Shown piece by piece: positions 1 to 64,000 of a DNA stretch of 64,000 nt. Origin of the DNA: Myxococcota bacterium (GTDB lineage Bacteria; Myxococcota_A; UBA9160; SZUA-336); contig CBDFGR010000001.1 of assembly GCA_965247115.1 (NCBI GenBank), positions 1 through 64,000 on the forward strand, in the 5' to 3' direction. Both the position numbers and the translations under genes were made by a program. The notes under the pieces are model-generated. The model worked only from the letters and a program-made list of their open reading frames with translations. It did not search any database and was not told where the DNA came from. Every line of letters begins with the position of its first letter. Position 1 is the first letter of the stretch.

Positions 1-301
1 TCTTGCTCTCGTTGTGGGAGAGCACGACGATCATCATGCCGGGGTCGCGTCGGATCGCGTCCAGCGCGTGAAAGAGCTGCGTCCACTCGCGATCGGCGAA
101 CAGGTAGCCCTTCTGATACCCAAAATCCTCGACGTGCTCGTACGTCTTCCGCCCCCCCTCGGACATGCGACGACACGTCTCCTCCCAGACGAGAGGCTCG
201 ACGTGGTCGATCGTGTCGATGACGAGGGTTCGGTAGACGTGCTCCTGACGCTGCAGGCGGCCGACCGTTTCCAACACCCGACCCCCGGGCCTGCGTACCA
301 T
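1..301 (-). pseudogene. N-truncated phage AAA_24/Sak4-like ATPase fragment (runs off window edge)
   Basis: Manual translation: RTLVIDTIDHVEPLVWEETC...DFGYQKGY...W..LFHALDAIRRDPGMMIVVLSH (Walker-B-like); no Walker A seen in the in-frame sequence just upstream. Confidence 0.6.
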
Positions 302-518
302 GAACAGACCTCGCATACATGAGTCCCTCAACCCCCTCTCCTCCTTGCGCCAACCGTCGCAGTCTCGTCGCCACGTCTTGCCCGTCAACGCCGGTGGAGG
401 CGGGAGCGGCCGCGCGCCAGCTAATGGCGGAATTCCGCAGGAACTTCGAGCAAGACGTGCGCGTACCGGACTGGTGCTTCGCGTCCGACGACGACTACGC
501 TGAGGTGGCCGATCGGCT

Positions 519-706
519 GACCCAATCGATCTGGTGCGGCTCCGAGAGAGGCAGGCTCATGGCGCCAGCGAACGCATCCAGTCCGGCATCCTCATGTTGT
601 GCCGGCATCGCTCGCCCGCTTCCGGTCCGCAGGTATCGTAGGCGCCGAAGTTCCCGCCCACGAAGACCGCGCGGTGGTAGAGGAACCGGATCCAGCGCCA
701 ACGCCA
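519..706 (-). repeat. Inverted diverged copy of 32806-32993 (PLA2-like gene 3' end plus M15 peptidase start)
   Basis: Manual alignment: 188 bp, about 12 mismatches, no gaps. Confidence 0.9.
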
Positions 707-714
707 CTCTACCC

Positions 715-1242
715 TCAGCAGGTTGTCTGCTTGCTCCCCACCAGTGAATTCGACGACAATCCCGTTTCGGCATCACTGCGTGTTTTGCATCTGACGGCGA
801 GATAGTTCCAGTTCTCCTCGCCGTAGATCTCTTCAATACTGCTGATAATTCCCGCGGGAAGGTTCCGGTATTCGTCCTTGGTCGATCGAAAACCTCCCCG
901 GACGAACACGAACTGCCCATCGAACTGACGGGCGTAATCGAGATCAATCTCCCCACCAGTGAATTCGACGACAATCCCGTTCGGCATCACTGCGTGTTTT
1001 GCATCTGACGGCGAGATATAGAGCATCGTCAGTCGAGGCTCAAAGGTGATGACGCCCATGGTCTGAACGAGCTGGCCATCGTATTGCTCGGGTACGGCAA
1101 CGAGCCGAACGAGAGAGATCAACCCAGCACCCTCTGCCAAGGCTGTAGCGGCAACCAAACTGGTCGCAGCCAAGACCGCCAACGCCCGCAAGACCTGCTT
1201 CTTGTTTCCCCCGATCGGTCGCACGAAGATCTCTCTTAGCAC
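715..1242 (-). CDS. Exported hypothetical protein (signal peptide; C-terminus altered by duplication)
   Basis: ALAVLAATSLVAATALA signal-like segment; 175-aa ORF. Confidence 0.6.
   Translation of the reverse strand: MLREIFVRPIGGNKKQVLRALAVLAATSLVAATALAEGAGLISLVRLVAVPEQYDGQLVQTMGVITFEPRLTMLYISPSDAKHAVMPNGIVVEFTGGEIDLDYARQFDGQFVFVRGGFRSTKDEYRNLPAGIISSIEEIYGEENWNYLAVRCKTRSDAETGLSSNSLVGSKQTTC
734..1018. repeat. 70-bp direct repeat (734-804 and 949-1018)
   Basis: CTCCCCACCAGTGAATTC...GACGGCGAGATA present twice, differing by one extra T. Confidence 0.95.
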
Positions 1243-1353
1243 GTGGGTATCCTCACTTGCGCCGAGGAAATTGCCATGAGCCCGGCCCTCTTAGTGCTTC
1301 TCTGATTAATGGCCCCGGACGGGCTGGCTTCGTGATGGACAGTATCCTGCCTC

Positions 1354-1403
1354 GCGGACTCCGAATCCGCCGGTCGCCGGTTCGATCCCGGCCGCGCTCA
1401 CCA
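1354..1403 (+). other. 3' half of tRNA-Arg(CCG); att core candidate
   Basis: GCGGA-CT-CCG-AA-TCCGC anticodon arm, GCCGG-TTCGATC-CCGGC T arm, CGCGCTC-A-CCA; no D arm or 5' acceptor strand; overlaps integrase stop codon. Confidence 0.85.
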
Positions 1404-2672
1404 TGGAACGCCCGCGACGTTGCTAACAGTTTCTGCAATGTCGCCAGGAGCGTGTTGGTCTGAAAACCCCGAGTGTCCGCTTTGTGGACGTTTATTGGGC
1501 GCGCCAAGCCGAGCCAGCACGTCCGTCGGCAGCTCGCCATAGGCTAGTGGCGGTGTCGGCTGATACCTCTTGCGACGGATGTACTTGGTGTAGTGACGCT
1601 CCGTCACGCCCACGGACGAATGGCCCAGCTGGTCGGCGATGTGCACGAGCTCCTGACCATTCGAGAGCAGCTGGCTCGCGAAGGTGTCGCGCAGATCTTT
1701 CGGTCGCCACGCTCGAGTGGTCCCGGCACGCGCCAGGATTCTGCGCCACTGCCTCTGCCTCCAGTTGCCCTGGTCGCGCGGCACAATGACACGATCCGGG
1801 CTGGGCCGGAACTCTTGTGTGTAGAGCTCCATCAGGACCCGTCGTAGCCGCCTGGAGAGATCCACATAGCGCGTCCTCCCACTCTTGGGTGGATCACCGG
1901 GGTACATGCCTCTGGGGTTCGACTCCGAGATCTCGAGGCTGCGGCCTAGGTCGTTCTCGTCCTCTCCCCAGTTGACTGCCCGCCAGCGGATCTGCATGGC
2001 TTCTCCGATGCGCAGTCCAGCGTCGAGCATGAGCAGCACCAGCACGTGATCTTCTAGACTCTCCTCTCGGGCCGAAGCAAGGATGCGTTCGATTTCCGCG
2101 GGGTCCTCAATAGGCCGGACATGCTTCCCCGCCTCACTTAGAGCTCTGCCCTTCTTGGTCTTGTTCTCCTCCCGGATAATGGCCTGAAAGTCTACGACGG
2201 GATTGTGCGCGATGAGCCGGTGACGACGGGCTCGGCGCATAATTGCCGAGACGCTATCGAGATATCGCCGTCCCGTACTTGTCGCTCGCTTCCCCTCGAT
2301 GCTCTCTTCCCACCACCGGAGTAGCGACTCATCCGTGAGTTGAGATATCGGGATGTCGCCAAAAGCCCGGTCCAGCATTCCGCCAAGACGGAGATGATTT
2401 CTGTGGTCATCCTGCGTTGTACCTGCCAGGTTCGACATCCCGTGCTTGAGGTAGGCGGCGGCTGCGTCTCGGAAGAGGAGCTCGTCACCCTCTGGTGTGT
2501 AGCCGCGCTCTTCATACTCCAGGATGAGCCTCGACGCAGCGGCCCTTGCTTTCCCGGCGTCTTTGGTCCGGAGGGACTGACGGGGGATGAGTATCTCGTT
2601 GCCTTCTACGTACTCCACGTAGTAGTGCGCGCCACGCTTGAAGATTCGAGGGCCGTCTGCCTTACGAGACAC
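1398..2672 (-). CDS. int: Tyrosine recombinase/integrase
   Basis: DAGLRIGEA (R), PKSG (K), KDLR (HxxR variant), LGHSS...ERHY (H,Y). Confidence 0.95.
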   Translation of the reverse strand: MSRKADGPRIFKRGAHYYVEYVEGNEILIPRQSLRTKDAGKARAAASRLILEYEERGYTPEGDELLFRDAAAAYLKHGMSNLAGTTQDDHRNHLRLGGMLDRAFGDIPISQLTDESLLRWWEESIEGKRATSTGRRYLDSVSAIMRRARRHRLIAHNPVVDFQAIIREENKTKKGRALSEAGKHVRPIEDPAEIERILASAREESLEDHVLVLLMLDAGLRIGEAMQIRWRAVNWGEDENDLGRSLEISESNPRGMYPGDPPKSGRTRYVDLSRRLRRVLMELYTQEFRPSPDRVIVPRDQGNWRQRQWRRILARAGTTRAWRPKDLRDTFASQLLSNGQELVHIADQLGHSSVGVTERHYTKYIRRKRYQPTPPLAYGELPTDVLARLGAPNKRPQSGHSGFSDQHAPGDIAETVSNVAGVPW

Positions 2673-2919
2673 GGGCGGCTCTTCTCAGGATGCGCTCCTG
2701 GACACGGGACTCCCGGATTCGATCCGCAGCGACGGTGAGGCTATGGGGGCGACTCCGTTCTTGCTCATGCACCCACTCCCTTACCGCCTCCGGACGGAAC
2801 CGAGGTCTCCGGCCCACGTAGAAGTGCGGGAATCCGCCCCTCATCATCTTTCGCACGGTCTTGGTGCTGCACTGAAGGAACTCTGCACACTGATCGAGAC
2901 TCCAGCACGGGTCCTTCAT
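2662..2919 (-). CDS. Excisionase-like HTH protein
   Basis: SLDQCAEFLQCSTKTVRKM...FPHFYVGRRPRFRPEAVREW; adjacent to int. Confidence 0.85.
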   Translation of the reverse strand: MKDPCWSLDQCAEFLQCSTKTVRKMMRGGFPHFYVGRRPRFRPEAVREWVHEQERSRPHSLTVAADRIRESRVQERILRRAARVS

Positions 2920-3005
2920 GGCACGAGCGTTCCCACAAGCTGGATCGCACCATACCAGACCACACCGCAGATCATGGCAAGTCGAGCCGTCGGCTCAGTT
3001 GCCAT
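2916..3005 (-). CDS. 29-aa hydrophobic peptide
   Basis: MATEPTARLAMICGVVWYGAIQLVGTLVP; ATGA overlap with xis start. Confidence 0.4.
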   Translation of the reverse strand: MATEPTARLAMICGVVWYGAIQLVGTLVP

Positions 3006-3183
3006 CTCTTCGCCTCGGTCTGCGAGACGGAGGCGTGTTCTCCGCTTCCTCCATCCCGTCCCATGCCTCCTTCATATGCTCGGCGCAGAGACGGAAGCCG
3101 TCGCGATCGACCAGTTGCTCGCAGTCCTCGGAGCCCTCACAGGGGACGCGGTCGACCAACTCTTGGTCGGTGGTTCGTGTCAC
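2995..3183 (-). CDS. Small Cys/His phage hypothetical protein
   Basis: GTGA overlap with recT stop; CEGSEDC...LCAEH. Confidence 0.45.
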   Translation of the reverse strand: MTRTTDQELVDRVPCEGSEDCEQLVDRDGFRLCAEHMKEAWDGMEEAENTPPSRRPRRRDGN

Positions 3184-4256
3184 CTCTGCTCCTTCAGCAG
3201 CTTCGCGATGGAGCACCCCGGGTTGTGACCGAGATCAGCCGTGCGCTCGCAGTCGGGGCAGTTGTCGCGACTCGGGTCGAAGTCCTCGGGTAGCGCCGAG
3301 AACTTCGGGCCGTCCTCGTTGGGAAGTCCCGGCTCCGGCGTGGCCTCACTGGATCCCTCACTCGGAGCCGGGCGACCCGTTGCATTCGCATCGTCAGAGG
3401 GCGTCCCGGCGTTCGCAGGCTCTGCGTTCGGTGCAGCGGGACCGCCGGGCCCCTCGGGTCCGACGATCTCAGGCTCGATCGACTCACCCGCGAAGAGTGC
3501 ACGAGCCGGGTCCGCCGTCGGAGTCTCCTCGCGCGGCGGTGTGACGTTGATCTCAAGCCTTGACTCGCCGTAGCCGGGCATGTCCTCAGCGACGGGAACA
3601 CGCCGGGTCATGTCGGCCCAGTTCCGTCGGCAGTCGCGCGCTACGGCCTTCCAGATGAGCATGTCCTTCGGGTACTTTGACCAGACGCTCGGCTCGCCGT
3701 TGCGATCCTTCTTGCCGGGGTAGAGCCCAGCCAGCATCGCGTCCTCTAGACTGAAGGTCACCTTGTCGTTCTCAGATTGACCGCGCCGCTTTGAGACGAC
3801 CCACCCCGTAAGGTTTCCATCCTCGAGCGACCCCTCGGTGCCCATCCTGAGCGACTCGCACTCTTCGCGACTCCGGATGATCGCCACCATCGCCTCGCCG
3901 GGAAGACCTACCTTCCCCTTGACGACGTGAAACATCTGCAAGCTCTGGAACGCGTCGAAGCCGATCTCTCTCCCCATCGCCATCGCGACGAAGCAGTCGT
4001 TCGGCTTGTTGCGGAAGGGCTCGGGAACCAGGCTCGAGAGGGCCGCCTGCTTCGCGAGCGCGGCGAGCTCCTTTGCGTTGGTCGGACGCAGCCCGCCCTC
4101 GCTCATGTCCGCGATCGCCCCAGTGGAATCGTCGATCGTGGCGACCCCGCGTTGCTCCTCCATCTCGGGCTTCTCTTCGCTGGAGCCCGGAGGGTGAACC
4201 TTGCAGTTTGTTCCGTGCGGGGAGCCCTCCGGGGCGTTGCAGCTCTTGCAGTTCAA
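3180..4256 (-). CDS. RecT/Red-beta-like single-strand annealing protein
   Basis: SSLVPEPFRNKPNDCFVAMAMGREIG...HVVKGK...WSKYPKDMLIWKA; downstream of recE; start (TTG 4256 or ATG 4163) uncertain. Confidence 0.8.
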   Translation of the reverse strand: MNCKSCNAPEGSPHGTNCKVHPPGSSEEKPEMEEQRGVATIDDSTGAIADMSEGGLRPTNAKELAALAKQAALSSLVPEPFRNKPNDCFVAMAMGREIGFDAFQSLQMFHVVKGKVGLPGEAMVAIIRSREECESLRMGTEGSLEDGNLTGWVVSKRRGQSENDKVTFSLEDAMLAGLYPGKKDRNGEPSVWSKYPKDMLIWKAVARDCRRNWADMTRRVPVAEDMPGYGESRLEINVTPPREETPTADPARALFAGESIEPEIVGPEGPGGPAAPNAEPANAGTPSDDANATGRPAPSEGSSEATPEPGLPNEDGPKFSALPEDFDPSRDNCPDCERTADLGHNPGCSIAKLLKEQR

Positions 4257-5155
4257 AACACGACCTCTTCGTCTCTTTCGACTCGTCGCAGCCGCCACGG
4301 TGGCAGCTCGGTCAGTAGCGTCGACGTTCCGTATCCAGGCCAGACGCCCGACTCCGTACACGCGGCGTACTCCGTCAGATGCGTGCGCACTTCACGCTGA
4401 CCCGCATCGAGAGACTCCGGCCCGGTCTCATGCGTCGCGACGATGTGCGGAGCCGCCTTCTCGATCACGATGAAGACGAACCGACGCGGCATCTCGCCGA
4501 AATGCGCGTCCATCGCCATCCGGTAGAACGCCTCCTGACGGTGGTAGCCGAAGTCTCCCATCGCTCGCGCGAACGCTTCCTTGGAAGCGAGCCGCGCCGT
4601 CGTCTTCAGGTCGACGACGATGACGTAGCCCTCGTACTCCGTGATCCGGTCGAGTCTCGCCTTGCAAAGCAGACCCGACTGCTCGTCCTCCCAAACGAGC
4701 GTGAGCTCGTTCTGCCCTGCCCCCTTCAGCAGCCGGCGCGCGAGCTCGTTCCGGTTGACCCCGTCGCGCATCGCCAAGACCAGGTTCATGTCCTGGCGCT
4801 TCAGAATCCCCTTGCCCGCGTTCTCCGCCTCGAACTCGGCCCAGATGGCCTTGTCCTTCTTGTAGCGGCGGTCGACCTTAGGAGCGACGACCCACTCGTC
4901 GTCGAACTTCTCCGGCTCGAGCACGGCGCAGTGCAGAGCGGCGCCGATGTCGAGGTGATCCTTCGGGGGCGGAGGGTGGTCGATCAGGTACTTCGCGTGC
5001 GCGGGCGTCCTACCGTCGGCGAAGTAGCTGAGCTTCGTGCTGCGGACCGCGTCGATCGCGTCGTACTCGGTCTCGGATAGGCCACGGTAGACGCCTGGCT
5101 TCGACTCTCTCGCCCATCTCTTCAGATCGCTGCGGAGAGGGGAGGAGGGAGTCAT
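4253..5155 (-). CDS. RecE/exonuclease VIII-like PD-(D/E)XK nuclease (DUF3799-type)
   Basis: IGAALHCAVLEP, CKARLDRI, VDLKTT, YHRQEAFY. Confidence 0.9.
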   Translation of the reverse strand: MTPSSPLRSDLKRWARESKPGVYRGLSETEYDAIDAVRSTKLSYFADGRTPAHAKYLIDHPPPPKDHLDIGAALHCAVLEPEKFDDEWVVAPKVDRRYKKDKAIWAEFEAENAGKGILKRQDMNLVLAMRDGVNRNELARRLLKGAGQNELTLVWEDEQSGLLCKARLDRITEYEGYVIVVDLKTTARLASKEAFARAMGDFGYHRQEAFYRMAMDAHFGEMPRRFVFIVIEKAAPHIVATHETGPESLDAGQREVRTHLTEYAACTESGVWPGYGTSTLLTELPPWRLRRVERDEEVVF

Positions 5156-5973
5156 GCGGACTCTCCGACCGCGAGCATTCGACACACGAGATCGCATGCC
5201 GAATCCTGGAGCGTGAGCACGGTCGGCTCGAGCGCGGCACTCGCAGCGTCCCACGCGGTGACCCTCGCATCGGCCCCCGCCGCGGCCCCCGCCGCGGCTC
5301 CCGCAGCGACCCTCGCAGCGTCCCCCGCAGCGTCCCCCGCAGCGGCTCCCGCAGCGACCCTCGCAGCGGCCCCCGCAGCGGCCCCCACAGCGTCCCACGC
5401 AGCGTCCCTCGCAGCGGCCCCCGCAGCGGCCCCCACAGCGTCCCTCGCAGCGTCCCCCGCAGCGGCCCCCACAGCGTCCCTCGCAGCGTCCCCCGCAGCG
5501 TCCCTCGCAGCACGGATCATCGGCTGCGCCGCGCTTGCACGAACGAGGTCCGTGATCTCGCCGAGTCCGCGCAGCTTCGCGGCATGCGGGCTCAGACTCT
5601 CCACGAGATCCAGCCATGCGGGCGTATGGACCCGGCAGAGCCAGTCGAGGGCTAGGTAGGAGCGGGCGAGCTCCGTGTCGGGATCTCCTTCCGATCCCAC
5701 GAGGCGGGGGAGCAGCGGCTTGAGCAGACGGTCTCGATCCTCGTCTAAAAGGTTGTCATTCCAGCAGCGGACGAAGTCTCCGACCACGGCACTCGTGCAC
5801 TGCGGATGGTCGCTGTGCTCCTCCCCTGCGAGCCAAGCGACAACTTCGAGCGCGCAGTGGCCTTCGCCGAAGCTTGAGGAGGAACCCGTGCCCAGGTGCA
5901 GAGAGTCCAGCTGGGCGAGACGGTCGGGGAGAGGACGCCTCGGGTCGAGAGGGGAAGGGGCGGGATCGGACAT
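5152..5973 (-). CDS. Phage hypothetical protein with Ala-rich AARD/AAGD/AAGA tetrapeptide repeats
   Basis: CALEVVAWLAGEEHSDHPQC...WND N-terminal domain followed by repeats. Confidence 0.8.
   Translation of the reverse strand: MSDPAPSPLDPRRPLPDRLAQLDSLHLGTGSSSSFGEGHCALEVVAWLAGEEHSDHPQCTSAVVGDFVRCWNDNLLDEDRDRLLKPLLPRLVGSEGDPDTELARSYLALDWLCRVHTPAWLDLVESLSPHAAKLRGLGEITDLVRASAAQPMIRAARDAAGDAARDAVGAAAGDAARDAVGAAAGAAARDAAWDAVGAAAGAAARVAAGAAAGDAAGDAARVAAGAAAGAAAGADARVTAWDAASAALEPTVLTLQDSACDLVCRMLAVGESA
5240..5510. repeat. Degenerate 12-bp tandem repeat (GCAGCGTCCCCC-like)
   Basis: About 20 visible units encoding the Ala-rich repeats. Confidence 0.9.
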
Positions 5974-6003
5974 CGGAGCCTCCGTCGTAGGGTGACGGAG
6001 GGC

Positions 6004-6032
6004 AGATTATCTCATATACGATAGAGAGTCAA
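6004..6032 (-). promoter_or_regulatory. PL-like sigma70 promoter with operator 6008-6023
   Basis: TTGACT-N17-TAATCT; TATCTCATATACGATA within the spacer. Confidence 0.7.
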
Positions 6033-6035
6033 CTA

Positions 6036-6596
6036 CTATGAGATATGTGGCCTAGAACGTCGGCGCCTCGTGGACTTACCAGCCTCGCGCATGGCCCTCT
6101 GTCGTCCCCGTTCGTGGGCCTCTTCGGCCGCCCGGACCAGATTCGCCACCCCAGCTACAGCCTGCTCGAAGACCCCCAGTTCACGAGCGCGATCTAGGGT
6201 CGTGAGGAGTCCTAGTGCCTCGGCGTTCTTCAGGAGCTCGTTGTAGACGTTGTAGAGGTGATCCTTGGGGAAGGTGACGTAGGCCCTGGCGTGCTTTTCA
6301 TAGTCTGGATGCCGCCCCCAGACCTGGATGGGATTCTTGTCGAGCGCGTTACACAAGCGGGTGATATTTTCGACGGTGACTTTCTGATTTCGCTTTCCTA
6401 GCAGGTAGTTGGAAACTTGGCCCTGGCTGAGGCCCATCCGCTCACCGAGTTGGCCCTGTGTCCAGCCGAACTCATCAATCAGTCCCAGAAGGACGGCTCT
6501 GAAAACGTCATCCTGGTCGTTTCCGGCCCGTTTCCGGCCCGCAATCTTGTGGACAGCCTTCTTGGGTTTTCCCGTCCGTCGCCCGTCACCCTGCAT
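6036..6596 (-). CDS. XRE-family HTH repressor (CI-like)
   Basis: WTQGQLGERMGLSQGQVSNYLLG; divergent from cro-like gene; start uncertain (ORF open to 6638). Confidence 0.85.
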   Translation of the reverse strand: MQGDGRRTGKPKKAVHKIAGRKRAGNDQDDVFRAVLLGLIDEFGWTQGQLGERMGLSQGQVSNYLLGKRNQKVTVENITRLCNALDKNPIQVWGRHPDYEKHARAYVTFPKDHLYNVYNELLKNAEALGLLTTLDRARELGVFEQAVAGVANLVRAAEEAHERGRQRAMREAGKSTRRRRSRPHIS

Positions 6597-6630
6597 TGCA
6601 ACCCCCCGAAAGGACAAGAGTATCACCAGA

Positions 6631-6686
6631 TATCTCAATTCGGATAATCGGGTCGCCTTGACCTAGTATCGGAATAGAGATATAGA
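6631..6686 (+). promoter_or_regulatory. PR-like promoter with two operators (6631-6646, 6667-6682)
   Basis: TTGACC-N17-TATAGA; TATC-N8-GATA sites. Confidence 0.7.
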
Positions 6687-6695
6687 GATATTGCA

Positions 6696-6953
6696 ATGCG
6701 GCTAAGGGATTATCTCAGCGGTCGGGGTGAGAGCCAGCTCGACTTCGCGGCCCGGGCGAGTGTCCCGCAGAGTGCGGTCTCTAGGCTCTGCAATGGCGGC
6801 GGGGTGAGATTCCCGACGGCCGCGAAGATCATCCGCGCGACTAGGGAGTCTCCAGCTCCCGATGGCGGCACGGTCACCTGGGAGGATCTGATCCCAGAGG
6901 AACCAAGCGGAGGTAGTTCTGTGCTCGAGCCCGCAGCGGAGGGGGCGGCGTGA
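6696..6953 (+). CDS. Cro-like HTH protein
   Basis: MRLRDYL...SQLDFAARASVPQSAVSRL...GTVTWEDL. Confidence 0.85.
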   Translation: MRLRDYLSGRGESQLDFAARASVPQSAVSRLCNGGGVRFPTAAKIIRATRESPAPDGGTVTWEDLIPEEPSGGSSVLEPAAEGAA

Positions 6954-6955
6954 GA

Positions 6956-7420
6956 TCACTCGCTGTCTTTCGATCTTCTGGTGTCTCGCCGCAGGACAGC
7001 GAACATGTAGAGGGACGTGATTCCTACCGGCACGTAGGTTGCGACCTCCCGCCACTCAGGACTCGTGGATGCGTCTGTAGTGGCCCAGAGAATGACGCCG
7101 AGAGCGACTACGAGAAGGAACAGGGCATCGAGCGCGGCTACCAGTCCACCGATGAGAAGTGGCTTGGGGACCAACCGCGCGATCAGCGCGTAGGTGATGA
7201 CGCGGCTCGCCATTCCGGCCAGCGTGTAGATGACGACGTTGCGGGCGTAGGTCACGAATCCTGGCTCAAGCCCTTCTTCGACTTCCCACGAGAACGAGAT
7301 AAGCATGAAGAGGGGTTGAGCGACGGCGATGGCCACCAGGCTCAGAAGCCAGCGTACTGCCAGAGGCTTCGAGTCGAACCATTCAGACCAGGTCTGATTG
7401 GGGCGTGTCTCTCCGGACAA
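6956..7420 (-). CDS. Four-TM membrane protein (moron-like)
   Basis: Four hydrophobic stretches; GGAGA before TTG 7420; antisense to neighbouring genes. Confidence 0.65.
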   Translation of the reverse strand: MSGETRPNQTWSEWFDSKPLAVRWLLSLVAIAVAQPLFMLISFSWEVEEGLEPGFVTYARNVVIYTLAGMASRVITYALIARLVPKPLLIGGLVAALDALFLLVVALGVILWATTDASTSPEWREVATYVPVGITSLYMFAVLRRDTRRSKDSE

Positions 7421-7586
7421 GGAATTCTCCCCCGCCCCTCGGTAGGGCGTCTCGGTGTGGTTACTGAGAATTCTACGCGAGGGGCGGGTGGTCGGAATCA
7501 TCGATTTCGATTCTTACGCACCAGCAGTGGAAACAGCTGGAAGCACTTTTTTTCAGGGGGGTGTGACTGCTCGAAAGGAGCCCCCC

Positions 7587-7901
7587 ATGAGGAAGTTGAT
7601 ACTGACAGCGGCTCACCAGATGCTCGTCGAATCGGGCACTTGGGGCCGGTTCGCGGACCGGATGCGAGACGATCTCCAGTGGGATTGCTCGCACCGGACG
7701 GCGCTCTCAAAGCTCTCCCAGTGGACCGACTTCAAAGACCCGCACAAGTTCCCGCTCGAGATGTCTGGAGCGCTCGTCGAAGTGACGAAGCTCAATCTGA
7801 TCTCACCGCTTCTCGACCGAGTGCTGGTGCGGCTGGAGCTCGAGCAGGAGCGCAAGGGTCCGGTCTCGGTCGGTCTGGTGAGGAGAAGAAGCCGCGCCTA
7901 G
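7587..7901 (+). CDS. CII-like phage regulator (tentative)
   Basis: AAGGAG RBS; position after cro; SKLSQWTDFKDPHKFPL. Confidence 0.55.
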   Translation: MRKLILTAAHQMLVESGTWGRFADRMRDDLQWDCSHRTALSKLSQWTDFKDPHKFPLEMSGALVEVTKLNLISPLLDRVLVRLELEQERKGPVSVGLVRRRSRA

Positions 7902-7914
7902 AGGAGGAACGCGC

Positions 7915-8139
7915 ATGGGCGGGATAGCGAAGCTGTTCCGGAAGCACACGGTCGGCGGAAAGCTCGGCCTGTTTGGCGAGGAAGAAGAGAAAGAAGAGAG
8001 CTTCACTCCTTTGCAGCTGGAGCGACAAGGTAAAGAGCGCCGACGCAGACAAGGCGCTCGCGCATCCACGATTCTTAGCTCGCCGCTTGACGCCACGACT
8101 ACCCGAAGGGTGGGCGCCAGGACACTCTCAGGGTTATAG
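7915..8139 (+). CDS. Small basic protein, paralog of the pre-portal MGG...STILSSPL proteins
   Basis: MGGI...RRRRQGARASTILSSPL...RTLSGL; GAGGAG RBS. Confidence 0.75.
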   Translation: MGGIAKLFRKHTVGGKLGLFGEEEEKEESFTPLQLERQGKERRRRQGARASTILSSPLDATTTRRVGARTLSGL

Positions 8140-8600
8140 CAGGCATGAGCTCGAGCGCGAGAGGCAGTCTGCATGGGTCGCGGCGGCGCCGACCAGGTGG
8201 GGGGGATCCGCGTAGAGCGGAGCGCCGTCGCGGCCTCTCTGGCTGCCGGGGCGAGCGCGGCGTGAACGTCACGGCACCGACGCGTATGGCCCGGCGTGTG
8301 GCGATCTCTTTAGGCTCTGTGGATCGGTCGGGGAGACGACGCCGGGGTCCGCAGAGGATGAGCTACCGGGGGTCCCTCCAGAGCTCAGGCCGGGTCCCAG
8401 CAAGGGAGGCCGAGAGGGCAGGGCGCGCGGAGCCCTGAGAGAAGCTTGCAGGCTGCGGCGCTCCGCGCGCGACCGCAGAGCTCAGACGAGGGATCGGCTC
8501 CAGCCAAGGAGGCGTGGAAAGCGTCGAAGAGCGGAGGACAGGCGCACGAGAAGCGTCGGGCTCTCGTCCTCTGCTCGGACTCAGGATCTCACCAACCAGG

Positions 8601-9044
8601 ATGGCTAAGAGGAAGAGAACAGAGGGCCTCATGCCTCGAAGATCAAGAGCGCCGGACTCGCTCACACCGAAGGAGGTCGCGCGTCTTACTGCTTGGTGTC
8701 AGGAAAAGTTCCCATGGTTTGAGCGCGAGCTCCCAAAGCTCGTTGGTACGTGTCTCGATCATCACGGTGCGAAGGGCTCGCTGATGGCGGACTGGCTCCG
8801 AACCTGCCAGACCTGGGTGCGGCGCGAGGACGGTTTCCATCCCGAGATCCGGCAGGCCTGGACCAAGCGTCGGCGGCACGAGCGAGACGGCGAGGAGCTT
8901 CGGGCCGCTCTGGAGCAGCCGAAGCCAGAGGACCCACAGCTCGCCTTCGGCATGACGATCGAGCCGTCTGTTCAGCCACGTCAGGGACCGATGGGCGCAA
9001 TGCTGCAGGAGATCCTGACTGCTGCGGCGAGGGGAAAGGCATGA
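8601..9044 (+). CDS. Protein resembling a phage replication-initiator C-terminal domain
   Basis: CLDHHGAKGSLMADWLRTCQTWVRR motif; no N-terminal HTH. Confidence 0.5.
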   Translation: MAKRKRTEGLMPRRSRAPDSLTPKEVARLTAWCQEKFPWFERELPKLVGTCLDHHGAKGSLMADWLRTCQTWVRREDGFHPEIRQAWTKRRRHERDGEELRAALEQPKPEDPQLAFGMTIEPSVQPRQGPMGAMLQEILTAAARGKA

Positions 9045-9334
9045 GCAACCAGCTTGACCTCTTCCATCCGATGGCGCGGCGCAACGATCCGTTGAGTTCG
9101 CACGACGCGGCCAACGAGCACGAACGCTCTGGCGGAGCTCAATGCCAGCGTGACCAGGTCCTGAAGCTCGTCTGCCGGTTTCCGCGCAGCACCTCCAAGG
9201 AGCTCTCCTCCTACGGAAGAGTGGAGCGCCACATGGTGGCTCGGAGACTGCCGGAACTTGAGAGGGAAGGGCGGATCGCCAGAATCGATACGAGAGGAGA
9301 GCTCCGCTGGGTGCTCTCGCTGGGCAGGCTGTGA
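9041..9334 (+). CDS. Phage winged-helix protein
   Basis: ARRNDPLSSHDAA...TSKEL...VARRLPELEREGRI. Confidence 0.7.
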   Translation: MSNQLDLFHPMARRNDPLSSHDAANEHERSGGAQCQRDQVLKLVCRFPRSTSKELSSYGRVERHMVARRLPELEREGRIARIDTRGELRWVLSLGRL

Positions 9335-9579
9335 GCCAGCCCACCCTCCATAGCCGCGCGCGCCCAACCTTCATCGCTCAGCGCATTCCTGTACGGGAGC
9401 TTACCTGGGACCCGCCCATCCGCGCGGATACCGCTTCTCGCGCCCGTCGCTGCGAGAACGGCAGGTGCAAGCAGAGGACGAGGTTCCGCGTACAGGTTCC
9501 ATGTCCTGGGGGCAAGCGCTGGGCCCACTGGTGTGGCTGCAAGGTGGCTATAGCGGGCCAGTACGCGAGTGGGCTCTAG
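9331..9579 (+). CDS. Small Cys-rich hypothetical protein
   Basis: GTGA overlap; CENGRC...HWCGC. Confidence 0.45.
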   Translation: MSQPTLHSRARPTFIAQRIPVRELTWDPPIRADTASRARRCENGRCKQRTRFRVQVPCPGGKRWAHWCGCKVAIAGQYASGL

Positions 9580-9581
9580 CC

Positions 9582-9944
9582 ATGGGCCGTGGTAGGCGAC
9601 TTCGGCAAGCGCCAGCACGCGCCCACAAGTACGGCGTGGCCCCAGCGCCTGAACGCACGGTGGATGGAATCCTATTCGCTTCAAAGCTCGAGTCGCGTCG
9701 CTACTCGGGCTTGAAGATCCTGCTGGAGGCTCAGCGTATCCATACGCTTGAGCTCCAGCCACGCTATCCCTGCCGCGTAAACGGCAAGCAGGTCTGCACC
9801 TACGTCGCTGACTTCCGCTACGTGGACGAACACGGTCGAACGGTGGTGGAGGACGCGAAGGGCCTGAGGACACCGCTCTACAAGCTGAAAAAGAAGATCG
9901 TGGAGGCGCTCTACGACTTCGAGATCCAGGAGTACGTGGATTGA
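9582..9944 (+). CDS. DUF1064-type PD-(D/E)XK endonuclease
   Basis: HKYG...VDGILFASKLE...YVADFRY...VVEDAKG. Confidence 0.85.
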   Translation: MGRGRRLRQAPARAHKYGVAPAPERTVDGILFASKLESRRYSGLKILLEAQRIHTLELQPRYPCRVNGKQVCTYVADFRYVDEHGRTVVEDAKGLRTPLYKLKKKIVEALYDFEIQEYVD

Positions 9945-10075
9945 CCTGGGTGTGGGTGACGGTAGCGTTCGTGGCGGGGTTCCTGGTGTGCTCGAAGCAG
10001 GTCGCGCACGCCAAGCTGCTAAACCAGCGAACCGACGAGCTCTTCGAGCGGAAACGTACGAGTTAGCAAGAAACG

Positions 10076-10687
10076 ATGCCGAAGTTGCTAAATCAGCGGC
10101 AGCAAATGTTCGTAACGCGCTATCTCAAGCACGAAAACGGACAGAAAGCTGCAACCGAAGCGGGTTACTCGGCCAAGTCTGCGGAAGTACAGGCTTCGCG
10201 ATTGCTAAGACATGTCGGGGTTCGCGACGCGATCCTGAAAGCGAAGCAGCACGCGACCGAGACGACGCAGGTGGACGCGGCGTGGCTTCTGAACCGCCTG
10301 GCCGAGCTCGCCGAGGTAGACATCCTTGACCTGTTGGATAAACGCGGCGACATCCGCAAGCTCGAGGACATACCATCCCGAGCTCGTCGGCTTATCGCTG
10401 GGCTCGAGATCGAGGCGCTCTACGCCGGCACGGGCGATGATCGGGTGCAGATCGGGCACGTCCGCAAGATCAAGCTGCTGGATCGTCTGCGGGTGTACGA
10501 CCAGATCGGTCGCCACGTGGATGTGTCGGCCTTCCAGAGCGAGAAGGAAACGGTCGTCCCCGTCCTGGTGATCCGGGACTTCACGGGGATGGCGCCGCGG
10601 CAGGTAGAGGAGGGTCTCGAGGCTCTCCGGCTCGAGGCGAAGACGGATGAGCAAGGGAAAGCGGAAGAGCAGTCACAAGAAGGCTGA
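10076..10687 (+). CDS. Terminase small subunit
   Basis: QQMFVTRYL...NGQKAATEAGYSAKSAEVQASRLL. Confidence 0.92.
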   Translation: MPKLLNQRQQMFVTRYLKHENGQKAATEAGYSAKSAEVQASRLLRHVGVRDAILKAKQHATETTQVDAAWLLNRLAELAEVDILDLLDKRGDIRKLEDIPSRARRLIAGLEIEALYAGTGDDRVQIGHVRKIKLLDRLRVYDQIGRHVDVSAFQSEKETVVPVLVIRDFTGMAPRQVEEGLEALRLEAKTDEQGKAEEQSQEG

Positions 10688-10880
10688 GGAGGATTCTCCG
10701 AAGCCGGATGTGGAGGAGAGCTGCGCGAACTGTCACTTCTTCCAGGAGCGCAAGGGCCGATCCGTGGGCCTCTGTCGTTTGGATCCGACGAGTATTCGGA
10801 AGCACCCGGAGGACTGGTGCGGACAGTGGAGCTATGCCGAAGAGAAGACTCAGCGAGAAGATCGGCGTATCGGCTTCTAG
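10647..10880 (+). CDS. Small Cys-rich phage protein
   Basis: CANCHFF...GLCRLDP...DWCGQW. Confidence 0.65.
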   Translation: MSKGKRKSSHKKAEEDSPKPDVEESCANCHFFQERKGRSVGLCRLDPTSIRKHPEDWCGQWSYAEEKTQREDRRIGF

Positions 10881-10898
10881 GCTGAGCGCTGCGAAGAC

Positions 10899-11330
10899 AT
10901 GATCCTCCGTCAAGGTACGCAGGCGATTGTTCCCGTTGGTCCCTTTCGGGATGTGACCGATGATGCCACGCCGGAAGCGGGCATCACGCTCGGTGCTGCC
11001 GACCAGGCTGAGCTCTTGAAGGTTGGTGGCGTCGCCACGGTGGACCTATCCGGCGCGACCTGGGCGGCGATCACGGGCTGCGACGGCTGGTATCACCTCA
11101 CGCTCACGACCAGTCACACGGACACGGTCGGTCCACTCATCGTGGTGGTGCAGGATGTCTCCGAGTGCCGGCCTGTCTGGGCCCGCTTCCAGGTGATCGA
11201 GGAGGTCGTCTACGACTCGATCTACGCGGCCAGCGCGATGGGCTTCTCGACCACGGAGGCGGATCTCACCAAGCTCAGCACAACCATGCGCACCCTTGCC
11301 CTCAAGGGCTGGGCGGTCTCGTCGTTCTGA
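10899..11330 (+). CDS. Phage hypothetical (possible virion) protein
   Basis: 143-aa ORF, TGATG-coupled to terL. Confidence 0.7.
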   Translation: MILRQGTQAIVPVGPFRDVTDDATPEAGITLGAADQAELLKVGGVATVDLSGATWAAITGCDGWYHLTLTTSHTDTVGPLIVVVQDVSECRPVWARFQVIEEVVYDSIYAASAMGFSTTEADLTKLSTTMRTLALKGWAVSSF

Positions 11331-12808
11331 TGCAGGCGGCTCCAAAGATCCCGCTGGCGCTTGGCTGCCCGCAGTATCCGGTGCTGGATGCCTTCATGGC
11401 CTGCCGCGCGCCAGTCTCGGTGATCCGCGGGCCACTGGGCGCGGGCAAGACCTTCGCCGCGGCGCAACGGATCCTCGTTCACATGAAGGAGCAGAGGGCC
11501 AACGCGGAGGGGATCCGACCGTCGCGCTGGATCGCGGTACGGAACACCTACCCGACGCTGATGAGCACGACGGCCAAGGACTTCGAGGCGGTCTTCCGGG
11601 GGCTGGGCAAGATGCGCTACGGCGGGCTCGAGCCGCCGACCTTTCATGTGCGAGCGATGCTCGAGGACGGCACGAAGATCGTGGGCGAGATGATCTTCCT
11701 GGCGCTTGACCGCGAGGACTCGGTGAAGAAGCTCCAGGGCATGCAGCTCACGGGCGCCTGGATGAACGAGATGAAGGAGCTCGTGAAGCCCGTGGTGGAC
11801 ATGACCGATGGTCGGCTTGGGCGCTACCCGACCTACGCGGATGGCGGGCTGGAACCCACCTGGTTCGGGATGCTGGGCGACACGAACAGCCCGGACGAGG
11901 ACCACTGGCTCTATCGGCTGGCGGAGGAGGATCGCCCGAAGGGCTGGGAGTTCTTCGTGCAGCCCGGGGGCGTGTTCCCGACGGGGACGACGAACCACCT
12001 GGGCAGGGAGATCTTTCGCCTGAACGCGAACGCCGAGAACCTCTCGAACCTCCCGCAGAGCTACTACGAGCGGCTGATGGAGGGGAAAGACGACGCCTGG
12101 ATCAAGGTCTTTCTCGCGAACGAGTACGGCTTTGTCGTCGAAGGGAAGCCTGTCCACCCCGAGTACATCGATTCGTCCCACACCTCGAAGGTGGAGCTCG
12201 ACGTGGACCCGCGCTACCCGCTCACGCTCGGCCTGGACTACGGCCGTGAGCCCGCGTGCGCGATCGCGCAGCACATCGAGCACGTGGGGCGCTGGCACAT
12301 CATTGACGAGTTCGTCTCGATGGACATGAGCGCGTCGATCTTCGGGCCCGAGCTCAAGCGCTATCTGGATCGGAACTACAGCGGCATGGACGTGGACGCT
12401 TGGGGTGATCCAGCGGGCGATGCGCAGGGCCAGGCGACCGAGGACACGCCCATGCTCATCATGCGCGCAGCCGGGATCCCGGTCCGGGCGGCGCCGTCGA
12501 ACGTGCCGGCGCTACGGCGCGCGGCGATCGCCAACCCGTGCCTCCGGATGTGCATGGACAGCAAGCCGGCGCTCCAGGTGAGCCCGAAGGCAAAGCAGAT
12601 CCGGAAGGGCCTCATGGGTGGCTGGGTGTACCGCCGGCTTCAGATCGCAGGTCATGAGCGCTACACCGATCTGCCGGAGAAGGGTCCGCTCTCACACCCG
12701 TGCGAGGCTGCAGAGTATGCTCTCCTGGGTGGGGGTGAGGGCCGGGCGGCGATCCGTCCCGCGAGGCACGAGCGCAACCGTTTGCGCCAGACGAGGGCGA
12801 ACATGTGA
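11330..12808 (+). CDS. Terminase large subunit
   Basis: GPLGAGKT Walker A, WMNE Walker B, DTNSP, GLDYG nuclease motif, SHPCEAAEY. Confidence 0.95.
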   Translation: MQAAPKIPLALGCPQYPVLDAFMACRAPVSVIRGPLGAGKTFAAAQRILVHMKEQRANAEGIRPSRWIAVRNTYPTLMSTTAKDFEAVFRGLGKMRYGGLEPPTFHVRAMLEDGTKIVGEMIFLALDREDSVKKLQGMQLTGAWMNEMKELVKPVVDMTDGRLGRYPTYADGGLEPTWFGMLGDTNSPDEDHWLYRLAEEDRPKGWEFFVQPGGVFPTGTTNHLGREIFRLNANAENLSNLPQSYYERLMEGKDDAWIKVFLANEYGFVVEGKPVHPEYIDSSHTSKVELDVDPRYPLTLGLDYGREPACAIAQHIEHVGRWHIIDEFVSMDMSASIFGPELKRYLDRNYSGMDVDAWGDPAGDAQGQATEDTPMLIMRAAGIPVRAAPSNVPALRRAAIANPCLRMCMDSKPALQVSPKAKQIRKGLMGGWVYRRLQIAGHERYTDLPEKGPLSHPCEAAEYALLGGGEGRAAIRPARHERNRLRQTRANM

Positions 12809-12847
12809 TCGCCCGGGAGGTACAGACGTGAAGTTGGGCCAAGGCGC

Positions 12848-13264
12848 ATGATCTTCCGGGAAGTGCCGGTTGTGGAGCGCCCGGAGTGCGCGAACATCGT
12901 GAAGAGCTGGGGCTATCCGCGTGAGATCACGGACGCAGACGTACAGGGCACCTGGATCAAGGCGCTCGAGCCAGGGAACGGGAAGCGCCTCATGGGTCTG
13001 GCCTGGTTCACGCCGGGTCCGGATCCGCGCTCCGTCTCGCTCCACGCAACCGGGCTCTCCTCGTTGCAGCCGCTCGGGACGGAGAAGAACCTCCACGCGC
13101 TCGAAGTGATCGCAGGGCTCATGGGTGCCGACCGGCTCTACGCCTGCTTGATGCCGGAACACGCAGCGCAGGGGGTTCCTGCGGCTGCCATGCATCGATA
13201 CCTTCGCATCCGCGGCTGGCATGAAGACGAGTGGGGCTCGTACCGCGAGATTGGAGCGGACTGA
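12848..13264 (+). CDS. GNAT-fold-like phage protein (tentative)
   Basis: LMGLAWF...VSLHA...ADRLYA...RYLRIRGW pattern. Confidence 0.55.
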   Translation: MIFREVPVVERPECANIVKSWGYPREITDADVQGTWIKALEPGNGKRLMGLAWFTPGPDPRSVSLHATGLSSLQPLGTEKNLHALEVIAGLMGADRLYACLMPEHAAQGVPAAAMHRYLRIRGWHEDEWGSYREIGAD

Positions 13265-13527
13265 TGGGCGGATTCCCGACTGAACCGAGCGGCGTTCCGA
13301 AGCTCCCGACCGGGCGCAAACTCCCGGTGCGCGGCCAGCCAGAAGAGTCGCTTGAGACGGAGCGCGAGCAGCAGGAGCGGAGCTCGACGGTTACGCGTCA
13401 AGACCTGGAAGTGCGGCGACGGCGCGCTCGGGGGAACACAGGAGAGAGTCGCGGCAGGGCGTCGTCCATCTTGGCGACGCCGCTCGGCGGCTTCGGAGTA
13501 GGCTCGCGCGTTCTGCTCGGGCTGTAG
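13264..13527 (+). CDS. Small basic pre-portal virion protein
   Basis: MGG...RRRRARG...RASSILATPL...VLLGL. Confidence 0.7.
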   Translation: MGGFPTEPSGVPKLPTGRKLPVRGQPEESLETEREQQERSSTVTRQDLEVRRRRARGNTGESRGRASSILATPLGGFGVGSRVLLGL

Positions 13528-13536
13528 GAGGAGAAC

Positions 13537-13752
13537 ATGGGCGGCATCATCGACGCGATCACGGGCAAGAAGGACAAGAGGATCACTCCACCGGAGAAGC
13601 CTGCGCGGATCGACGAGGAGGGAGCCCTGGCCGCGGAGCGAGAGCGCAGGCGGCGACGGCGTGAGGGAGGACGGGGTTCCACGATCCTCTCGTCACCGTT
13701 GGGCCTCACGGCTCCGGCACGCGTGGCGACGAAGACGCTCACGGGTAGCTAG
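13537..13752 (+). CDS. Small basic pre-portal virion protein (T7 gp7.3-like position)
   Basis: MGGI...RRRRREGGRGSTILSSPL...KTLTGS. Confidence 0.75.
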   Translation: MGGIIDAITGKKDKRITPPEKPARIDEEGALAAERERRRRRREGGRGSTILSSPLGLTAPARVATKTLTGS

Positions 13753-13754
13753 CC

Positions 13755-15392
13755 GTGGCCGACCACAACGTCGAGGAGACCCTGCGACGCTTCGAGGACC
13801 TCGAGGCTCGCCGATCGAATTGGGACCACCACTGGCAGGAGGTCTCCGAGATCGTCTGGCCCGATGCGGCCGACTTCACCGTGCAGCGGAGCCCAGGCGA
13901 GAAGCGCAATCAGAACCTCTACGATGCTACGGCCGCCATGGCGCTCGAGAAGTTCGCGGCCGCCATGGAGTCCATGCTGACACCGCGCCAGCAGAAGTGG
14001 CACACGCTCAAGGCCTCGGACGACGATCTGAACAAGGACCCCGAGGTGAAGCTCTGGTTCGAGCAAGCGAACCGCACACTCTTCACGGCTCGGAACAGTC
14101 CACGCGCGAACTACTACAGCCAGAAGCACGAGGGCTACAAGAGCCTCGGCGCCTTCGGGAACGAGTGCCTCTTTATCGAGGAGAATCCGAACGGCGGGAT
14201 CCGCTACCGGGGTTGTCACATCGCGCAGGTGTTCATCGAGACGGATCCTCAGGGTGTGGTGGACACGATCTACCGTCGCTACCCGCTCTCGGCCAAGGCT
14301 GCGCACCAGAAGTGGGGCGAGCGGACACCGGAGAAGGTCCGGATCGCCCTCGAGAAGAGCCCGTGGCAGCCCTTCGACTTCCTGCACGTGGTCGTGCCGC
14401 GGGAGCAGGTGGACCCGGAGGCCCTGGATCACGAGGGGATGGCGTGGGAGTCCCTCCAGATCGGGATCGACGACAAGGTCCTGATCGAGGAGTCGGGCTA
14501 CCACGAGCTCCCGTACAAGTACGCGCGCTACACGGTGAACGCGACGGAGATGTTCGGGCGCGGGCCGGCGATGCTGGTTCTGCCGTCGATCAAGATGACG
14601 CAGGAGATGCAGAAGACCTTCATCCGCGCCGGCCACAAGGCGGTGGATCCGCCGCTCCTGGCGCGCGACGATGGCGTGATCGGGATGGGCTCGCAGGGAG
14701 TGGAGCTCCGATCCGGCTACGTGACGTGGGGCGGGCTCGACGAGCAGGGCAACCCCGTGATCAAGCCCTTCATCTCCGGCGCCCAGCTCGAGCTCACGGA
14801 GGGGATGCTCGAGACCGAGCGGAACGTGATCAAGGACGCCTTCCTGGTGACGCTCTTCCTCACGCTGCTGGAGCACCCCGAGATGACGGCGACCGAGGTG
14901 CTGGCGCGGCTACAGGAGAAGGGCCAGCTCCTCGCTCCCACGGTAGGCCGGCAGCAGAGCGAGATGCTGGGGCCGCAGATCGAGCGCGAGCTCGCGATCC
15001 TGACTCGCCAGGGCTTCTTGACGCCGCTCCCTCCAGTGCTCGAGGAGGCCGAGGGAGAGTACGAGATCGTGTACGAGAGCCCGGCCATGCGGCAGCAGCG
15101 GATCGAGGAGGCGCTTGGGATCCAGCGCACGCTCGAGATGGCGGCGCCCTTCATCGCGGCGGACCCGACCGTGCTCGACGTGTTCAAGCCCGTGGAGATC
15201 ATCCGGCTCTCGGCCGAGATCTACGGCGCGCCGAGCTCGATTCTGCGCACGGAGGAGGAGCTCGAGGAGCTCACGAAGCGCCGCGAGGAGGAGGCGCAGG
15301 CGGCGCAGACCGCGGCGGCCTTGCCCGAGCTCGCGACTGCAGCGAAGGACCTGGCGCAGGCCGGCGCGGTCCGGGCCCCGAATGCTCAGTAA
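13755..15392 (+). CDS. Portal/head-tail connector (T7 gp8 family)
   Basis: 545 aa; YDATA, FGRGPA, EMTATEV motifs. Confidence 0.95.
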   Translation: MADHNVEETLRRFEDLEARRSNWDHHWQEVSEIVWPDAADFTVQRSPGEKRNQNLYDATAAMALEKFAAAMESMLTPRQQKWHTLKASDDDLNKDPEVKLWFEQANRTLFTARNSPRANYYSQKHEGYKSLGAFGNECLFIEENPNGGIRYRGCHIAQVFIETDPQGVVDTIYRRYPLSAKAAHQKWGERTPEKVRIALEKSPWQPFDFLHVVVPREQVDPEALDHEGMAWESLQIGIDDKVLIEESGYHELPYKYARYTVNATEMFGRGPAMLVLPSIKMTQEMQKTFIRAGHKAVDPPLLARDDGVIGMGSQGVELRSGYVTWGGLDEQGNPVIKPFISGAQLELTEGMLETERNVIKDAFLVTLFLTLLEHPEMTATEVLARLQEKGQLLAPTVGRQQSEMLGPQIERELAILTRQGFLTPLPPVLEEAEGEYEIVYESPAMRQQRIEEALGIQRTLEMAAPFIAADPTVLDVFKPVEIIRLSAEIYGAPSSILRTEEELEELTKRREEEAQAAQTAAALPELATAAKDLAQAGAVRAPNAQ

Positions 15393-15651
15393 CGTCATCC
15401 ACTCGATGCGGTCGCGCTGGTATCGCGCCACCTTCCAGACCGAGATGGGGCGGCGGGTGCTGGGAGATCTGGCGCGCTTCTGCCACGCCTACACGACGAC
15501 GCATGTGCAGGGCGATCCGGTGGGCAGCGCGCAGCTCGAGGGACGGCGCCAGGTCTTCTTGCGGATCCGCGGCCATCTGCGGGCCGACCAGGAAACGATT
15601 GAGGACATCGCCGAGCGCACGCAAGCGCTCGAGCGGGATAGGAGTGCATGA
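15382..15651 (+). CDS. Post-portal protein (Bbp19-like)
   Basis: YRATFQTEMGRRVLGDLARFC...EGRRQVFLRI. Confidence 0.8.
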   Translation: MLSNVIHSMRSRWYRATFQTEMGRRVLGDLARFCHAYTTTHVQGDPVGSAQLEGRRQVFLRIRGHLRADQETIEDIAERTQALERDRSA

Positions 15652-16496
15652 TGGCAGGAGAGGGTGGTGAAGGTACGGGCGATCAGGGCGAGGGACCTGG
15701 TGGCGAGGGCGGCGGGGTGGAGACCTGGACCGAAGGGCTGGGCGAAGAGGTCCGGGGCTGGGTAGAGTCAAAGGGCTGGCAGACCGCTGATGATGCCTTT
15801 GCAAGCCATCGCAGTCTCGAGCAGATGCAGCGCGTTCCTCGCGAGCGCCTGCTGGAGATCCCAGAGACGGCGGACGATGCGACCGCGTGGAGCGGCGTCT
15901 ACCAGCGTCTCGGGGCTCCTGCGGAGGCGTCCGGATACGAGTTCCCGGAGGTCCAGGTCGGCGAGGGCCAGGTAGACCTCAGGGGGAAGTTCCGGGAGTG
16001 GGCGCACAAGCGGCACCTCACGAAGGACCAGGCGTCGGGGCTCTTCGAGGACTTCCAGGCGGAGATGGGCGGGATTGAGGAAGCGGCGCTCGAGGAGCGC
16101 AATCAGCAGAGCGAGCTCGAGATGGCGGCGCTCAAGAAGAGCTGGGGGCAGGAGTACGACGCGAACGTCCTGGCCGGCAAGCGCGCTGCTCGAGGTCTGG
16201 GCCTGGACGAGGCGCAGCTCGGCTCGCTCGAGGACGCGCTCGGGACCCGCGAGATGCTCGAGCTCATGGCGAAGATCGGACGCGGGATCGGCGAGTACAA
16301 GCTCCCGGACGAGGAGACGACACTCGGCCAGCCTTTCGGACTCACGCCGGACGCGGCCAGGGTCAAGATCGCGGAGCTCCAGGCGGATCCGGAGTATCAG
16401 AAGGCCTTCCGGCCCGACGCGACTCCCGTGATGCAAGAGGCCGCGAGGGAGAAGATGCAACGGCTCCAGAAGATCGCCTACCCGGAGGGCGCCTAG
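15648..16496 (+). CDS. Capsid scaffolding protein
   Basis: Acidic, helical; LKKSWGQEYDAN; lies between portal and MCP. Confidence 0.85.
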   Translation: MMAGEGGEGTGDQGEGPGGEGGGVETWTEGLGEEVRGWVESKGWQTADDAFASHRSLEQMQRVPRERLLEIPETADDATAWSGVYQRLGAPAEASGYEFPEVQVGEGQVDLRGKFREWAHKRHLTKDQASGLFEDFQAEMGGIEEAALEERNQQSELEMAALKKSWGQEYDANVLAGKRAARGLGLDEAQLGSLEDALGTREMLELMAKIGRGIGEYKLPDEETTLGQPFGLTPDAARVKIAELQADPEYQKAFRPDATPVMQEAAREKMQRLQKIAYPEGA

Positions 16497-16538
16497 CTCT
16501 TGACACGGACGGTGGGATAGGGCGACAGTTCCGAGGTC

Positions 16539-16657
16539 GGCCCGCTTGGCGAGCGGCACAAGCCAAAAGCCAATCCAGGCCCCGCGGTGGCACGCGGGCA
16601 CAAGCCTCGTCGCCGTAGATCAGAGTTCGCAGGCCCGGGAGACCCCGGCATAAGCCT
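16539..16657 (+). promoter_or_regulatory. Three tandem bulged hairpins in the capsid-gene leader
   Basis: (A)GGC-stem-loop-CAYAA-GCC(T) x3 with covarying inner stems. Confidence 0.75.
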
Positions 16658-16707
16658 CGAAGTCGTGGTGCAGCGCGTTCTGCGCTGTGTTTGGAACGAG
16701 GTTTGTC

Positions 16708-17577
16708 ATGTCGAACGAGATCACCACTGCGTTCGTCCAGCAGTACAAGGCGAACGTGGCCCTGCTCCTCCAGCAGCGAGGTAGCAAGCTCGCGGGTGCG
16801 CTCATGACCGGCACCTCGGTCGGCAAGGCCGGCAAGGTGCTGGAGCAGATCGGCCCGGTCGTGGCGCAGAAGCGGACCAGTCGGCACGCGGACACGCCGC
16901 TGATCGAGACCCCTCACGCGGCTCGCTGGGCGTTCCCCAGCGACTACGAGTGGGCGGACCTGATCGACGACCAGGACAAGCTCCGCACGCTGATCGACCC
17001 GCAGAGTCCCTACGCCGTGAACGGCGCCTATGCGCTGGGCCGCGCGAAGGATGATGAGATCATCGCCGCCTTCTTCGGCACGGCGAAGACCGGCGAGGAC
17101 GGGGATGTGGACGAGGCCTTCGATACCGCCACCTACCAGATTGCGGTGGGCGGTGCGGGTCTCACGGTGGGGAAGCTCCGGACGGCGAAGCGGCTCCTCA
17201 TGGCGGCCGAGGTGGACGTGGACAACGACCCCCTCTACGTGGCCATCGGGGCGACGCAGCACGACAACCTGCTCGGCGAGACGCAGGCAGTCAGCCTGGA
17301 CTTCACCGACAAGCCGGTGCTGGTCGATGGCCGGATTCGCGCGTTCATGGGCTTCAACTTCATTGACTGCAATCGCCTCGGGCTCGACGGCTCGGGCGAC
17401 CGCCGTTGCCCGGCCTGGGCGAAGTCCGGCATGCACCTCGAGATGTGGAACGACATCAACACGCAAATCTCGGATCGACCAGACAAGAGCCACGCCACGC
17501 AGGTGTACGTGAAGGGCACCTACGGGGCGACGCGGCTCGAGCAGGGGAAGATCATCGAGATCATCTGCGACGAGTAA
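16708..17577 (+). CDS. Major capsid protein
   Basis: MSNEITTAFVQQY...LLLQQRGSKL...GATRLEQGKI. Confidence 0.93.
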   Translation: MSNEITTAFVQQYKANVALLLQQRGSKLAGALMTGTSVGKAGKVLEQIGPVVAQKRTSRHADTPLIETPHAARWAFPSDYEWADLIDDQDKLRTLIDPQSPYAVNGAYALGRAKDDEIIAAFFGTAKTGEDGDVDEAFDTATYQIAVGGAGLTVGKLRTAKRLLMAAEVDVDNDPLYVAIGATQHDNLLGETQAVSLDFTDKPVLVDGRIRAFMGFNFIDCNRLGLDGSGDRRCPAWAKSGMHLEMWNDINTQISDRPDKSHATQVYVKGTYGATRLEQGKIIEIICDE

Positions 17578-17660
17578 AAAAGAAGCGTTTCTGATCGGTC
17601 GGGCTGGAGCGGCGCGGAGTCGTTCCGCTCCCCGCCTGACCATCGCCAGGGAGGGCAGTC

Positions 17661-18212
17661 ATGCCCAGCATGTACTCCGATCACTTCAGCGCCACGGGGG
17701 TCGTGGCCACGCTCGCGGGCGAGATCACGCTCGACATGCAGAAGCGTCTCTCCGCGGGTCTCGGCCACGCGCGGCTGCGCTACAAGCGGGCCCACATCAA
17801 CGTCGGCACGGCGGCCGGTATCGGCGACAAGCTCCGGCTCATGCAGTTCAAGTCGAGCGATCGTCTCGCGCAGCTCTTTGTCACAAGCGATGGTGGCTGC
17901 ACGGCGGGAGCCGGGGATCTAGGGCTCTACCAGTCGGGCCTTGAGCACGACGGCGCGGGGATCGACGCGGACCTCTTCGCCAGTGCGCTTGTGGTCTCGG
18001 CTGCGATCGCCCGCGTGGACGAGTTCAAGGAGGCGACCACGCTGGGAGATGGCGATCGTGGCAAGACGCTCTGGGAGCAGGCAGCCGTTGGTGCGGCCAG
18101 CTACACGGTGGACCCCGGTGGCAGCTTCGACCTCGTCATGACGATCACTATGGCTGTCACGGTGGCGGTCGTCGATCTCGTCTTCGAGGCGATCTACACC
18201 TCGGGCGACTAG
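17661..18212 (+). CDS. Virion protein (cement/decoration-like)
   Basis: Beta-rich 183 aa immediately after MCP; GGAGG RBS. Confidence 0.65.
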   Translation: MPSMYSDHFSATGVVATLAGEITLDMQKRLSAGLGHARLRYKRAHINVGTAAGIGDKLRLMQFKSSDRLAQLFVTSDGGCTAGAGDLGLYQSGLEHDGAGIDADLFASALVVSAAIARVDEFKEATTLGDGDRGKTLWEQAAVGAASYTVDPGGSFDLVMTITMAVTVAVVDLVFEAIYTSGD

Positions 18213-18218
18213 CCCAAG

Positions 18219-18268
18219 CCCTTACCCGCTGAGGTTCTTGAGTCTTCCTCTCCCTCAGCGGGCGAGGG
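18219..18268 (+). other. Strong intergenic hairpin after the head genes
   Basis: CCCTTACCCGCTGAGG/CCTCAGCGGGCGAGGG; no U-tract. Confidence 0.5.
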
Positions 18269-18290
18269 GAGCTGGGAGGGGGGGTGAGCT

Positions 18291-18851
18291 ATGCCGAGCG
18301 TGACGGACATCGCGAACCGCGCACTGTCGCGGGTCGGCGACAACCGGATCCTCGCGCTCACGGAGGACACCCCGCAGGCGCGTGCCGTGAACGAGGCCTG
18401 GGAGATGATCCGCGACGAGGTCCTGCGGGCGCATCCCTGGGGCAGCTGCCAGGCTCGAGTACAGCTTGCGAAGGAGGCGACGGGGCCCGACTTCGAGTAC
18501 GACAACCAGTACCCGCTGCCTCCCGACTGCGTGACGGTGAACGAGCTCTATGGGACGGATCTCCCGTGGGTCGTGGAGGGGCGCAAGGTCCTGACGGACG
18601 CGGGGCCTCCGCTGAACGCGCGCTACACGAAGCGGGAGACGGACGCGAACAAGTACGACCCCCTCCTCTCCTCAGCGCTCGCCTCGCGCCTCGCGGCTGA
18701 GGTCGTGGAGGAGCTCACGCAGTCGAACACGAAGGGCGACACGCAGTTCAAGCTCTACCAGCAGATCCTCCGGGTGGCCAAGCGCTCGGATGGCCAGGAG
18801 CAGTCCGACATGCCCTTTGCGGAGGATTCCTGGATCCTCTCGCGGGTCTAG
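18291..18851 (+). CDS. Tail adaptor (tail tubular protein A/gp11-like)
   Basis: SVTDIANRALSRVG...VLRAHPW...YPLPPDC. Confidence 0.85.
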   Translation: MPSVTDIANRALSRVGDNRILALTEDTPQARAVNEAWEMIRDEVLRAHPWGSCQARVQLAKEATGPDFEYDNQYPLPPDCVTVNELYGTDLPWVVEGRKVLTDAGPPLNARYTKRETDANKYDPLLSSALASRLAAEVVEELTQSNTKGDTQFKLYQQILRVAKRSDGQEQSDMPFAEDSWILSRV

Positions 18852-18855
18852 CGTC

Positions 18856-21081
18856 GTGCCGAAGGCCTCGCCCGCCGTCCTCGCCTTCAACGGCGGGATC
18901 TTCTCGCCCGAGCTCGAGGGGCGCACCGACCTTACGAAGTACGGATCCGCCTGCCGGATCATGCAGAACTTTGTGCCCCGGATCGCAGGCGCGGCCCGGA
19001 AGCGGAGTGGCACGCGCTTCGTGAACGAGGTGAAGACCTCGGCCAACGTGACGCGCCTCGTGTCCTTCGAATTCGGCACCACCCAGGCCTACGTGCTCGA
19101 GTTCGGGAACCTCTACATGCGGGTCTACCGGAACGGTGGGATCATCCTGGTCGGTGCAGGTCCGACGGTCTTCGAGCTCGTGACCCCGTACACGACGGCG
19201 CAGATTGACGCGCTCCAGCTCGCGCAGAGCGCCGACGTGCTCTACGTGGCCCACCCGAGTCACGCGCCACAGAAGATCACTCGCACGGCGCACGACGCGT
19301 GGACGATCACGGAGATTGCATTTGACTGGCAGCCTTTTAGTCCGGAGAACATCGACGAGTCGATCACCGTCTACGCCTCGGCCGCCACGGGATCCACCAC
19401 GCTCACGGCGACCTCCGGGATCTTCACCTCCGACATGGTCGGGGGCTCCTTCAAGATGCGCGAGCTCATTGGCTCCCATCACGGGGAGTGGGAGCCCGCC
19501 TCACCGAACACGGACTACAACGGGCTCTTCGCCACCGGAGACACGCGCTACTGGGGGGGAAACGTCTACGAGTACAGCGCGGGTGCAGGGAATACGGGGA
19601 CGAGTCCGCCGATCCACAAGACCGGCACGGAAACGGATGGCCATCTGCTCTGGCTTTATCGCCACTCCGGAGCTGGCTACGTGAAGATCACCGGCTATAC
19701 GAGCCCCACGGTGGTCACGGGGACGGTCACGAAGCGGCTGCCCGCCTCCATGATCGGGTCCGGGAGCCCAACCTTCCGCTGGTCGCACGGAGCCTGGAGC
19801 GACAAGAACGGCTTCCCGCGCAGCGTGACCTTCTTCGAGGATCGCCTCGCGTGGGCCGGAACCTCGGGCAACCCACAGACCATCTGGCTCTCGCGCACGG
19901 GCCAGTACGAGGACCATCAGCAGACCGACGAGGACGAGAGCGCGCTGATCTTCACGCTAAACACCGACCAGGTGAACGTGATCGAGTGGCTCTCGGCCGG
20001 CGAGGTCCTGGTGATCGGGACGGCGGGCGCAGAGTTCGTCCTCTCCGCCTCGAACCGGACGGACGCGCTCACCCCAGGGAACGTGCGAGCACCCCGCCGT
20101 GGGACGAGCGGTAGCAAGTCGGGTGTTCAGCCGATCCGGGTCGGAGAGGTCGTGCTCTTCGTGCAGCGCGCGGGGCGCAAGCTGCTCGAGTTCGTCTTCG
20201 ACTTCGACACGGACTCCTACGTCGCGCCGGACATGACGATCCTGGCCGAGACCGTCACGCAGCCGGGGATCGGTGCGATGGCCTACCAGCAGGAGCCGAA
20301 CCGCCTCGTCTGGTGCGTGCTCGACGATGGGCAGCTCGTCTCCTTCACCTACGAGCGCGAGCAGCAAGTGACGGCTTGGCACACGCATCCGATTGGCGGC
20401 GCGGGCGTCGCTGTGGAGAGCGTTGCAACCATCCCGCACCCGACGGGCGACCGGGACCAGGTGTGGCTCATCGTCAAGCGCACGATCGACGGGGCGACGA
20501 AGCGCTATGTCGAGTACATCGAGAAGGACTGGGAGCCCACAGACATCGAGGACTCGTTCTTTGTGGACTCGGGGCTCACGTACGATGGTGTGGCCGCCAC
20601 CGTGATCTCAGGGCTCACGCATCTGGAAGGGGAGAGCGTCACGATCCTGGCGGATGGGGCCGCGCACGCCTTGAAGACCGTGAGCTCGGGGTCGATCACG
20701 CTGGACCGCTCGGCCTCTGTCGTCCAGGTGGGGCTCAACTACCAGGGCACGGTTCAGATCATGCGCCTCGAGGCGGGAGCGGCCGATGGGACCGCGCAGG
20801 GCAAGACGAAGCGCATCACGCGCGCAGTGTTCCGGCTGTACCAGTGCGGGGGGGCCTTCCTCTACGGGCCTGACGACGTGCAGGCGAACATGGATGAGTA
20901 CTCCTTCCGGAAGCCCTCCGATCTGATGGATACGGCCGTCCCGCTCTTCTCGGGCGATACGAAATCGCTCAAGTTCCAAGGGCCCTATGAGCAAGAAGGA
21001 CGCGTGACCTTCCGACACTCCTTGCCTCTTCCGTGCACGCTCGTCGCCGTTTACCCCCAGCTCCACACGCAGGACAGGTGA
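18856..21081 (+). CDS. Tail nozzle (tail tubular protein B/gp12-like)
   Basis: FNGGIFSP...RTDL..Y, AQSADVLY, FPRSVTFFEDRL. Confidence 0.9.
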   Translation: MPKASPAVLAFNGGIFSPELEGRTDLTKYGSACRIMQNFVPRIAGAARKRSGTRFVNEVKTSANVTRLVSFEFGTTQAYVLEFGNLYMRVYRNGGIILVGAGPTVFELVTPYTTAQIDALQLAQSADVLYVAHPSHAPQKITRTAHDAWTITEIAFDWQPFSPENIDESITVYASAATGSTTLTATSGIFTSDMVGGSFKMRELIGSHHGEWEPASPNTDYNGLFATGDTRYWGGNVYEYSAGAGNTGTSPPIHKTGTETDGHLLWLYRHSGAGYVKITGYTSPTVVTGTVTKRLPASMIGSGSPTFRWSHGAWSDKNGFPRSVTFFEDRLAWAGTSGNPQTIWLSRTGQYEDHQQTDEDESALIFTLNTDQVNVIEWLSAGEVLVIGTAGAEFVLSASNRTDALTPGNVRAPRRGTSGSKSGVQPIRVGEVVLFVQRAGRKLLEFVFDFDTDSYVAPDMTILAETVTQPGIGAMAYQQEPNRLVWCVLDDGQLVSFTYEREQQVTAWHTHPIGGAGVAVESVATIPHPTGDRDQVWLIVKRTIDGATKRYVEYIEKDWEPTDIEDSFFVDSGLTYDGVAATVISGLTHLEGESVTILADGAAHALKTVSSGSITLDRSASVVQVGLNYQGTVQIMRLEAGAADGTAQGKTKRITRAVFRLYQCGGAFLYGPDDVQANMDEYSFRKPSDLMDTAVPLFSGDTKSLKFQGPYEQEGRVTFRHSLPLPCTLVAVYPQLHTQDR

Positions 21082-21086
21082 TCGTT

Positions 21087-21557
21087 ATGGGGATTGACCC
21101 GATCACGCTGGCCGCGATTGCAGCCGTGACACAGCTCGCGGGCGGCGTCTTCCAGGCGCGTGGTGCGCAGGCCGAGGCGGACGCGGTGGCTTCTGCCGCG
21201 GAGTACAACCAGGCCCTGGCCCTTCAAGAGGGACGGGCCGAGGAGCGGCGTCGGCGGCGTGTCGCCCGACGGGAGCTCAGTAGCCAGCGCGTGGCCTACG
21301 CGAAGGCCGGGGTGACGCTCGAGGGTTCGCCTCTCCAGCGCCTGGGCCAGAACGCTGCGGAGTTCGAGGTGGACGCCCTGAACGTCGGGGTCGCATCCCG
21401 GAACACGGCAAACCTCGAGCGGAAGCGCGCACGGAGTGCTCGACGCATCGGGCGTCGCCAGGCGGGGGCCGCGTTGCTCTCGGGTGTCTCGCGAGCGGCC
21501 TCTCTCGGGGCGCAGATCCTTCCATTGAAGAAGCAGCCCCCGGGGTCTGGTCCCTGA
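21087..21557 (+). CDS. Internal virion/ejection protein (gp14-like)
   Basis: MGIDPITLAAIAA...YAKAGVTLEGSPL. Confidence 0.8.
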   Translation: MGIDPITLAAIAAVTQLAGGVFQARGAQAEADAVASAAEYNQALALQEGRAEERRRRRVARRELSSQRVAYAKAGVTLEGSPLQRLGQNAAEFEVDALNVGVASRNTANLERKRARSARRIGRRQAGAALLSGVSRAASLGAQILPLKKQPPGSGP

Positions 21558-23077
21558 TGCCGAAGATTCCACAGATCGCGAGCCGTCCGGTGAGGCTGGG
21601 CGCACGCGCCACGGCGCTCGACTTCGGGGGCGGTCGCGGTCTGCGAGCGGTCGGCAATGCGCTGAACGTCACCAGCATCTCCGCGGCGGCCTATTTCGAC
21701 GCAGGCCAGCGTGCCAACGTCTCGAGAGGGCTGGCGGGCTCGGCGCAGAAGCTCGACGAGCTCTCGCTCGAGTACGACGCCCGGATGGCGGCGACGAGCG
21801 ACGCGGACGATCCGACCACCGCGATCGCGGAGCTCAAGCAGGAGTACCTGACGCGCCAGCAAGAGGTCCTGAACGAATTCCGGGGCACGATCAAGGGGAC
21901 GCGCTACCAGCAGCTCTTCGACGCCCGGAGTGCGCCACTCCAGCGCGGCTTCACCCGACAGGTGAACGAGCTCGCCAGGGCCCGGGAGCTCGCAAACATC
22001 GAGGCGGGGACACTCAAGACGGTTACCGACCTCACGGATCTGGCTATCCGCACGAAGGATCCAGAGCTCCGGGACGTGTTCCTGGAGCAGATCGACGAGG
22101 TCCTGCGTGACGGCGTGGCCGCAGGGGGACTGACGCCGCGGCAGCTCGTGGAGGCCCAGATCCGGGTGGACGAGAAGGTGCGCCAGGCTGATCTCCGGAA
22201 CGAGTCGCAGACGATCGCGGACGAGTTGATGGACGGGATAGACGACCCTCGAGAGCGCCTTCGTGTGGCGCGCGAGAAGTACCCGGGCGAGCTCAGGGAT
22301 CATGTCGTTGCCAGGGTCAAGGATCGGAATGCGGAGGAGAAAGCGCTCGCCGACGCGCAGGCCGATGCGCTCTTCGACAACGCGGTGGCGCGCGCGCAGG
22401 CGCACGATCTCACGCGCGCCGAGGCGCTCGATCTCGGACTGCCGGGCGGGCGGCTCAACACGGTCATGTCGATCATCGACCATGGCCCCGTCACCCGCGA
22501 CTGGCCGCTGTTCTACAAGCTTGAGCAGGAGGGATCGAACCCTGGGACGCGGGACCAGTTCCTGGCCCGGAACCTGAATGACTTCGCGGGAGTTCTGAGC
22601 CGCAAGGAGATTGGGACCCTGCGCGAGCTCCAGCAGCGGCCGGACGAGGACGCGCTCGACAGCTACCCGGCGAAGGTGAATCGGGCGCTGGCGACCTTGA
22701 AGCTCCCGATCACGCCGGAGGACATCGCGAAGGAGGACGACAAGGACAAGGTCGCGCGGTCCACACAGTTCCGTCGGCAGATCGACGCGGAGAAGCGGCG
22801 GCGCGAGGCGGAGAAGGGTCGGCGGCTCACCTCGCCTGAGCTCAACGAGCTTGTGGACTTCGGGCTCCAAGAGGTTGCAACGGACGAGGAGGTGTTCTTC
22901 CGGGACCAGGACGTGCTGGCTCGCTTCACCCTCACCCGCGAGGACATCGACGACGTGCCGCAGGAGTTCGTCCATCGGATCGCCGATTCGCTCGAGGGCG
23001 CCGGTCTCGATCCCACGGATACCGAGCTCATCCGCCGGCAGTACTTCGACATGGTGCAGCGGGGCGACCTCCCATGA
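21557..23077 (+). CDS. Internal virion/ejection protein (gp15-like)
   Basis: MPKIP start, helical 506 aa, position. Confidence 0.75.
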   Translation: MPKIPQIASRPVRLGARATALDFGGGRGLRAVGNALNVTSISAAAYFDAGQRANVSRGLAGSAQKLDELSLEYDARMAATSDADDPTTAIAELKQEYLTRQQEVLNEFRGTIKGTRYQQLFDARSAPLQRGFTRQVNELARARELANIEAGTLKTVTDLTDLAIRTKDPELRDVFLEQIDEVLRDGVAAGGLTPRQLVEAQIRVDEKVRQADLRNESQTIADELMDGIDDPRERLRVAREKYPGELRDHVVARVKDRNAEEKALADAQADALFDNAVARAQAHDLTRAEALDLGLPGGRLNTVMSIIDHGPVTRDWPLFYKLEQEGSNPGTRDQFLARNLNDFAGVLSRKEIGTLRELQQRPDEDALDSYPAKVNRALATLKLPITPEDIAKEDDKDKVARSTQFRRQIDAEKRRREAEKGRRLTSPELNELVDFGLQEVATDEEVFFRDQDVLARFTLTREDIDDVPQEFVHRIADSLEGAGLDPTDTELIRRQYFDMVQRGDLP

Positions 23078-26000
23078 CCACGCCGCAGTTCCTCTTCGAC
23101 GACGCGGCCCAGCGGCTAAAGGAACAAGAGAGCACGGAGCCGCAGGAGACGCCGCGGGACGATCCCTTCGCGGCAGCTGCGCAGCGCCTGCGCGCCGAGC
23201 AGGACCGGGAGCAGGGGCGCGCTCAGCTCGGAGCCGTGCTCTCCACGCGGACGAACCCGGCCCAGCGGGCGGAGTCGCTCGGGATCGCGGAGCGGCTCGG
23301 GCTGCCGGTGGACGTAGTCGAACGCGACCTTCCGGGCTGGCGCAAGCGAGCGCGGCTCCAGCGGCCGGACCTCGCGGCGCTCTACGGCAGCCGCACCCTG
23401 CGCGAGGTCTTGGCCGGCAACCTTGGGCCCTTTCTGCTGGACGACCCGGGAGCCGTGCGCGCGATCAGTCAGGAGCTCTCCGAGGCACCGGCAGGCACGT
23501 TCGGCCAGGTGGTGTCGGCCCGTTTTCGGCGTGGGCTCCGGACGCCCGACCACGGCGAGCTCGGTACAAAGGTCATGCTGGGCATGGCGTCCGCAGAGGA
23601 GCGTCAGCGCTTCGAGCGCCAGCGCAGATTCCCCGTGGTTGTCCCGAACGCACCGGGCCCGCTTGACGACTTCGTCGGCATTGTCGCGGAGCAGCTCCCG
23701 ATCCTCTTCAACATCGGCCTGCACGCGGGTGCCGGAGCCGCGATTGGGGGGGCGGTCTTCGGCGTAGGTGGCTCGGTCATCCCGGTTGCAGGTACAGCGG
23801 CAGGCGCGGCCACGGGGGCCGCTGCGGGCGCAGTCACAGGCGCGGGGTTGGCGACGTTCAAGCTCGAAGGCGGCAACGCCTACTCCGAGCTCCTCACGCT
23901 CGCCGAGGAGATCTCGGGAGAGACGGGTGAGCAGATCCCGCACGAGGCGATTGTCGGCACCTCGATCCTCGTGGGAGGGGTGAACGGCGCGCTCGAGTTC
24001 ATCGGGGCCCGCGCGATCGCGCGCTTCTCGGGGCTCAATGCGCTCATCCGGACCCTGAACCAGCACGGCGCGAAGGATCTCCTTCTCGATCGCGGGATGC
24101 GCGGGACGCTCGTCGCCTTCGGGAAGCACGTCGTCCAGGCGACGGCGACCGAAGGCACGACCGAGGTGCTGCAGGAGACGAGCAACGTCGTCGCCGGCAA
24201 CGTGCTCGTGCGCGCCACGACGATCGAAGAGCCCGAGCTTCTCACGGCCATGAACGCGAAGCGGGTTCTGCAGGCGGGCATGGAGGGCGCGATCGCGGGC
24301 GGTGGGATCACGGCAGGTGGGCGCGTCGTCTCCACCGCCGGCGCGGAGGCGCGCAAGGCCCTCGTGACCCGGGAGAAGGGGCTCCGGCTCGACCGACTCG
24401 TGAAGCTCGCCGACGCGTCGCAGGCGCGCGATGCCAGCCCCACGGGCTTCCGCAAGATGGTTGCCGGGCTCGCAGAGGAGTCCGGAGGCGATCCGAACGT
24501 CTACATCGGAGCGCAGGGGTTCGTGACCTACTTCCAGGAGGCCGACGCGGATCTCGACGCGCTTGCCGAGGCCATCCCTGAGGTGCTCGAGCAGCTTCCG
24601 GAGGCTGCCGCTGCGGGCGGTGATCTCGTGGTGCCGGTCGCCGATTACGTGACGCATCTGCGCGAGCACCACGAGGGCCTCGCTCGCTTCGTCCGTCACG
24701 ACGTGGAGGGCCTGACTCTCGAAGAGGCGGAGGGCGTGGAGGAGTCCGCTTCGGAACGTCTCGAGAGCGAGCTCTCCGAGCTTGCGCCGGAAGTCGAGGG
24801 CGAGCTCTCGCGCGGGGAACAGGTGGCGGAGAGCTTCATGCAGCAGCTCATGACCGCCGGGACGATGCGCGGCGAGGACGCGCGGATTGTGGCCGAGCTC
24901 CTGCGCGTGAACGCAGAGCGCCGCGCGCAGGGTCCCGCGGGAGAGCGCGCCTTCGAGCAAGCGGAGGACGTGCGTGTGGAAGGGCCGGTCACGGAAGAGC
25001 CGGCGGTACGCAGGACGCAGCCGAGCCTCGAGTCGGTGCTCCAGCGCCGAGAGCTCGAGCAGCTCCTGGACGACCTCAGAGAGGGCAGGCAACCGGAGCT
25101 CCAAGGGCTGCCTCAGAGGCCCGTGATCCAGCGCATGATGGAGCAGGGGGGTGTGGACCCGAGTTCACCCTTGGCCTCTGAGCTGCGCGCGCTGGGGATC
25201 GAATCCTCAGGGCCTGGCTCGGTCCCCGGTCTGTTTCGTCGTGGGGGGAAGAAGGCGGTGGACGACTTCGACTTCTCGACGGACCCGCTCTTCCTGACGG
25301 TGCCGCAAGACGAGTTCGGCCGGCCCGAGGAGAACGCGGTGCTTGATGTGATCGACCGTGAGCTGCGTGGTCAGCCGCTTCGGACAGAGGCGGAGCTCGA
25401 GCAGATTCAGGCGCTGCGCATCCCGAGGGAGCAGCTCGAGCAGACGCTGGAGCAGCTCGACCTGGACATCCAGGAGCTCTCGAATCGGGAGGTCCTCGCG
25501 GCGATCTCTCGGGTGCCGCGTGGCGGTGACTTCCTTCAGGGGAGTCCGCGCGATCCCAAGGGAGAGATCTCCTTCAGCCGCGATCTCGAGAACGTGGTGA
25601 TCCGGCTCACGGAGTCCGCCGATCTATCAACCGCTCTCCACGAGTTCGGCCACCTCTTCTTCGAGTTCCTCCAGCAGGACGCGGGGCTCGAGGGTGCCGA
25701 CGCTCAGCTACAAGCCGACTTGCAGACTGGGCTCGACTTCATCGGCGCGAAGGACGTGGACTCCATCACGAACGAGCAGCACGAGACATGGGCTCGCGCC
25801 TTCGAGGCGTACCTGCGTGAAGGAAACGCTCCCACCGTAGAGCTCCAGTCGGCGTTCCAGCGTTTCCGCGCCTGGCTGATCAACGTCTACCGGAACGTCC
25901 GGCAGCTTCGCGTTGAGCTCAATCCTGAGATCCGCGCGGTCTTCGATCGCCTCCTTGCTACTGACGACGCGATTCGCGAGGCGCGCGAGGCGCGGCAGCT

Positions 26001-29000
26001 TCTCCCGGCCTTCGACTCCGCGGAGTCTGCGGGAATGACGCAGCGGGAGTTCGCCGATTATCAGCGTGCGCTTCAAGTTGCGAACGCGGCGGCTCAGGAG
26101 GACCTGGACCAGCAGATGCTCCGGGAGCTCCGGAGGGTGCAGACGGAGCAGTGGAAGCGCGACCGGGAGGCCGTGCGGAGGCAGGTGGAGGCGGATATCA
26201 ACGCCCAGCCGGTCTACCAGGCTCGTCACTGGCTGCAGCACGGGGAGATGCTCGAACGTCCGAGCCCTGAGGGACTCGAGCACAGGAAGCTTAGCCGCGA
26301 CGCGCTCGTACAGATGTACGGGAAGAACATCCTCAAGGTGCTGCCGCGGGGCAGAAACGGCTTCTGGCAGGCGCGCGACGGCGTCCACCCGGACCTCCTG
26401 GCCGATGTGTTCGGCTTCCCCTCGGGCGATGCGCTCGTGCGGGCCCTCCAAGCCTCAGGCAACCGGCAGGCCGTGATTGATCAGGAGACGGAGACCCGGA
26501 TGCGGGAGCGCTTCGGGGACATGCGTCGGGACGGGACGCTGGCCGACAAGGCGCTTGGTGCGACGGAGCGGGACCAGACCGGGCGCTTCTTAGTAAGGGA
26601 GGTCCGGGCACTGGCCAAGCGGGCGGGCATCCGCCCGACGCCGGTCCAAGTGGCGCGCGCCGCGTCAGAGCGTCTGGTCGGCGAGAAGCGGATCCGGGAT
26701 TTGCGGCCCGGCGTGCACCGCTCCGCCGAGGCCCGCATGGCGCGGCAGGCCGTGGAGGCCATCGCAGCGCAGGACTGGACCACGGCGCACGACGCGAAGC
26801 GGAAGCAGCTGCTCAACCACTACCTCGCGATGGAGTCCACGAAGGCTCGGGAGCGCTCACTCAAGAATCGGGCCTTCCATCGGCGCTTCGCGGAGGGCCG
26901 GGTCCGATCCAGGATCGGGCTCGCCGGAGAGTCCTATCTGGACCAGATCGACGCACTCCATGACCGCTTTGACTTCCGCCGCATCTCGGACAAGGCCGCA
27001 GACCGACGGCAGGCCTTGGCGGACTGGATCACCGAGCGGGAGGAGGCTGGTGAGGTCGTAACGATCGACGAGGACCTCCGGAACGACGCGTTCCGCACGC
27101 CCTGGCGGAACCTCACGGTGAACCAACTCGATGGGCTCACGGATGCGGTCCAGAACATCGACCACCTCGCGAAGCTGAAGCTTGAGCTCCTAACGGTGCA
27201 GGGGAAGCGTGAGCTTGAAGCGCGGGTCGGCCAGGCCGTGGAGACCATCCGGGAGAACGCCCGCACGACGAAGCCCCGGGAGATCGAGACGCGGGATCCG
27301 GCTGAGCAGCGTAGGACCACGATGGGCGACTACTTCGCCTCTCACCGGAAGCTCTCGAGCCTCATTCGGGAGATGGACGGGATGCAGGACGGCGGGACCC
27401 TGTGGGAGCTCCTGGTCCGGCCGCTGAACGAGAAGGGAGACTTCGAGGCAGACGAGCGCGCGAAGGTCACGATGCAGCTCTCCGAGATCTTCCAGCCCTA
27501 CCTCGGCTTCGGGGAGGCCCTGCGGAAGACGGCGGCGAAGGTCACGCTGGGTACGCTGACGAAGCCCTCTCTGCGCCAGAAGTTCGTGGTGCCCGGAATG
27601 AACATCTCGCTCTCCCACGAGGCCCGGCTGATGGTTGCGCTGAACATGGGGAACGCCGTGAACGAGCAGCGAATCCTCGACGGGCACGGCTGGAGCGCGG
27701 CGGATGGTGCGGCCATCCTGGACACGCTCACGCCGACGGACGTGGAGTTCCTGAATCAGATCTGGGAGGCCATCGACTCCTACTGGCCGGAGATCGCGGC
27801 GAAACAGAAGCGTGTCGCGGGCGTCGCCGAGGAGAAGGTGGAGGCGGTGCCCCGGGATGTGCCGGGCGGGCATCTGCGCGGAGGCTACTTCCCGATCTCC
27901 TTCGACGAGCGGCTGAGCCCGCGGGCAAGCGCGAACATCGCAGCGGACGCGGCGAAGCAGGCCATGAGGGGCGCGTATACCCGCGCCTCTACCCGCAGGG
28001 GCCACACGAAGGCCCGGTTCCGAGGCGACGTGGTGCGGCCCATTCGACTCGACTTTGGCGTCATCTTCGAGCACTTCGACCAGGTCATCCATGACCTCGC
28101 CTTCCACGAGTGGCTGATCGACGCCAACAAGATCGTGGGGGATCGGCGGGTGCAGAGCGCGATCCTGGATGGCTACGGCTTCCCGGTCCTGCGCCAGATC
28201 CAGCACGCGATCGAGGACGTGGCGGCCGGCAGCCTGCCGGCGCAGACCTCCTTCGACCGCGCGATGAACTACCTCCGAAAGGGGAGTTCGATCTCCGGCA
28301 TGGGCTTCAACGTGATTACGGCGCTGCTCCAGCCCTACGGCCTTACGCAGTCCATGGTTCGAATCGGTCCGAAGTGGGTCGGCCGAGGCCTCATGCGCTG
28401 GATGCGCGACGCCGCGACGATGGAGAACACGGCGGCCTGGATCGCGGACAAGTCCACCTTCATGAAGCTCCGGCCGCGAACTCAGCAGCGGGAGATCAAC
28501 GAGATCCAGAACCGTGTGGGCGGTGGCGACGTGTTCTCTCCCGTGATGGACGCCTACTTCTACATGATCGTGAAGATGCAGCTGGTCGCGGACATCCCGA
28601 CCTGGCTCGGCGCCTACGAGAAGGCGATGGATGCGGATGGCAACGAGGCTCGAGCGGTAGCCCTCGCGGACCAAGCCGTGCTGGATGCGCAGGGCGGCGG
28701 GCAGATCAAGGACCTGGCGCAGATCCAGCGTGGGAGCCCGCTCCAACGGCTCTGGACGAACTTCTACAGCTTCTTCAACACGACCTTCAACTTGACGGCG
28801 GAGTCGTGGCGACGCACGAACTTCAAGCAGCCGCGCGAGGTCGGGCGCTTCGCTGTGGACATGCTGCTGCTCTACACGGCGCCGGCGGTCCTGACGGAGA
28901 TGATGCGGGACGCGATCCAGGGGAGCGGGGATGACGATGCGGACCTCCCGGAGAAGCTGGTGCGCTGGCAGCTCGAGTACCTGGCCGGGACGATGGTGGG

Positions 29001-29274
29001 GCTGCGGGAGTTCTCGGGCTTCATCGCCGGGTACTACACCTGGGACGGTCCTGCGGGTACGCGCTTCTTCGCCTCCGCCGGCCGGGCCATGCGGCAGCTT
29101 GCGCAAGGGGAGGCCGACGAGGCGCAGTTCCGCGCCGTGAATCAGGCCGCCGGGATCCTCTTCCATTACCCCGCGGTAACGGTGGATCGCTTCACGCGGG
29201 GAGTGGTCGCTCTTGAGGAGGGCGAGTCGAGCAACCCGGCTGTCCTGCTCACGGGGCCACGACGGGAGCAATAG
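23074..29274 (+). CDS. Large internal virion/ejection protein (gp16-like) with a zincin HExxH motif
   Basis: 2066 aa; Gly/Ala hydrophobic segments; STALHEFGHLFF. Confidence 0.85.
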   Translation: MTTPQFLFDDAAQRLKEQESTEPQETPRDDPFAAAAQRLRAEQDREQGRAQLGAVLSTRTNPAQRAESLGIAERLGLPVDVVERDLPGWRKRARLQRPDLAALYGSRTLREVLAGNLGPFLLDDPGAVRAISQELSEAPAGTFGQVVSARFRRGLRTPDHGELGTKVMLGMASAEERQRFERQRRFPVVVPNAPGPLDDFVGIVAEQLPILFNIGLHAGAGAAIGGAVFGVGGSVIPVAGTAAGAATGAAAGAVTGAGLATFKLEGGNAYSELLTLAEEISGETGEQIPHEAIVGTSILVGGVNGALEFIGARAIARFSGLNALIRTLNQHGAKDLLLDRGMRGTLVAFGKHVVQATATEGTTEVLQETSNVVAGNVLVRATTIEEPELLTAMNAKRVLQAGMEGAIAGGGITAGGRVVSTAGAEARKALVTREKGLRLDRLVKLADASQARDASPTGFRKMVAGLAEESGGDPNVYIGAQGFVTYFQEADADLDALAEAIPEVLEQLPEAAAAGGDLVVPVADYVTHLREHHEGLARFVRHDVEGLTLEEAEGVEESASERLESELSELAPEVEGELSRGEQVAESFMQQLMTAGTMRGEDARIVAELLRVNAERRAQGPAGERAFEQAEDVRVEGPVTEEPAVRRTQPSLESVLQRRELEQLLDDLREGRQPELQGLPQRPVIQRMMEQGGVDPSSPLASELRALGIESSGPGSVPGLFRRGGKKAVDDFDFSTDPLFLTVPQDEFGRPEENAVLDVIDRELRGQPLRTEAELEQIQALRIPREQLEQTLEQLDLDIQELSNREVLAAISRVPRGGDFLQGSPRDPKGEISFSRDLENVVIRLTESADLSTALHEFGHLFFEFLQQDAGLEGADAQLQADLQTGLDFIGAKDVDSITNEQHETWARAFEAYLREGNAPTVELQSAFQRFRAWLINVYRNVRQLRVELNPEIRAVFDRLLATDDAIREAREARQLLPAFDSAESAGMTQREFADYQRALQVANAAAQEDLDQQMLRELRRVQTEQWKRDREAVRRQVEADINAQPVYQARHWLQHGEMLERPSPEGLEHRKLSRDALVQMYGKNILKVLPRGRNGFWQARDGVHPDLLADVFGFPSGDALVRALQASGNRQAVIDQETETRMRERFGDMRRDGTLADKALGATERDQTGRFLVREVRALAKRAGIRPTPVQVARAASERLVGEKRIRDLRPGVHRSAEARMARQAVEAIAAQDWTTAHDAKRKQLLNHYLAMESTKARERSLKNRAFHRRFAEGRVRSRIGLAGESYLDQIDALHDRFDFRRISDKAADRRQALADWITEREEAGEVVTIDEDLRNDAFRTPWRNLTVNQLDGLTDAVQNIDHLAKLKLELLTVQGKRELEARVGQAVETIRENARTTKPREIETRDPAEQRRTTMGDYFASHRKLSSLIREMDGMQDGGTLWELLVRPLNEKGDFEADERAKVTMQLSEIFQPYLGFGEALRKTAAKVTLGTLTKPSLRQKFVVPGMNISLSHEARLMVALNMGNAVNEQRILDGHGWSAADGAAILDTLTPTDVEFLNQIWEAIDSYWPEIAAKQKRVAGVAEEKVEAVPRDVPGGHLRGGYFPISFDERLSPRASANIAADAAKQAMRGAYTRASTRRGHTKARFRGDVVRPIRLDFGVIFEHFDQVIHDLAFHEWLIDANKIVGDRRVQSAILDGYGFPVLRQIQHAIEDVAAGSLPAQTSFDRAMNYLRKGSSISGMGFNVITALLQPYGLTQSMVRIGPKWVGRGLMRWMRDAATMENTAAWIADKSTFMKLRPRTQQREINEIQNRVGGGDVFSPVMDAYFYMIVKMQLVADIPTWLGAYEKAMDADGNEARAVALADQAVLDAQGGGQIKDLAQIQRGSPLQRLWTNFYSFFNTTFNLTAESWRRTNFKQPREVGRFAVDMLLLYTAPAVLTEMMRDAIQGSGDDDADLPEKLVRWQLEYLAGTMVGLREFSGFIAGYYTWDGPAGTRFFASAGRAMRQLAQGEADEAQFRAVNQAAGILFHYPAVTVDRFTRGVVALEEGESSNPAVLLTGPRREQ

Positions 29275-29282
29275 GAGCGTCC

Positions 29283-31277
29283 ATGACGATCACGGCCGAA
29301 CAGAACCTTGTCGAGTATACCGGAAACGGTGTTACCACCGTCTTCGCGGCTCCCTGGCGCTACCTGGACGCCGACGACCTCAAGGTGATCAAGCGCACGA
29401 TCGCGACGGGCGTCGATGCGCTCCAGACCCGGATCAGCGACTACACGGTTTCGGGGGTCGGGGATGCCACGGGCGGGAACGTGACCTTCCTGGTCGCGCC
29501 GGTCGCCACCGAGAAGGTGGTGATCTACGGCGATCCGCCGCTCAAGCAGGAGACGGACTACACGACGGCAGATTCCTTCCCGGCCGCGAGTCACGAGACC
29601 GCGCTGGACGTGCTTACGAACCAGGAGAAGGCAACTCGCTCGCGGGTCGAGCGCGCGATTCGGATCCCGTTCGGCGATGGGATCCTGGACACAGAGCTTG
29701 GCTCGGCAATCGCGAGGGCGTCGAAGTTCCTGAGCTTCGACGCGGCCGGGGTTCCGATCCTTGCGGCCGGGACCTCCGCGAACCTGGGTCCCGTAGCAGC
29801 GTTTATCGACACGCTCCTGGACGATGCCACCGCAGCCGCGGCGCGACTCACACTCCTGGCGGCGTACCGCTCCTATCCGATCGACGAGCTCTCGCCCAAT
29901 GGCGACTTCATGATCTGGCATACCCGACCTGCATCGGGATCGATCCAGAGTCCTGGGGCGGGCGCAGGTTTCCCAACGGGCGCGATCGCGGACGGGTGGT
30001 ACGGTGGACCGGGGCCTGGCTCGCAGTACACGTTCAGCAATCCTGTAGACGACCCGAAGACGGGCGCGCGCATCTGCAAGCTCGACTGGGACGCCGCGGT
30101 CAGCTCGGGCTCTGCGCAGCACAACGTTGCGGGGCAGATCACCGCAGGCTACTGGCGCGTGACCTTCCTCGAGTTCGCGGGCCGGGAGAGCCCTGAGTAC
30201 GTTGCGGGCAAGACGATCACGATCGAGTTCGATGCGAAGGCCTCGAGCGCCCTCACTATCGCGCCGATCGGCTGGATCTCTATGGGGCGGTCTCACTGGG
30301 CCGCAAGCACCGCCTACTTCGTGGGCGACGTGGTCCGAAACGACTCTCCCAATGGCGAGTTCGGAGGCTCGCGCGTCTATATCGTGACGACTGCGGGGAC
30401 CTCGGCAGGGTCTGGTGGGCCCACGGGGACTGGGACGGGGATCGCCGACAACACTGTCGTCTGGGACTACGTCGGCGAGACGAAGGGGAGGGAGTACGAG
30501 CTCTTTGAGGCGGGCGCTAGCTCGACCGTGCAACAGATCGCGTGGGGTGATCCCGTGGCCAGCGCGCGCTGCGCGCTGACGACGTCGTGGCAGACCTTCC
30601 GCAAGAAGATGTACATCCCGGAGCTCGACGAGGGCACGGGCGCAGAATACGGCGGCCAGGCGAACGACAACGGCTCCCGGACGTTCGCGGAGTTCCGGAG
30701 CACTGGGGCGTACTTCGGATTTGGCTTCGATCTCTGGCACAACGCCGCTACGAGTCCAATCATCGACATCCGCAAGGTCCGCGTGTGGGTCGGGGAAGAG
30801 GTCCACGCGGAGAAGGTTCGGATTCCGCGTGATCTCGCATTGCTCCAGTCGAACGGCTGGAGGCGGATCGTGAATCTCTTTCGGCCCTATGCGAGCCAGA
30901 TCCAGATGGAGGCGGGCACGTCTGGTGCAGTGAGCGTCACGCCCAGCGTGCAGCACCACCACCCCAGCGCCGCGAAGTTCTGGGTCAAGTGGGATACGAG
31001 CGGGACGACCATCGACGCCAGCTACAACGTCACGGCGCTGACGAATAGCGGGGTTGGAAAAGAGACGATCACGATCGGCACGAACTTCTCATCGGCAAAC
31101 TGGTGCTTCGGAGCCTTGGCAAACTCGAGCGACTCTGGCGATGCCAGGGCCAGCAACCATATCACCATGGGCTCGATGGCGTCAGGATCGATCGCCGTTC
31201 TGATCACCGACGGCGCGAACCCGGAGGTCTTCGCGGACGCGTCGATCTGCTGCGCTTTGGGTTTTGGAGACCAGTAA
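29283..31277 (+). CDS. Tail fibre/spike (T7 gp17-like N-terminal anchor)
   Basis: YTGNGVTTVF...DYTVSG...FPAASHETALD. Confidence 0.88.
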   Translation: MTITAEQNLVEYTGNGVTTVFAAPWRYLDADDLKVIKRTIATGVDALQTRISDYTVSGVGDATGGNVTFLVAPVATEKVVIYGDPPLKQETDYTTADSFPAASHETALDVLTNQEKATRSRVERAIRIPFGDGILDTELGSAIARASKFLSFDAAGVPILAAGTSANLGPVAAFIDTLLDDATAAAARLTLLAAYRSYPIDELSPNGDFMIWHTRPASGSIQSPGAGAGFPTGAIADGWYGGPGPGSQYTFSNPVDDPKTGARICKLDWDAAVSSGSAQHNVAGQITAGYWRVTFLEFAGRESPEYVAGKTITIEFDAKASSALTIAPIGWISMGRSHWAASTAYFVGDVVRNDSPNGEFGGSRVYIVTTAGTSAGSGGPTGTGTGIADNTVVWDYVGETKGREYELFEAGASSTVQQIAWGDPVASARCALTTSWQTFRKKMYIPELDEGTGAEYGGQANDNGSRTFAEFRSTGAYFGFGFDLWHNAATSPIIDIRKVRVWVGEEVHAEKVRIPRDLALLQSNGWRRIVNLFRPYASQIQMEAGTSGAVSVTPSVQHHHPSAAKFWVKWDTSGTTIDASYNVTALTNSGVGKETITIGTNFSSANWCFGALANSSDSGDARASNHITMGSMASGSIAVLITDGANPEVFADASICCALGFGDQ

Positions 31278-31927
31278 TGAAGACAATCCTGATCAAGCTC
31301 GACACGGGGACACTGGCGTTCTCCAGGCCCGCCTACGGGCAGCGGCGAATCGAGACTGTCGTCCCCGTTCAGATGGGAACCGACCCGCTGGATACGCGCC
31401 AGCAAGTAGTAGTTCGACCACTTGAGCAGGTATTCGTCGAGCGGTTTGGCCGCACGGGAGCCTCCTACGTCGATATGGTGGCCGCGCTCGATCCCATTTG
31501 GGCGGAGACCGAGGAGGAGTTTGCCCAGCGCATCGGTGCGGAGCTTCTCCAGAAGCTCGCTCAGGATGGCCACGAAAGCTTCGCCGGCGCCCAGGTGGTC
31601 GCGATCGTGGACGAGGGCACGATTCCGTCGGACCAGGTCTCGTGGAAGTATCGAGATGCCTGGGACTGGACCACCGAGGATCCGTCGGTGGACATGGATC
31701 TGCCGAAGGCGCGAGCCATCCGTCTGGCGGCGCTCCGTACGGAACGAAACGCCGAGCTCGAGACCCTTGATGTTGAGGCCGTTCGTACGCTTGAGCAGGA
31801 CAACCGATCGGAGATCAATCGCATATCTACGCGGAAGCAAGTGCTCCGGGATGCGCCGGCAACCCTGACTCCTTCGCTGGACGCGGCGCAGAGCCTGACT
31901 GAGCTGGAAGCGATTGCCCTGCCATGA
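31277..31927 (+). CDS. Tail-fibre assembly/chaperone-like protein
   Basis: RDAW...KARAIRLAALRTERNAELETLD...KQVLRDAP. Confidence 0.65.
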   Translation: MKTILIKLDTGTLAFSRPAYGQRRIETVVPVQMGTDPLDTRQQVVVRPLEQVFVERFGRTGASYVDMVAALDPIWAETEEEFAQRIGAELLQKLAQDGHESFAGAQVVAIVDEGTIPSDQVSWKYRDAWDWTTEDPSVDMDLPKARAIRLAALRTERNAELETLDVEAVRTLEQDNRSEINRISTRKQVLRDAPATLTPSLDAAQSLTELEAIALP

Positions 31928-31939
31928 CCGCTAGCTGAT

Positions 31940-32248
31940 ATGCCCAGCTCCTCCAACGGCTACTGGCGTCCGATTGCAGCCGCCGCCGGGACGGCCCTGG
32001 GAATCCTCCTCACCATCTACTTCACGCTGGTCCGAAATGTGGCGAGTGAGGAGCACGTGGAGAAGGCCGTGGCGCCGGTGGCGGAACGGTCCGCATCGAA
32101 TAGCGACCGGATCGGTGCTGCCGAGCGCGACCTATCGGGCGTCCAGCAGCAGCTACGGGACGTGGAGCGACGTCTCGGCAGCCTCGAAGGGAAGGTGGAC
32201 GACATCCCCGAGAAGGTCGTCCGTGCGATCCGAGGGGGGACACCATGA
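31940..32248 (+). CDS. Single-TM coiled-coil protein (holin/i-spanin-like candidate)
   Basis: One hydrophobic segment plus heptad repeats; lysis-region position. Confidence 0.6.
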   Translation: MPSSSNGYWRPIAAAAGTALGILLTIYFTLVRNVASEEHVEKAVAPVAERSASNSDRIGAAERDLSGVQQQLRDVERRLGSLEGKVDDIPEKVVRAIRGGTP

Positions 32249-32529
32249 AACAAGCTCTCATCCTTGCGCTGCTGCTCCTGCCGTCCTGCGCGATGCAGAT
32301 CGGGCCAGGAGAGCACGGCTGGGTGATGTGGGATATCTGCGGCTTTGAAGGCGGCGCCGAGGCCGAGCTCGAGGTCATGGGCAACGCCCTGCGGGTCGGA
32401 TGCAGCGACAGCGACAAACCCGCTGCCGTAGCGGACGAGGTCCCGCGGGTCGGATGCAGCGGCAGCGACAAACCCGCTGCCGTAACGGACGAGGTCCCGA
32501 TCACGGGCCGCGTCACGGTCGATGAGTGA
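32245..32529 (+). CDS. Small lipoprotein with an internal 18-aa duplication
   Basis: MKQALILALLLLPSC lipobox-like; 54-bp tandem repeat 32391-32498. Confidence 0.65.
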   Translation: MKQALILALLLLPSCAMQIGPGEHGWVMWDICGFEGGAEAELEVMGNALRVGCSDSDKPAAVADEVPRVGCSGSDKPAAVTDEVPITGRVTVDE

Positions 32530-32547
32530 GCGGGGGGTGAGAGGGGA

Positions 32548-32955
32548 ATGGGGCTTCTAGACGGCCGACTGCAGCGGCCGATCCCGAAGGAGGCGAAGCG
32601 GACGCTTGCAGAGATCCCGGAGCACTTCCAGGACGACGGCTGCTCGAGCTCGCCGGACGACCTCTTCGGCTTCGACTTCCGCTGGGCCTGCCGGATCCAC
32701 GACTGGAGGTACTGCACCCGCTGTCACCCGGCCGGCTCGATGACGTGGCAGCGCAAGAACGACGCCGATGGGGAGCTCAAGGAGAACATCCGCACATCGC
32801 TCCCGTGGCGCTGGCGCTGGGTCCGGTTCCTCTACCACCGCGCGGTCTTCGTGGGCGGGAACTTCGGTGCTTACGACACCTGCGGCCCGGAAGCGGGCCT
32901 GCGCTGCCGGCACAACAAGAGGAAGCCGGACTGGATGCGTTCGCTGGCGCCATGA
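32548..32955 (+). CDS. Prokaryotic phospholipase A2-like protein
   Basis: DGCSSSPD.LFGFDF.WACRIHDWRY...DAD motif. Confidence 0.7.
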   Translation: MGLLDGRLQRPIPKEAKRTLAEIPEHFQDDGCSSSPDDLFGFDFRWACRIHDWRYCTRCHPAGSMTWQRKNDADGELKENIRTSLPWRWRWVRFLYHRAVFVGGNFGAYDTCGPEAGLRCRHNKRKPDWMRSLAP

Positions 32956-33323
32956 GCCTGCCTCTCTCGGAGCCGCACCAGATCGACTGGGTCGATGTAG
33001 GCGAGTTCGTCCTCTGGTGCTGGCAGCTCTGCTGCTGGTACGGCGGATCGGTGACGGGGGGCTGCCGCACCGAGAGGCGGAACGCGCTTGTGGGCGGCCA
33101 CGAGAAGAGCAAGCACCAGTTCGGGTCCGGGTGGGGGGAGGCGATCGATATCGTCTTCGATACGCCTCTGGGCCGCGAGATGGCGATTCTGCGGACGCAG
33201 CGCGAGCGGCCTGAGTACCACACCTACGTCGGCGAGCACTACGAGCCGACGCGGCTCCACGTTCAGGGCTGGAAGTACGGGGAGACGCCGCACAGCCGCG
33301 CGCTCTTGCTCGAACTTTCCTGA
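32952..33323 (+). CDS. Peptidase M15A-type endolysin candidate
   Basis: VTGGCR..RNALVGG..KSKH...EAID...RLHVQ. Confidence 0.75.
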   Translation: MSLPLSEPHQIDWVDVGEFVLWCWQLCCWYGGSVTGGCRTERRNALVGGHEKSKHQFGSGWGEAIDIVFDTPLGREMAILRTQRERPEYHTYVGEHYEPTRLHVQGWKYGETPHSRALLLELS

Positions 33324-33334
33324 AGGGACATAAT
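33306..33334 (+). promoter_or_regulatory. Putative sigma70 promoter of the RAPP-leader/TonB receptor operon
   Basis: TTGCTC-N17-CATAAT. Confidence 0.5.
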
Positions 33335-33357
33335 CCGCGCTTGCGTCGGGCGAGGGT

Positions 33358-33726
33358 GTGCGGGTGAACTCAGCGCTGAGGGTCCGGGAAAGCTTCCGGC
33401 GATGTTCGCTGGTTCTCGCCCTGCTCCTGGCGCAGAGCGGCTCGCTAGCCCAGGTCCACGCAGCGAGTCACGCGGAGCCCCCAGCCCTCGGGGCCGTCGC
33501 TCCGGGCGAGTTGCCGGGCAACCCACCCGTCGGTCACAACGAGCAGAGCTGCTCGGACTGTCTGGCGGGCTCGAAACTCGCCTCCGCCGCCCTCACCAGT
33601 TCGGCGAGCCTTGGGCAGCCGTGCGCGGGCGGCGCACCGATCGCCGCCGACCCATGGGCGACCCCCGAAGCCGCCCCGGATTTAATCCGGCGGCCCCGAG
33701 CTCCTCCGGCGAAGCGCCTGGCCTGA
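33358..33726 (+). CDS. DUF2946-like leader protein (signal sequence, CxxC, C-terminal RAPP)
   Basis: LVLALLLAQ; HAASH; HNEQSCSDC; RPRAPP. Confidence 0.8.
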   Translation: MRVNSALRVRESFRRCSLVLALLLAQSGSLAQVHAASHAEPPALGAVAPGELPGNPPVGHNEQSCSDCLAGSKLASAALTSSASLGQPCAGGAPIAADPWATPEAAPDLIRRPRAPPAKRLA

Positions 33727-33845
33727 TCCGGCGGCGCCCCGCGCGCCGTACCGATCTCGCCCCGACCCGCCCCGAGGGGACCCGTGCGCGCGGTGTGCAC
33801 CGGTTCCGCCGGGGCCAGCGCCAAGGCCCGAGGAGCTTGGAACGA

Positions 33846-36050
33846 ATGAGAGTCAAGAGCCGACGCAATCCGTTTATCGCCCCGCTGCGCGCAATCGCCG
33901 CCCTGGGCGTCCTGTGCTGCACGGTCGCGCCGTTACCCGCGTGGGGCCAGGAACCGACGCCCGCCGCCGGAACGCCACCCACCTCGACCCACGGCTCGCA
34001 CGAGCCAATCGAAGAGATCGTCGTGACCGCTTCGCCGCTGGGTCGCGACGAAGCCAGCACGACCACGGCGATCAACGTGATCAGCCGGAATCATCTTCTG
34101 ACGCACGGCGGCTCCACGCTGGGCGAGGCCCTGGCTTCCGAGCCCGGAATTTCCACTTCGGGCTTCTCCGCGGGGTCAAGCCGGCCAGTGATTCGGGGAC
34201 AGTCCGGCATCCGCATCAAGACGACCGAGAACGGCCTGGGCACGGCCGACCTGGCCGCCATCAGCCCCGACCACGGGGTGCCGGTCAACCTGCTCATGGC
34301 CCAACGGATTGAGGTGCTGCGCGGCCCTTCGACGCTGCGATACGGCGGCACGGCGATCGGCGGTGTGGTGAATGTCCTGATCGACCGGGTGCCGAGCCGG
34401 GTCCCCCCAGGCGCTCTGAGCGGGGAGATCCTGGGCGCCTGGGGCAGCGCCGCGGAGCGCCGGGACGGGGCGTTCCTGCTCGACGGGGCGCTGGGCCGGC
34501 TGGGCTTGCACATCGACGGCGCGAAATGGCGTTCCGAAGACTACGAAGCCCCAGGTGCGAAGGTGCGCAACTCCCAGACCGACGGCTCCGCGTTTTCCGG
34601 CGGCCTGGCCTGGCTGGGCGATGGTTTCCGCCTGGGAGTTGCACGCTCGAGTTTCGAGAACGAGTACGGCGTCCCGGCGGGCGAGCACGTCATCGACCTG
34701 AGCAAGGACGTCTGGCACCTGGAAGCCGACTGGCTGGAGCCGGTTCCGGGCCTGTCTCGGATTGAACTGCGGGGGGCGTTCTCCGACTACGAGCACAGTG
34801 AGTTCGAAGGGGACCTCCAGGAGTCGGATTTCGATTCCGACGTATCCGAGCTGCGCATGGAAGTCCTGCACGAACCCCTGCTGGAGTCGGGGTCGCTGCG
34901 CGGGGCGCTGGGAGCGCACTACATTCGACGCAAGTTCGAAGTCACCAGCGAAGCCGATCCCTTCCTGGAGCCCAGCCGCACCGATACGTGGGCCCTGTAC
35001 GCGGTCGAGGAATGGCTGTTGTCCGATCGACTGACCGCGGAACTGTCGGCCCGCCTGGAGCGCGTCGAGATCGAAGGCTCGCTGCCGGGGGTGGCGCGAT
35101 GCGACCAGCGCTTCAACCCCTTCAGCGCCTCGTTCGGGCTGGTGTATCGCCCCGCCGACGGGGTTTCGCTCGCGCTGCGGGCCTCCTCCACGGAGCGCGC
35201 CCCCGACGCGACTGAGCTGTATTACCGGGGTGAGCATCACGCCACGGGAACCTACGAGATCGGCGACCCCGACCTGGACCTCGAACGGGCGGACGCGGCC
35301 GAACTCACGCTTCGCGTCCGGCGCGGGCGGTTCTCGCTCACGACCGGTCTCTTCTACACGAACTACAAGGACTACATCGACCTGACGGCCACGGGCCGGA
35401 TGATCGCCGACAAGCACGGCCACGACCACGGAGAAGAAGAGGAGCACGACGACGAGGACCATGACGAGGACGAGGATCATGGGGACGAAGACCATGACGA
35501 GGACGGGGATCACGACGAAGAAGACCACGAAGAAGGCGAGGAACACGACGATCACGAAGAAGAGGGAGACGGGCACGACGAGGGCGGGCTGATCGAGGCC
35601 GAGTTCCTGCAGCAGGACGCGGTCTTCTACGGCGGCGAACTCTGGCTCGACTACAATCTCTTTGAGTGGGCCGGGATCGAGTTCGGACTGGACGCGCAGT
35701 TCGACGCGGTGCGCGGCCGCCTGGACAGGGGAAACGTCCCGCGCCAGCCGCCCTTCCGCTACGGAGCGGGGCTTCACTTCCGCGGCGAACGCTTCGACGG
35801 GCGCGTCGGCTTCCTGCGCCACGCCCGCCAGAAGCGCACCGGCGCGCTCGAGACGTCGACCGACGCCTACACACTGTTGGAAGCTTCCCTCGCCGTGCGG
35901 CTGATCTCAGCGGGGAACCGCTTGCTGGAACTGGATCTGAGCGGACGCAATCTGCTCGACGAGCGCGCCCGAAACCACCTGAATTTCCGCAAGGACCTGT
36001 TCCTGCTGCCCGGGCGGTCGATCCGGGTTTTGCTGCGCGGGCGCTTTTGA
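33846..36050 (+). CDS. TonB-dependent receptor, ZnuD-like, with a His/Asp/Glu-rich loop
   Basis: EEIVVTA TonB box, SRPVIRG, RIEVLRGP plug, C-terminal F. Confidence 0.92.
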   Translation: MRVKSRRNPFIAPLRAIAALGVLCCTVAPLPAWGQEPTPAAGTPPTSTHGSHEPIEEIVVTASPLGRDEASTTTAINVISRNHLLTHGGSTLGEALASEPGISTSGFSAGSSRPVIRGQSGIRIKTTENGLGTADLAAISPDHGVPVNLLMAQRIEVLRGPSTLRYGGTAIGGVVNVLIDRVPSRVPPGALSGEILGAWGSAAERRDGAFLLDGALGRLGLHIDGAKWRSEDYEAPGAKVRNSQTDGSAFSGGLAWLGDGFRLGVARSSFENEYGVPAGEHVIDLSKDVWHLEADWLEPVPGLSRIELRGAFSDYEHSEFEGDLQESDFDSDVSELRMEVLHEPLLESGSLRGALGAHYIRRKFEVTSEADPFLEPSRTDTWALYAVEEWLLSDRLTAELSARLERVEIEGSLPGVARCDQRFNPFSASFGLVYRPADGVSLALRASSTERAPDATELYYRGEHHATGTYEIGDPDLDLERADAAELTLRVRRGRFSLTTGLFYTNYKDYIDLTATGRMIADKHGHDHGEEEEHDDEDHDEDEDHGDEDHDEDGDHDEEDHEEGEEHDDHEEEGDGHDEGGLIEAEFLQQDAVFYGGELWLDYNLFEWAGIEFGLDAQFDAVRGRLDRGNVPRQPPFRYGAGLHFRGERFDGRVGFLRHARQKRTGALETSTDAYTLLEASLAVRLISAGNRLLELDLSGRNLLDERARNHLNFRKDLFLLPGRSIRVLLRGRF

Positions 36051-36217
36051 ACCCGGCCGGATTGGACAAGCCGCCGCGGCACCGCCGATAATCGGGTGCC
36101 TCGGCGGCCTCGGCGCGTCCCGCGCCGCTCGGACGCTACGGCGAGCCGGGGAGAGAGGGCCTGACTGGCACCACCACGATTTTCACTCAGGTCGCCGCGG
36201 GAACGGCCGCGGTTTAC

Positions 36218-36928
36218 ATGGCGCTGCTGCTCGTCGGTTGCACCTATCGGGTTCCGCTTCCGGTGATTCGGGAGGGTGAGCCCAGGAACATCGAGTACCG
36301 ACAGCTCGAGGTAGACGACTTCTGGGGCACTCCTTGGGGGGACTGCTTGGCGTTCACGTCCACGCACCTGAAATTTCGGCCAACGGAGCCCCCGATGGCT
36401 TACGAGCACAACGCCGATGGTGGCGTGACCGCAAGGATTGACGACGGGTTCGAGGTATACGCGATCATGGATCGAGCCATGTCTTTTTGGCACGTCCTAA
36501 AGGTCATTAGAGCAGAGCGAGAACAGCCAGAATATCGACGAGGCAGAAGAGCCGTTCCGACAGGAGAGAAAGGGGCTGGGAAGCTCTCCGTGCTCGAGCA
36601 TGAGCAGGGACACTTCGCTCTAACCGAGATCGCGGCCAGGCTGCTCACGAAGAACATGATGGTGCTTCAGGGCTCCGGTGCAACGGAGACGGAAGCCTCG
36701 GACGCATTGTGGAAGGAGAGCAATCGCGAATACGCGAAGGTCAGGGAAGGACTGAGTTCCGGCCACGAGAAGTACGACCTCGAATCGAACATATGGAATT
36801 GGATCCCTGACAACCAGTGGGAGTGGAGCCCTCACAACCAGAGGGAGTGGAGCCCTCACAACCAGAGCGTCTGGACGGAGTACTTCGATAAGAGACTGCG
36901 CATGACGGACGGCAATGGAGTGCGCTGA
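36218..36928 (+). CDS. DUF922-like Zn-dependent protease, lipoprotein-like
   Basis: LLVGC; VLEHEQGHFALTEIAAR; C-terminal EWSPHNQ x2. Confidence 0.7.
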   Translation: MALLLVGCTYRVPLPVIREGEPRNIEYRQLEVDDFWGTPWGDCLAFTSTHLKFRPTEPPMAYEHNADGGVTARIDDGFEVYAIMDRAMSFWHVLKVIRAEREQPEYRRGRRAVPTGEKGAGKLSVLEHEQGHFALTEIAARLLTKNMMVLQGSGATETEASDALWKESNREYAKVREGLSSGHEKYDLESNIWNWIPDNQWEWSPHNQREWSPHNQSVWTEYFDKRLRMTDGNGVR

Positions 36929-36991
36929 AGCCCACCCCCGGGCCTGCGTACTATGAACAAACTTTCCTCGCGTTCACAGGTCATAGATCGC

Positions 36992-37180
36992 TCAGAAGAA
37001 AGCTTTCACGACTGTCGCCGCAATCGCCGCTGCGACCGCGATGCCGCTCAGAACTCCGCCCAATATCCAGACCTTCAAATTGCTGATGTCGGTCTTGGTT
37101 GCGATGTTCTTATCCCTATTTTCCTGGATGGCGACCACTCGCTCATCTATCCGAGCAAGTTGCACCTCAAGTGCTCTCAC
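36992..37180 (-). CDS. Small coiled-coil plus TM protein
   Basis: LEVQLARIDERV...ATKTDISNLKVWILGGVL. Confidence 0.5.
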   Translation of the reverse strand: MRALEVQLARIDERVVAIQENRDKNIATKTDISNLKVWILGGVLSGIAVAAAIAATVVKAFF

Positions 37181-37272
37181 TTGGAAGCGCCTACTCGGGC
37201 TACACGACCCGGGTACTGGCCGATGAACGCACACGCCTCTCTGTAGGTGACTGGCTGCAATTCGAGGCTCAC
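37177..37272 (-). pseudogene. Truncated start of a phage accessory gene (XF1762-like N-terminus, tentative)
   Basis: MSLELQPVTYREACAFIGQY then an early stop; preceded by 19-bp motif. Confidence 0.4.
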
Positions 37273-37323
37273 TCCGACGATTCTTCGCCGACGGGATGGA
37301 TGCCCGACGCACTCGGCCACTCT

Positions 37324-37632
37324 TCAGCCTGCTCCGATTTTTCGACCGATCTGCGTCGGAGATGCTCCCATCGCAAGGAGCGCACGCACGAGCAGATCAA
37401 TCGTTGCTTCTCCCTTCTCCAGTTTCGCTACACGTGGCTGGCTCGATCCCATTCGAGCTGCAAGCTGCGTCTGGCTCACTCGTCCTTTGGCTCTCTTCTC
37501 CTTCACTGCCTTTGCGAGGGCGACCTTCATCTCGATGAATGCCATCTCGCTGTCCGAGAGATCCAGGAGTTCCTGAACCGTCCCGATCTGCCAGCCGTCG
37601 GCCTCAAGGGCCTCCAGTTCCTTCTTCTTCAT
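37324..37632 (-). CDS. XRE-HTH antitoxin (HigA-like)
   Basis: VSQTQLAARMGSSQPRVAKLEKG; downstream of toxin. Confidence 0.85.
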   Translation of the reverse strand: MKKKELEALEADGWQIGTVQELLDLSDSEMAFIEMKVALAKAVKEKRAKGRVSQTQLAARMGSSQPRVAKLEKGEATIDLLVRALLAMGASPTQIGRKIGAG

Positions 37633-37716
37633 GGGTGAGCTTCTTCCTGAGTTGGGGGGGCTGGACCTGGATCCGTTGGGGGGGACCTTCAGTCCATCGC
37701 GGGTCTCAGTCGAGAC

Positions 37717-38073
37717 CTACCGTGTGCTGCCTCTCCTCTTTGCTTCGTCATAGCGCGCGAGGCGCTGTTTGGTTGTTTCGATGACGCCCTTGGGGGTCCG
37801 CTTCGTATCCTTGTCGAACCACTGGATCACCACGATCCGGTCGGCGTCGATTCGGTAGAGAATTCGCCATGTCGCCTTCGCCTTTTCGTCCTTGATTCGA
37901 AGCTCATGCACCCTCCGCCCGATCGCGGGCATCGGCCGAGAGTGGGGCATCGAGAGCGACTCGCCTTGCTGCAGTTGCCGGAGCAGGAACCCTGCCCATA
38001 GGCGAGCTTCCTGACTCATCGGCGGTGTGTGCCATTCTGCGGCGAGCCAAGCAATCGGCTTGTCCTCTGCCAT
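37717..38073 (-). CDS. RelE/HigB-like toxin (Gp49/DUF891 type)
   Basis: MPHSRPMPAIG..VHELRIKD...WRILYR...FDKDTKRTP. Confidence 0.88.
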   Translation of the reverse strand: MAEDKPIAWLAAEWHTPPMSQEARLWAGFLLRQLQQGESLSMPHSRPMPAIGRRVHELRIKDEKAKATWRILYRIDADRIVVIQWFDKDTKRTPKGVIETTKQRLARYDEAKRRGSTR

Positions 38074-38082
38074 ATGCCGAGA

Positions 38083-38110
38083 ATGATATACCTATTTCGG
38101 TATATGTCAA
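38083..38110 (-). promoter_or_regulatory. TA promoter with operator inverted repeat
   Basis: TTGACA-N16-TATCAT; ATATACC-N6-GGTATAT at 38086-38105. Confidence 0.75.
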
Positions 38111-38208
38111 GGGGTTGGCTGCCCGTCATTACTTCTGTTTGGGAATTATCCCTGAAACTTTCCACGCCCGAGCCGCCAGCGCTTCGTCTCCGACGGTTTG
38201 CGAGGTCA

Positions 38209-39165
38209 CTACGGTCCGATCAGCAAGGCTGTGGTGTTTACGTTGAAGCGATGTGTTTCGAGTTCACCTTCAAGACGGTATTTGGCAAGTTCAAGGTAAG
38301 CTGGCTCAATCTCGATTCCTATGGAATTCCGGCCCATGTGCATCGCAGCGATCAGGGTTGAACAGGTCCCGACAAATGGGTCTAGTACAGTATCCCCAGC
38401 GAACGAAAACATGCGGATCAGGCGCTCAGCAACTTCCGTGGGATAGGGCGCCGGGTGTCCGTTCCGCGTCGAAGCCCCTTTAATGTCCGTCCACGCCGAC
38501 TTGAACCAGCTCCGAACCTCCGCTTTGGTCAGCATCGAGAGTGCCTGTTGCTCGGCGGACGGCGAGCGGTAACCTGCTCCCTTCCTGAAGAACAGAATGT
38601 ATTCCACATCATTCTTAATCACGCCGCCGGGCTGGTAGGGCTTTCCGTAGTAGCGCGCCCCGTTGCCGCTCGCCTCTTGGAGGCCGTTAGAGATCTTGTG
38701 CCAGAAGATCGGCGTAAGACAGTCCAGACCCAGCGCGCGGGATCGGACCTGAATATCCGCATGTAACGGCACGACGTAGTGTTTCCCGTTCTTTTTCCTC
38801 GACATACACACGTCGCCGACCACGCAGCAGATCCTCCCACCTGGCACCAACACGCGCTCACACTCGCGCCATACGCGATCTAGAGACACCAGAAACTGCT
38901 CGTAATCTTCTATATCGCCAAGCTGGTCTTTGGCAGCGGGATGCTTTTTCAACGTCCAGTATGGCGGGGATGTGACAATCAGATGTATGGAGCCCGCTTC
39001 TATCTGATCCAGCTTTCTCGCGTCGCCCAGGTGGAGCGTGTGTGTCGTCTTATCGAACGGCTCCGGCCACTGGCTATCCCGATGTCTCTGGTTGGCCTCA
39101 AGCAGATTTTCGAGGCTTCCAGATTTCTCCCGAACCGGGTCATAGACATTGAGCGGCTCGTTCAT
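38209..39165 (-). CDS. Beta-class N4C/N6A DNA methyltransferase (orphan)
   Basis: TSPPY motif IV precedes HPAPYP and DPFVGT motif I. Confidence 0.92.
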   Translation of the reverse strand: MNEPLNVYDPVREKSGSLENLLEANQRHRDSQWPEPFDKTTHTLHLGDARKLDQIEAGSIHLIVTSPPYWTLKKHPAAKDQLGDIEDYEQFLVSLDRVWRECERVLVPGGRICCVVGDVCMSRKKNGKHYVVPLHADIQVRSRALGLDCLTPIFWHKISNGLQEASGNGARYYGKPYQPGGVIKNDVEYILFFRKGAGYRSPSAEQQALSMLTKAEVRSWFKSAWTDIKGASTRNGHPAPYPTEVAERLIRMFSFAGDTVLDPFVGTCSTLIAAMHMGRNSIGIEIEPAYLELAKYRLEGELETHRFNVNTTALLIGP

Positions 39166-40232
39166 CGTTCGCCTTCTTGACTGACGGGATGGATGCCCGT
39201 CTGCAATCGCGAGCTCAGCACTCGGAATGCCCTCGCAGCCACAGCCGGTACGACTCCGTTACCGAGGCAGCGCAATCGGTCCATCCGAGAGGGAACCCCA
39301 TCAGCCACTCGACCCATGTCGGGTTCAGTGAGCCACCAGCCATCGCCGGAAGATCCGGGCCGTTCGTTCTTGCCCGCTCCTTCGCCGCCCCCTCCGGGGT
39401 CCTGCGCCCCTTGATGCTGTCGGCTGCTCGGGGCGTCGGCCACACCAAGACCACCTCGCTCAACGGTCGAGCATTCGTCCCGATCAGATTTTGCTTCGCG
39501 TCGCCTGCGGTCGGCGTGGGCCATCTCCCATTCCGCGCCATCGTCTCCAGGCTCTCGCGCACCGGACCCACCCGGCCCATCCCGCCGCCCTGATTCGTCC
39601 CGTAGGTCTGGGCGCTGGGCGTCGGGAACATCCTGACGGCATTTTCCAGCCCGACTTGGCGCTTCCCCTTGTCGGTCTTTCCTTTCGCCAGAATGTCCTC
39701 GGGCTTCATGGTCCGTCCCCCGTTTGGCACGCCGGGAGTAGGCCAAGATGAAGACGCGCCGCCTGAGGTGCGGTGCTCCGCTTCCGGCTGCACTGAACAC
39801 ACTCCACTCCGCATCGAACCCGAGCCCGGCCAGGTCTCCGAGAATGTGTCCCAGCCCGTGACCAAGGAGGCCTGGCACGTTCTCCAGGAACACGTAGCGG
39901 GGTCCCACCTCGCGAACGATGCGGGTAATGTCGGGCCAGAGCCAGCGGTCATCGTCTACGCCCCGCTGGTCCCCGGCCACGCTGAACGGCTGGCATGGGA
40001 AACCGGCAGAGATGAGAGCCACCTCACCGCTAAAGAGGCTGCTTGGGAAGGTCGCGAGATCGTCCCAGATAGGCGCGCGATCCAAGGCCTGGTCTTCCAT
40101 CCGCGCCACGAGACAGGCCGCTGCGTAGGCGTCCCGCTCGCAGTAACCCATACAGCGATACCGTGGTCCGAGGGCAAGCTTGAGTCCCAGCTCAAGTCCT
40201 CCAACTCCGGCACATAGAGCCACACCGTTCAA
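39162..40232 (-). CDS. C5-cytosine DNA methyltransferase
   Basis: CAGVGG, GFPCQPFS, ENV, HLRRRVF, LGNGVV; TTG start overlaps upstream TGA. Confidence 0.92.
   Translation of the reverse strand: MNGVALCAGVGGLELGLKLALGPRYRCMGYCERDAYAAACLVARMEDQALDRAPIWDDLATFPSSLFSGEVALISAGFPCQPFSVAGDQRGVDDDRWLWPDITRIVREVGPRYVFLENVPGLLGHGLGHILGDLAGLGFDAEWSVFSAAGSGAPHLRRRVFILAYSRRAKRGTDHEARGHSGERKDRQGEAPSRAGKCRQDVPDAQRPDLRDESGRRDGPGGSGAREPGDDGAEWEMAHADRRRREAKSDRDECSTVERGGLGVADAPSSRQHQGAQDPGGGGEGAGKNERPGSSGDGWWLTEPDMGRVADGVPSRMDRLRCLGNGVVPAVAARAFRVLSSRLQTGIHPVSQEGER
39215..39952 (-). CDS. Overlapping alternate-frame ORF with WPTP repeats inside the C5 MTase
   Basis: WPTP x3, FPTP, LNPTWVEWLMGFPLGWTD. Confidence 0.45.
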   Translation of the reverse strand: MTAGSGPTLPASFARWDPATCSWRTCQASLVTGWDTFSETWPGSGSMRSGVCSVQPEAEHRTSGGASSSWPTPGVPNGGRTMKPEDILAKGKTDKGKRQVGLENAVRMFPTPSAQTYGTNQGGGMGRVGPVRESLETMARNGRWPTPTAGDAKQNLIGTNARPLSEVVLVWPTPRAADSIKGRRTPEGAAKERARTNGPDLPAMAGGSLNPTWVEWLMGFPLGWTDCAASVTESYRLWLRGHSEC

Positions 40233-40618
40233 TCTCCCTCCGTACCGACGGGATGGATGAACGTCGGTCGAACGTACCGGAGCGGATCGATCAGCTCCCT
40301 CATTCGCTTGTAGCACTTGGGAGCCATCCGGAATCGAGCCTCCTCGTGGTAGAGAGCAGCGAGTTCGTACCAGTGCTCCGCCAAGGCGCCCCAGACTGGA
40401 TCAAGCGCCTCCATCTCGGGTAGCCGTTCCTTCCACTCTGGGAACCTCTCGAGGAGTCGCAGGCACCGGCCCAAGTCGTCGGGATCAAGAGGGTAGGCGC
40501 AGGCGTCGGGGTCCTCACGGTCGGGATCAATCCCGGCCATGTATCGAGCGAGCGCCATCGACGACATGCCCGTATCCCTACCCGCCATCCACCGCATGAC
40601 CTCGCGGAGATCAGCCAT
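40229..40618 (-). CDS. Phage hypothetical protein
   Basis: WMAGRDTGMSS...YPLDPDDLGRCLRLL..FPEW. Confidence 0.75.
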   Translation of the reverse strand: MADLREVMRWMAGRDTGMSSMALARYMAGIDPDREDPDACAYPLDPDDLGRCLRLLERFPEWKERLPEMEALDPVWGALAEHWYELAALYHEEARFRMAPKCYKRMRELIDPLRYVRPTFIHPVGTEGD

Positions 40619-40877
40619 TGTCTCGACAAGCGGGATGGATGCCCGTCATTGGACCATCGCTTCGCGTAGGTCCGCAGACACGCCGATGCTCTTCGACAGG
40701 GATGTCGAGTGCCCCCAAGATCCATCGGCGGGTGCGGAGCTGGGGTCGATGCCAGCCGCGCTCGATGGCGCGGACGGTGGACCAGTGGACACCAGCCCGC
40801 TCGGCCAGTTCCTCTCGGGAGAGCAGCCGTGTCTCGCGTTCGTAGCGTAGATCGTTGGGGTCGCCGTTCGTCGTCAT
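40611..40877 (-). CDS. XRE-family HTH protein (ORF open to 40958)
   Basis: LSREELAERAGVHWSTVRAIERG. Confidence 0.8.
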   Translation of the reverse strand: MTTNGDPNDLRYERETRLLSREELAERAGVHWSTVRAIERGWHRPQLRTRRWILGALDIPVEEHRRVCGPTRSDGPMTGIHPACRDNG

Positions 40878-40954
40878 GGAATGTCCGATTGACTGCCCGG
40901 GTTGGCTGCCCGTCTGCAATTGCGCCTCTTCCGGTGTGGGCTCCTGATCTGTCA

Positions 40955-41278
40955 TCACTTCTCCTCCTGACCCACGCTGTGGGCACCCGTCGGCGCACAG
41001 TCAGCGACAGTCAGGCCATCGGGAAAGATGATGTGCTCGGGGTCCTTGAAGTGGAACAGCCCGTAGCCGTTGCAGTGACACGCCCAGGAGATGCCGATGT
41101 CACCACGGAACTCCAGCATCTCCATGCCCTTACGTTTCTCACAGAGGCGCCCGCACATCTGGATCGCGACGCACTTTCGCTCGTTGGTAAGCTCAAACTT
41201 CTTGGGTGCTGGCTCCGGAAGCTCTGGCAGATCCGGACCGCACGCGACGAGCACGAGGGCGAGCAAGGTTCGCTTCAC
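40955..41278 (-). CDS. Cys-rich lipoprotein
   Basis: MKRTLLALVLVAC lipobox; GAGGAG RBS. Confidence 0.7.
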   Translation of the reverse strand: MKRTLLALVLVACGPDLPELPEPAPKKFELTNERKCVAIQMCGRLCEKRKGMEMLEFRGDIGISWACHCNGYGLFHFKDPEHIIFPDGLTVADCAPTGAHSVGQEEK

Positions 41279-41312
41279 TTTCCCTCCTCAGGAACGCCGG
41301 GATGGATGACCG

Positions 41313-41657
41313 TCACCACCCCATCCCCACCGTTGTCTTGATCCGCTCCCGCGCCTGGTCGTGCAGGTAGTCGTGCTTGAGGTCCATCCCGAGGCCTCGG
41401 CGGCCGAGCTCGATCGCGACCTTCACAGTCGTCCCCGATCCGACGAATGGATCGAACACAAGCCCGCCGGCCGGACAGCCCGCGAGGATGCAGCGCTTCG
41501 CGAGCTCGGTGGGGAAGACGGCCATGTGCGCGCCGTGGTAGGGCTCTGTGGCCAGGCTCCAGACAGTGCGCGCCCGCGAGTCCCTCTGCGCGTGCTGGAT
41601 CTTGCGCTCGCGCTGGTCGGCCAGAGGAATCGCTCGAGCGTCGCCACGGACCAGCAC
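41313..41657 (-). pseudogene. Internally deleted N4/N6 DNA methyltransferase
   Basis: GDARAIPLADQ joined to TVW...HMAVFP...DPFVGSGTT; no SPPY/DPPY motif. Confidence 0.75.
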
Positions 41658-41820
41658 TCAGTCTCCTTGACCCGCGGGTTGGCTGCCCGTCAGGCGTACC
41701 GCTCGAAGGTGGCGGCTGTAGCTGGAGAGTTCGGGATCTTCGAGGACCTGGTTGACTGTCTCGTGCACGCGTCGTCGCGGCTCCGTCGGCAACTTTGCGA
41801 GTGGTCTCTGTCGCGTAAGT

Positions 41821-41891
41821 GCCCGAGAACATTGGCTTGATGTAACCCATACACGCCAACGTAGCGGGTTCAAATCCCGCCCCGGGCACCA
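41821..41891 (+). ncRNA. D-arm-less tRNA-like element or tRNA 3' att remnant
   Basis: GCCCGAG/CCCGGGC acceptor, GCGGG-TTCAAAT-CCCGC T arm, ACCA. Confidence 0.55.
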
Positions 41892-41934
41892 ACAACCAAA
41901 GAGGCGGCGGCGAAGGACCCCACCTACGGTGGTC

Positions 41935-42810
41935 TCACCTGTTGAGTATCAGCACTGCGGCCGGAGGACTCGCCGTAGGGTTACTTGGGTTGAAGTCGTC
42001 TATCACGGTACACACGATAATCGGATGGCTCATGGCGCCGCCCGCGGTCAACTGCCGAACGACTGCGTGCCCACCAAAGAAGCTGAAAGTGTCGTTCTCC
42101 TCGACAACGACGGGTGTGGTGGGGGAACCAAGTCCGCCACCCAGATGGATCCGTGTCTGGCCGAGTTCGCTCAGCAAGCCATTGTCGCTCGTGTACTGGA
42201 AGCCCAGTCCGCCTGTGTCACTTCTCCTGTCGATGTTCGTTTCGAAGAATCCGCTGGTTATGTCCGCAGAGTTGAGTTCCTGTCCCATGGCCTCTAGGAC
42301 CTCGGCGTCGGTATCCTCCAAGGCGGCGGCATTCCGTGCCCAGCACTCTGCCTCCGCAGGAGCTGGAGGGTAGAACCCCGGAGTGATGTCGAAATCCATC
42401 ATGATCCCGTCGTTGTGGGTGTTGCCGGCGTCGAAAATATCGAACTCAGAATTGCCGATTTGAATCTTCTTGGAGCTGTCGGTGCCCACCCGCACGGGAA
42501 ACGGGGGGAGTGGCGTTGTGTTTTGGTCATCGTCTGGGTAGTCGATGCCGCCTTCCGCGTCGTCCGTCGATGATTGCCTCCCGAAGTTCAAGGTGGCGCC
42601 CTCGGGTGCGTCGTTTGGTGGCCCGGTGTTGCAGTGCTTATGATGAGTGCCCACCTCCCTGTTGCAGGGGTGCGCCTGCGCAGGAGCGACCGCCAAGCCC
42701 AGTACCAGCACAAAGACTGAAAACGCGCAGAGTGCTGTGAATGTTCCTGGCAAGGCACAGAGCACCACTGATCGAGACCAGGCTTTGGATGAGAAATTCT
42801 TTGAGTTCAT
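41935..42810 (-). CDS. Secreted hypothetical protein
   Basis: Signal ending APAQA; HPC...HHKHC; AGGAG RBS. Confidence 0.7.
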   Translation of the reverse strand: MNSKNFSSKAWSRSVVLCALPGTFTALCAFSVFVLVLGLAVAPAQAHPCNREVGTHHKHCNTGPPNDAPEGATLNFGRQSSTDDAEGGIDYPDDDQNTTPLPPFPVRVGTDSSKKIQIGNSEFDIFDAGNTHNDGIMMDFDITPGFYPPAPAEAECWARNAAALEDTDAEVLEAMGQELNSADITSGFFETNIDRRSDTGGLGFQYTSDNGLLSELGQTRIHLGGGLGSPTTPVVVEENDTFSFFGGHAVVRQLTAGGAMSHPIIVCTVIDDFNPSNPTASPPAAVLILNR

Positions 42811-43069
42811 ATCGATTCTCCTTCTGGTACGGCACGCACTGAAGTCCCGGGCCAGGTCGCTGATCCGATGGCGTCCCACGGGTCTGTGAGCCCGCATGTA
42901 GAGCACGTTCGTGGTCGAGCAGCTCCCTAGCCCCCGACCGTTCGCGGATCCAATGATCCGAACCTACCCAAGCTGCTCGGCACTAACTTCACCTCAATGT
43001 CCCCTCTTCCTCACTTCTCGCAGTCGTGGGATACTGAACACACCATTCGTGGTCGCGGGGTAATCGTAA

Positions 43070-45544
43070 GTGACTGGATCCTCTGCGGATTCTGGTTCCG
43101 CTGATAGGCGTGGGGATGCAAGAGATTCTGTAGGTCGCGTGTACGCTTTCGGGGACTTCGAGCTGCGGGCTGAGAGCTGCGAGCTGCTTCGATCGGGCCG
43201 TCCCACCGATCTCCAGCTCATCCCGACGAGGTTGCTCCTCTACCTTCTCGAAAACCGCGAACGGGCGGTGCCCAAGACGGAGCTCCTCGACGAGATCTGG
43301 CCGGACACCCACGTGAGCGAATCCGCCTTCACTACGGCGGTGGGAAGGCTTCGTCAGCAGCTAGGAGATGACGGAGCTACTCAGCGCTTTATCCGGGCTC
43401 GCCGAGGTCGCGGGTATCAGTTCGTCGCAGAGGTCGAGGAGCGTTTTCAGACGGAGGCTACCCCGAGACGGGAGGAACCGCCTGCACTCTCGGATGGAGA
43501 TCCGATTCTTCGAGAAGGCTCTCCCGATCGAATCGTTCGCCCGAATCGCTTCGGTCTGCGGACCGCCCAGCGAGGTGCGGTTGCCGTTCTCCTAGCCCTC
43601 CTCGCGCTCGTCTGGTGGTACGGGAGGGCGCCCACTGGGTCGGTCAGGGCCCTCGCGTTCGAGGAACGGGACTGGGTGCTCGTCGCCGCCTTCGAAAATC
43701 ATGCCGGCGAGGTGCTCTTCGATGGCACACTCGAGGCCGCCTTGGCGCGAGAGCTCGGCAACTCGCGCTTTGTCAATGTGGTGCCGCGGGAGCGGATCCA
43801 GGACACCCTGCGGCTCATGAAGAAACCCTTGGACACCCGCGTGGACTCCGAGGTGGGCCGCGAGATCTGCCTGCGCGACGGGGGCATCCGCGCGCTGTTG
43901 ACGGGCCGCGTCGATAAGCTCGGCTCGGCGTATCTGTTGAGCGTAGAGCTCGTCGACCCGACAGAGGGGCTCACAGTCGCGAGTCTGAGCGAGACCGCGC
44001 AGGGGGAGGACCAGGTGCTGTCGGCCCTCCATCGGCTTGCCACGAGCACCCGTGAAACGCTCGGCGAGGAGATCCAGCAGCTCCGCGTGAGCGACGAGGA
44101 GTTCGAGACAGTCAGCACGACCTCGTTGCGAGCTCTTCAGCTCTTCTCGCAGGCCGATGCCGCGATCGCGAGGCAGAAGAACGACGTCGCAGAGGTGCTG
44201 CTGAAGCAGGCCATCGTGGAGGACCGCGAGTTCGCCTCCGCGTACAACCACCTCGCGCACTCGCTCAGAAATCAACGCCGACCGCAGGAAGAGTTCATTC
44301 CTTACGCCCGCAGAGCTCTGGAACTGTCCGAGCCGCTTCCCGAGCGCGAGCGCTACTTCATCGAGGGAAGCTACTTCTCTTTCCTGGGGCAATACGACCA
44401 GGAGATACTGAGCTACGAGGCGCTTCTCCAGCTCCATCCCGATCACTACTGGGCAAACAACAACATGGCCGCGATGCTGCAGCTTGTGGGCCGAGCGGAG
44501 GAAGCCATTCCGTATTTTGTGCGGCGGGCCGAGCTACGGCCTCACGACTTCCGCGTGAACGTCCAGGCCGGGTGGCAGGTCGCCTTGTCGGGAGACTCGA
44601 GTCAGGCCGCGCTCCTGTTTGGAAAAGCCGTGGAACTCCTTCCGCCACTCTCGGACCCGCCACCGACGCCGAACGGTGCACGTGCAGTTGCGGCGACACT
44701 CCTTTACCCGACCCAGGACCTCTGGCTACGAGGAGATCTGGAGCGTCTGGTAACGGAGCTAGAGCGCTGGGAAGAGAGGCTGCCCTCGATGCACCCCGAT
44801 CTGCGGAAGGGCGTGGCCTGGTATCTGTCCCTCGGCTATTGGAGCGTTGGGCAGACCAGAACGGATCTCGGTGTCTTCACTATGTCCGATGAAGGGGATC
44901 GCACGTTGCGCGCGTTGGCTATCGCGAGCGCACAGGACGATTTGACACTGCTGCGCGAGACTCTACAAGAGGAGTCCACCGACATGAGCGCGTGCTGGAT
45001 AGACAACACCTGGTGCGTGCCGCTTGCCAGTCGCCGAGTTCAGCTGCTCGCTCAAGCCGGACTCTTGGCCGAGGCACGAGAAGCGCTAGCACAGTTCGAG
45101 GCCTTGGACGGCGCCCCTTGGCTCTATAAGGAGAGCGTCCTCCTGGTCCTACGCGGCGAGCTCGCCCTGGCCGAGGGACATACGGATGCCGCCATCTCGT
45201 TGCTGGAAGCGGGGCTGCCGCTCGAGAGATCCCGATTCAGCTTCATCCATCTCCCCGGATCGATATCTCTGTCGAGTGCCTTGCTGGAGAGAGGCGAGCG
45301 AACCAGGGCCCTTGGCGTGCTGCAAGAGACATCAGAGCTCAAGTCTCGGACCTACGTCAACAGGTGGCAGTGGGTGAACGCCCAGGTCGTTCTCGCAGAC
45401 CGCTACCGTGAGCTGGGTTACGAGGCCGAAGCCCGAGAAATCGAAGAGGAGCTGCTCGGGCTGATGGCCTATGCCGACCCTGACTTTCCTCTCCTTCTCC
45501 GACTTCAAGGGATCAGCAACTCAGCCATCCAGGACAGTGGTTGA
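43070..45544 (+). CDS. ToxR/CadC-like wHTH-TM-TolB-like-TPR regulator
   Basis: YAFGDFEL...ELLDEIW...LRQQLGD...RGRGYQF; TM segment; TPRs. Confidence 0.88.
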   Translation: MTGSSADSGSADRRGDARDSVGRVYAFGDFELRAESCELLRSGRPTDLQLIPTRLLLYLLENRERAVPKTELLDEIWPDTHVSESAFTTAVGRLRQQLGDDGATQRFIRARRGRGYQFVAEVEERFQTEATPRREEPPALSDGDPILREGSPDRIVRPNRFGLRTAQRGAVAVLLALLALVWWYGRAPTGSVRALAFEERDWVLVAAFENHAGEVLFDGTLEAALARELGNSRFVNVVPRERIQDTLRLMKKPLDTRVDSEVGREICLRDGGIRALLTGRVDKLGSAYLLSVELVDPTEGLTVASLSETAQGEDQVLSALHRLATSTRETLGEEIQQLRVSDEEFETVSTTSLRALQLFSQADAAIARQKNDVAEVLLKQAIVEDREFASAYNHLAHSLRNQRRPQEEFIPYARRALELSEPLPERERYFIEGSYFSFLGQYDQEILSYEALLQLHPDHYWANNNMAAMLQLVGRAEEAIPYFVRRAELRPHDFRVNVQAGWQVALSGDSSQAALLFGKAVELLPPLSDPPPTPNGARAVAATLLYPTQDLWLRGDLERLVTELERWEERLPSMHPDLRKGVAWYLSLGYWSVGQTRTDLGVFTMSDEGDRTLRALAIASAQDDLTLLRETLQEESTDMSACWIDNTWCVPLASRRVQLLAQAGLLAEAREALAQFEALDGAPWLYKESVLLVLRGELALAEGHTDAAISLLEAGLPLERSRFSFIHLPGSISLSSALLERGERTRALGVLQETSELKSRTYVNRWQWVNAQVVLADRYRELGYEAEAREIEEELLGLMAYADPDFPLLLRLQGISNSAIQDSG

Positions 45545-45680
45545 GTCCCCACTTACCGAGATGGGCGCGACAGCGCACTTGGAGCTGCGTGAAGGAGGAG
45601 GGATGCCGGCGCCATCAGGGTGGACCCAGTCGGACCAAGCCTGCGGGTCCCCCGCGCGGGGCGCCGCGGTTCGATCCGCG

Positions 45681-46004
45681 TTAGTCGGGGTTGGAGAAGC
45701 GGAAGGAGCTTCGGACGGTCTCTTCGGGAGTCTGCTCGAGCAGCGTCTCGAGGGTGTCGCGGTCCACGATCGTCGTGCGCTGGTAGGACATCTCGGGTCG
45801 TTCGAGCTCTATGCGGTAGAGCTCGAGCGGGCCGCGCAGGATCTGGCGTATGTGGGCGTGGCCACCCTCGTCGAGGTCTCGCTGGATCGAGCTCAGGATT
45901 CGGCGGACTCGCCGCTCTCGCTTCTCGATCTCGTCCAGGTCCAGGTCGAAAGCGCGGGCTCCGCGCAGCCGTCGGAAGCTTCCCGGAATGGACGAAGGAG
46001 GCAC
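45681..46004 (-). CDS. Hypothetical protein
   Basis: 107-aa ORF following the PilZ gene on the same strand. Confidence 0.55.
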   Translation of the reverse strand: MPPSSIPGSFRRLRGARAFDLDLDEIEKRERRVRRILSSIQRDLDEGGHAHIRQILRGPLELYRIELERPEMSYQRTTIVDRDTLETLLEQTPEETVRSSFRFSNPD

Positions 46005-46013
46005 GAGTTAATG

Positions 46014-46574
46014 CTATCCGAGGGCTTCCGGGGCGGCAACCGAACGCGTGTCCTCCCGTGAGAGTCGCTTCAGTGTGCGTTCGTAGCGAGTGCGTGCGCT
46101 GTCCGCACCGTCGAAGAGATGGACTCCCACGATGGCGATCGGACGGGCGCCGTGGGAGCCGGGGACGAATTCCACGCGGGTCCAGCGTACGCGGCCGCTG
46201 AACTCGACAGGTGGGTCCTCTTCGTTCAGAAGTAGCTTCACGAGCATGCGCGCACCGACCCACGGCGGGCGAGGGCAGCGCAGGCACAGGCCGTTTTGCG
46301 AGACGTTCACCGTTCGCGCCTCTTCGTTCGCGGCGAAGAAGAGCGCACCTGTTACCGGATTGTGTATGGGGTCGATGCTGGTGGTGCGGGCCAGGAGCTC
46401 TGCATCGAACCGCGTCTCCGGCGTGTGTTGAACGGGAGGTTGAGTCGGAGTGGCGTCGACGGTGGGGGAGGGCCAGAGGGGAATCAGGCGCCAGCTATCC
46501 GATTGACCGGGGTGCAGCTCCGGAACTGCCTGGAGCGACATGTCGACGGTGTCGCTTAGGTCGTTGTCCTTCAT
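46014..46574 (-). CDS. PilZ-domain-like protein
   Basis: TVNVSQNGLCL...GRVRW...VGVHL; GGAGG RBS. Confidence 0.7.
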   Translation of the reverse strand: MKDNDLSDTVDMSLQAVPELHPGQSDSWRLIPLWPSPTVDATPTQPPVQHTPETRFDAELLARTTSIDPIHNPVTGALFFAANEEARTVNVSQNGLCLRCPRPPWVGARMLVKLLLNEEDPPVEFSGRVRWTRVEFVPGSHGARPIAIVGVHLFDGADSARTRYERTLKRLSREDTRSVAAPEALG

Positions 46575-46692
46575 GCGTCCCTCCTCCGCTTTCTCCTCCG
46601 AGTTTCGGTGCCAGGGACGGGGTGCTTGACTTTCGTCTTTTCTTCGATACAGTGTCCATCGTCCTCACCCCACAACACGAGGACATTCCCGC

Positions 46693-48414
46693 TTGGATTC
46701 GGAAGCTTGGTGGAGGTTGGAGCAACGCTTGGTGGCGCTGGCTCGCTCCGCAGGGCCATTGCGCGTGGCTCTGGCTGAGCTGTCTGCTTGGCTCGTCGAG
46801 AGAGAGGCGTGGCAGCCCCTGGGGTACGCGCGCCTGTCGGACTACGCGGACGAGGCGCTGGGGCGCTCGGCGAGATCGCTGCGGGACCTCGCGCGCGTCG
46901 GGCGAGAGCTCCCTTTCCAGCCGCTGCTGCACGCCGCGCTGGTCAGCGGGGAGCTCGGGTGGACCAAGGTCCGACTGCTCGCGCGAGTCTGTACGGCCGC
47001 GAATGAGGCGAGCTGGGTCGCGTACGCTCGCAGTCTGACGAGCGCGGCGCTCTCCCGCGCCGTGCGCAAGGTCGACACCGGCTCGCTCGAGGGCGATGGC
47101 TTCGAGCGGGATTGGAGTCGCAACCACTGGTTCGAGGTCGCCTGTACGTCTGAGGTGCGGCTGCGATGGCACCAGGCGAGGAACCTGGCGCAGCGCGTGC
47201 ACGGCGGCCGCGTCAGCTTTGGGCAGTGTGTGGAGATGGTCACTGCCGAGGTGATCTCTGCATTGCCGCCAGACGTCGATCCCGTGCCTCGTACTGGCAC
47301 CGATGCGGAGAACCGGGATGCTGAGATTGACGTCGGGGGCGATCCTGAAGTCACCGTTCCCCCTTTCCTCGATAGATCTCCTGTACCCCACGACGACACG
47401 GTGGAGTCGCTTCCTGCCGCGATCGAGGCGTTGCTCCGCGACGGCGACAACATCGACGCGAGGGAGCTCCATCGCCGCTTGCACAAGGCCATCGAGATGG
47501 AGCGGCAGCTCGACACTCGGATTGGCCCCTTGCTCGACCTGCTGATGCGACGGCGCATCTACTGGCTCATGGGGTACACGAATCGCGAGGCGTATGTGCG
47601 GGAGAGGCTTGGACTGGATCCCTCGTGGGGTCGGGCGCTCCTGAGAATCGAGCGCGCCGCGCGCGCGAGCCCGGCGTTCGCCGCGGCCTATCGACTCGGG
47701 CAGTTGAGCGCGCTCCAGGCGGCGACGCTGCTCCCCCTCGTGCTGGGCGAGCTCGACGAGCACAGGATGACGCCATGGATCGAGCGCGCCGGAGAGGTCT
47801 CTCTGCGGCAGCTCCGCGACGACGTCGATCTGGCGCTGCTGGTTCGAGAGACCGACCCCGCGAGGTGGTTTCGGAGCGGGGGACTTCCGGAGCAGGAGCC
47901 GGGCAGCGAAGAGGATCAACTCGACGACCGGGAAATCGGTGCGCCGCATAGTGGTCTGGAGGAGACGTGCAGCGTGGGCTGTCAACTCGAGCTGGACGCG
48001 ATTCGGTTGCTCCGGGTGTTGCTGTGTACGGTGCAGAGGCGCCTGGAGCCAGAGCTCGGGCGCCTCCCGACGCGCGGGGAGGCTCTCGGGGCGATGATCG
48101 AGCACGCGATGGCGGAGTGGGGCGGGGATGACGAGAGAGTTCCGCGCAGGTATCGGGTCTTCGCTCGGGACGGCTGGCGGTGTGTAATTCCGGGCTGCAC
48201 CTCCATGCGCAACCTTCACGATCACCACATCGAGTTTCGTTCCGCAGGGGGGAGTGACGAGCTCGAGAACCGAACCACGCTCTGTGCGTTCCACCACCTG
48301 CGGGGGGTGCACGCCGGGGTCGTCCGATTGACTGGGCGCGCGCCGGACCGGCTGCGCTTCGAGCTGCCGCTCGCGGTCTACGCATCGGGCGACCGGCTGC
48401 TTGCGACCCTCTAG
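46693..48414 (+). CDS. HNH endonuclease with DUF222-like N-terminal region
   Basis: RDGWRCVIPGC...HHIEFRSAGGSD...N..TLCAFHH. Confidence 0.88.
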   Translation: MDSEAWWRLEQRLVALARSAGPLRVALAELSAWLVEREAWQPLGYARLSDYADEALGRSARSLRDLARVGRELPFQPLLHAALVSGELGWTKVRLLARVCTAANEASWVAYARSLTSAALSRAVRKVDTGSLEGDGFERDWSRNHWFEVACTSEVRLRWHQARNLAQRVHGGRVSFGQCVEMVTAEVISALPPDVDPVPRTGTDAENRDAEIDVGGDPEVTVPPFLDRSPVPHDDTVESLPAAIEALLRDGDNIDARELHRRLHKAIEMERQLDTRIGPLLDLLMRRRIYWLMGYTNREAYVRERLGLDPSWGRALLRIERAARASPAFAAAYRLGQLSALQAATLLPLVLGELDEHRMTPWIERAGEVSLRQLRDDVDLALLVRETDPARWFRSGGLPEQEPGSEEDQLDDREIGAPHSGLEETCSVGCQLELDAIRLLRVLLCTVQRRLEPELGRLPTRGEALGAMIEHAMAEWGGDDERVPRRYRVFARDGWRCVIPGCTSMRNLHDHHIEFRSAGGSDELENRTTLCAFHHLRGVHAGVVRLTGRAPDRLRFELPLAVYASGDRLLATL

Positions 48415-48442
48415 CGCTTGCGACCCTTTAGAGTAGGGGGGG

Positions 48443-49162
48443 ATGGTGACAATCGAAGGGGTTCGCCCGATCGTGGAGGCCATTCGGGCCGGGCGGCGCA
48501 GGGTTCTCGAGGTGACCCTGCCTGCGGCCGCCAAGCTATCGGAGCTCGAGGGGGTCCTGGCGGACGCCGGAATTCCCACCAGACCCGGCAAGCCTGGCGA
48601 GCCAGTCGTCGCGACCGCGGAGCCGTTTCCCGAGGAGGGCTTCGAAGAGCTCCTGATCGAGGATCGGCCTCGCTTCCTGGTGGCGCTGGACCGGGTTACC
48701 GATGTCGGGAATCTCGGATCGATCGCCCGCTCTGCCGAAGCTGCAGGGGTGATCGGCCTGGTTATGGAGCACCGGCGTGCTCCGCCCATCGGTCCCGGGG
48801 CGCTGCGGGCCAGCGCGGGGGCGATCGAGCATCTCAGGGTCGGGCGGACGCCGAACCTGCGCAAGGCTCTGGACCTGTGCAAGGCCGAGGGGCTGGCCGT
48901 GCTCGTGGCGGAGCCGGGGGGCCGCCCGATTGATGAGCTTCCGCCCAGTACACTCGCAGGCGAGCTCGTCTGGGTTTTCGGAAGCGAGGATCGCGGCACG
49001 CGCTCTGGAATCCGGGATCAGGCAACAGAACTGGTTGGAATTCCCCTCAGCGGGGCAGTTTCGTCCCTCAACGTCGCCTCGGCGGCGGCCTATCTGCTGC
49101 TACGCACCGCCGAATTTCGGTTGGCGACGACCGGAGGCGGGCCGACTCTTCTGGCGAACTGA
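48443..49162 (+). CDS. rlmB: TrmH/SpoU-family RNA methyltransferase (RlmB-like)
   Basis: DVGNLGSIARSA, VFGSEDRG, IPL...SSLNVA. Confidence 0.85.
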   Translation: MVTIEGVRPIVEAIRAGRRRVLEVTLPAAAKLSELEGVLADAGIPTRPGKPGEPVVATAEPFPEEGFEELLIEDRPRFLVALDRVTDVGNLGSIARSAEAAGVIGLVMEHRRAPPIGPGALRASAGAIEHLRVGRTPNLRKALDLCKAEGLAVLVAEPGGRPIDELPPSTLAGELVWVFGSEDRGTRSGIRDQATELVGIPLSGAVSSLNVASAAAYLLLRTAEFRLATTGGGPTLLAN

Positions 49163-49189
49163 AATTCTCCTGATACAATCGGAGGTTGC

Positions 49190-49265
49190 GCTGGCGTAGC
49201 TCAATTGGCAGAGCAGCTGACTTGTAATCAGCAGGTTGGAGGTTCGAGTCCCCTCGCCAGCTCCA
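49190..49265 (+). tRNA. tRNA-Thr(TGT)
   Basis: Full cloverleaf, CT-TGT-AA loop, CCA. Confidence 0.97.
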
Positions 49266-49404
49266 CACCCGTGAGGTGAGGAGCGAGGGGACGGGACATA
49301 GCCTTACATATCCCCTTACATAGTATGGGACGATTCTCCCGGGCCTCGAGTTAGTGGGGGTGCTCGCAGGGGCTGGGTTTTTTTTACGCTTGGGTCGGGT
49401 CTCC

Positions 49405-49490
49405 GGAGAGGTACCGAAGTGGTCAAACGGGACAGGCTGTAAACCTGTTGGCTTCGGCCTTCGGAGGTTCGAATCCTCCCCTCTCCACCA
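49405..49490 (+). tRNA. tRNA-Tyr(GTA)
   Basis: Cloverleaf with long variable arm, CT-GTA-AA. Confidence 0.97.
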
Positions 49491-49512
49491 TTCGATACGA
49501 AGGAGCGACGAC

Positions 49513-49589
49513 GCGGGAATAGCTCAGTTGGCTAGAGCACAAGCCTTCCAAGCTTGGGGTCGCGGGTTCGAGTCCCGTTTCCCGCTCCA
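49513..49589 (+). tRNA. tRNA-Gly(TCC)
   Basis: Cloverleaf, CT-TCC-AA. Confidence 0.97.
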
Positions 49590-49599
49590 GGTTTGTTGG

Positions 49600-49675
<76 letters not shown>

Positions 49676-49742
49676 GCGCGTTGAGCAAAGAGGTACGACA
49701 AGCCCCCTAGGGCAATGGAATCTCCCTCTGGAGAAGGAATAG

Positions 49743-50933
<1,191 letters not shown>

Positions 50934-50958
50934 CCTCGTACGGCTCAGTACAAATCAC

Positions 50959-51035
50959 AGGTCAGTAGCTCAATTTGGTAGAGCAGCGGTCTCCAAAACC
51001 GCAGGTTGGGGGTTCAAGTCCCTCCTGGCCTGCCA
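50959..51035 (+). tRNA. tRNA-Trp(CCA)
   Basis: Cloverleaf, CT-CCA-AA. Confidence 0.97.
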
Positions 51036-51075
51036 GATCCAGTGAAGTCGTTCGGAAGAGCGAGGAAGAGAGGAC

Positions 51076-51282
51076 GTGAGTAAGAACCCGATCGAGTGGG
51101 CCGATGAGTCGCGCGCCTTCCTCGGCGAGGTACAGGTCGAGTTCAAGAAGGTGACCTGGCCCTCGCAGAAGGAGACGGTCGCGGGCACGGTCGGCGTGAT
51201 CGTATTGGTCACGATCGTTGGGACAGCCCTGTTTCTGGTCGACTGGATGCTGTCGGCCAGCATGCAACTGATTTGGCCCTAG
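51076..51282 (+). CDS. secE: Preprotein translocase SecE
   Basis: EFKKVTWPS plus TM segment. Confidence 0.96.
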   Translation: MSKNPIEWADESRAFLGEVQVEFKKVTWPSQKETVAGTVGVIVLVTIVGTALFLVDWMLSASMQLIWP

Positions 51283-51842
51283 AACCACCTCTCTCCCCCG
51301 ACACCGACGAGGTCGAAGTGGCAGCGTTTTGGTACGTGCTTCACACATATTCGGGCCAGGAGGCCCGAGCAAAGCAGGCGCTTCTCGAGAAGGCGCGAGC
51401 CTTCAATCGAGAAGACGCGATCAAGGAGGTCTTCATCCCGGAAGAGGATGTCGTCGAGGTCGTCAAGGGGCAGCGTCGCACGAGTAAGCGCAAGTTCTTG
51501 CCGGGCTATCTACTGGTGAAGATGGAGCTCGACGACGAGGTCTGGCACATCGTCAAGAACACCTCGAAGATCACGGGCTTCGTCAACCCCGGAGGGAGAC
51601 CGACGCCCGTTCCCGAGGCAGACGTCGAGCGCATGCTCGGGCAAACCAAGACCGAGAAGCCCACGCCCAAGATCAGTTTTGAAGAGGGAGAGGACGTTCG
51701 CGTGGTTCAAGGTCCCTTCTCGAATTTCTCGGGTCGGGTGAGCGAGGTTCGCCCCGAAAAAGAGCAGGTTCAGGTGATGGTGGCGGTGTTCGGTCGCTCG
51801 ACACCGCTCTGGCTCCCCTTCGAACACGTGGAAAAGGCCTGA
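51273..51842 (+). CDS. nusG: Transcription factor NusG (start uncertain)
   Basis: [26 protein letters not shown]. Confidence 0.97.
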
Positions 51843-51843
51843 C

Positions 51844-52269
51844 GTGGCAAAGAAGATCGTCGCGCTCATCAAGGTGCAGTGTCCTGCAGGTCAGGCGAAC
51901 CCTTCCCCCCCGGTGGGACCCGCGCTCGGCCAGCACGGCGTCAACATCATGGAGTTCTGCAAGGCGTTCAACGCGCGCACGCAGGACCAGCAGGGCCTGA
52001 TCATCCCCGCGGTGATCTCGGTCTACGCGGACAGGACATTCACCTTCATCACGAAGACCCCGCCCGCTGCCGTTCTGCTGAAGCGCGCAGCAAAGATCGC
52101 CAAGGGCTCCGGCGAGCCGAACAAAGAGAAGGTAGGCAGGGTCACGGCAGAGCAGGTCAAGGAGATCGCGGAGATCAAGATGCCTGACCTGAACGCGAAC
52201 GACGTCGCCGCGGCCATGAAGATCGTCGAGGGAACGGCGCGCTCCATGGGCATCGAAGTCGAGGGATAG
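51844..52269 (+). CDS. rplK: 50S ribosomal protein L11
   Basis: [21 protein letters not shown]. Confidence 0.99.
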
Positions 52270-52271
52270 CA

Positions 52272-52973
52272 ATGGCACACGGCAAGAACTACCGAGCTTC
52301 CGCGGAGAAGATCGACGCCACCAGGAGCTACCCGCTCCAGGAGGGGATCGACCTGCTGCTCGAGACGAAGCAAGGGAAGTTCGACCAGACGGCCGAGGTC
52401 GCAATGAACCTCGGCGTCGATCCTCGCCACGCGGACCAGAACGTGCGCGGCGCGGTCGTCCTGCCCCACGGTACGGGCAAGACGGTCCGGCTCATCGTCT
52501 TTGCCAAGGGCGACAAGGAGACGGAGGCGAGCGCGGCCGGTGCGGACGAGGTCGGGGGTGAGGAGCTCGCGAAGCGCATCCAGGACGGCTGGCTCGAGTT
52601 CGACCGCGTGATCGCGACGCCGGATATGATGAGCGTGGTGGGTCGCCTGGGACGGGTCCTCGGCCCGCGCGGACTGATGCCGAATCCGAAGGTGGGAACG
52701 GTCACCTTCGACCTCGAGCGGGCGGTCTCCGAGCAGAAGTCCGGCAAGGTCGAGTTCCGCGTGGACAAGGCCGGCATCGTGCACGCGCCTTTCGGGAGGC
52801 TCTCGTTTTCCCGCGAGCAGCTCGCCGAGAACTTCCTCGCGATCGCCGACGTGGTGATGAAGGCGAAGCCCGCCGCCACGAAGGGTGCGTACGTGAAGAA
52901 GATCTCGATCTCTTCGACCATGGGCCCAGGAATCCTCATCGACTCCGCAGACATGCAGGCAGCGCTGCGCTAG
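52272..52973 (+). CDS. rplA: 50S ribosomal protein L1
   Basis: [16 protein letters not shown]. Confidence 0.99.
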
Positions 52974-53001
52974 CAGCCAACAGCGGGAGGCAATCGGACA
53001 G

Positions 53002-53532
53002 GTGCAGACGCGACAGCAGAAAGAGGACGCGGTCAGCGTCCTCCGCGACAAGCTCCAGCAGGCCAACGCCGTGCTCGCCGTGGACTACCGTGGGCTCACG
53101 GTGGCGGAGGCGAACGATCTGCGTGCTCGCCTCCGCGGTGCCGGCGATGGCCAGATCGAGTACCGGGTGGCGAAGAACACGCTGCTTCGGCGGGCCACGG
53201 AGGGCACGGGGGTCGAGGGGCTCCACGCTTATCTGCTGGGCCCCACGGCTGTAGCGCTCGCTCCGGACGAGCCCTCGGCACTGGCCAAGGTGCTCGTGGA
53301 CTTTGCGAAGGAAAACGACAGGTTCGAGATCAAGGGCGGCGTCGTCGAGGGCGAGGTCGTGGACCGGGAGACAATCAACCAGCTGGCCGCGCTGCCCGGT
53401 AAAGAGCAGCTGCGCGCCATGCTGGCGGGCACGCTTCAGAGCCCGCTGCGGAACCTGGCCGGAACCCTTTCCGGGCTGCTGGGCCAGGTGCGCAATGCGC
53501 TCGAACGACGTCAAGAGCAACTGGAAACATGA
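53002..53532 (+). CDS. rplJ: 50S ribosomal protein L10
   Basis: DYRGLTV, VAKNTL, LAALP. Confidence 0.97.
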   Translation: MQTRQQKEDAVSVLRDKLQQANAVLAVDYRGLTVAEANDLRARLRGAGDGQIEYRVAKNTLLRRATEGTGVEGLHAYLLGPTAVALAPDEPSALAKVLVDFAKENDRFEIKGGVVEGEVVDRETINQLAALPGKEQLRAMLAGTLQSPLRNLAGTLSGLLGQVRNALERRQEQLET

Positions 53533-53597
53533 ACCGAAGACCCCGTTCCGGCGCCATTGGGGCGCCTTGATCTGACCGGGGTAGGGAGGAAGGCAGC

Positions 53598-53972
53598 ATG
53601 GCAGCGGTAGAAGAGATCTTCTCGCAGATCAACGAGCTCAAGCCGATGGAAATCGCCGAGCTCATCAAGCGGATGGAAGACGAGTGGGGCGTGAGCGCCG
53701 CTCCGGCGGCGGTCGCGGTCGCAGCGCCTGGCGCGATGGGCGCCGAGGCCGAGGAGGAGAAGACGGAGTTCGACGTCATCCTCATCTCGCACGGCGAAAA
53801 GAAGATCCAGGTAATCAAAGAGGTGCGCGCGATCACTGGCCTCGGCCTCAAGGAGGCCAAGGAGCTGGTGGAGAGCGCGCCGAAGGCGGTCAAAGAGGCC
53901 GTCGACAAGGACGAGGCAGAGAAGGTCAAAGAGAAGATCGAGGCCGCCGGCGGGCAGGTCGAGGTCAAGTAG
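53598..53972 (+). CDS. rplL: 50S ribosomal protein L7/L12
   Basis: EEKTEFDV...[12 protein letters not shown]. Confidence 0.99.
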
Positions 53973-53999
53973 CTCACATCCAACGACGCGGAGGACTGA

Positions 54000-58121
<4,122 letters not shown>

Positions 58122-58130
58122 GGGGGCAAC

Positions 58131-62312
<4,182 letters not shown>

Positions 62313-62327
62313 CTAGCCCCTGAGTTG

Positions 62328-62355
62328 TTGACTTGGGGTAGATTCCTGTTAGTAT
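62328..62355 (+). promoter_or_regulatory. Putative str-operon promoter
   Basis: TTGACT-N16-TAGTAT with extended TG. Confidence 0.55.
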
Positions 62356-62510
62356 CCGGGCCCTTTCGCGCGAGGGGCAGCCTGCGCGACGGGGTCCGTT
62401 CCAAAGCAATTTGTGTATTTCCCCCGGATCCACCGGACTGTCGCAGAGGGGGGTGAGACTCCCTACCTGGCCACAGTCGACGGGTCTGGATTCGTTCGTT
62501 TAGAGGTCGC

Positions 62511-62882
62511 ATGCCGACGATTCAGCAGCTGGTTCGCAAGGGTCGCAAGACCAAGAAGCGAAAGACGAAGGCTCCCGATCTGGCAGGCTGTCCCCAGAAG
62601 CGGGGCGTCTGCCTGCGTGTCTCGACCCAGACCCCGAAGAAGCCGAACTCTGCGCTACGCAAGGTGGCCCGCGTGCGGCTGTCCAACCAGCGCGAGGTCT
62701 GGGCCTACATTCCCGGCGAAGGCCACAACCTCCAGGAGCACTCGATGGTTCTGGTGCGGGGCGGCCGGATCAAGGATCTGCCCGGCGTCCGCTACCACGT
62801 AGTTCGAGGAACGCTCGATACGCTGGGCGTAGATGGTCGCAACAAGTCGCGTAGCCTCTACGGAACGAAGCGGCGCAAGTAA
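62511..62882 (+). CDS. rpsL: 30S ribosomal protein S12
   Basis: [17 protein letters not shown]. Confidence 0.99.
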
Positions 62883-63352
62883 TGCCACGCCGCCGCGAGG
62901 TCCCGAAGCGCCGTATCACCCCCGATCCCAAGTACGGGGATCGGCAGGTGGCCAAGTTCATGAACGTGCTGATGAAGGCTGGCAAGAAGAGCGCGGCGGA
63001 ACGGATCGCCTATGGGGCGCTCGAGATCATCGGCGAGCGCACGGGCGATGAGCCGCTCCGAACGTTCCGGCGGGCCATGGATAACATCCGTCCCCGTCTC
63101 GAGGTGAAGAGCCGCCGCGTGGGTGGGGCCACCTACCAGGTGCCGCTGGAGGTGCGTCCCGATCGCGGAACCGCGCTTGCAATGCGCTGGGTCGCGCTCT
63201 ACGCACGCCAACGTTCCGGGAAGTCGATGAAGGAGAAGCTCGCCGCCGAGCTCTTGGACGCAGCCAACGAGCGGGGCGAGGCGGTTCGGCGGCGCGAGGA
63301 GATGCACCGGATGGCGGAGGCCAATAAGGCCTACGCCCATTACCGCTGGTAG
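62882..63352 (+). CDS. rpsG: 30S ribosomal protein S7
   Basis: [11 protein letters not shown]. Confidence 0.99.
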
Positions 63353-63375
63353 GCGGGCATCGGTGAGCCTGGATC

Positions 63376-64000
63376 ATGGCACGGGACACGTCGCTTGAGC
63401 AGACCCGCAACATCGGCATCATGGCCCACATCGATGCCGGTAAGACGACGACGACCGAGAGGATCCTGTTCTACACGGGGATCACCTACAAGCTGGGCGA
63501 AGTCCACGAGGGCAGCGCCACCATGGACTGGATGGCGCAGGAGCAGGAGCGGGGCATCACGATCACCTCGGCTGCGACCACATGCGAATGGCGTGACCAC
63601 CGGGTCAACATCATCGACACTCCAGGTCACGTCGACTTCACCATCGAAGTAGAGCGATCGCTCAGAGTCCTGGACGGAGCGGTCGCTGTCTTTTGTGCGG
63701 TGGGCGGTGTGGAGCCGCAGTCCGAGACCGTCTGGCGCCAGGCCGACAAGTACGCCGTCCCGCGCATCGCGTTCGTGAACAAGATGGACCGGGTTGGCTC
63801 TGACTTTCTCGCAGTGACCAAGCAGATCGAAGAGCGCCTCGGTGCGAAGCCCCTGGTCCTACAGCTACCCGTTGGCTCGGAAGACGAGTTTCGCGGTGTG
63901 GTCGACCTCTTGACCGGGAAGGCGCTCATCTGGGACGAGGAGAGTCTTGGGGCGAATTTTCACGAGGAGGAGGTCCCCGAGCGGCTGGTGGAAGAGGTCG
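63376..64000 (+). CDS. fusA: Elongation factor G (5' part; runs off window)
   Basis: [27 protein letters not shown]. Confidence 0.98.

Follow-up and report, generated by a model that had tools for sequence, protein, structure and literature searches.

A conserved, bulged RNA module in the capsid-gene leader of podophages: a predicted translational switch with the scaffolding protein as candidate partner

Coat protein that is made without scaffolding protein misassembles. To our knowledge, the matching of coat to scaffold is known in only a few phages, the main case being P22, whose scaffold represses its own gene and senses the unassembled pool. Translational autoregulation by the P22 scaffolding protein was reportedly described by Wyckoff and Casjens in 1985. 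The available portions of a preprint assign the N-terminus of this protein a part in translational control (bioRxiv 10.1101/2022.12.13.520362). A second relevant system is the Com protein of phage Mu, which, according to the accessible sections of the source, binds a short hairpin beside an inhibitory structure and exposes the translation start of the mom gene (PMC6483171). Candidate structured RNAs have also been collected 5' of phage GP20, GP32 and capsid genes, among them GP20-a and GP20-b (RF02991 and RF03003); in the parts of that source available, Supplementary Table 3 has candidates 5' of PHA00201, HK97-type, N4-type and 'capsid_maj_Podo' genes and no pfam19821 entry (PMC10690425).

The capsid leader described here is a real, widespread and uncatalogued RNA family with a predicted Shine-Dalgarno (SD) switch architecture and a specific candidate partner. 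No description of it was found in the literature, to the extent that the texts were available.

The capsid leader and its bulged RNA module

Positions 1398-29274 of the window (the whole stretch of DNA analysed, 64,000 nucleotides) are an integrated temperate podophage at the beginning of a 312-kb contig; the bacterial genome to which it belongs measures 5.17 Mb. The prophage carries integrase (1398-2438, minus strand), RecT-like, exonuclease VIII, repressor-like, resolvase, terminase, portal and tail genes, and also encodes a 2066-aa ejection-type protein. Five tRNAs lie elsewhere in the window, at 49190-51032. The features of the leader and its flanking genes are:

15648-16496, plus strand: scaffolding-protein gene, 282 aa, candidate RNA ligand; open reading frame with a match to phrog_3742, function unknown
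15726-15833, plus strand: core of the scaffold N-terminal domain (W27-R62); confidently modelled helices, found in leader-bearing phages and absent from leaderless ones
16500-16529, plus strand: candidate sigma-70 promoter, TTGACA-18 nt-GACAGT, proposed from the sequence and a regex scan
16539-16564, plus strand: unit 1, with GGC/GCC outer stem, 5-bp inner stem, CACAA bulge and UGGCG loop
16547-16572, plus strand: predicted pseudoknot 1, loop UGGC (16547-16550) with GCCA (16569-16572), from the sequence
16577-16607, plus strand: unit 2, with AGGC/GCCU outer stem, 6-bp inner stem, CACAA bulge and GUGGCA loop
16587-16616, plus strand: predicted pseudoknot 2, loop GUGGC (16587-16591) with GCCGU (16612-16616), from the sequence
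16631-16657, plus strand: unit 3 (the proximal unit), with AGGC/GCCU outer stem, 5-bp inner stem and CAUAA bulge
16670-16688, plus strand: 7-bp spacer hairpin between unit 3 and the SD; many relatives have similar spacer hairpins
16698-16702, plus strand: SD sequence GAGGU, 5 nt 5' of the ATG, complementary to GAUCACCUCCUUU, the tail of the host 16S as present in the genome
16708-17577, plus strand: major capsid protein gene, 289 aa (phrog_3437, E 1.6e-84; PF19821, E 2.8e-79)

Homologues of the scaffold that occupy the same gene position carry the annotation 'capsid assembly protein' or 'scaffolding protein', and the structure predicted for the window protein is helical (pLDDT 87). The candidate promoter would start an RNA at about 16536, which would place unit 1 at the 5' end of the transcript. 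It is a weak candidate, with a -10 box that matches at 3/6 positions, and was missed by a consensus scanner. Pairs of -35 and -10 sequences also occur just 5' of the leader in phages ZP6 and J2 and in loci L026, L106 and L438, and none was found before the leader in L024, L027, L047, L048 and L062. A GC-rich bulged hairpin without the AYAA bulge lies directly past the capsid stop codon, at 17611-17636.

An earlier note on this DNA had described three tandem bulged hairpins, and all three are present at the coordinates that it gave. Each folds in isolation as it had been drawn (-9.3, -16.2 and -12.5 kcal/mol for units 1, 2 and 3), and the inner stems pair as noted, including the full pairing of CCGGG with CCCGG in unit 3. 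The units had also been said to fill the intergenic gap, which proved to be an overstatement, as they cover 119 of the 211 nt between the scaffold stop (16496) and the capsid ATG (16708). A strict pattern, drawn up after the units had been seen, matches the window three times (the units themselves), compared with 0.01 matches per shuffle in 100 dinucleotide-keeping shuffles, and has no match on the minus strand of the window. A slightly looser pattern finds the three units and three isolated matches in the entire 5.17-Mb genome. In the context of the whole leader, the predicted lowest-energy fold is not the three hairpins, and the 201-nt region is not more stable than its shuffles (z -0.79).

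The loops of units 1 and 2 hold UGGC, which is complementary to a GCCR sequence a few bases 3' of each hairpin, a feature overlooked earlier. These loops are predicted to be able to form pseudoknots. Among 10 aligned three-unit leaders, the first pseudoknot is paired in 40 of 40 cells and the second in 95% of cells, with no two-sided change in either.

Relatives were collected through the capsid protein alone, and loci with 260 nt of upstream sequence were counted, the window included. The module lies 5' of the PF19821/phrog_3437 capsid gene in 74 of the 80 loci examined, and its matches number 131 in 20,800 leader bases versus 63 in 271,195 other bases. When IMG/VR was scanned blind to gene identity, 49 of 126 exact pattern matches fell directly 5' of this capsid family, as did 34 of the 46 exact matches with a longer inner stem. 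The family form consists of three pairs, one C opposite A-Y-A-A and, next, a C-G pair followed by a stem that varies. The loop counts in 118 de-replicated leaders are 68 for C/ACAA, 65 for C/AUAA, 15 for C/AUAC and 6 for C/GUAA, with C/GCAA (5), U/GUAG (5) and U/GCAA (4) being rarer; each of these loops occurs at most 0.1 times in shuffles of the same leaders. These loops can be read as a pair (C-A, C-G or U-G) with what would be a 3-nt bulge after it.

Covariation was measured in a MAFFT alignment of proximal units from 53 of the 80 anchored segments (26 derived from pattern scans and 1 mis-anchored segment were left out; before anchoring, 11 divergent or leaderless loci had been set aside, and 5 had no anchor). 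In this alignment 90.2% of cells are paired, compared with 73.5% after shuffling and at most 46.7% when the pairing is slid, and six of the seven pairs show two-sided changes. The module occurs in both polarities, such that the hairpin loop may close either helix. In the 118-leader set, which includes pattern-derived loci, at least two units are found in 91 leaders and both polarities in 56, and 96 of the 118 carry no unit after shuffling. The occurrence of both polarities argues that the bulge geometry, and not the hairpin, is under selection, as expected of a binding site.

The Pelagibacter phage HTVC010P is among the most abundant viruses of the ocean. It has one clear unit, in reverse polarity, and the other cultured phages with the module or a variant are Ralstonia DU_RP_II, Pelagibacter Greip, Yersinia YeP6, Alteromonas ZP6, and Vibrio K300, J2 and CKB-S2. 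The module sequence varies by phage lineage (AYAA, AUAC, GUAG). The conserved 5-nt CAYAA bulge of the earlier description is a local variant, the family form being a single C opposite AYAA. Outside the window the CAYAA bulge was found in one other virus only, that of L024 (the same virus as L240, L547 and L666). In a first scan of a collection 2 of 122 matches to the window-type CAYAA pattern were 5' of this capsid gene, and in two further scans 2 of 239 loci were, both of them from the L024 virus; such matches in collections are mostly chance.

A covariance model of the family (R1) matched the held-out locus L095, all three units of L096, and L444 (E 0.3). The model is weak; in the window it matched only unit 3 (E 0.67), and among 34 sources it matched no AUAC or GUAG variant. 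A search of the window against Rfam 15, a check that the earlier note had proposed, gave only the five tRNAs and no family that reached its gathering score with the element. The leader searched at E<=10 gave one chance match of 9 bits, and Rfam scans of 40 relative loci gave no match, the GP20-a, GP20-b and riboswitch families included. The three hairpins are almost certainly repeats of a conserved, covarying bulged RNA module in the capsid mRNA leader. Position, repeats and covariation across relatives, all of them direct observations, lend good support to the proposal that this is a cis-regulatory RNA whose recognition sites are repeated; the companion proposal of processing sites found no support.

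Several leaders have additional elements. In L022, L025, L026, L045, L050, L055 and L095 a larger architecture is found in the 150 nt 5' of the capsid ATG: a 5' GCGCAC/GGUGU hairpin follows straight after a clear promoter, and a GAA/AGUA pair, which we take to resemble a loop E or bulged-G motif, encloses a reverse-polarity unit. A GGAAAGAC or UGAAAG hairpin loop is conserved between the two units of L001, L007, L016, L081, L119, L124 and L164, and is possibly a T-loop or tetraloop-type tertiary contact. In the YeP6-like prophages (L086, L354-L433), the 175 nt 5' of the capsid ATG contain two C/AUAC or C/AYAA units and a 5' GGUCGG hairpin; a GCGCCA loop is conserved there, and an upstream strand, AUCACUCCA, shows complementarity to the SD region. 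In L095 (a 5 kb region), L025 and L049, up to 2.1 kb of extra genes lie between scaffold and leader, and despite these inserted genes the promoter-like sequence and the leader stay joined to the capsid gene.

A predicted competing fold over the Shine-Dalgarno site

Units 2 and 3 have 3' arms that double as anti-SD strands, a feature which the earlier note overlooked:

16600-16610, plus strand: anti-SD strand in the 3' arm of unit 2, 11 bp with 16696-16706; inverted repeat I5, formed in the lowest-energy fold
16650-16659, plus strand: second anti-SD strand, in the 3' arm of unit 3, 10 bp with 16697-16706; from the predicted fold

The computed energies for the window leader, which leave out pseudoknots and non-canonical pairs, are -62.0 kcal/mol for the fold that closes the SD (OFF) via unit 2, -59.0 for OFF via unit 3, and -51.8 for the fold with the SD free (ON). 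The OFF ground state is thus computed to be about 10 kcal/mol more stable than ON. The probability that the window SD is unpaired is 0.0 in the free leader and still 0.0 with unit 3 forced to fold, and rises to 0.27 if unit 2 is forced instead and to 0.51 if all three are; this last opening has an ensemble cost of 13 kcal/mol and reaches only 0.51. An inhibitory structure that buries the SD is likewise predicted in 36 relatives, where the mean accessibility is 0.17. Forcing the proximal unit lifts this mean to 0.35, with a gain of more than 0.2 in 17 of the 36, a decrease in 1, and a median cost of 7.7 kcal/mol. (These 36 are the loci, of 57 de-replicated by capsid, with a proximal unit detected by the strict search.) Little burial of the SD is predicted in CKB-S2 (unpaired 0.85) and J2 (0.57).

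The exclusion between module and SD helix is specific to each phage's own ribosome-binding site (RBS). Over 35 leaders, the outer pair of the last unit has a mean probability of 0.03 next to the leader's own RBS; the value is 0.55 once the RBS is deleted, 0.25 after shuffling of the RBS and 0.28 with foreign ones; the corresponding window values are 0.02, 0.99, 0.83 and 0.85. The own RBS suppresses the last unit more than foreign RBSs do in 33 of the 35 relatives. The complementarity between arm and RBS is itself directly observed: the duplex of each arm with its own RBS averages -12.3 kcal/mol, compared with -10.3 +/- 0.35 for permuted combinations, and none of 10,000 permutations was as strong, in a set de-replicated by capsid identity so that kinship is reduced and not fully removed. 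The anti-SD strand is the 3' arm in most relatives and the 5' arm in L081, L110, L120, L124 and L133; its presence in either arm implies that there was more than one route to SD exclusion. The YeP6 clade has its anti-SD strand 5' of the first unit, not within an arm.

When a structure covaries without being the ground state, and its formation rules out the SD helix, this is the hallmark of an ON state that a ligand stabilises. On the modelled folds, the leader probably acts as a translational switch.

Scaffold N-terminal domain and leader loss

The presence of the leader goes together with an N-terminal domain of the scaffold. Among 233 loci with a complete scaffold and a capsid start, all 84 with a scaffold-capsid gap of less than 40 nt are without the domain, and 146 of the 149 with a gap of at least 90 nt keep it. 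Of the three low scorers with the longer gap, L006 and L445 have what look by eye like divergent copies, and L099 is without the domain and has a 219-nt gap. In the leaderless phages the scaffold and capsid genes abut (10-25 nt), with neither RNA leader nor domain. The leaderless state appears at three places on the capsid tree, and leader-bearing YeP6 is nested between two of them. YeP6 keeps the leader and scaffold residues S53, Y54, K59 and G62, residues that none of the 7 leaderless representatives has. Capsid columns show no such association with the leader: where they distinguish the groups, YeP6 departs from the consensus of the leader-bearing phages.

Co-loss of leader and domain amounts to three state changes on the tree, with two independent pairs on well-supported branches and three on all branches; with two to three independent events, the sign test gives p 0.5. 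The scaffold tree is also compatible with a single loss and a single regain of leader and domain. The capsid tree does not reject a grouping of the window with the three-unit clade (p-AU 0.38). The idea that the leader follows the scaffold gene and not the capsid gene was found to be unsupported, given this p-AU value for the three-unit grouping and an ambiguous scaffold tree. The suggestion of the earlier note that the hairpins set the stoichiometry of capsid and scaffold receives indirect support from the joint loss of leader and domain.

Two matches between bulge and protein sequence serve as hints. Both viruses with CAYAA units (the window phage and that of L024) have Arg at scaffold position 62, where the other loci have Gly (129) or Ser (1). 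These are two viruses of one scaffold clade and may represent one event, and the match was not extendable, as further CAYAA scans gave only the L024 virus. The variant U/GUAG units (U/GUUG in L006) of L087, L090, L436, L105 and L006 occur with loss of Ser-Tyr (replaced by QF, ML or AF), and a G-ending bulge accompanies loss of this near-invariant scaffold Ser-Tyr in ZP6, K300, J2 and L105. L107 is a counter-example, with a G-ending bulge and Ser-Tyr kept.

The domain core is not basic but slightly acidic, with a median net charge of -2 over 77 sequences; residues 25-95 of the window scaffold contain 7 K/R versus 14 D/E. The scaffold has no match in the PDB (best Foldseek E 1.7; best VIA Z 5.3, a common helical hairpin), and no homology to the P22 scaffold was found in these PDB searches. 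The N-terminal domain also has no PDB match (best Z 3.2, weak ribbon-helix-helix-like rows with rmsd 5-6). Fold searches of BFVD returned phage proteins only, mostly uncharacterised, and of the ESM Atlas unnamed viral clusters; a missing fold match is no result, neither evidence nor a sign of a new fold. The protein homologue search returned six sequences, and among the sequencing runs listed none was an RNA data set carrying the sequence.

Two other phage genes were considered as sources of the ligand. The small phrog_4437-like gene 5' of the scaffold was rejected in this role, as the leaderless phages keep it. This gene has an N-terminal extension in leaderless L088, L089, L434 and L447, hydrophobic in L088, L089 and L447, and leader-bearing phages are without the extension. 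ORFs of about 60 aa form a family (IRLECLKLA..., with a basic tail) that includes HTVC010P gp08; they lie across the scaffold stop and in many cases enter the RNA leader. Examples are L007:1218-1403 and L082:1727-1903, and none has a Pfam or PHROG match. The family was rejected as a general ligand, as the window and its genome are without a homologue (best E 1.1 and 0.13, respectively).

Proposed mechanism, alternatives and related systems

In the proposed mechanism, the arm of unit 2 or unit 3 would fold over the SD of the unbound leader (OFF). Free scaffolding protein would bind the bulges, likely via its N-terminal domain, and hold the modules folded, which would free the SD and allow translation of coat protein (ON). 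In the window, units 2 and 3 would both have to be held for the SD to open, making the response cooperative. As scaffold is taken into proheads the switch would close, so that coat protein would be made only while unassembled scaffold is present. The setting for such a switch would be a capsid gene uncoupled from the scaffold gene by a spacer, often with its own promoter; phages with abutting genes could use ordinary translational coupling, and would have lost both RNA and domain. We infer that the scaffold is the ligand and that coat-scaffold coupling is the purpose. Taken as a whole, this model of a translational ON switch opened by free scaffold, which couples coat synthesis to scaffold supply, stands for us in even balance between acceptance and doubt. 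Doubt slightly outweighs belief for a broader version, in which the switch would be a widespread assembly checkpoint of HTVC010P-like podophages: the scaffold would be a sequence-specific RNA-binding activator that reads repeated YAA bulges through an N-terminal domain of no recognised fold, bulge and protein helix would co-evolve, and lineages with fused genes would discard both.

The same ON switch might have a different holder, such as the capsid protein, another phage protein (for example that from the small basic-tailed ORF) or a host protein. All of the RNA evidence is blind to the ligand, and the small ORF, basic tail included, adjoins the leader in 9 of 40 representatives. This reading has a modest chance of being correct, lowered by the lack of a homologue of that ORF in the window and its genome, by the failure of any capsid column to track the leader (with capsid as activator, moreover, there would be positive feedback), and by the variation of the module among lineages, which is easier to reconcile with a partner encoded by the phage than with a conserved protein of the host. 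One might also dispense with a ligand. In a kinetic gate the units would fold first while the RNA is being transcribed and leave the SD briefly open until the leader relaxes into the OFF fold, as is suggested by their strong local folding ahead of RBS synthesis (probability 0.99 in the window when the RBS is left out); alternatively, ribosomes from an upstream ORF would open the SD, and the small ORF does enter the leader in several clades. However, a kinetic trap has no need of an invariant, repeated bulge in two polarities and leaves the co-loss with the scaffold domain unexplained, and the window scaffold ORF ends 43 nt 5' of unit 1, too. Gating without a ligand is thus given a somewhat smaller chance. 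If the units were instead scaffold-binding sites with a role in assembly, either bringing scaffold to nascent coat protein at the coat mRNA itself or acting as an RNA helper of prohead formation, the SD pairing would just dampen basal translation. The co-loss, the multiple copies and the slight SD burial in CKB-S2 and J2 would suit such a role, but the phage-specific complementarity of arm and RBS and the anti-SD in either arm show selection on the translation start and make it improbable.

Tandem bulged hairpins just past a promoter recall the put sites of HK022, and unit 1 starts about 10 nt past the candidate -10 box; the leader might on this basis be a put-like antiterminator, or a set of hairpins for nuclease processing or protection at the 5' end of a late transcript. 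Such a transcriptional or stability element is quite improbable, however, since no terminator-like site (a GC hairpin with a U run) lies within 16400-17600, the exclusion of the SD is specific, and the module is also seen in the opposite polarity and at sites remote from any promoter; for processing in particular, substrates of RNase III are longer than stems of 8-10 bp. A riboswitch for a small molecule or ion would have a precedent in the guanidine-II architecture, with its tandem short hairpins and SD-sequestering alternative. Here, however, the conserved bases sit in the bulge and drift by lineage, and the strict tie to one structural gene, the co-loss with a protein domain and the lack of an Rfam riboswitch match all leave this reading very improbable. 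Least probable of all is a phage small RNA that opens the leader by pairing with loops or arms: the UGGC loops are conserved, but they have a local partner. No perfect complement of the leader of 14 nt or longer was found elsewhere on the plus strand of the window, and the complements of 10-13 nt among those listed cover no bulge.

If scaffold does open the leader, the element is a different solution to the matching of coat and scaffold, found in marine, freshwater and enterobacterial podophages alike. An unannotated domain of the 'hypothetical' family phrog_3742 would thereby gain a function, and the small RNA module with its protein would make a pair that could serve as an orthogonal activator of translation. 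Even with another protein as ligand, a covarying RNA family absent from Rfam would have been added.

The scaffold-opened switch differs from the P22 system in both target and sign, the target being the downstream capsid gene and the predicted sign activation. Unlike what P22-type autoregulation would call for, a window scan covering both strands and both polarities found no module near the scaffold start at 15648. At the level of RNA structure, kink-turns and C-loops are short asymmetric bulges between two helices, in either polarity, and are typical protein-binding sites. The module likewise has a short asymmetric bulge between helices, in either polarity, and a sharp bend, as in kink-turns, would explain how a pseudoknot could cross a 9-bp stem with a 4-nt linker. 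Kink-turns have tandem G-A and A-G pairs after a 3-nt bulge; identity with them was rejected, since the module has no tandem G-A/A-G, its flanking pairs are Watson-Crick, and the bulge strand is R-Y-A-(A/C/G) opposite one pyrimidine.

Like GP20-a and GP20-b, the module is an RNA motif found by comparative genomics directly 5' of a phage head gene and presumed to be cis-regulatory. It differs from those families in having no Rfam match and, within the available parts of that source, from the listed candidates in its gene label, and may overlap with an unnamed DNAVirus candidate (PMC10690425). In Mu, as is proposed here from sequence and predicted folding, a phage protein opens a buried translation start. 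By analogy the leader would belong to a known kind, the protein-activated translational switch, with the scaffold as the proposed activator, working like Com on the mom leader and differing as a system. Com, in the accessible sections of the source, is a dedicated zinc-finger protein; it recognises a motif in a loop, and the gene under its control serves DNA modification (PMC6483171). In the capsid leader the proposed site is a bulge repeated two to four times, its own arm is the anti-SD strand, the regulated gene is that of the capsid, and the proposed activator is a structural chaperone.

Follow-up and report, generated by a model that had tools for sequence, protein, structure and literature searches.

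Results

An array of accessory genes separated by a two-armed site

The window, a stretch of 64,000 nucleotides from a Myxococcota bacterium genome, carries a minus-strand array of accessory genes that begins 173 bp from a tRNA-Leu(UAA) att copy and points away from it. The integrase of this att copy is located at C1:278.5k. Features of the array, and two gene groups discussed below, are as follows.

41864..41892, plus strand: att copy, the last 29 nt of tRNA-Leu(UAA), in genome G002 the tRNA at the corresponding host position has the same orientation
41669..41695, minus strand: site m8, spacer CAGCCAA; exchange point, arrays B and C carrying other upstream genes
41313..41657, minus strand: N4/N6 DNA methyltransferase cassette with two internal deletions; intact (330 aa) in arrays B and F
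41292..41318, minus strand: site m7, spacer CATCCAT; array B joins its left half to the m1 right half
40955..41278, minus strand: cassette for a 107-aa putative lipoprotein, reading through the next site
40969..40995, minus strand: ninth site, spacer TGCCCAC; no exchange seen among the compared arrays
40892..40918, minus strand: site m6, spacer CAGCCAA; array F has another downstream gene
40611..40878, minus strand: XRE-type HTH protein cassette; open frame reaches 40958 through m6
40625..40651, minus strand: site m5, spacer CATCCAT; no exchange seen among the compared arrays
40229..40618, minus strand: 129-aa phage protein (phrog_1229), its last 9-10 residues supplied by whichever cassette follows
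40243..40269, minus strand: site m4, spacer CATCCAT; bounds the C5-methyltransferase cassette on the left
39162..40232, minus strand: C5 cytosine methyltransferase cassette, 1064 bp site to site
39179..39205, minus strand: site m3, spacer CATCCAT; inner arms perfect
38209..39165, minus strand: 318-aa N4/N6 DNA methyltransferase cassette, common to arrays A, B and D
38105..38131, minus strand: site m2, spacer CAGCCAA; shares bases with the -35 box of the TA promoter
38083..38110, minus strand: sigma70-type promoter match (consensus match only), TTGACA-16-TATCAT, ahead of the TA pair
37324..38073, minus strand: TA pair, Gp49/RelE-like toxin (37717-38073) and HTH antitoxin (37324-37632)
37301..37322, minus strand: closing bases of a DUF5131 gene that is otherwise deleted, extending into m1; array B has the identical DUF5131 end
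37286..37312, minus strand: site m1, spacer CATCCAT; in array B its halves seem to lie in two hybrid junctions
3180..5155, minus strand: RecT-like annealing protein (3180-4163) and exonuclease VIII (4253-5155), enzymes of the annealing alternative
1354..2672, minus strand: tyrosine integrase (1398-2672) with a tRNA-Lys-type att core (1354-1403), a candidate enzyme

The initial annotation had named methyltransferases, a TA pair and an HTH protein, and all are there: the methyltransferases comprise one C5 and two N4/N6 enzymes, with internal deletions in one of the N4/N6 genes, and the TA pair is of the Gp49/HTH kind. Its lipoprotein is recognizable by sequence only, the 107-aa product having no family match in Pfam, PHROG or NCBIfam. 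The eight 19-bp 6-7-6 copies that it had placed between these genes are likewise present, all on one strand, at 37290, 38109, 39183, 40247, 40629, 40896, 41296 and 41673. A 19-mer search allowing up to 3 mismatches returned 9 matches against 0.11 expected, a number reached in 0 of 100 shuffles; these are the eight copies and a weak opposite-strand match at 33513. A ninth site (40973-40991, spacer TGCCCAC) had been overlooked. The quasi-palindromic layout stands, but the arms measure 10 bp rather than 6. The full element is a 27-bp 10-7-10 palindrome, GACCGACGGG-N7-CCCGTCGGTC on the gene strand, lying immediately 5' of the ribosome-binding site. All sites are co-oriented, with an asymmetric 7-bp spacer between inverted 10-bp arms; the length of 7 was itself used in collecting the sites. 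The eight copies use two spacers, as first described, but genome-wide there are more types. The arms stay near consensus across at least 8 different spacers and unrelated genes, and many copies keep only 3-7 of 10 arm bases. The right half runs directly into the ribosome-binding site, Shine-Dalgarno-like bases coming after the right arm, and in the first unit after att it is better preserved than the left.

Seven copies do lie shortly upstream of minus-strand start codons, although at 10-18 nt and not the 11-19 nt first given, and the eighth, at the TA promoter as reported, overlaps the -35 box of an 11/12 sigma70-type match (38110-38083). This is the 1 promoter match between 36800 and 42000 (0.8 expected); none of the 5 terminator matches there falls at a site. 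At 20 of 27 distinct sites one frame is open through the site and stops 31-40 nt after the first inner base, on or next to the following start codon, and 11 predicted cargo genes end in this way.

Seven arrays in one genome

The genome contains seven arrays with 40 copies of the site. Every array lies in a prophage or prophage remnant, six of the seven begin beside an att site, and near-identical cargo genes recur among them in differing orders; the array-bearing phages differ in head modules and integrases. A spacer-masked profile, trained on these same sites and counted on both strands, gave 28 matches above 18 bits in 28.7 kb of arrays and 1 in the rest of the 5.17-Mb genome. With 28 of the 29 top matches within arrays, the element is not the genome-wide REP-like repeat that would have spoken against the initial annotation.

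Beyond this genome the motif was not found in the collections searched, which differs from absence; the second metagenome scan covered 33 of 64 parts, and the collections may omit records very near this genome. An exact 16-mer had two single matches in 40 relatives, both inside coding genes, and an exact 17-mer occurred in 12 stretches of viral contigs, none with an array. Searches for 10-7-10 patterns in viral and metagenome contigs, and for a 24-mer in genome contigs, gave no matches. Against 225 genomes of the class, array DNA had only short or ~70% gene-level matches. When loci around relatives of cargo and lysis genes (1.23 Mb and 0.35 Mb) were scanned with the profile, none had more than 2 weak matches, and the 10-7-10 pattern with 3 mismatches occurred in G001, G002 and G004 in numbers near the reversed control, tRNA arms excepted. 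No homologs of the array HTH protein were found by sequence. Runs from two other studies hold a 98%-identical methyltransferase gene with a collapsed site upstream and a DUF5131 fusion without a site downstream, so cargo also moves and works without sites.

Gene content changes at the sites

The main test set by the initial annotation was whether gene content switches exactly at motif boundaries across homologous arrays, and it does. Eleven of 31 distinct shared-block ends fall inside 27-bp sites, which make up 4.3% of array length (p 3e-8); by our count these ends represent about nine separate site-to-site exchanges. The remaining 20 lie outside, 8 within about 10 nt of a site edge and 12 far from one, and deletions repeatedly end 9-14 nt short of a site. 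In the gene-boundary zone alone, the in-site share (11/19) is no different from the length share (p 0.17). The sites are restricted to prophage accessory arrays, and their junctions with one another are in register. The C5-methyltransferase cassette is missing from arrays A, B and D, where the left of m4 is joined to the right of m3, and in array B the right half of m6 is joined to the left half of m1 with a 10-bp deletion. The order in array B, HTH-129aa-MTase318-X-MTase, is a rotation of that in the window and in arrays A and D; one end of array B is the left half of m1 and the other end the right half, an arrangement that would fit a single circle insertion into a split m1. The same branch points appear in short-read contigs, which also cover the junctions of the window itself, so long-read misassembly is not the cause; the sample behind these contigs may have been the source of the genome.

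For five junctions both parent sites are in the genome, with exact identity of 6, 8, 11, 13 and 27 bp. The allowed crossover intervals, 6-27 bp wide, all include the left arm/spacer border, which is the sole point common to the five. One junction used an 8-bp window despite an adjoining 18-bp exact run, and four of the five fall below the Red-beta minimum identity of 23-27 bp, as quoted in PMC3945230. Single-strand annealing across a whole imperfect site could likewise leave the join at one edge. The parental spacers are equal at three junctions and different at two, one unequal pair differing at both spacer ends. IntDOT, mismatch-tolerant in the account given in PMC2817482, would still not be expected to accept a pair mismatched at both spacer ends.

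Candidate enzymes

No dedicated recombinase was found in or beside any of the seven arrays. The accompanying att types are tRNA-Lys, Gly, Sec, Leu-UAG and Leu-UAA, so no single integrase travels with the arrays. The genome has four near-identical copies of the window's 1398-2672 integrase, whose prophage is separated from the array by host-like genes (TonB receptor, 33402-36928). Small stand-alone tyrosine recombinases at C3:696-697k, C2:2115-2117k, C3:1214k and C2:782k are all broken or partial, with no adjoining site. The prophages encode RecET or Sak4, with RecE/RecT and Sak4/SSB/Cas4 modules present. Two other roles for the sites were set aside: the arm-type repeats of the window integrase near att are a different sequence, and the palindromes around the window prophage's repressor are, by eye, AT-rich and unlike the site.

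The consensus arm matches host tRNA-Lys(UUU) at 10/10 positions of its 3' anticodon flank and tRNA-Lys(CUU), which supplies the core used by the window integrase, at 8/10. A random genomic 10-mer would fully match any anticodon flank with a chance of 3.4 in 10,000, for a likeness noticed post hoc. The classic integrase core has a 7-bp overlap and consists of anticodon loop plus stem, as outlined in PMC8371274. A tyrosine recombinase such as the 1398-2672 integrase is a candidate, its only link to the sites being this likeness of the arm to tRNA-Lys anticodon-arm cores. The tRNA-Lys(UUU) gene has no att copy in this genome and no adjoining integrase in three relatives that share its sequence. 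That missing att copy speaks against a tyrosine recombinase, as do the lack of a dedicated enzyme by the arrays, the varied att types, the 20 of 31 block ends off-site and the two junctions with unequal spacers.

Discussion

The sites mark joints at which prophage accessory genes were swapped and reordered; the likely agent was a phage integrase-type enzyme. That the 27-bp two-armed sites exchange whole accessory units among the host's prophages, a tyrosine recombinase probably cutting at the edge of the 7-bp spacer, is to us an evenly balanced proposition. The enzyme would probably be a trans-acting phage integrase of the kind that targets tRNA anticodon arms. Each unit consists of spacer, right arm, ribosome-binding site, gene and left arm. 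Recombination between a pair of sites would release single units or blocks of them in circular form, and these would insert again at a different site, in most cases one whose spacer matches. Because one frame crosses the site and stops on the next start codon, an in-register swap would keep translational coupling. New units appear to be born from ordinary illegitimate joins just outside a site. A fuller version, which we think rather unlikely, has a tRNA-targeting integrase turned cassette shuffler: a tRNA-Lys anticodon-arm core was made symmetric and set between accessory genes across attP, with the spacer as address and with swaps that keep coupling and supply the preceding gene's C-terminal tail, giving an attB-derived integron equivalent common to unrelated phages of one host.

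A strong rival, which we hold to be quite possible without being probable, is PeSL-like homology-guided exchange at a regulatory motif. The site would be a binding site for a dimeric regulator (an operator or 'stoperator', or a start-associated element) before each accessory gene. No other sequence being common to all units, RecET or Sak4 would exploit it as a short stretch of homology, the mechanism put forward for T4 PeSLs; the shuffling would be real but need no site-specific enzyme. The inner 6-7-6 part is spaced suitably for an HTH dimer, and three of the seven arrays do include an XRE-type HTH gene, but four arrays are without one and the phages carry different repressors. The annealing modules are encoded in these prophages where a dedicated recombinase is not, and same-spacer exchanges are expected here too, since such sites have most identity in common; yet exact identity is merely 6-13 bp at four of the five junctions, and one join bypassed the longer 18-bp run. 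A regulatory role accords with the right half that abuts the ribosome-binding site and is the better kept in the first unit after att, and deletions ending 9-14 nt short of a site fit selection for keeping it. An operator has, however, no evident reason to match a tRNA anticodon flank at 10/10, and the whole array has a single promoter match, unlike PeSLs.

The initial annotation had offered a start-associated RNA hairpin as its second reading. The tie to start codons and translational coupling is upheld by the frame open through 20 of 27 sites to the next start, and the consensus could form a 10-bp stem with a 7-nt loop, but the pairing patterns lend a hairpin no support. There are 22 G-U against 23 A-C pairs, and 5 of 25 double changes are compensatory; the absence of a G-U bias and the few compensatory changes argue against an RNA hairpin. 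The two strands have similar folding energies, and in several copies no more than 4-6 Watson-Crick pairs are left. We therefore regard a hairpin acting on downstream translation as very improbable. In tRNAs a U is conserved at anticodon-loop position 2; it is absent from most spacers, and mimicry of an anticodon loop in RNA was rejected. A conserved C-terminal peptide signal was rejected as well, third codon positions being among the most conserved while the encoded residues vary. An origin of the repeats by neutral duplication of a single ancestral gene junction, or as artefacts of assembly, is largely refuted and would be very surprising: the prophages are decaying, share long near-identical stretches and contain contig ends, but the arms stay near consensus over at least 8 spacers and unrelated genes, and the short-read contigs agree.

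Phage accessory gene gain, loss and reordering are usually ascribed to illegitimate or relaxed homologous recombination. Here one genome shows parents and products together, in seven arrays with one exchange site and a rotated array. If an integrase is responsible, shuffling cassettes is a second function of phage integrases, and modular gene assembly gains a ready-made design in a site that is addressed by its spacer and preserves the frame. Should RecT or Sak4 be responsible, nature offers here a clean example of recombination guided by less than 15 bp of identity.

Comparison with known systems

PeSLs of T4-type phages are also repeated elements between small accessory genes; when two copies recombine, genes are lost or relocated and the resulting elements are chimeric (Arbiol et al. 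2010, PMC2839356). As characterized there, they are cassettes of promoter, Shine-Dalgarno and stem-loop, occur in lytic phages and cross over in the stretch from the -10 box to the start codon; mini-circles were shown, and for the window sites we infer such circles. The window sites share the gain, loss and reordering of genes between copies. They are instead 27-bp two-armed palindromes with a 7-bp spacer, lack a promoter and terminator in each element, and belong to temperate phages.

Integrons and CALINs, phage ones included, resemble the arrays in their tandem, co-oriented, mostly promoter-less, site-bounded units by an integrase/att platform, in TA and methyltransferase cargo, and in reordering, on the description in PMC9892861. 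The arrays differ in that genes read through a 27-bp site and the genome has no IntI: 28 matches to TIGR02249 all fell below the 265-bit cut-off (best 78.4; window integrase 35 bits). An attC site is about 55-140 bp long, with R and L boxes and a long bottom-strand hairpin. By its anatomy and pairing pattern the 27-bp element has neither R/L boxes nor strand-biased pairing. Of the integron-like cassette shuffling first proposed, then, the behaviour holds, co-oriented cassettes being exchanged at bounding sites with content changing there, but the features that define membership do not.

The pdif sites have an 11-6-11 layout, a 6-bp spacer separating a XerC arm from a XerD arm of different sequence. 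In Acinetobacter plasmids such short two-armed sites bound accessory modules, their rearrangements favour identical or nearly identical spacers and the enzyme is encoded elsewhere, in the account of PMC13141974. The window sites have the same sequence in both arms and a 7-bp spacer, and all are direct; the likely host dif, a candidate call at C1:264056, is unrelated to them in sequence.

SAS and ESAS of cluster K mycobacteriophages share a single orientation a few bases before non-structural gene starts, GGG-N7-CCC outer symmetry, inverted repeats thought to be protein-binding and absence from the host chromosome (PMC3203893). SAS are 13-bp motifs with the Shine-Dalgarno in the loop, 3-7 bp from the start, and ESAS have 17-bp arms at variable spacing, with no gene exchange reported where PMC3203893 describes them. 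The window sites match them in fixed orientation just upstream of starts, and have neither the internal Shine-Dalgarno nor the 17-bp variable-spacer repeats.

Compared with the cores of tyrosine integrases that target tRNA anticodons, the window sites are many symmetric copies between genes rather than one attP and one attB, have no adjoining arm-type repeats, and vary in overlap between copies. They share with those cores the inverted arms and 7-bp overlap outlined in PMC8371274 and PMC2817482, with an arm that here equals the host tRNA-Lys anticodon flank; two inverted arms around a 6-8-bp asymmetric spacer are the layout of a tyrosine-recombinase core.

Sites in the window array

All eight 19-mers reported in the initial annotation were present at their positions and on a single strand (m1 to m8 by rising coordinate, from m1 at 37286..37312 to m8 at 41669..41695, minus strand). 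The 19-mer pattern gave 9 matches in the window at up to 3 mismatches versus 0.11 in shuffles, the ninth being a weak match at 33513 on the opposite strand. The sequence around it (33509-33535, plus strand) has a perfect right arm and no ribosome-binding site behind it, and lies 190 bp past the last lysis gene of the prophage. The motif had been thought limited to eight copies; a further true site, with a different spacer, lies at 40973-40991. As annotated, the sites stand just upstream of minus-strand starts, ending 10-18 nt before the start codon, except for the copy at 38109. The association of one copy with the TA promoter also held, but the 38109 copy overlaps the -35 box rather than abutting the promoter. 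Across the sites of the whole genome, spacers include CATCCAT, CAGCCAA, TACAGAC, TCCCAAC, GAAGACG, TAAGACA and TGCCCAC.

Comparison of distinct flanks extended the 19-mer to a 27-bp palindrome with the consensus GACCGACGGG-N7-CCCGTCGGTC, followed by A(A/G)GAG-like ribosome-binding bases. In 20 of 27 sites one frame is open through the site and stops after 31-40 nt, where the next gene starts, and 11 predicted genes end by reading through a site. The tail of the array's 129-aa protein is set by the next unit: it ends in -IHPVGTEGD in the window and in -IHPVSQEGER in array A.

The site is confined to arrays

Scanning the genome (3 contigs, C1 to C3, 5.17 Mb) yielded 40 site copies in a curated list, 27 of them distinct counting flanks, and six further arrays:

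C2:133.7-138.3k, array A
C2:235.4-240.3k, array B
C2:761.9-763.5k, array C
C3:1176.4-1183.1k, array D
C3:2390.7-2391.9k, array E
C3:2564.5-2568.8k, array F

All 12 genome matches to the consensus pattern at up to 2 mismatches lay in arrays, as did 16 of 22 at 3 mismatches, one other being tRNA-Lys(UUU). A spacer-masked profile, trained on the same sites, exceeded 18 bits at 28 places in arrays and at a single place outside them, which refutes a genome-wide REP-like repeat.

In six of the seven arrays the start lies ~300 bp or less from an att copy or the end of a tRNA, and the array points away from it; array E follows a broken integrase gene. In an excised phage, the array would sit just downstream of int across attP. 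The att type varies among the array-bearing elements (tRNA-Lys type, Gly, Sec, Leu-UAG, Leu-UAA), and the head genes differ between those of the window, B and F (own ORF calls and clustering). Genome-wide, at least eight prophages or remnants combine different head modules with lysis, recombination and accessory modules that they share at 88-99% identity; mismatched att pairs in several prophages point to rearrangements between them. We also noted a dif candidate at C1:264056-264083, close to where the GC skew of C1 peaks, three dif-like copies related to it (C2:30222, C2:2098947 and C3:650471), and an exact copy of the candidate's right arm beside one of the junctions in array F (C3:2564728-2564738).

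Genomic setting of the window array

The prophage at the window start runs to 33323 and encodes an integrase (1398-2672), RecT and exonuclease VIII (3180-5155), terminase, portal and capsid. Beyond it come single-copy genes, one of them for a TonB receptor, and the array, which is followed by a tRNA-Leu(UAA) fragment:

41864-41892, 29-bp copy of the tRNA-Leu(UAA) 3' end

The tRNA itself and its IS-broken integrase lie at C1:278-279k. In G002, a genome of the same genus, the tRNA lies upstream of those host genes which in the window come after the array, and it has the orientation of the window's tRNA copy. The array thus most probably represents the att-side end of a tRNA-Leu prophage, rearranged later, rather than a part of the 1398-2672 integrase's element.

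Other features of these loci were a His/Asp/Glu-rich repeat loop in the TonB-dependent receptor (35406-35586), suggesting a metal transporter, and a group I intron in tRNA-Leu(UAA) (C1:279037-279340; L029 9102-9341), whose neighbouring integrase (C1:278466-278933) is cut by the IS. Nested in another frame of the C5-methyltransferase locus (39162-40316 / 39215-39952, minus strand) is a second long ORF, which also matches a methyltransferase family (phrog_1008), as in two-chain enzymes. A phage gene at 5152-5973, with copies at C3:804k, C3:1214-1215k, C3:2608k and C3:2638k, carries an Ala-rich stretch of 12-bp repeats that varies in length and has expanded to ~1 kb in one prophage.

Gene content switches at the sites

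Cassette exchange at motif boundaries was one of the two readings in the annotation. Array comparison within this one genome bore this out: gene content switches at the sites, which at the sequence level demonstrates exchange there. Arrays A, B and D are without the 1064-bp C5-methyltransferase unit, m4-left being joined to m3-right; in array F the genes that follow m6 and precede m4 are different ones, and array D is without a 403-bp unit present in F. At m2, m5 and the 40973 site, array comparison showed no exchange.

Among 31 distinct ends of blocks of at least 40 bp common to arrays (region ends and IS edges excluded), 11 fell within a site, although sites make up 4.3% of the length (p 3e-8); 8 were within ~10 nt outside a site and 12 far off, mostly internal deletions. 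In the gene-boundary zone alone the in-site share was 11/19 (p 0.17), so position alone does no better than a general gene-boundary effect. About nine events counted from the array comparison joined two sites in register, which is something a boundary effect would not give.

Array B reads DUF5131, [m1-left/m6-right], HTH, 129aa, MTase318, X, m8, MTase, [m7-left/m1-right], then the gene after window m1; the HTH protein is encoded at 40611-40878 in the window. The window retains the DUF5131 end leading into an intact m1. Array B therefore reads as a rotation of the gene order in the window, A and D, placed into a split m1; insertion of a circle into m1 would yield this arrangement. The m1/m6 junction joins different spacers with a 10-bp deletion.

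Mechanism of exchange

Five junctions had both parent sites present. With the left inner arm numbered 0-5 and the spacer 6-12, they allowed crossover at 5|6-18|19, 5|6-16|17, 1|2-7|8, -3|-2-5|6 and -3|-2-24|25; the sole point common to all five is 5|6. We regard a tyrosine recombinase cutting at this spacer border as an evenly balanced proposition. Annealing by RecE/RecT or Sak4 at a regulatory motif is a strong rival, though somewhat less probable: such modules are present in these phages and such enzymes tolerate divergence, but the efficient minimum given for Red-beta, 23-27 bp, exceeds four of the five junction windows (PMC3945230). The junction with interval -3|-2-5|6 left unused an 18-bp exact run further right. 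The 270 arm pairs comprise 158 Watson-Crick, 22 G-U, 23 A-C and 67 other (copies share ancestry, and counts are not independent), and of 25 double changes 5 compensate; this pattern speaks for recognition as double-stranded DNA and against an RNA stem, which formed part of the annotation's other alternative.

A profile search of the genome found no integron integrase, no serine resolvase lies beside any array, and the scanned array genes contain no recombinase domain. The 32 PF00589 matches were XerC/D, element integrases and fragments. The one positive lead for the enzyme is the consensus arm, all ten bases of which agree with those on the 3' side of the tRNA-Lys(UUU) anticodon loop; 8/10 agree with the corresponding bases of tRNA-Lys(CUU), which is the core used by the window's integrase. 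This likeness was noticed after the fact; a random 10-mer fully matches any anticodon flank at a frequency of 3.4e-4, and at 8/10 or better in ~7%. Among 225 genomes of the class, 4 have the exact tRNA string, and three of these belong to this genus.

The window-type integrase, a candidate enzyme, is present in four near-identical copies and has a 7-bp overlap. It is tolerant of overlap and arm changes, because its overlap changed once, from CTCTTAA (the tRNA-Lys(CUU) loop) to CTCCGAA, and it has integrated outside tRNA genes, at sites whose arms are poor but which have the new overlap. The loci concerned are window 1354-1403, C3:5939-5988, C2:279331-279380 and C2:235392-235417, with an empty site near C3:678475.

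Separately, a tyrosine recombinase without an arm-binding domain (C3:696137-697023 and C2:2115-2117k) occurs as one frameshifted and one split copy, and is followed by an inverted repeat.

Short-read contigs and site-less versions

Short-read runs X1 and X3 come from a single sample, perhaps the source of the genome. Their contigs end at 37283, 37322, 38141, 39195, 40247, 40898, 41298 and 41327. These are the branch points seen in the array comparison, and single contigs span 33246-37283 and 39213-40276; the arrangement is not an assembly artefact. Runs X5 and X6, from two other studies, contain the array's first methyltransferase at 98% identity (17 differences in 995 bases). Its upstream site is collapsed, as in array A, and on the downstream side DUF5131 is joined to it directly, with no site between them. 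Site-less versions thus exist, and a gene can acquire a site through a join at the stop codon.

Comparison with known systems

The arrays behave like integron cassettes (PMC9892861), pdif modules (PMC13141974) and PeSLs, the repeated elements of T4-type phages (PMC2839356), but lack a defining feature of each. The annotation's integron-like reading was right about cassette-type behaviour and failed on IntI, which was not found in the genome. Our search of the open literature, with few subscription papers covered, returned no description of the site or of a tRNA-arm-derived cassette site. This is a new form of site-guided cassette shuffling, seen so far in one genome only, and the class of site-bounded swappable cassettes may be wider than this genome.
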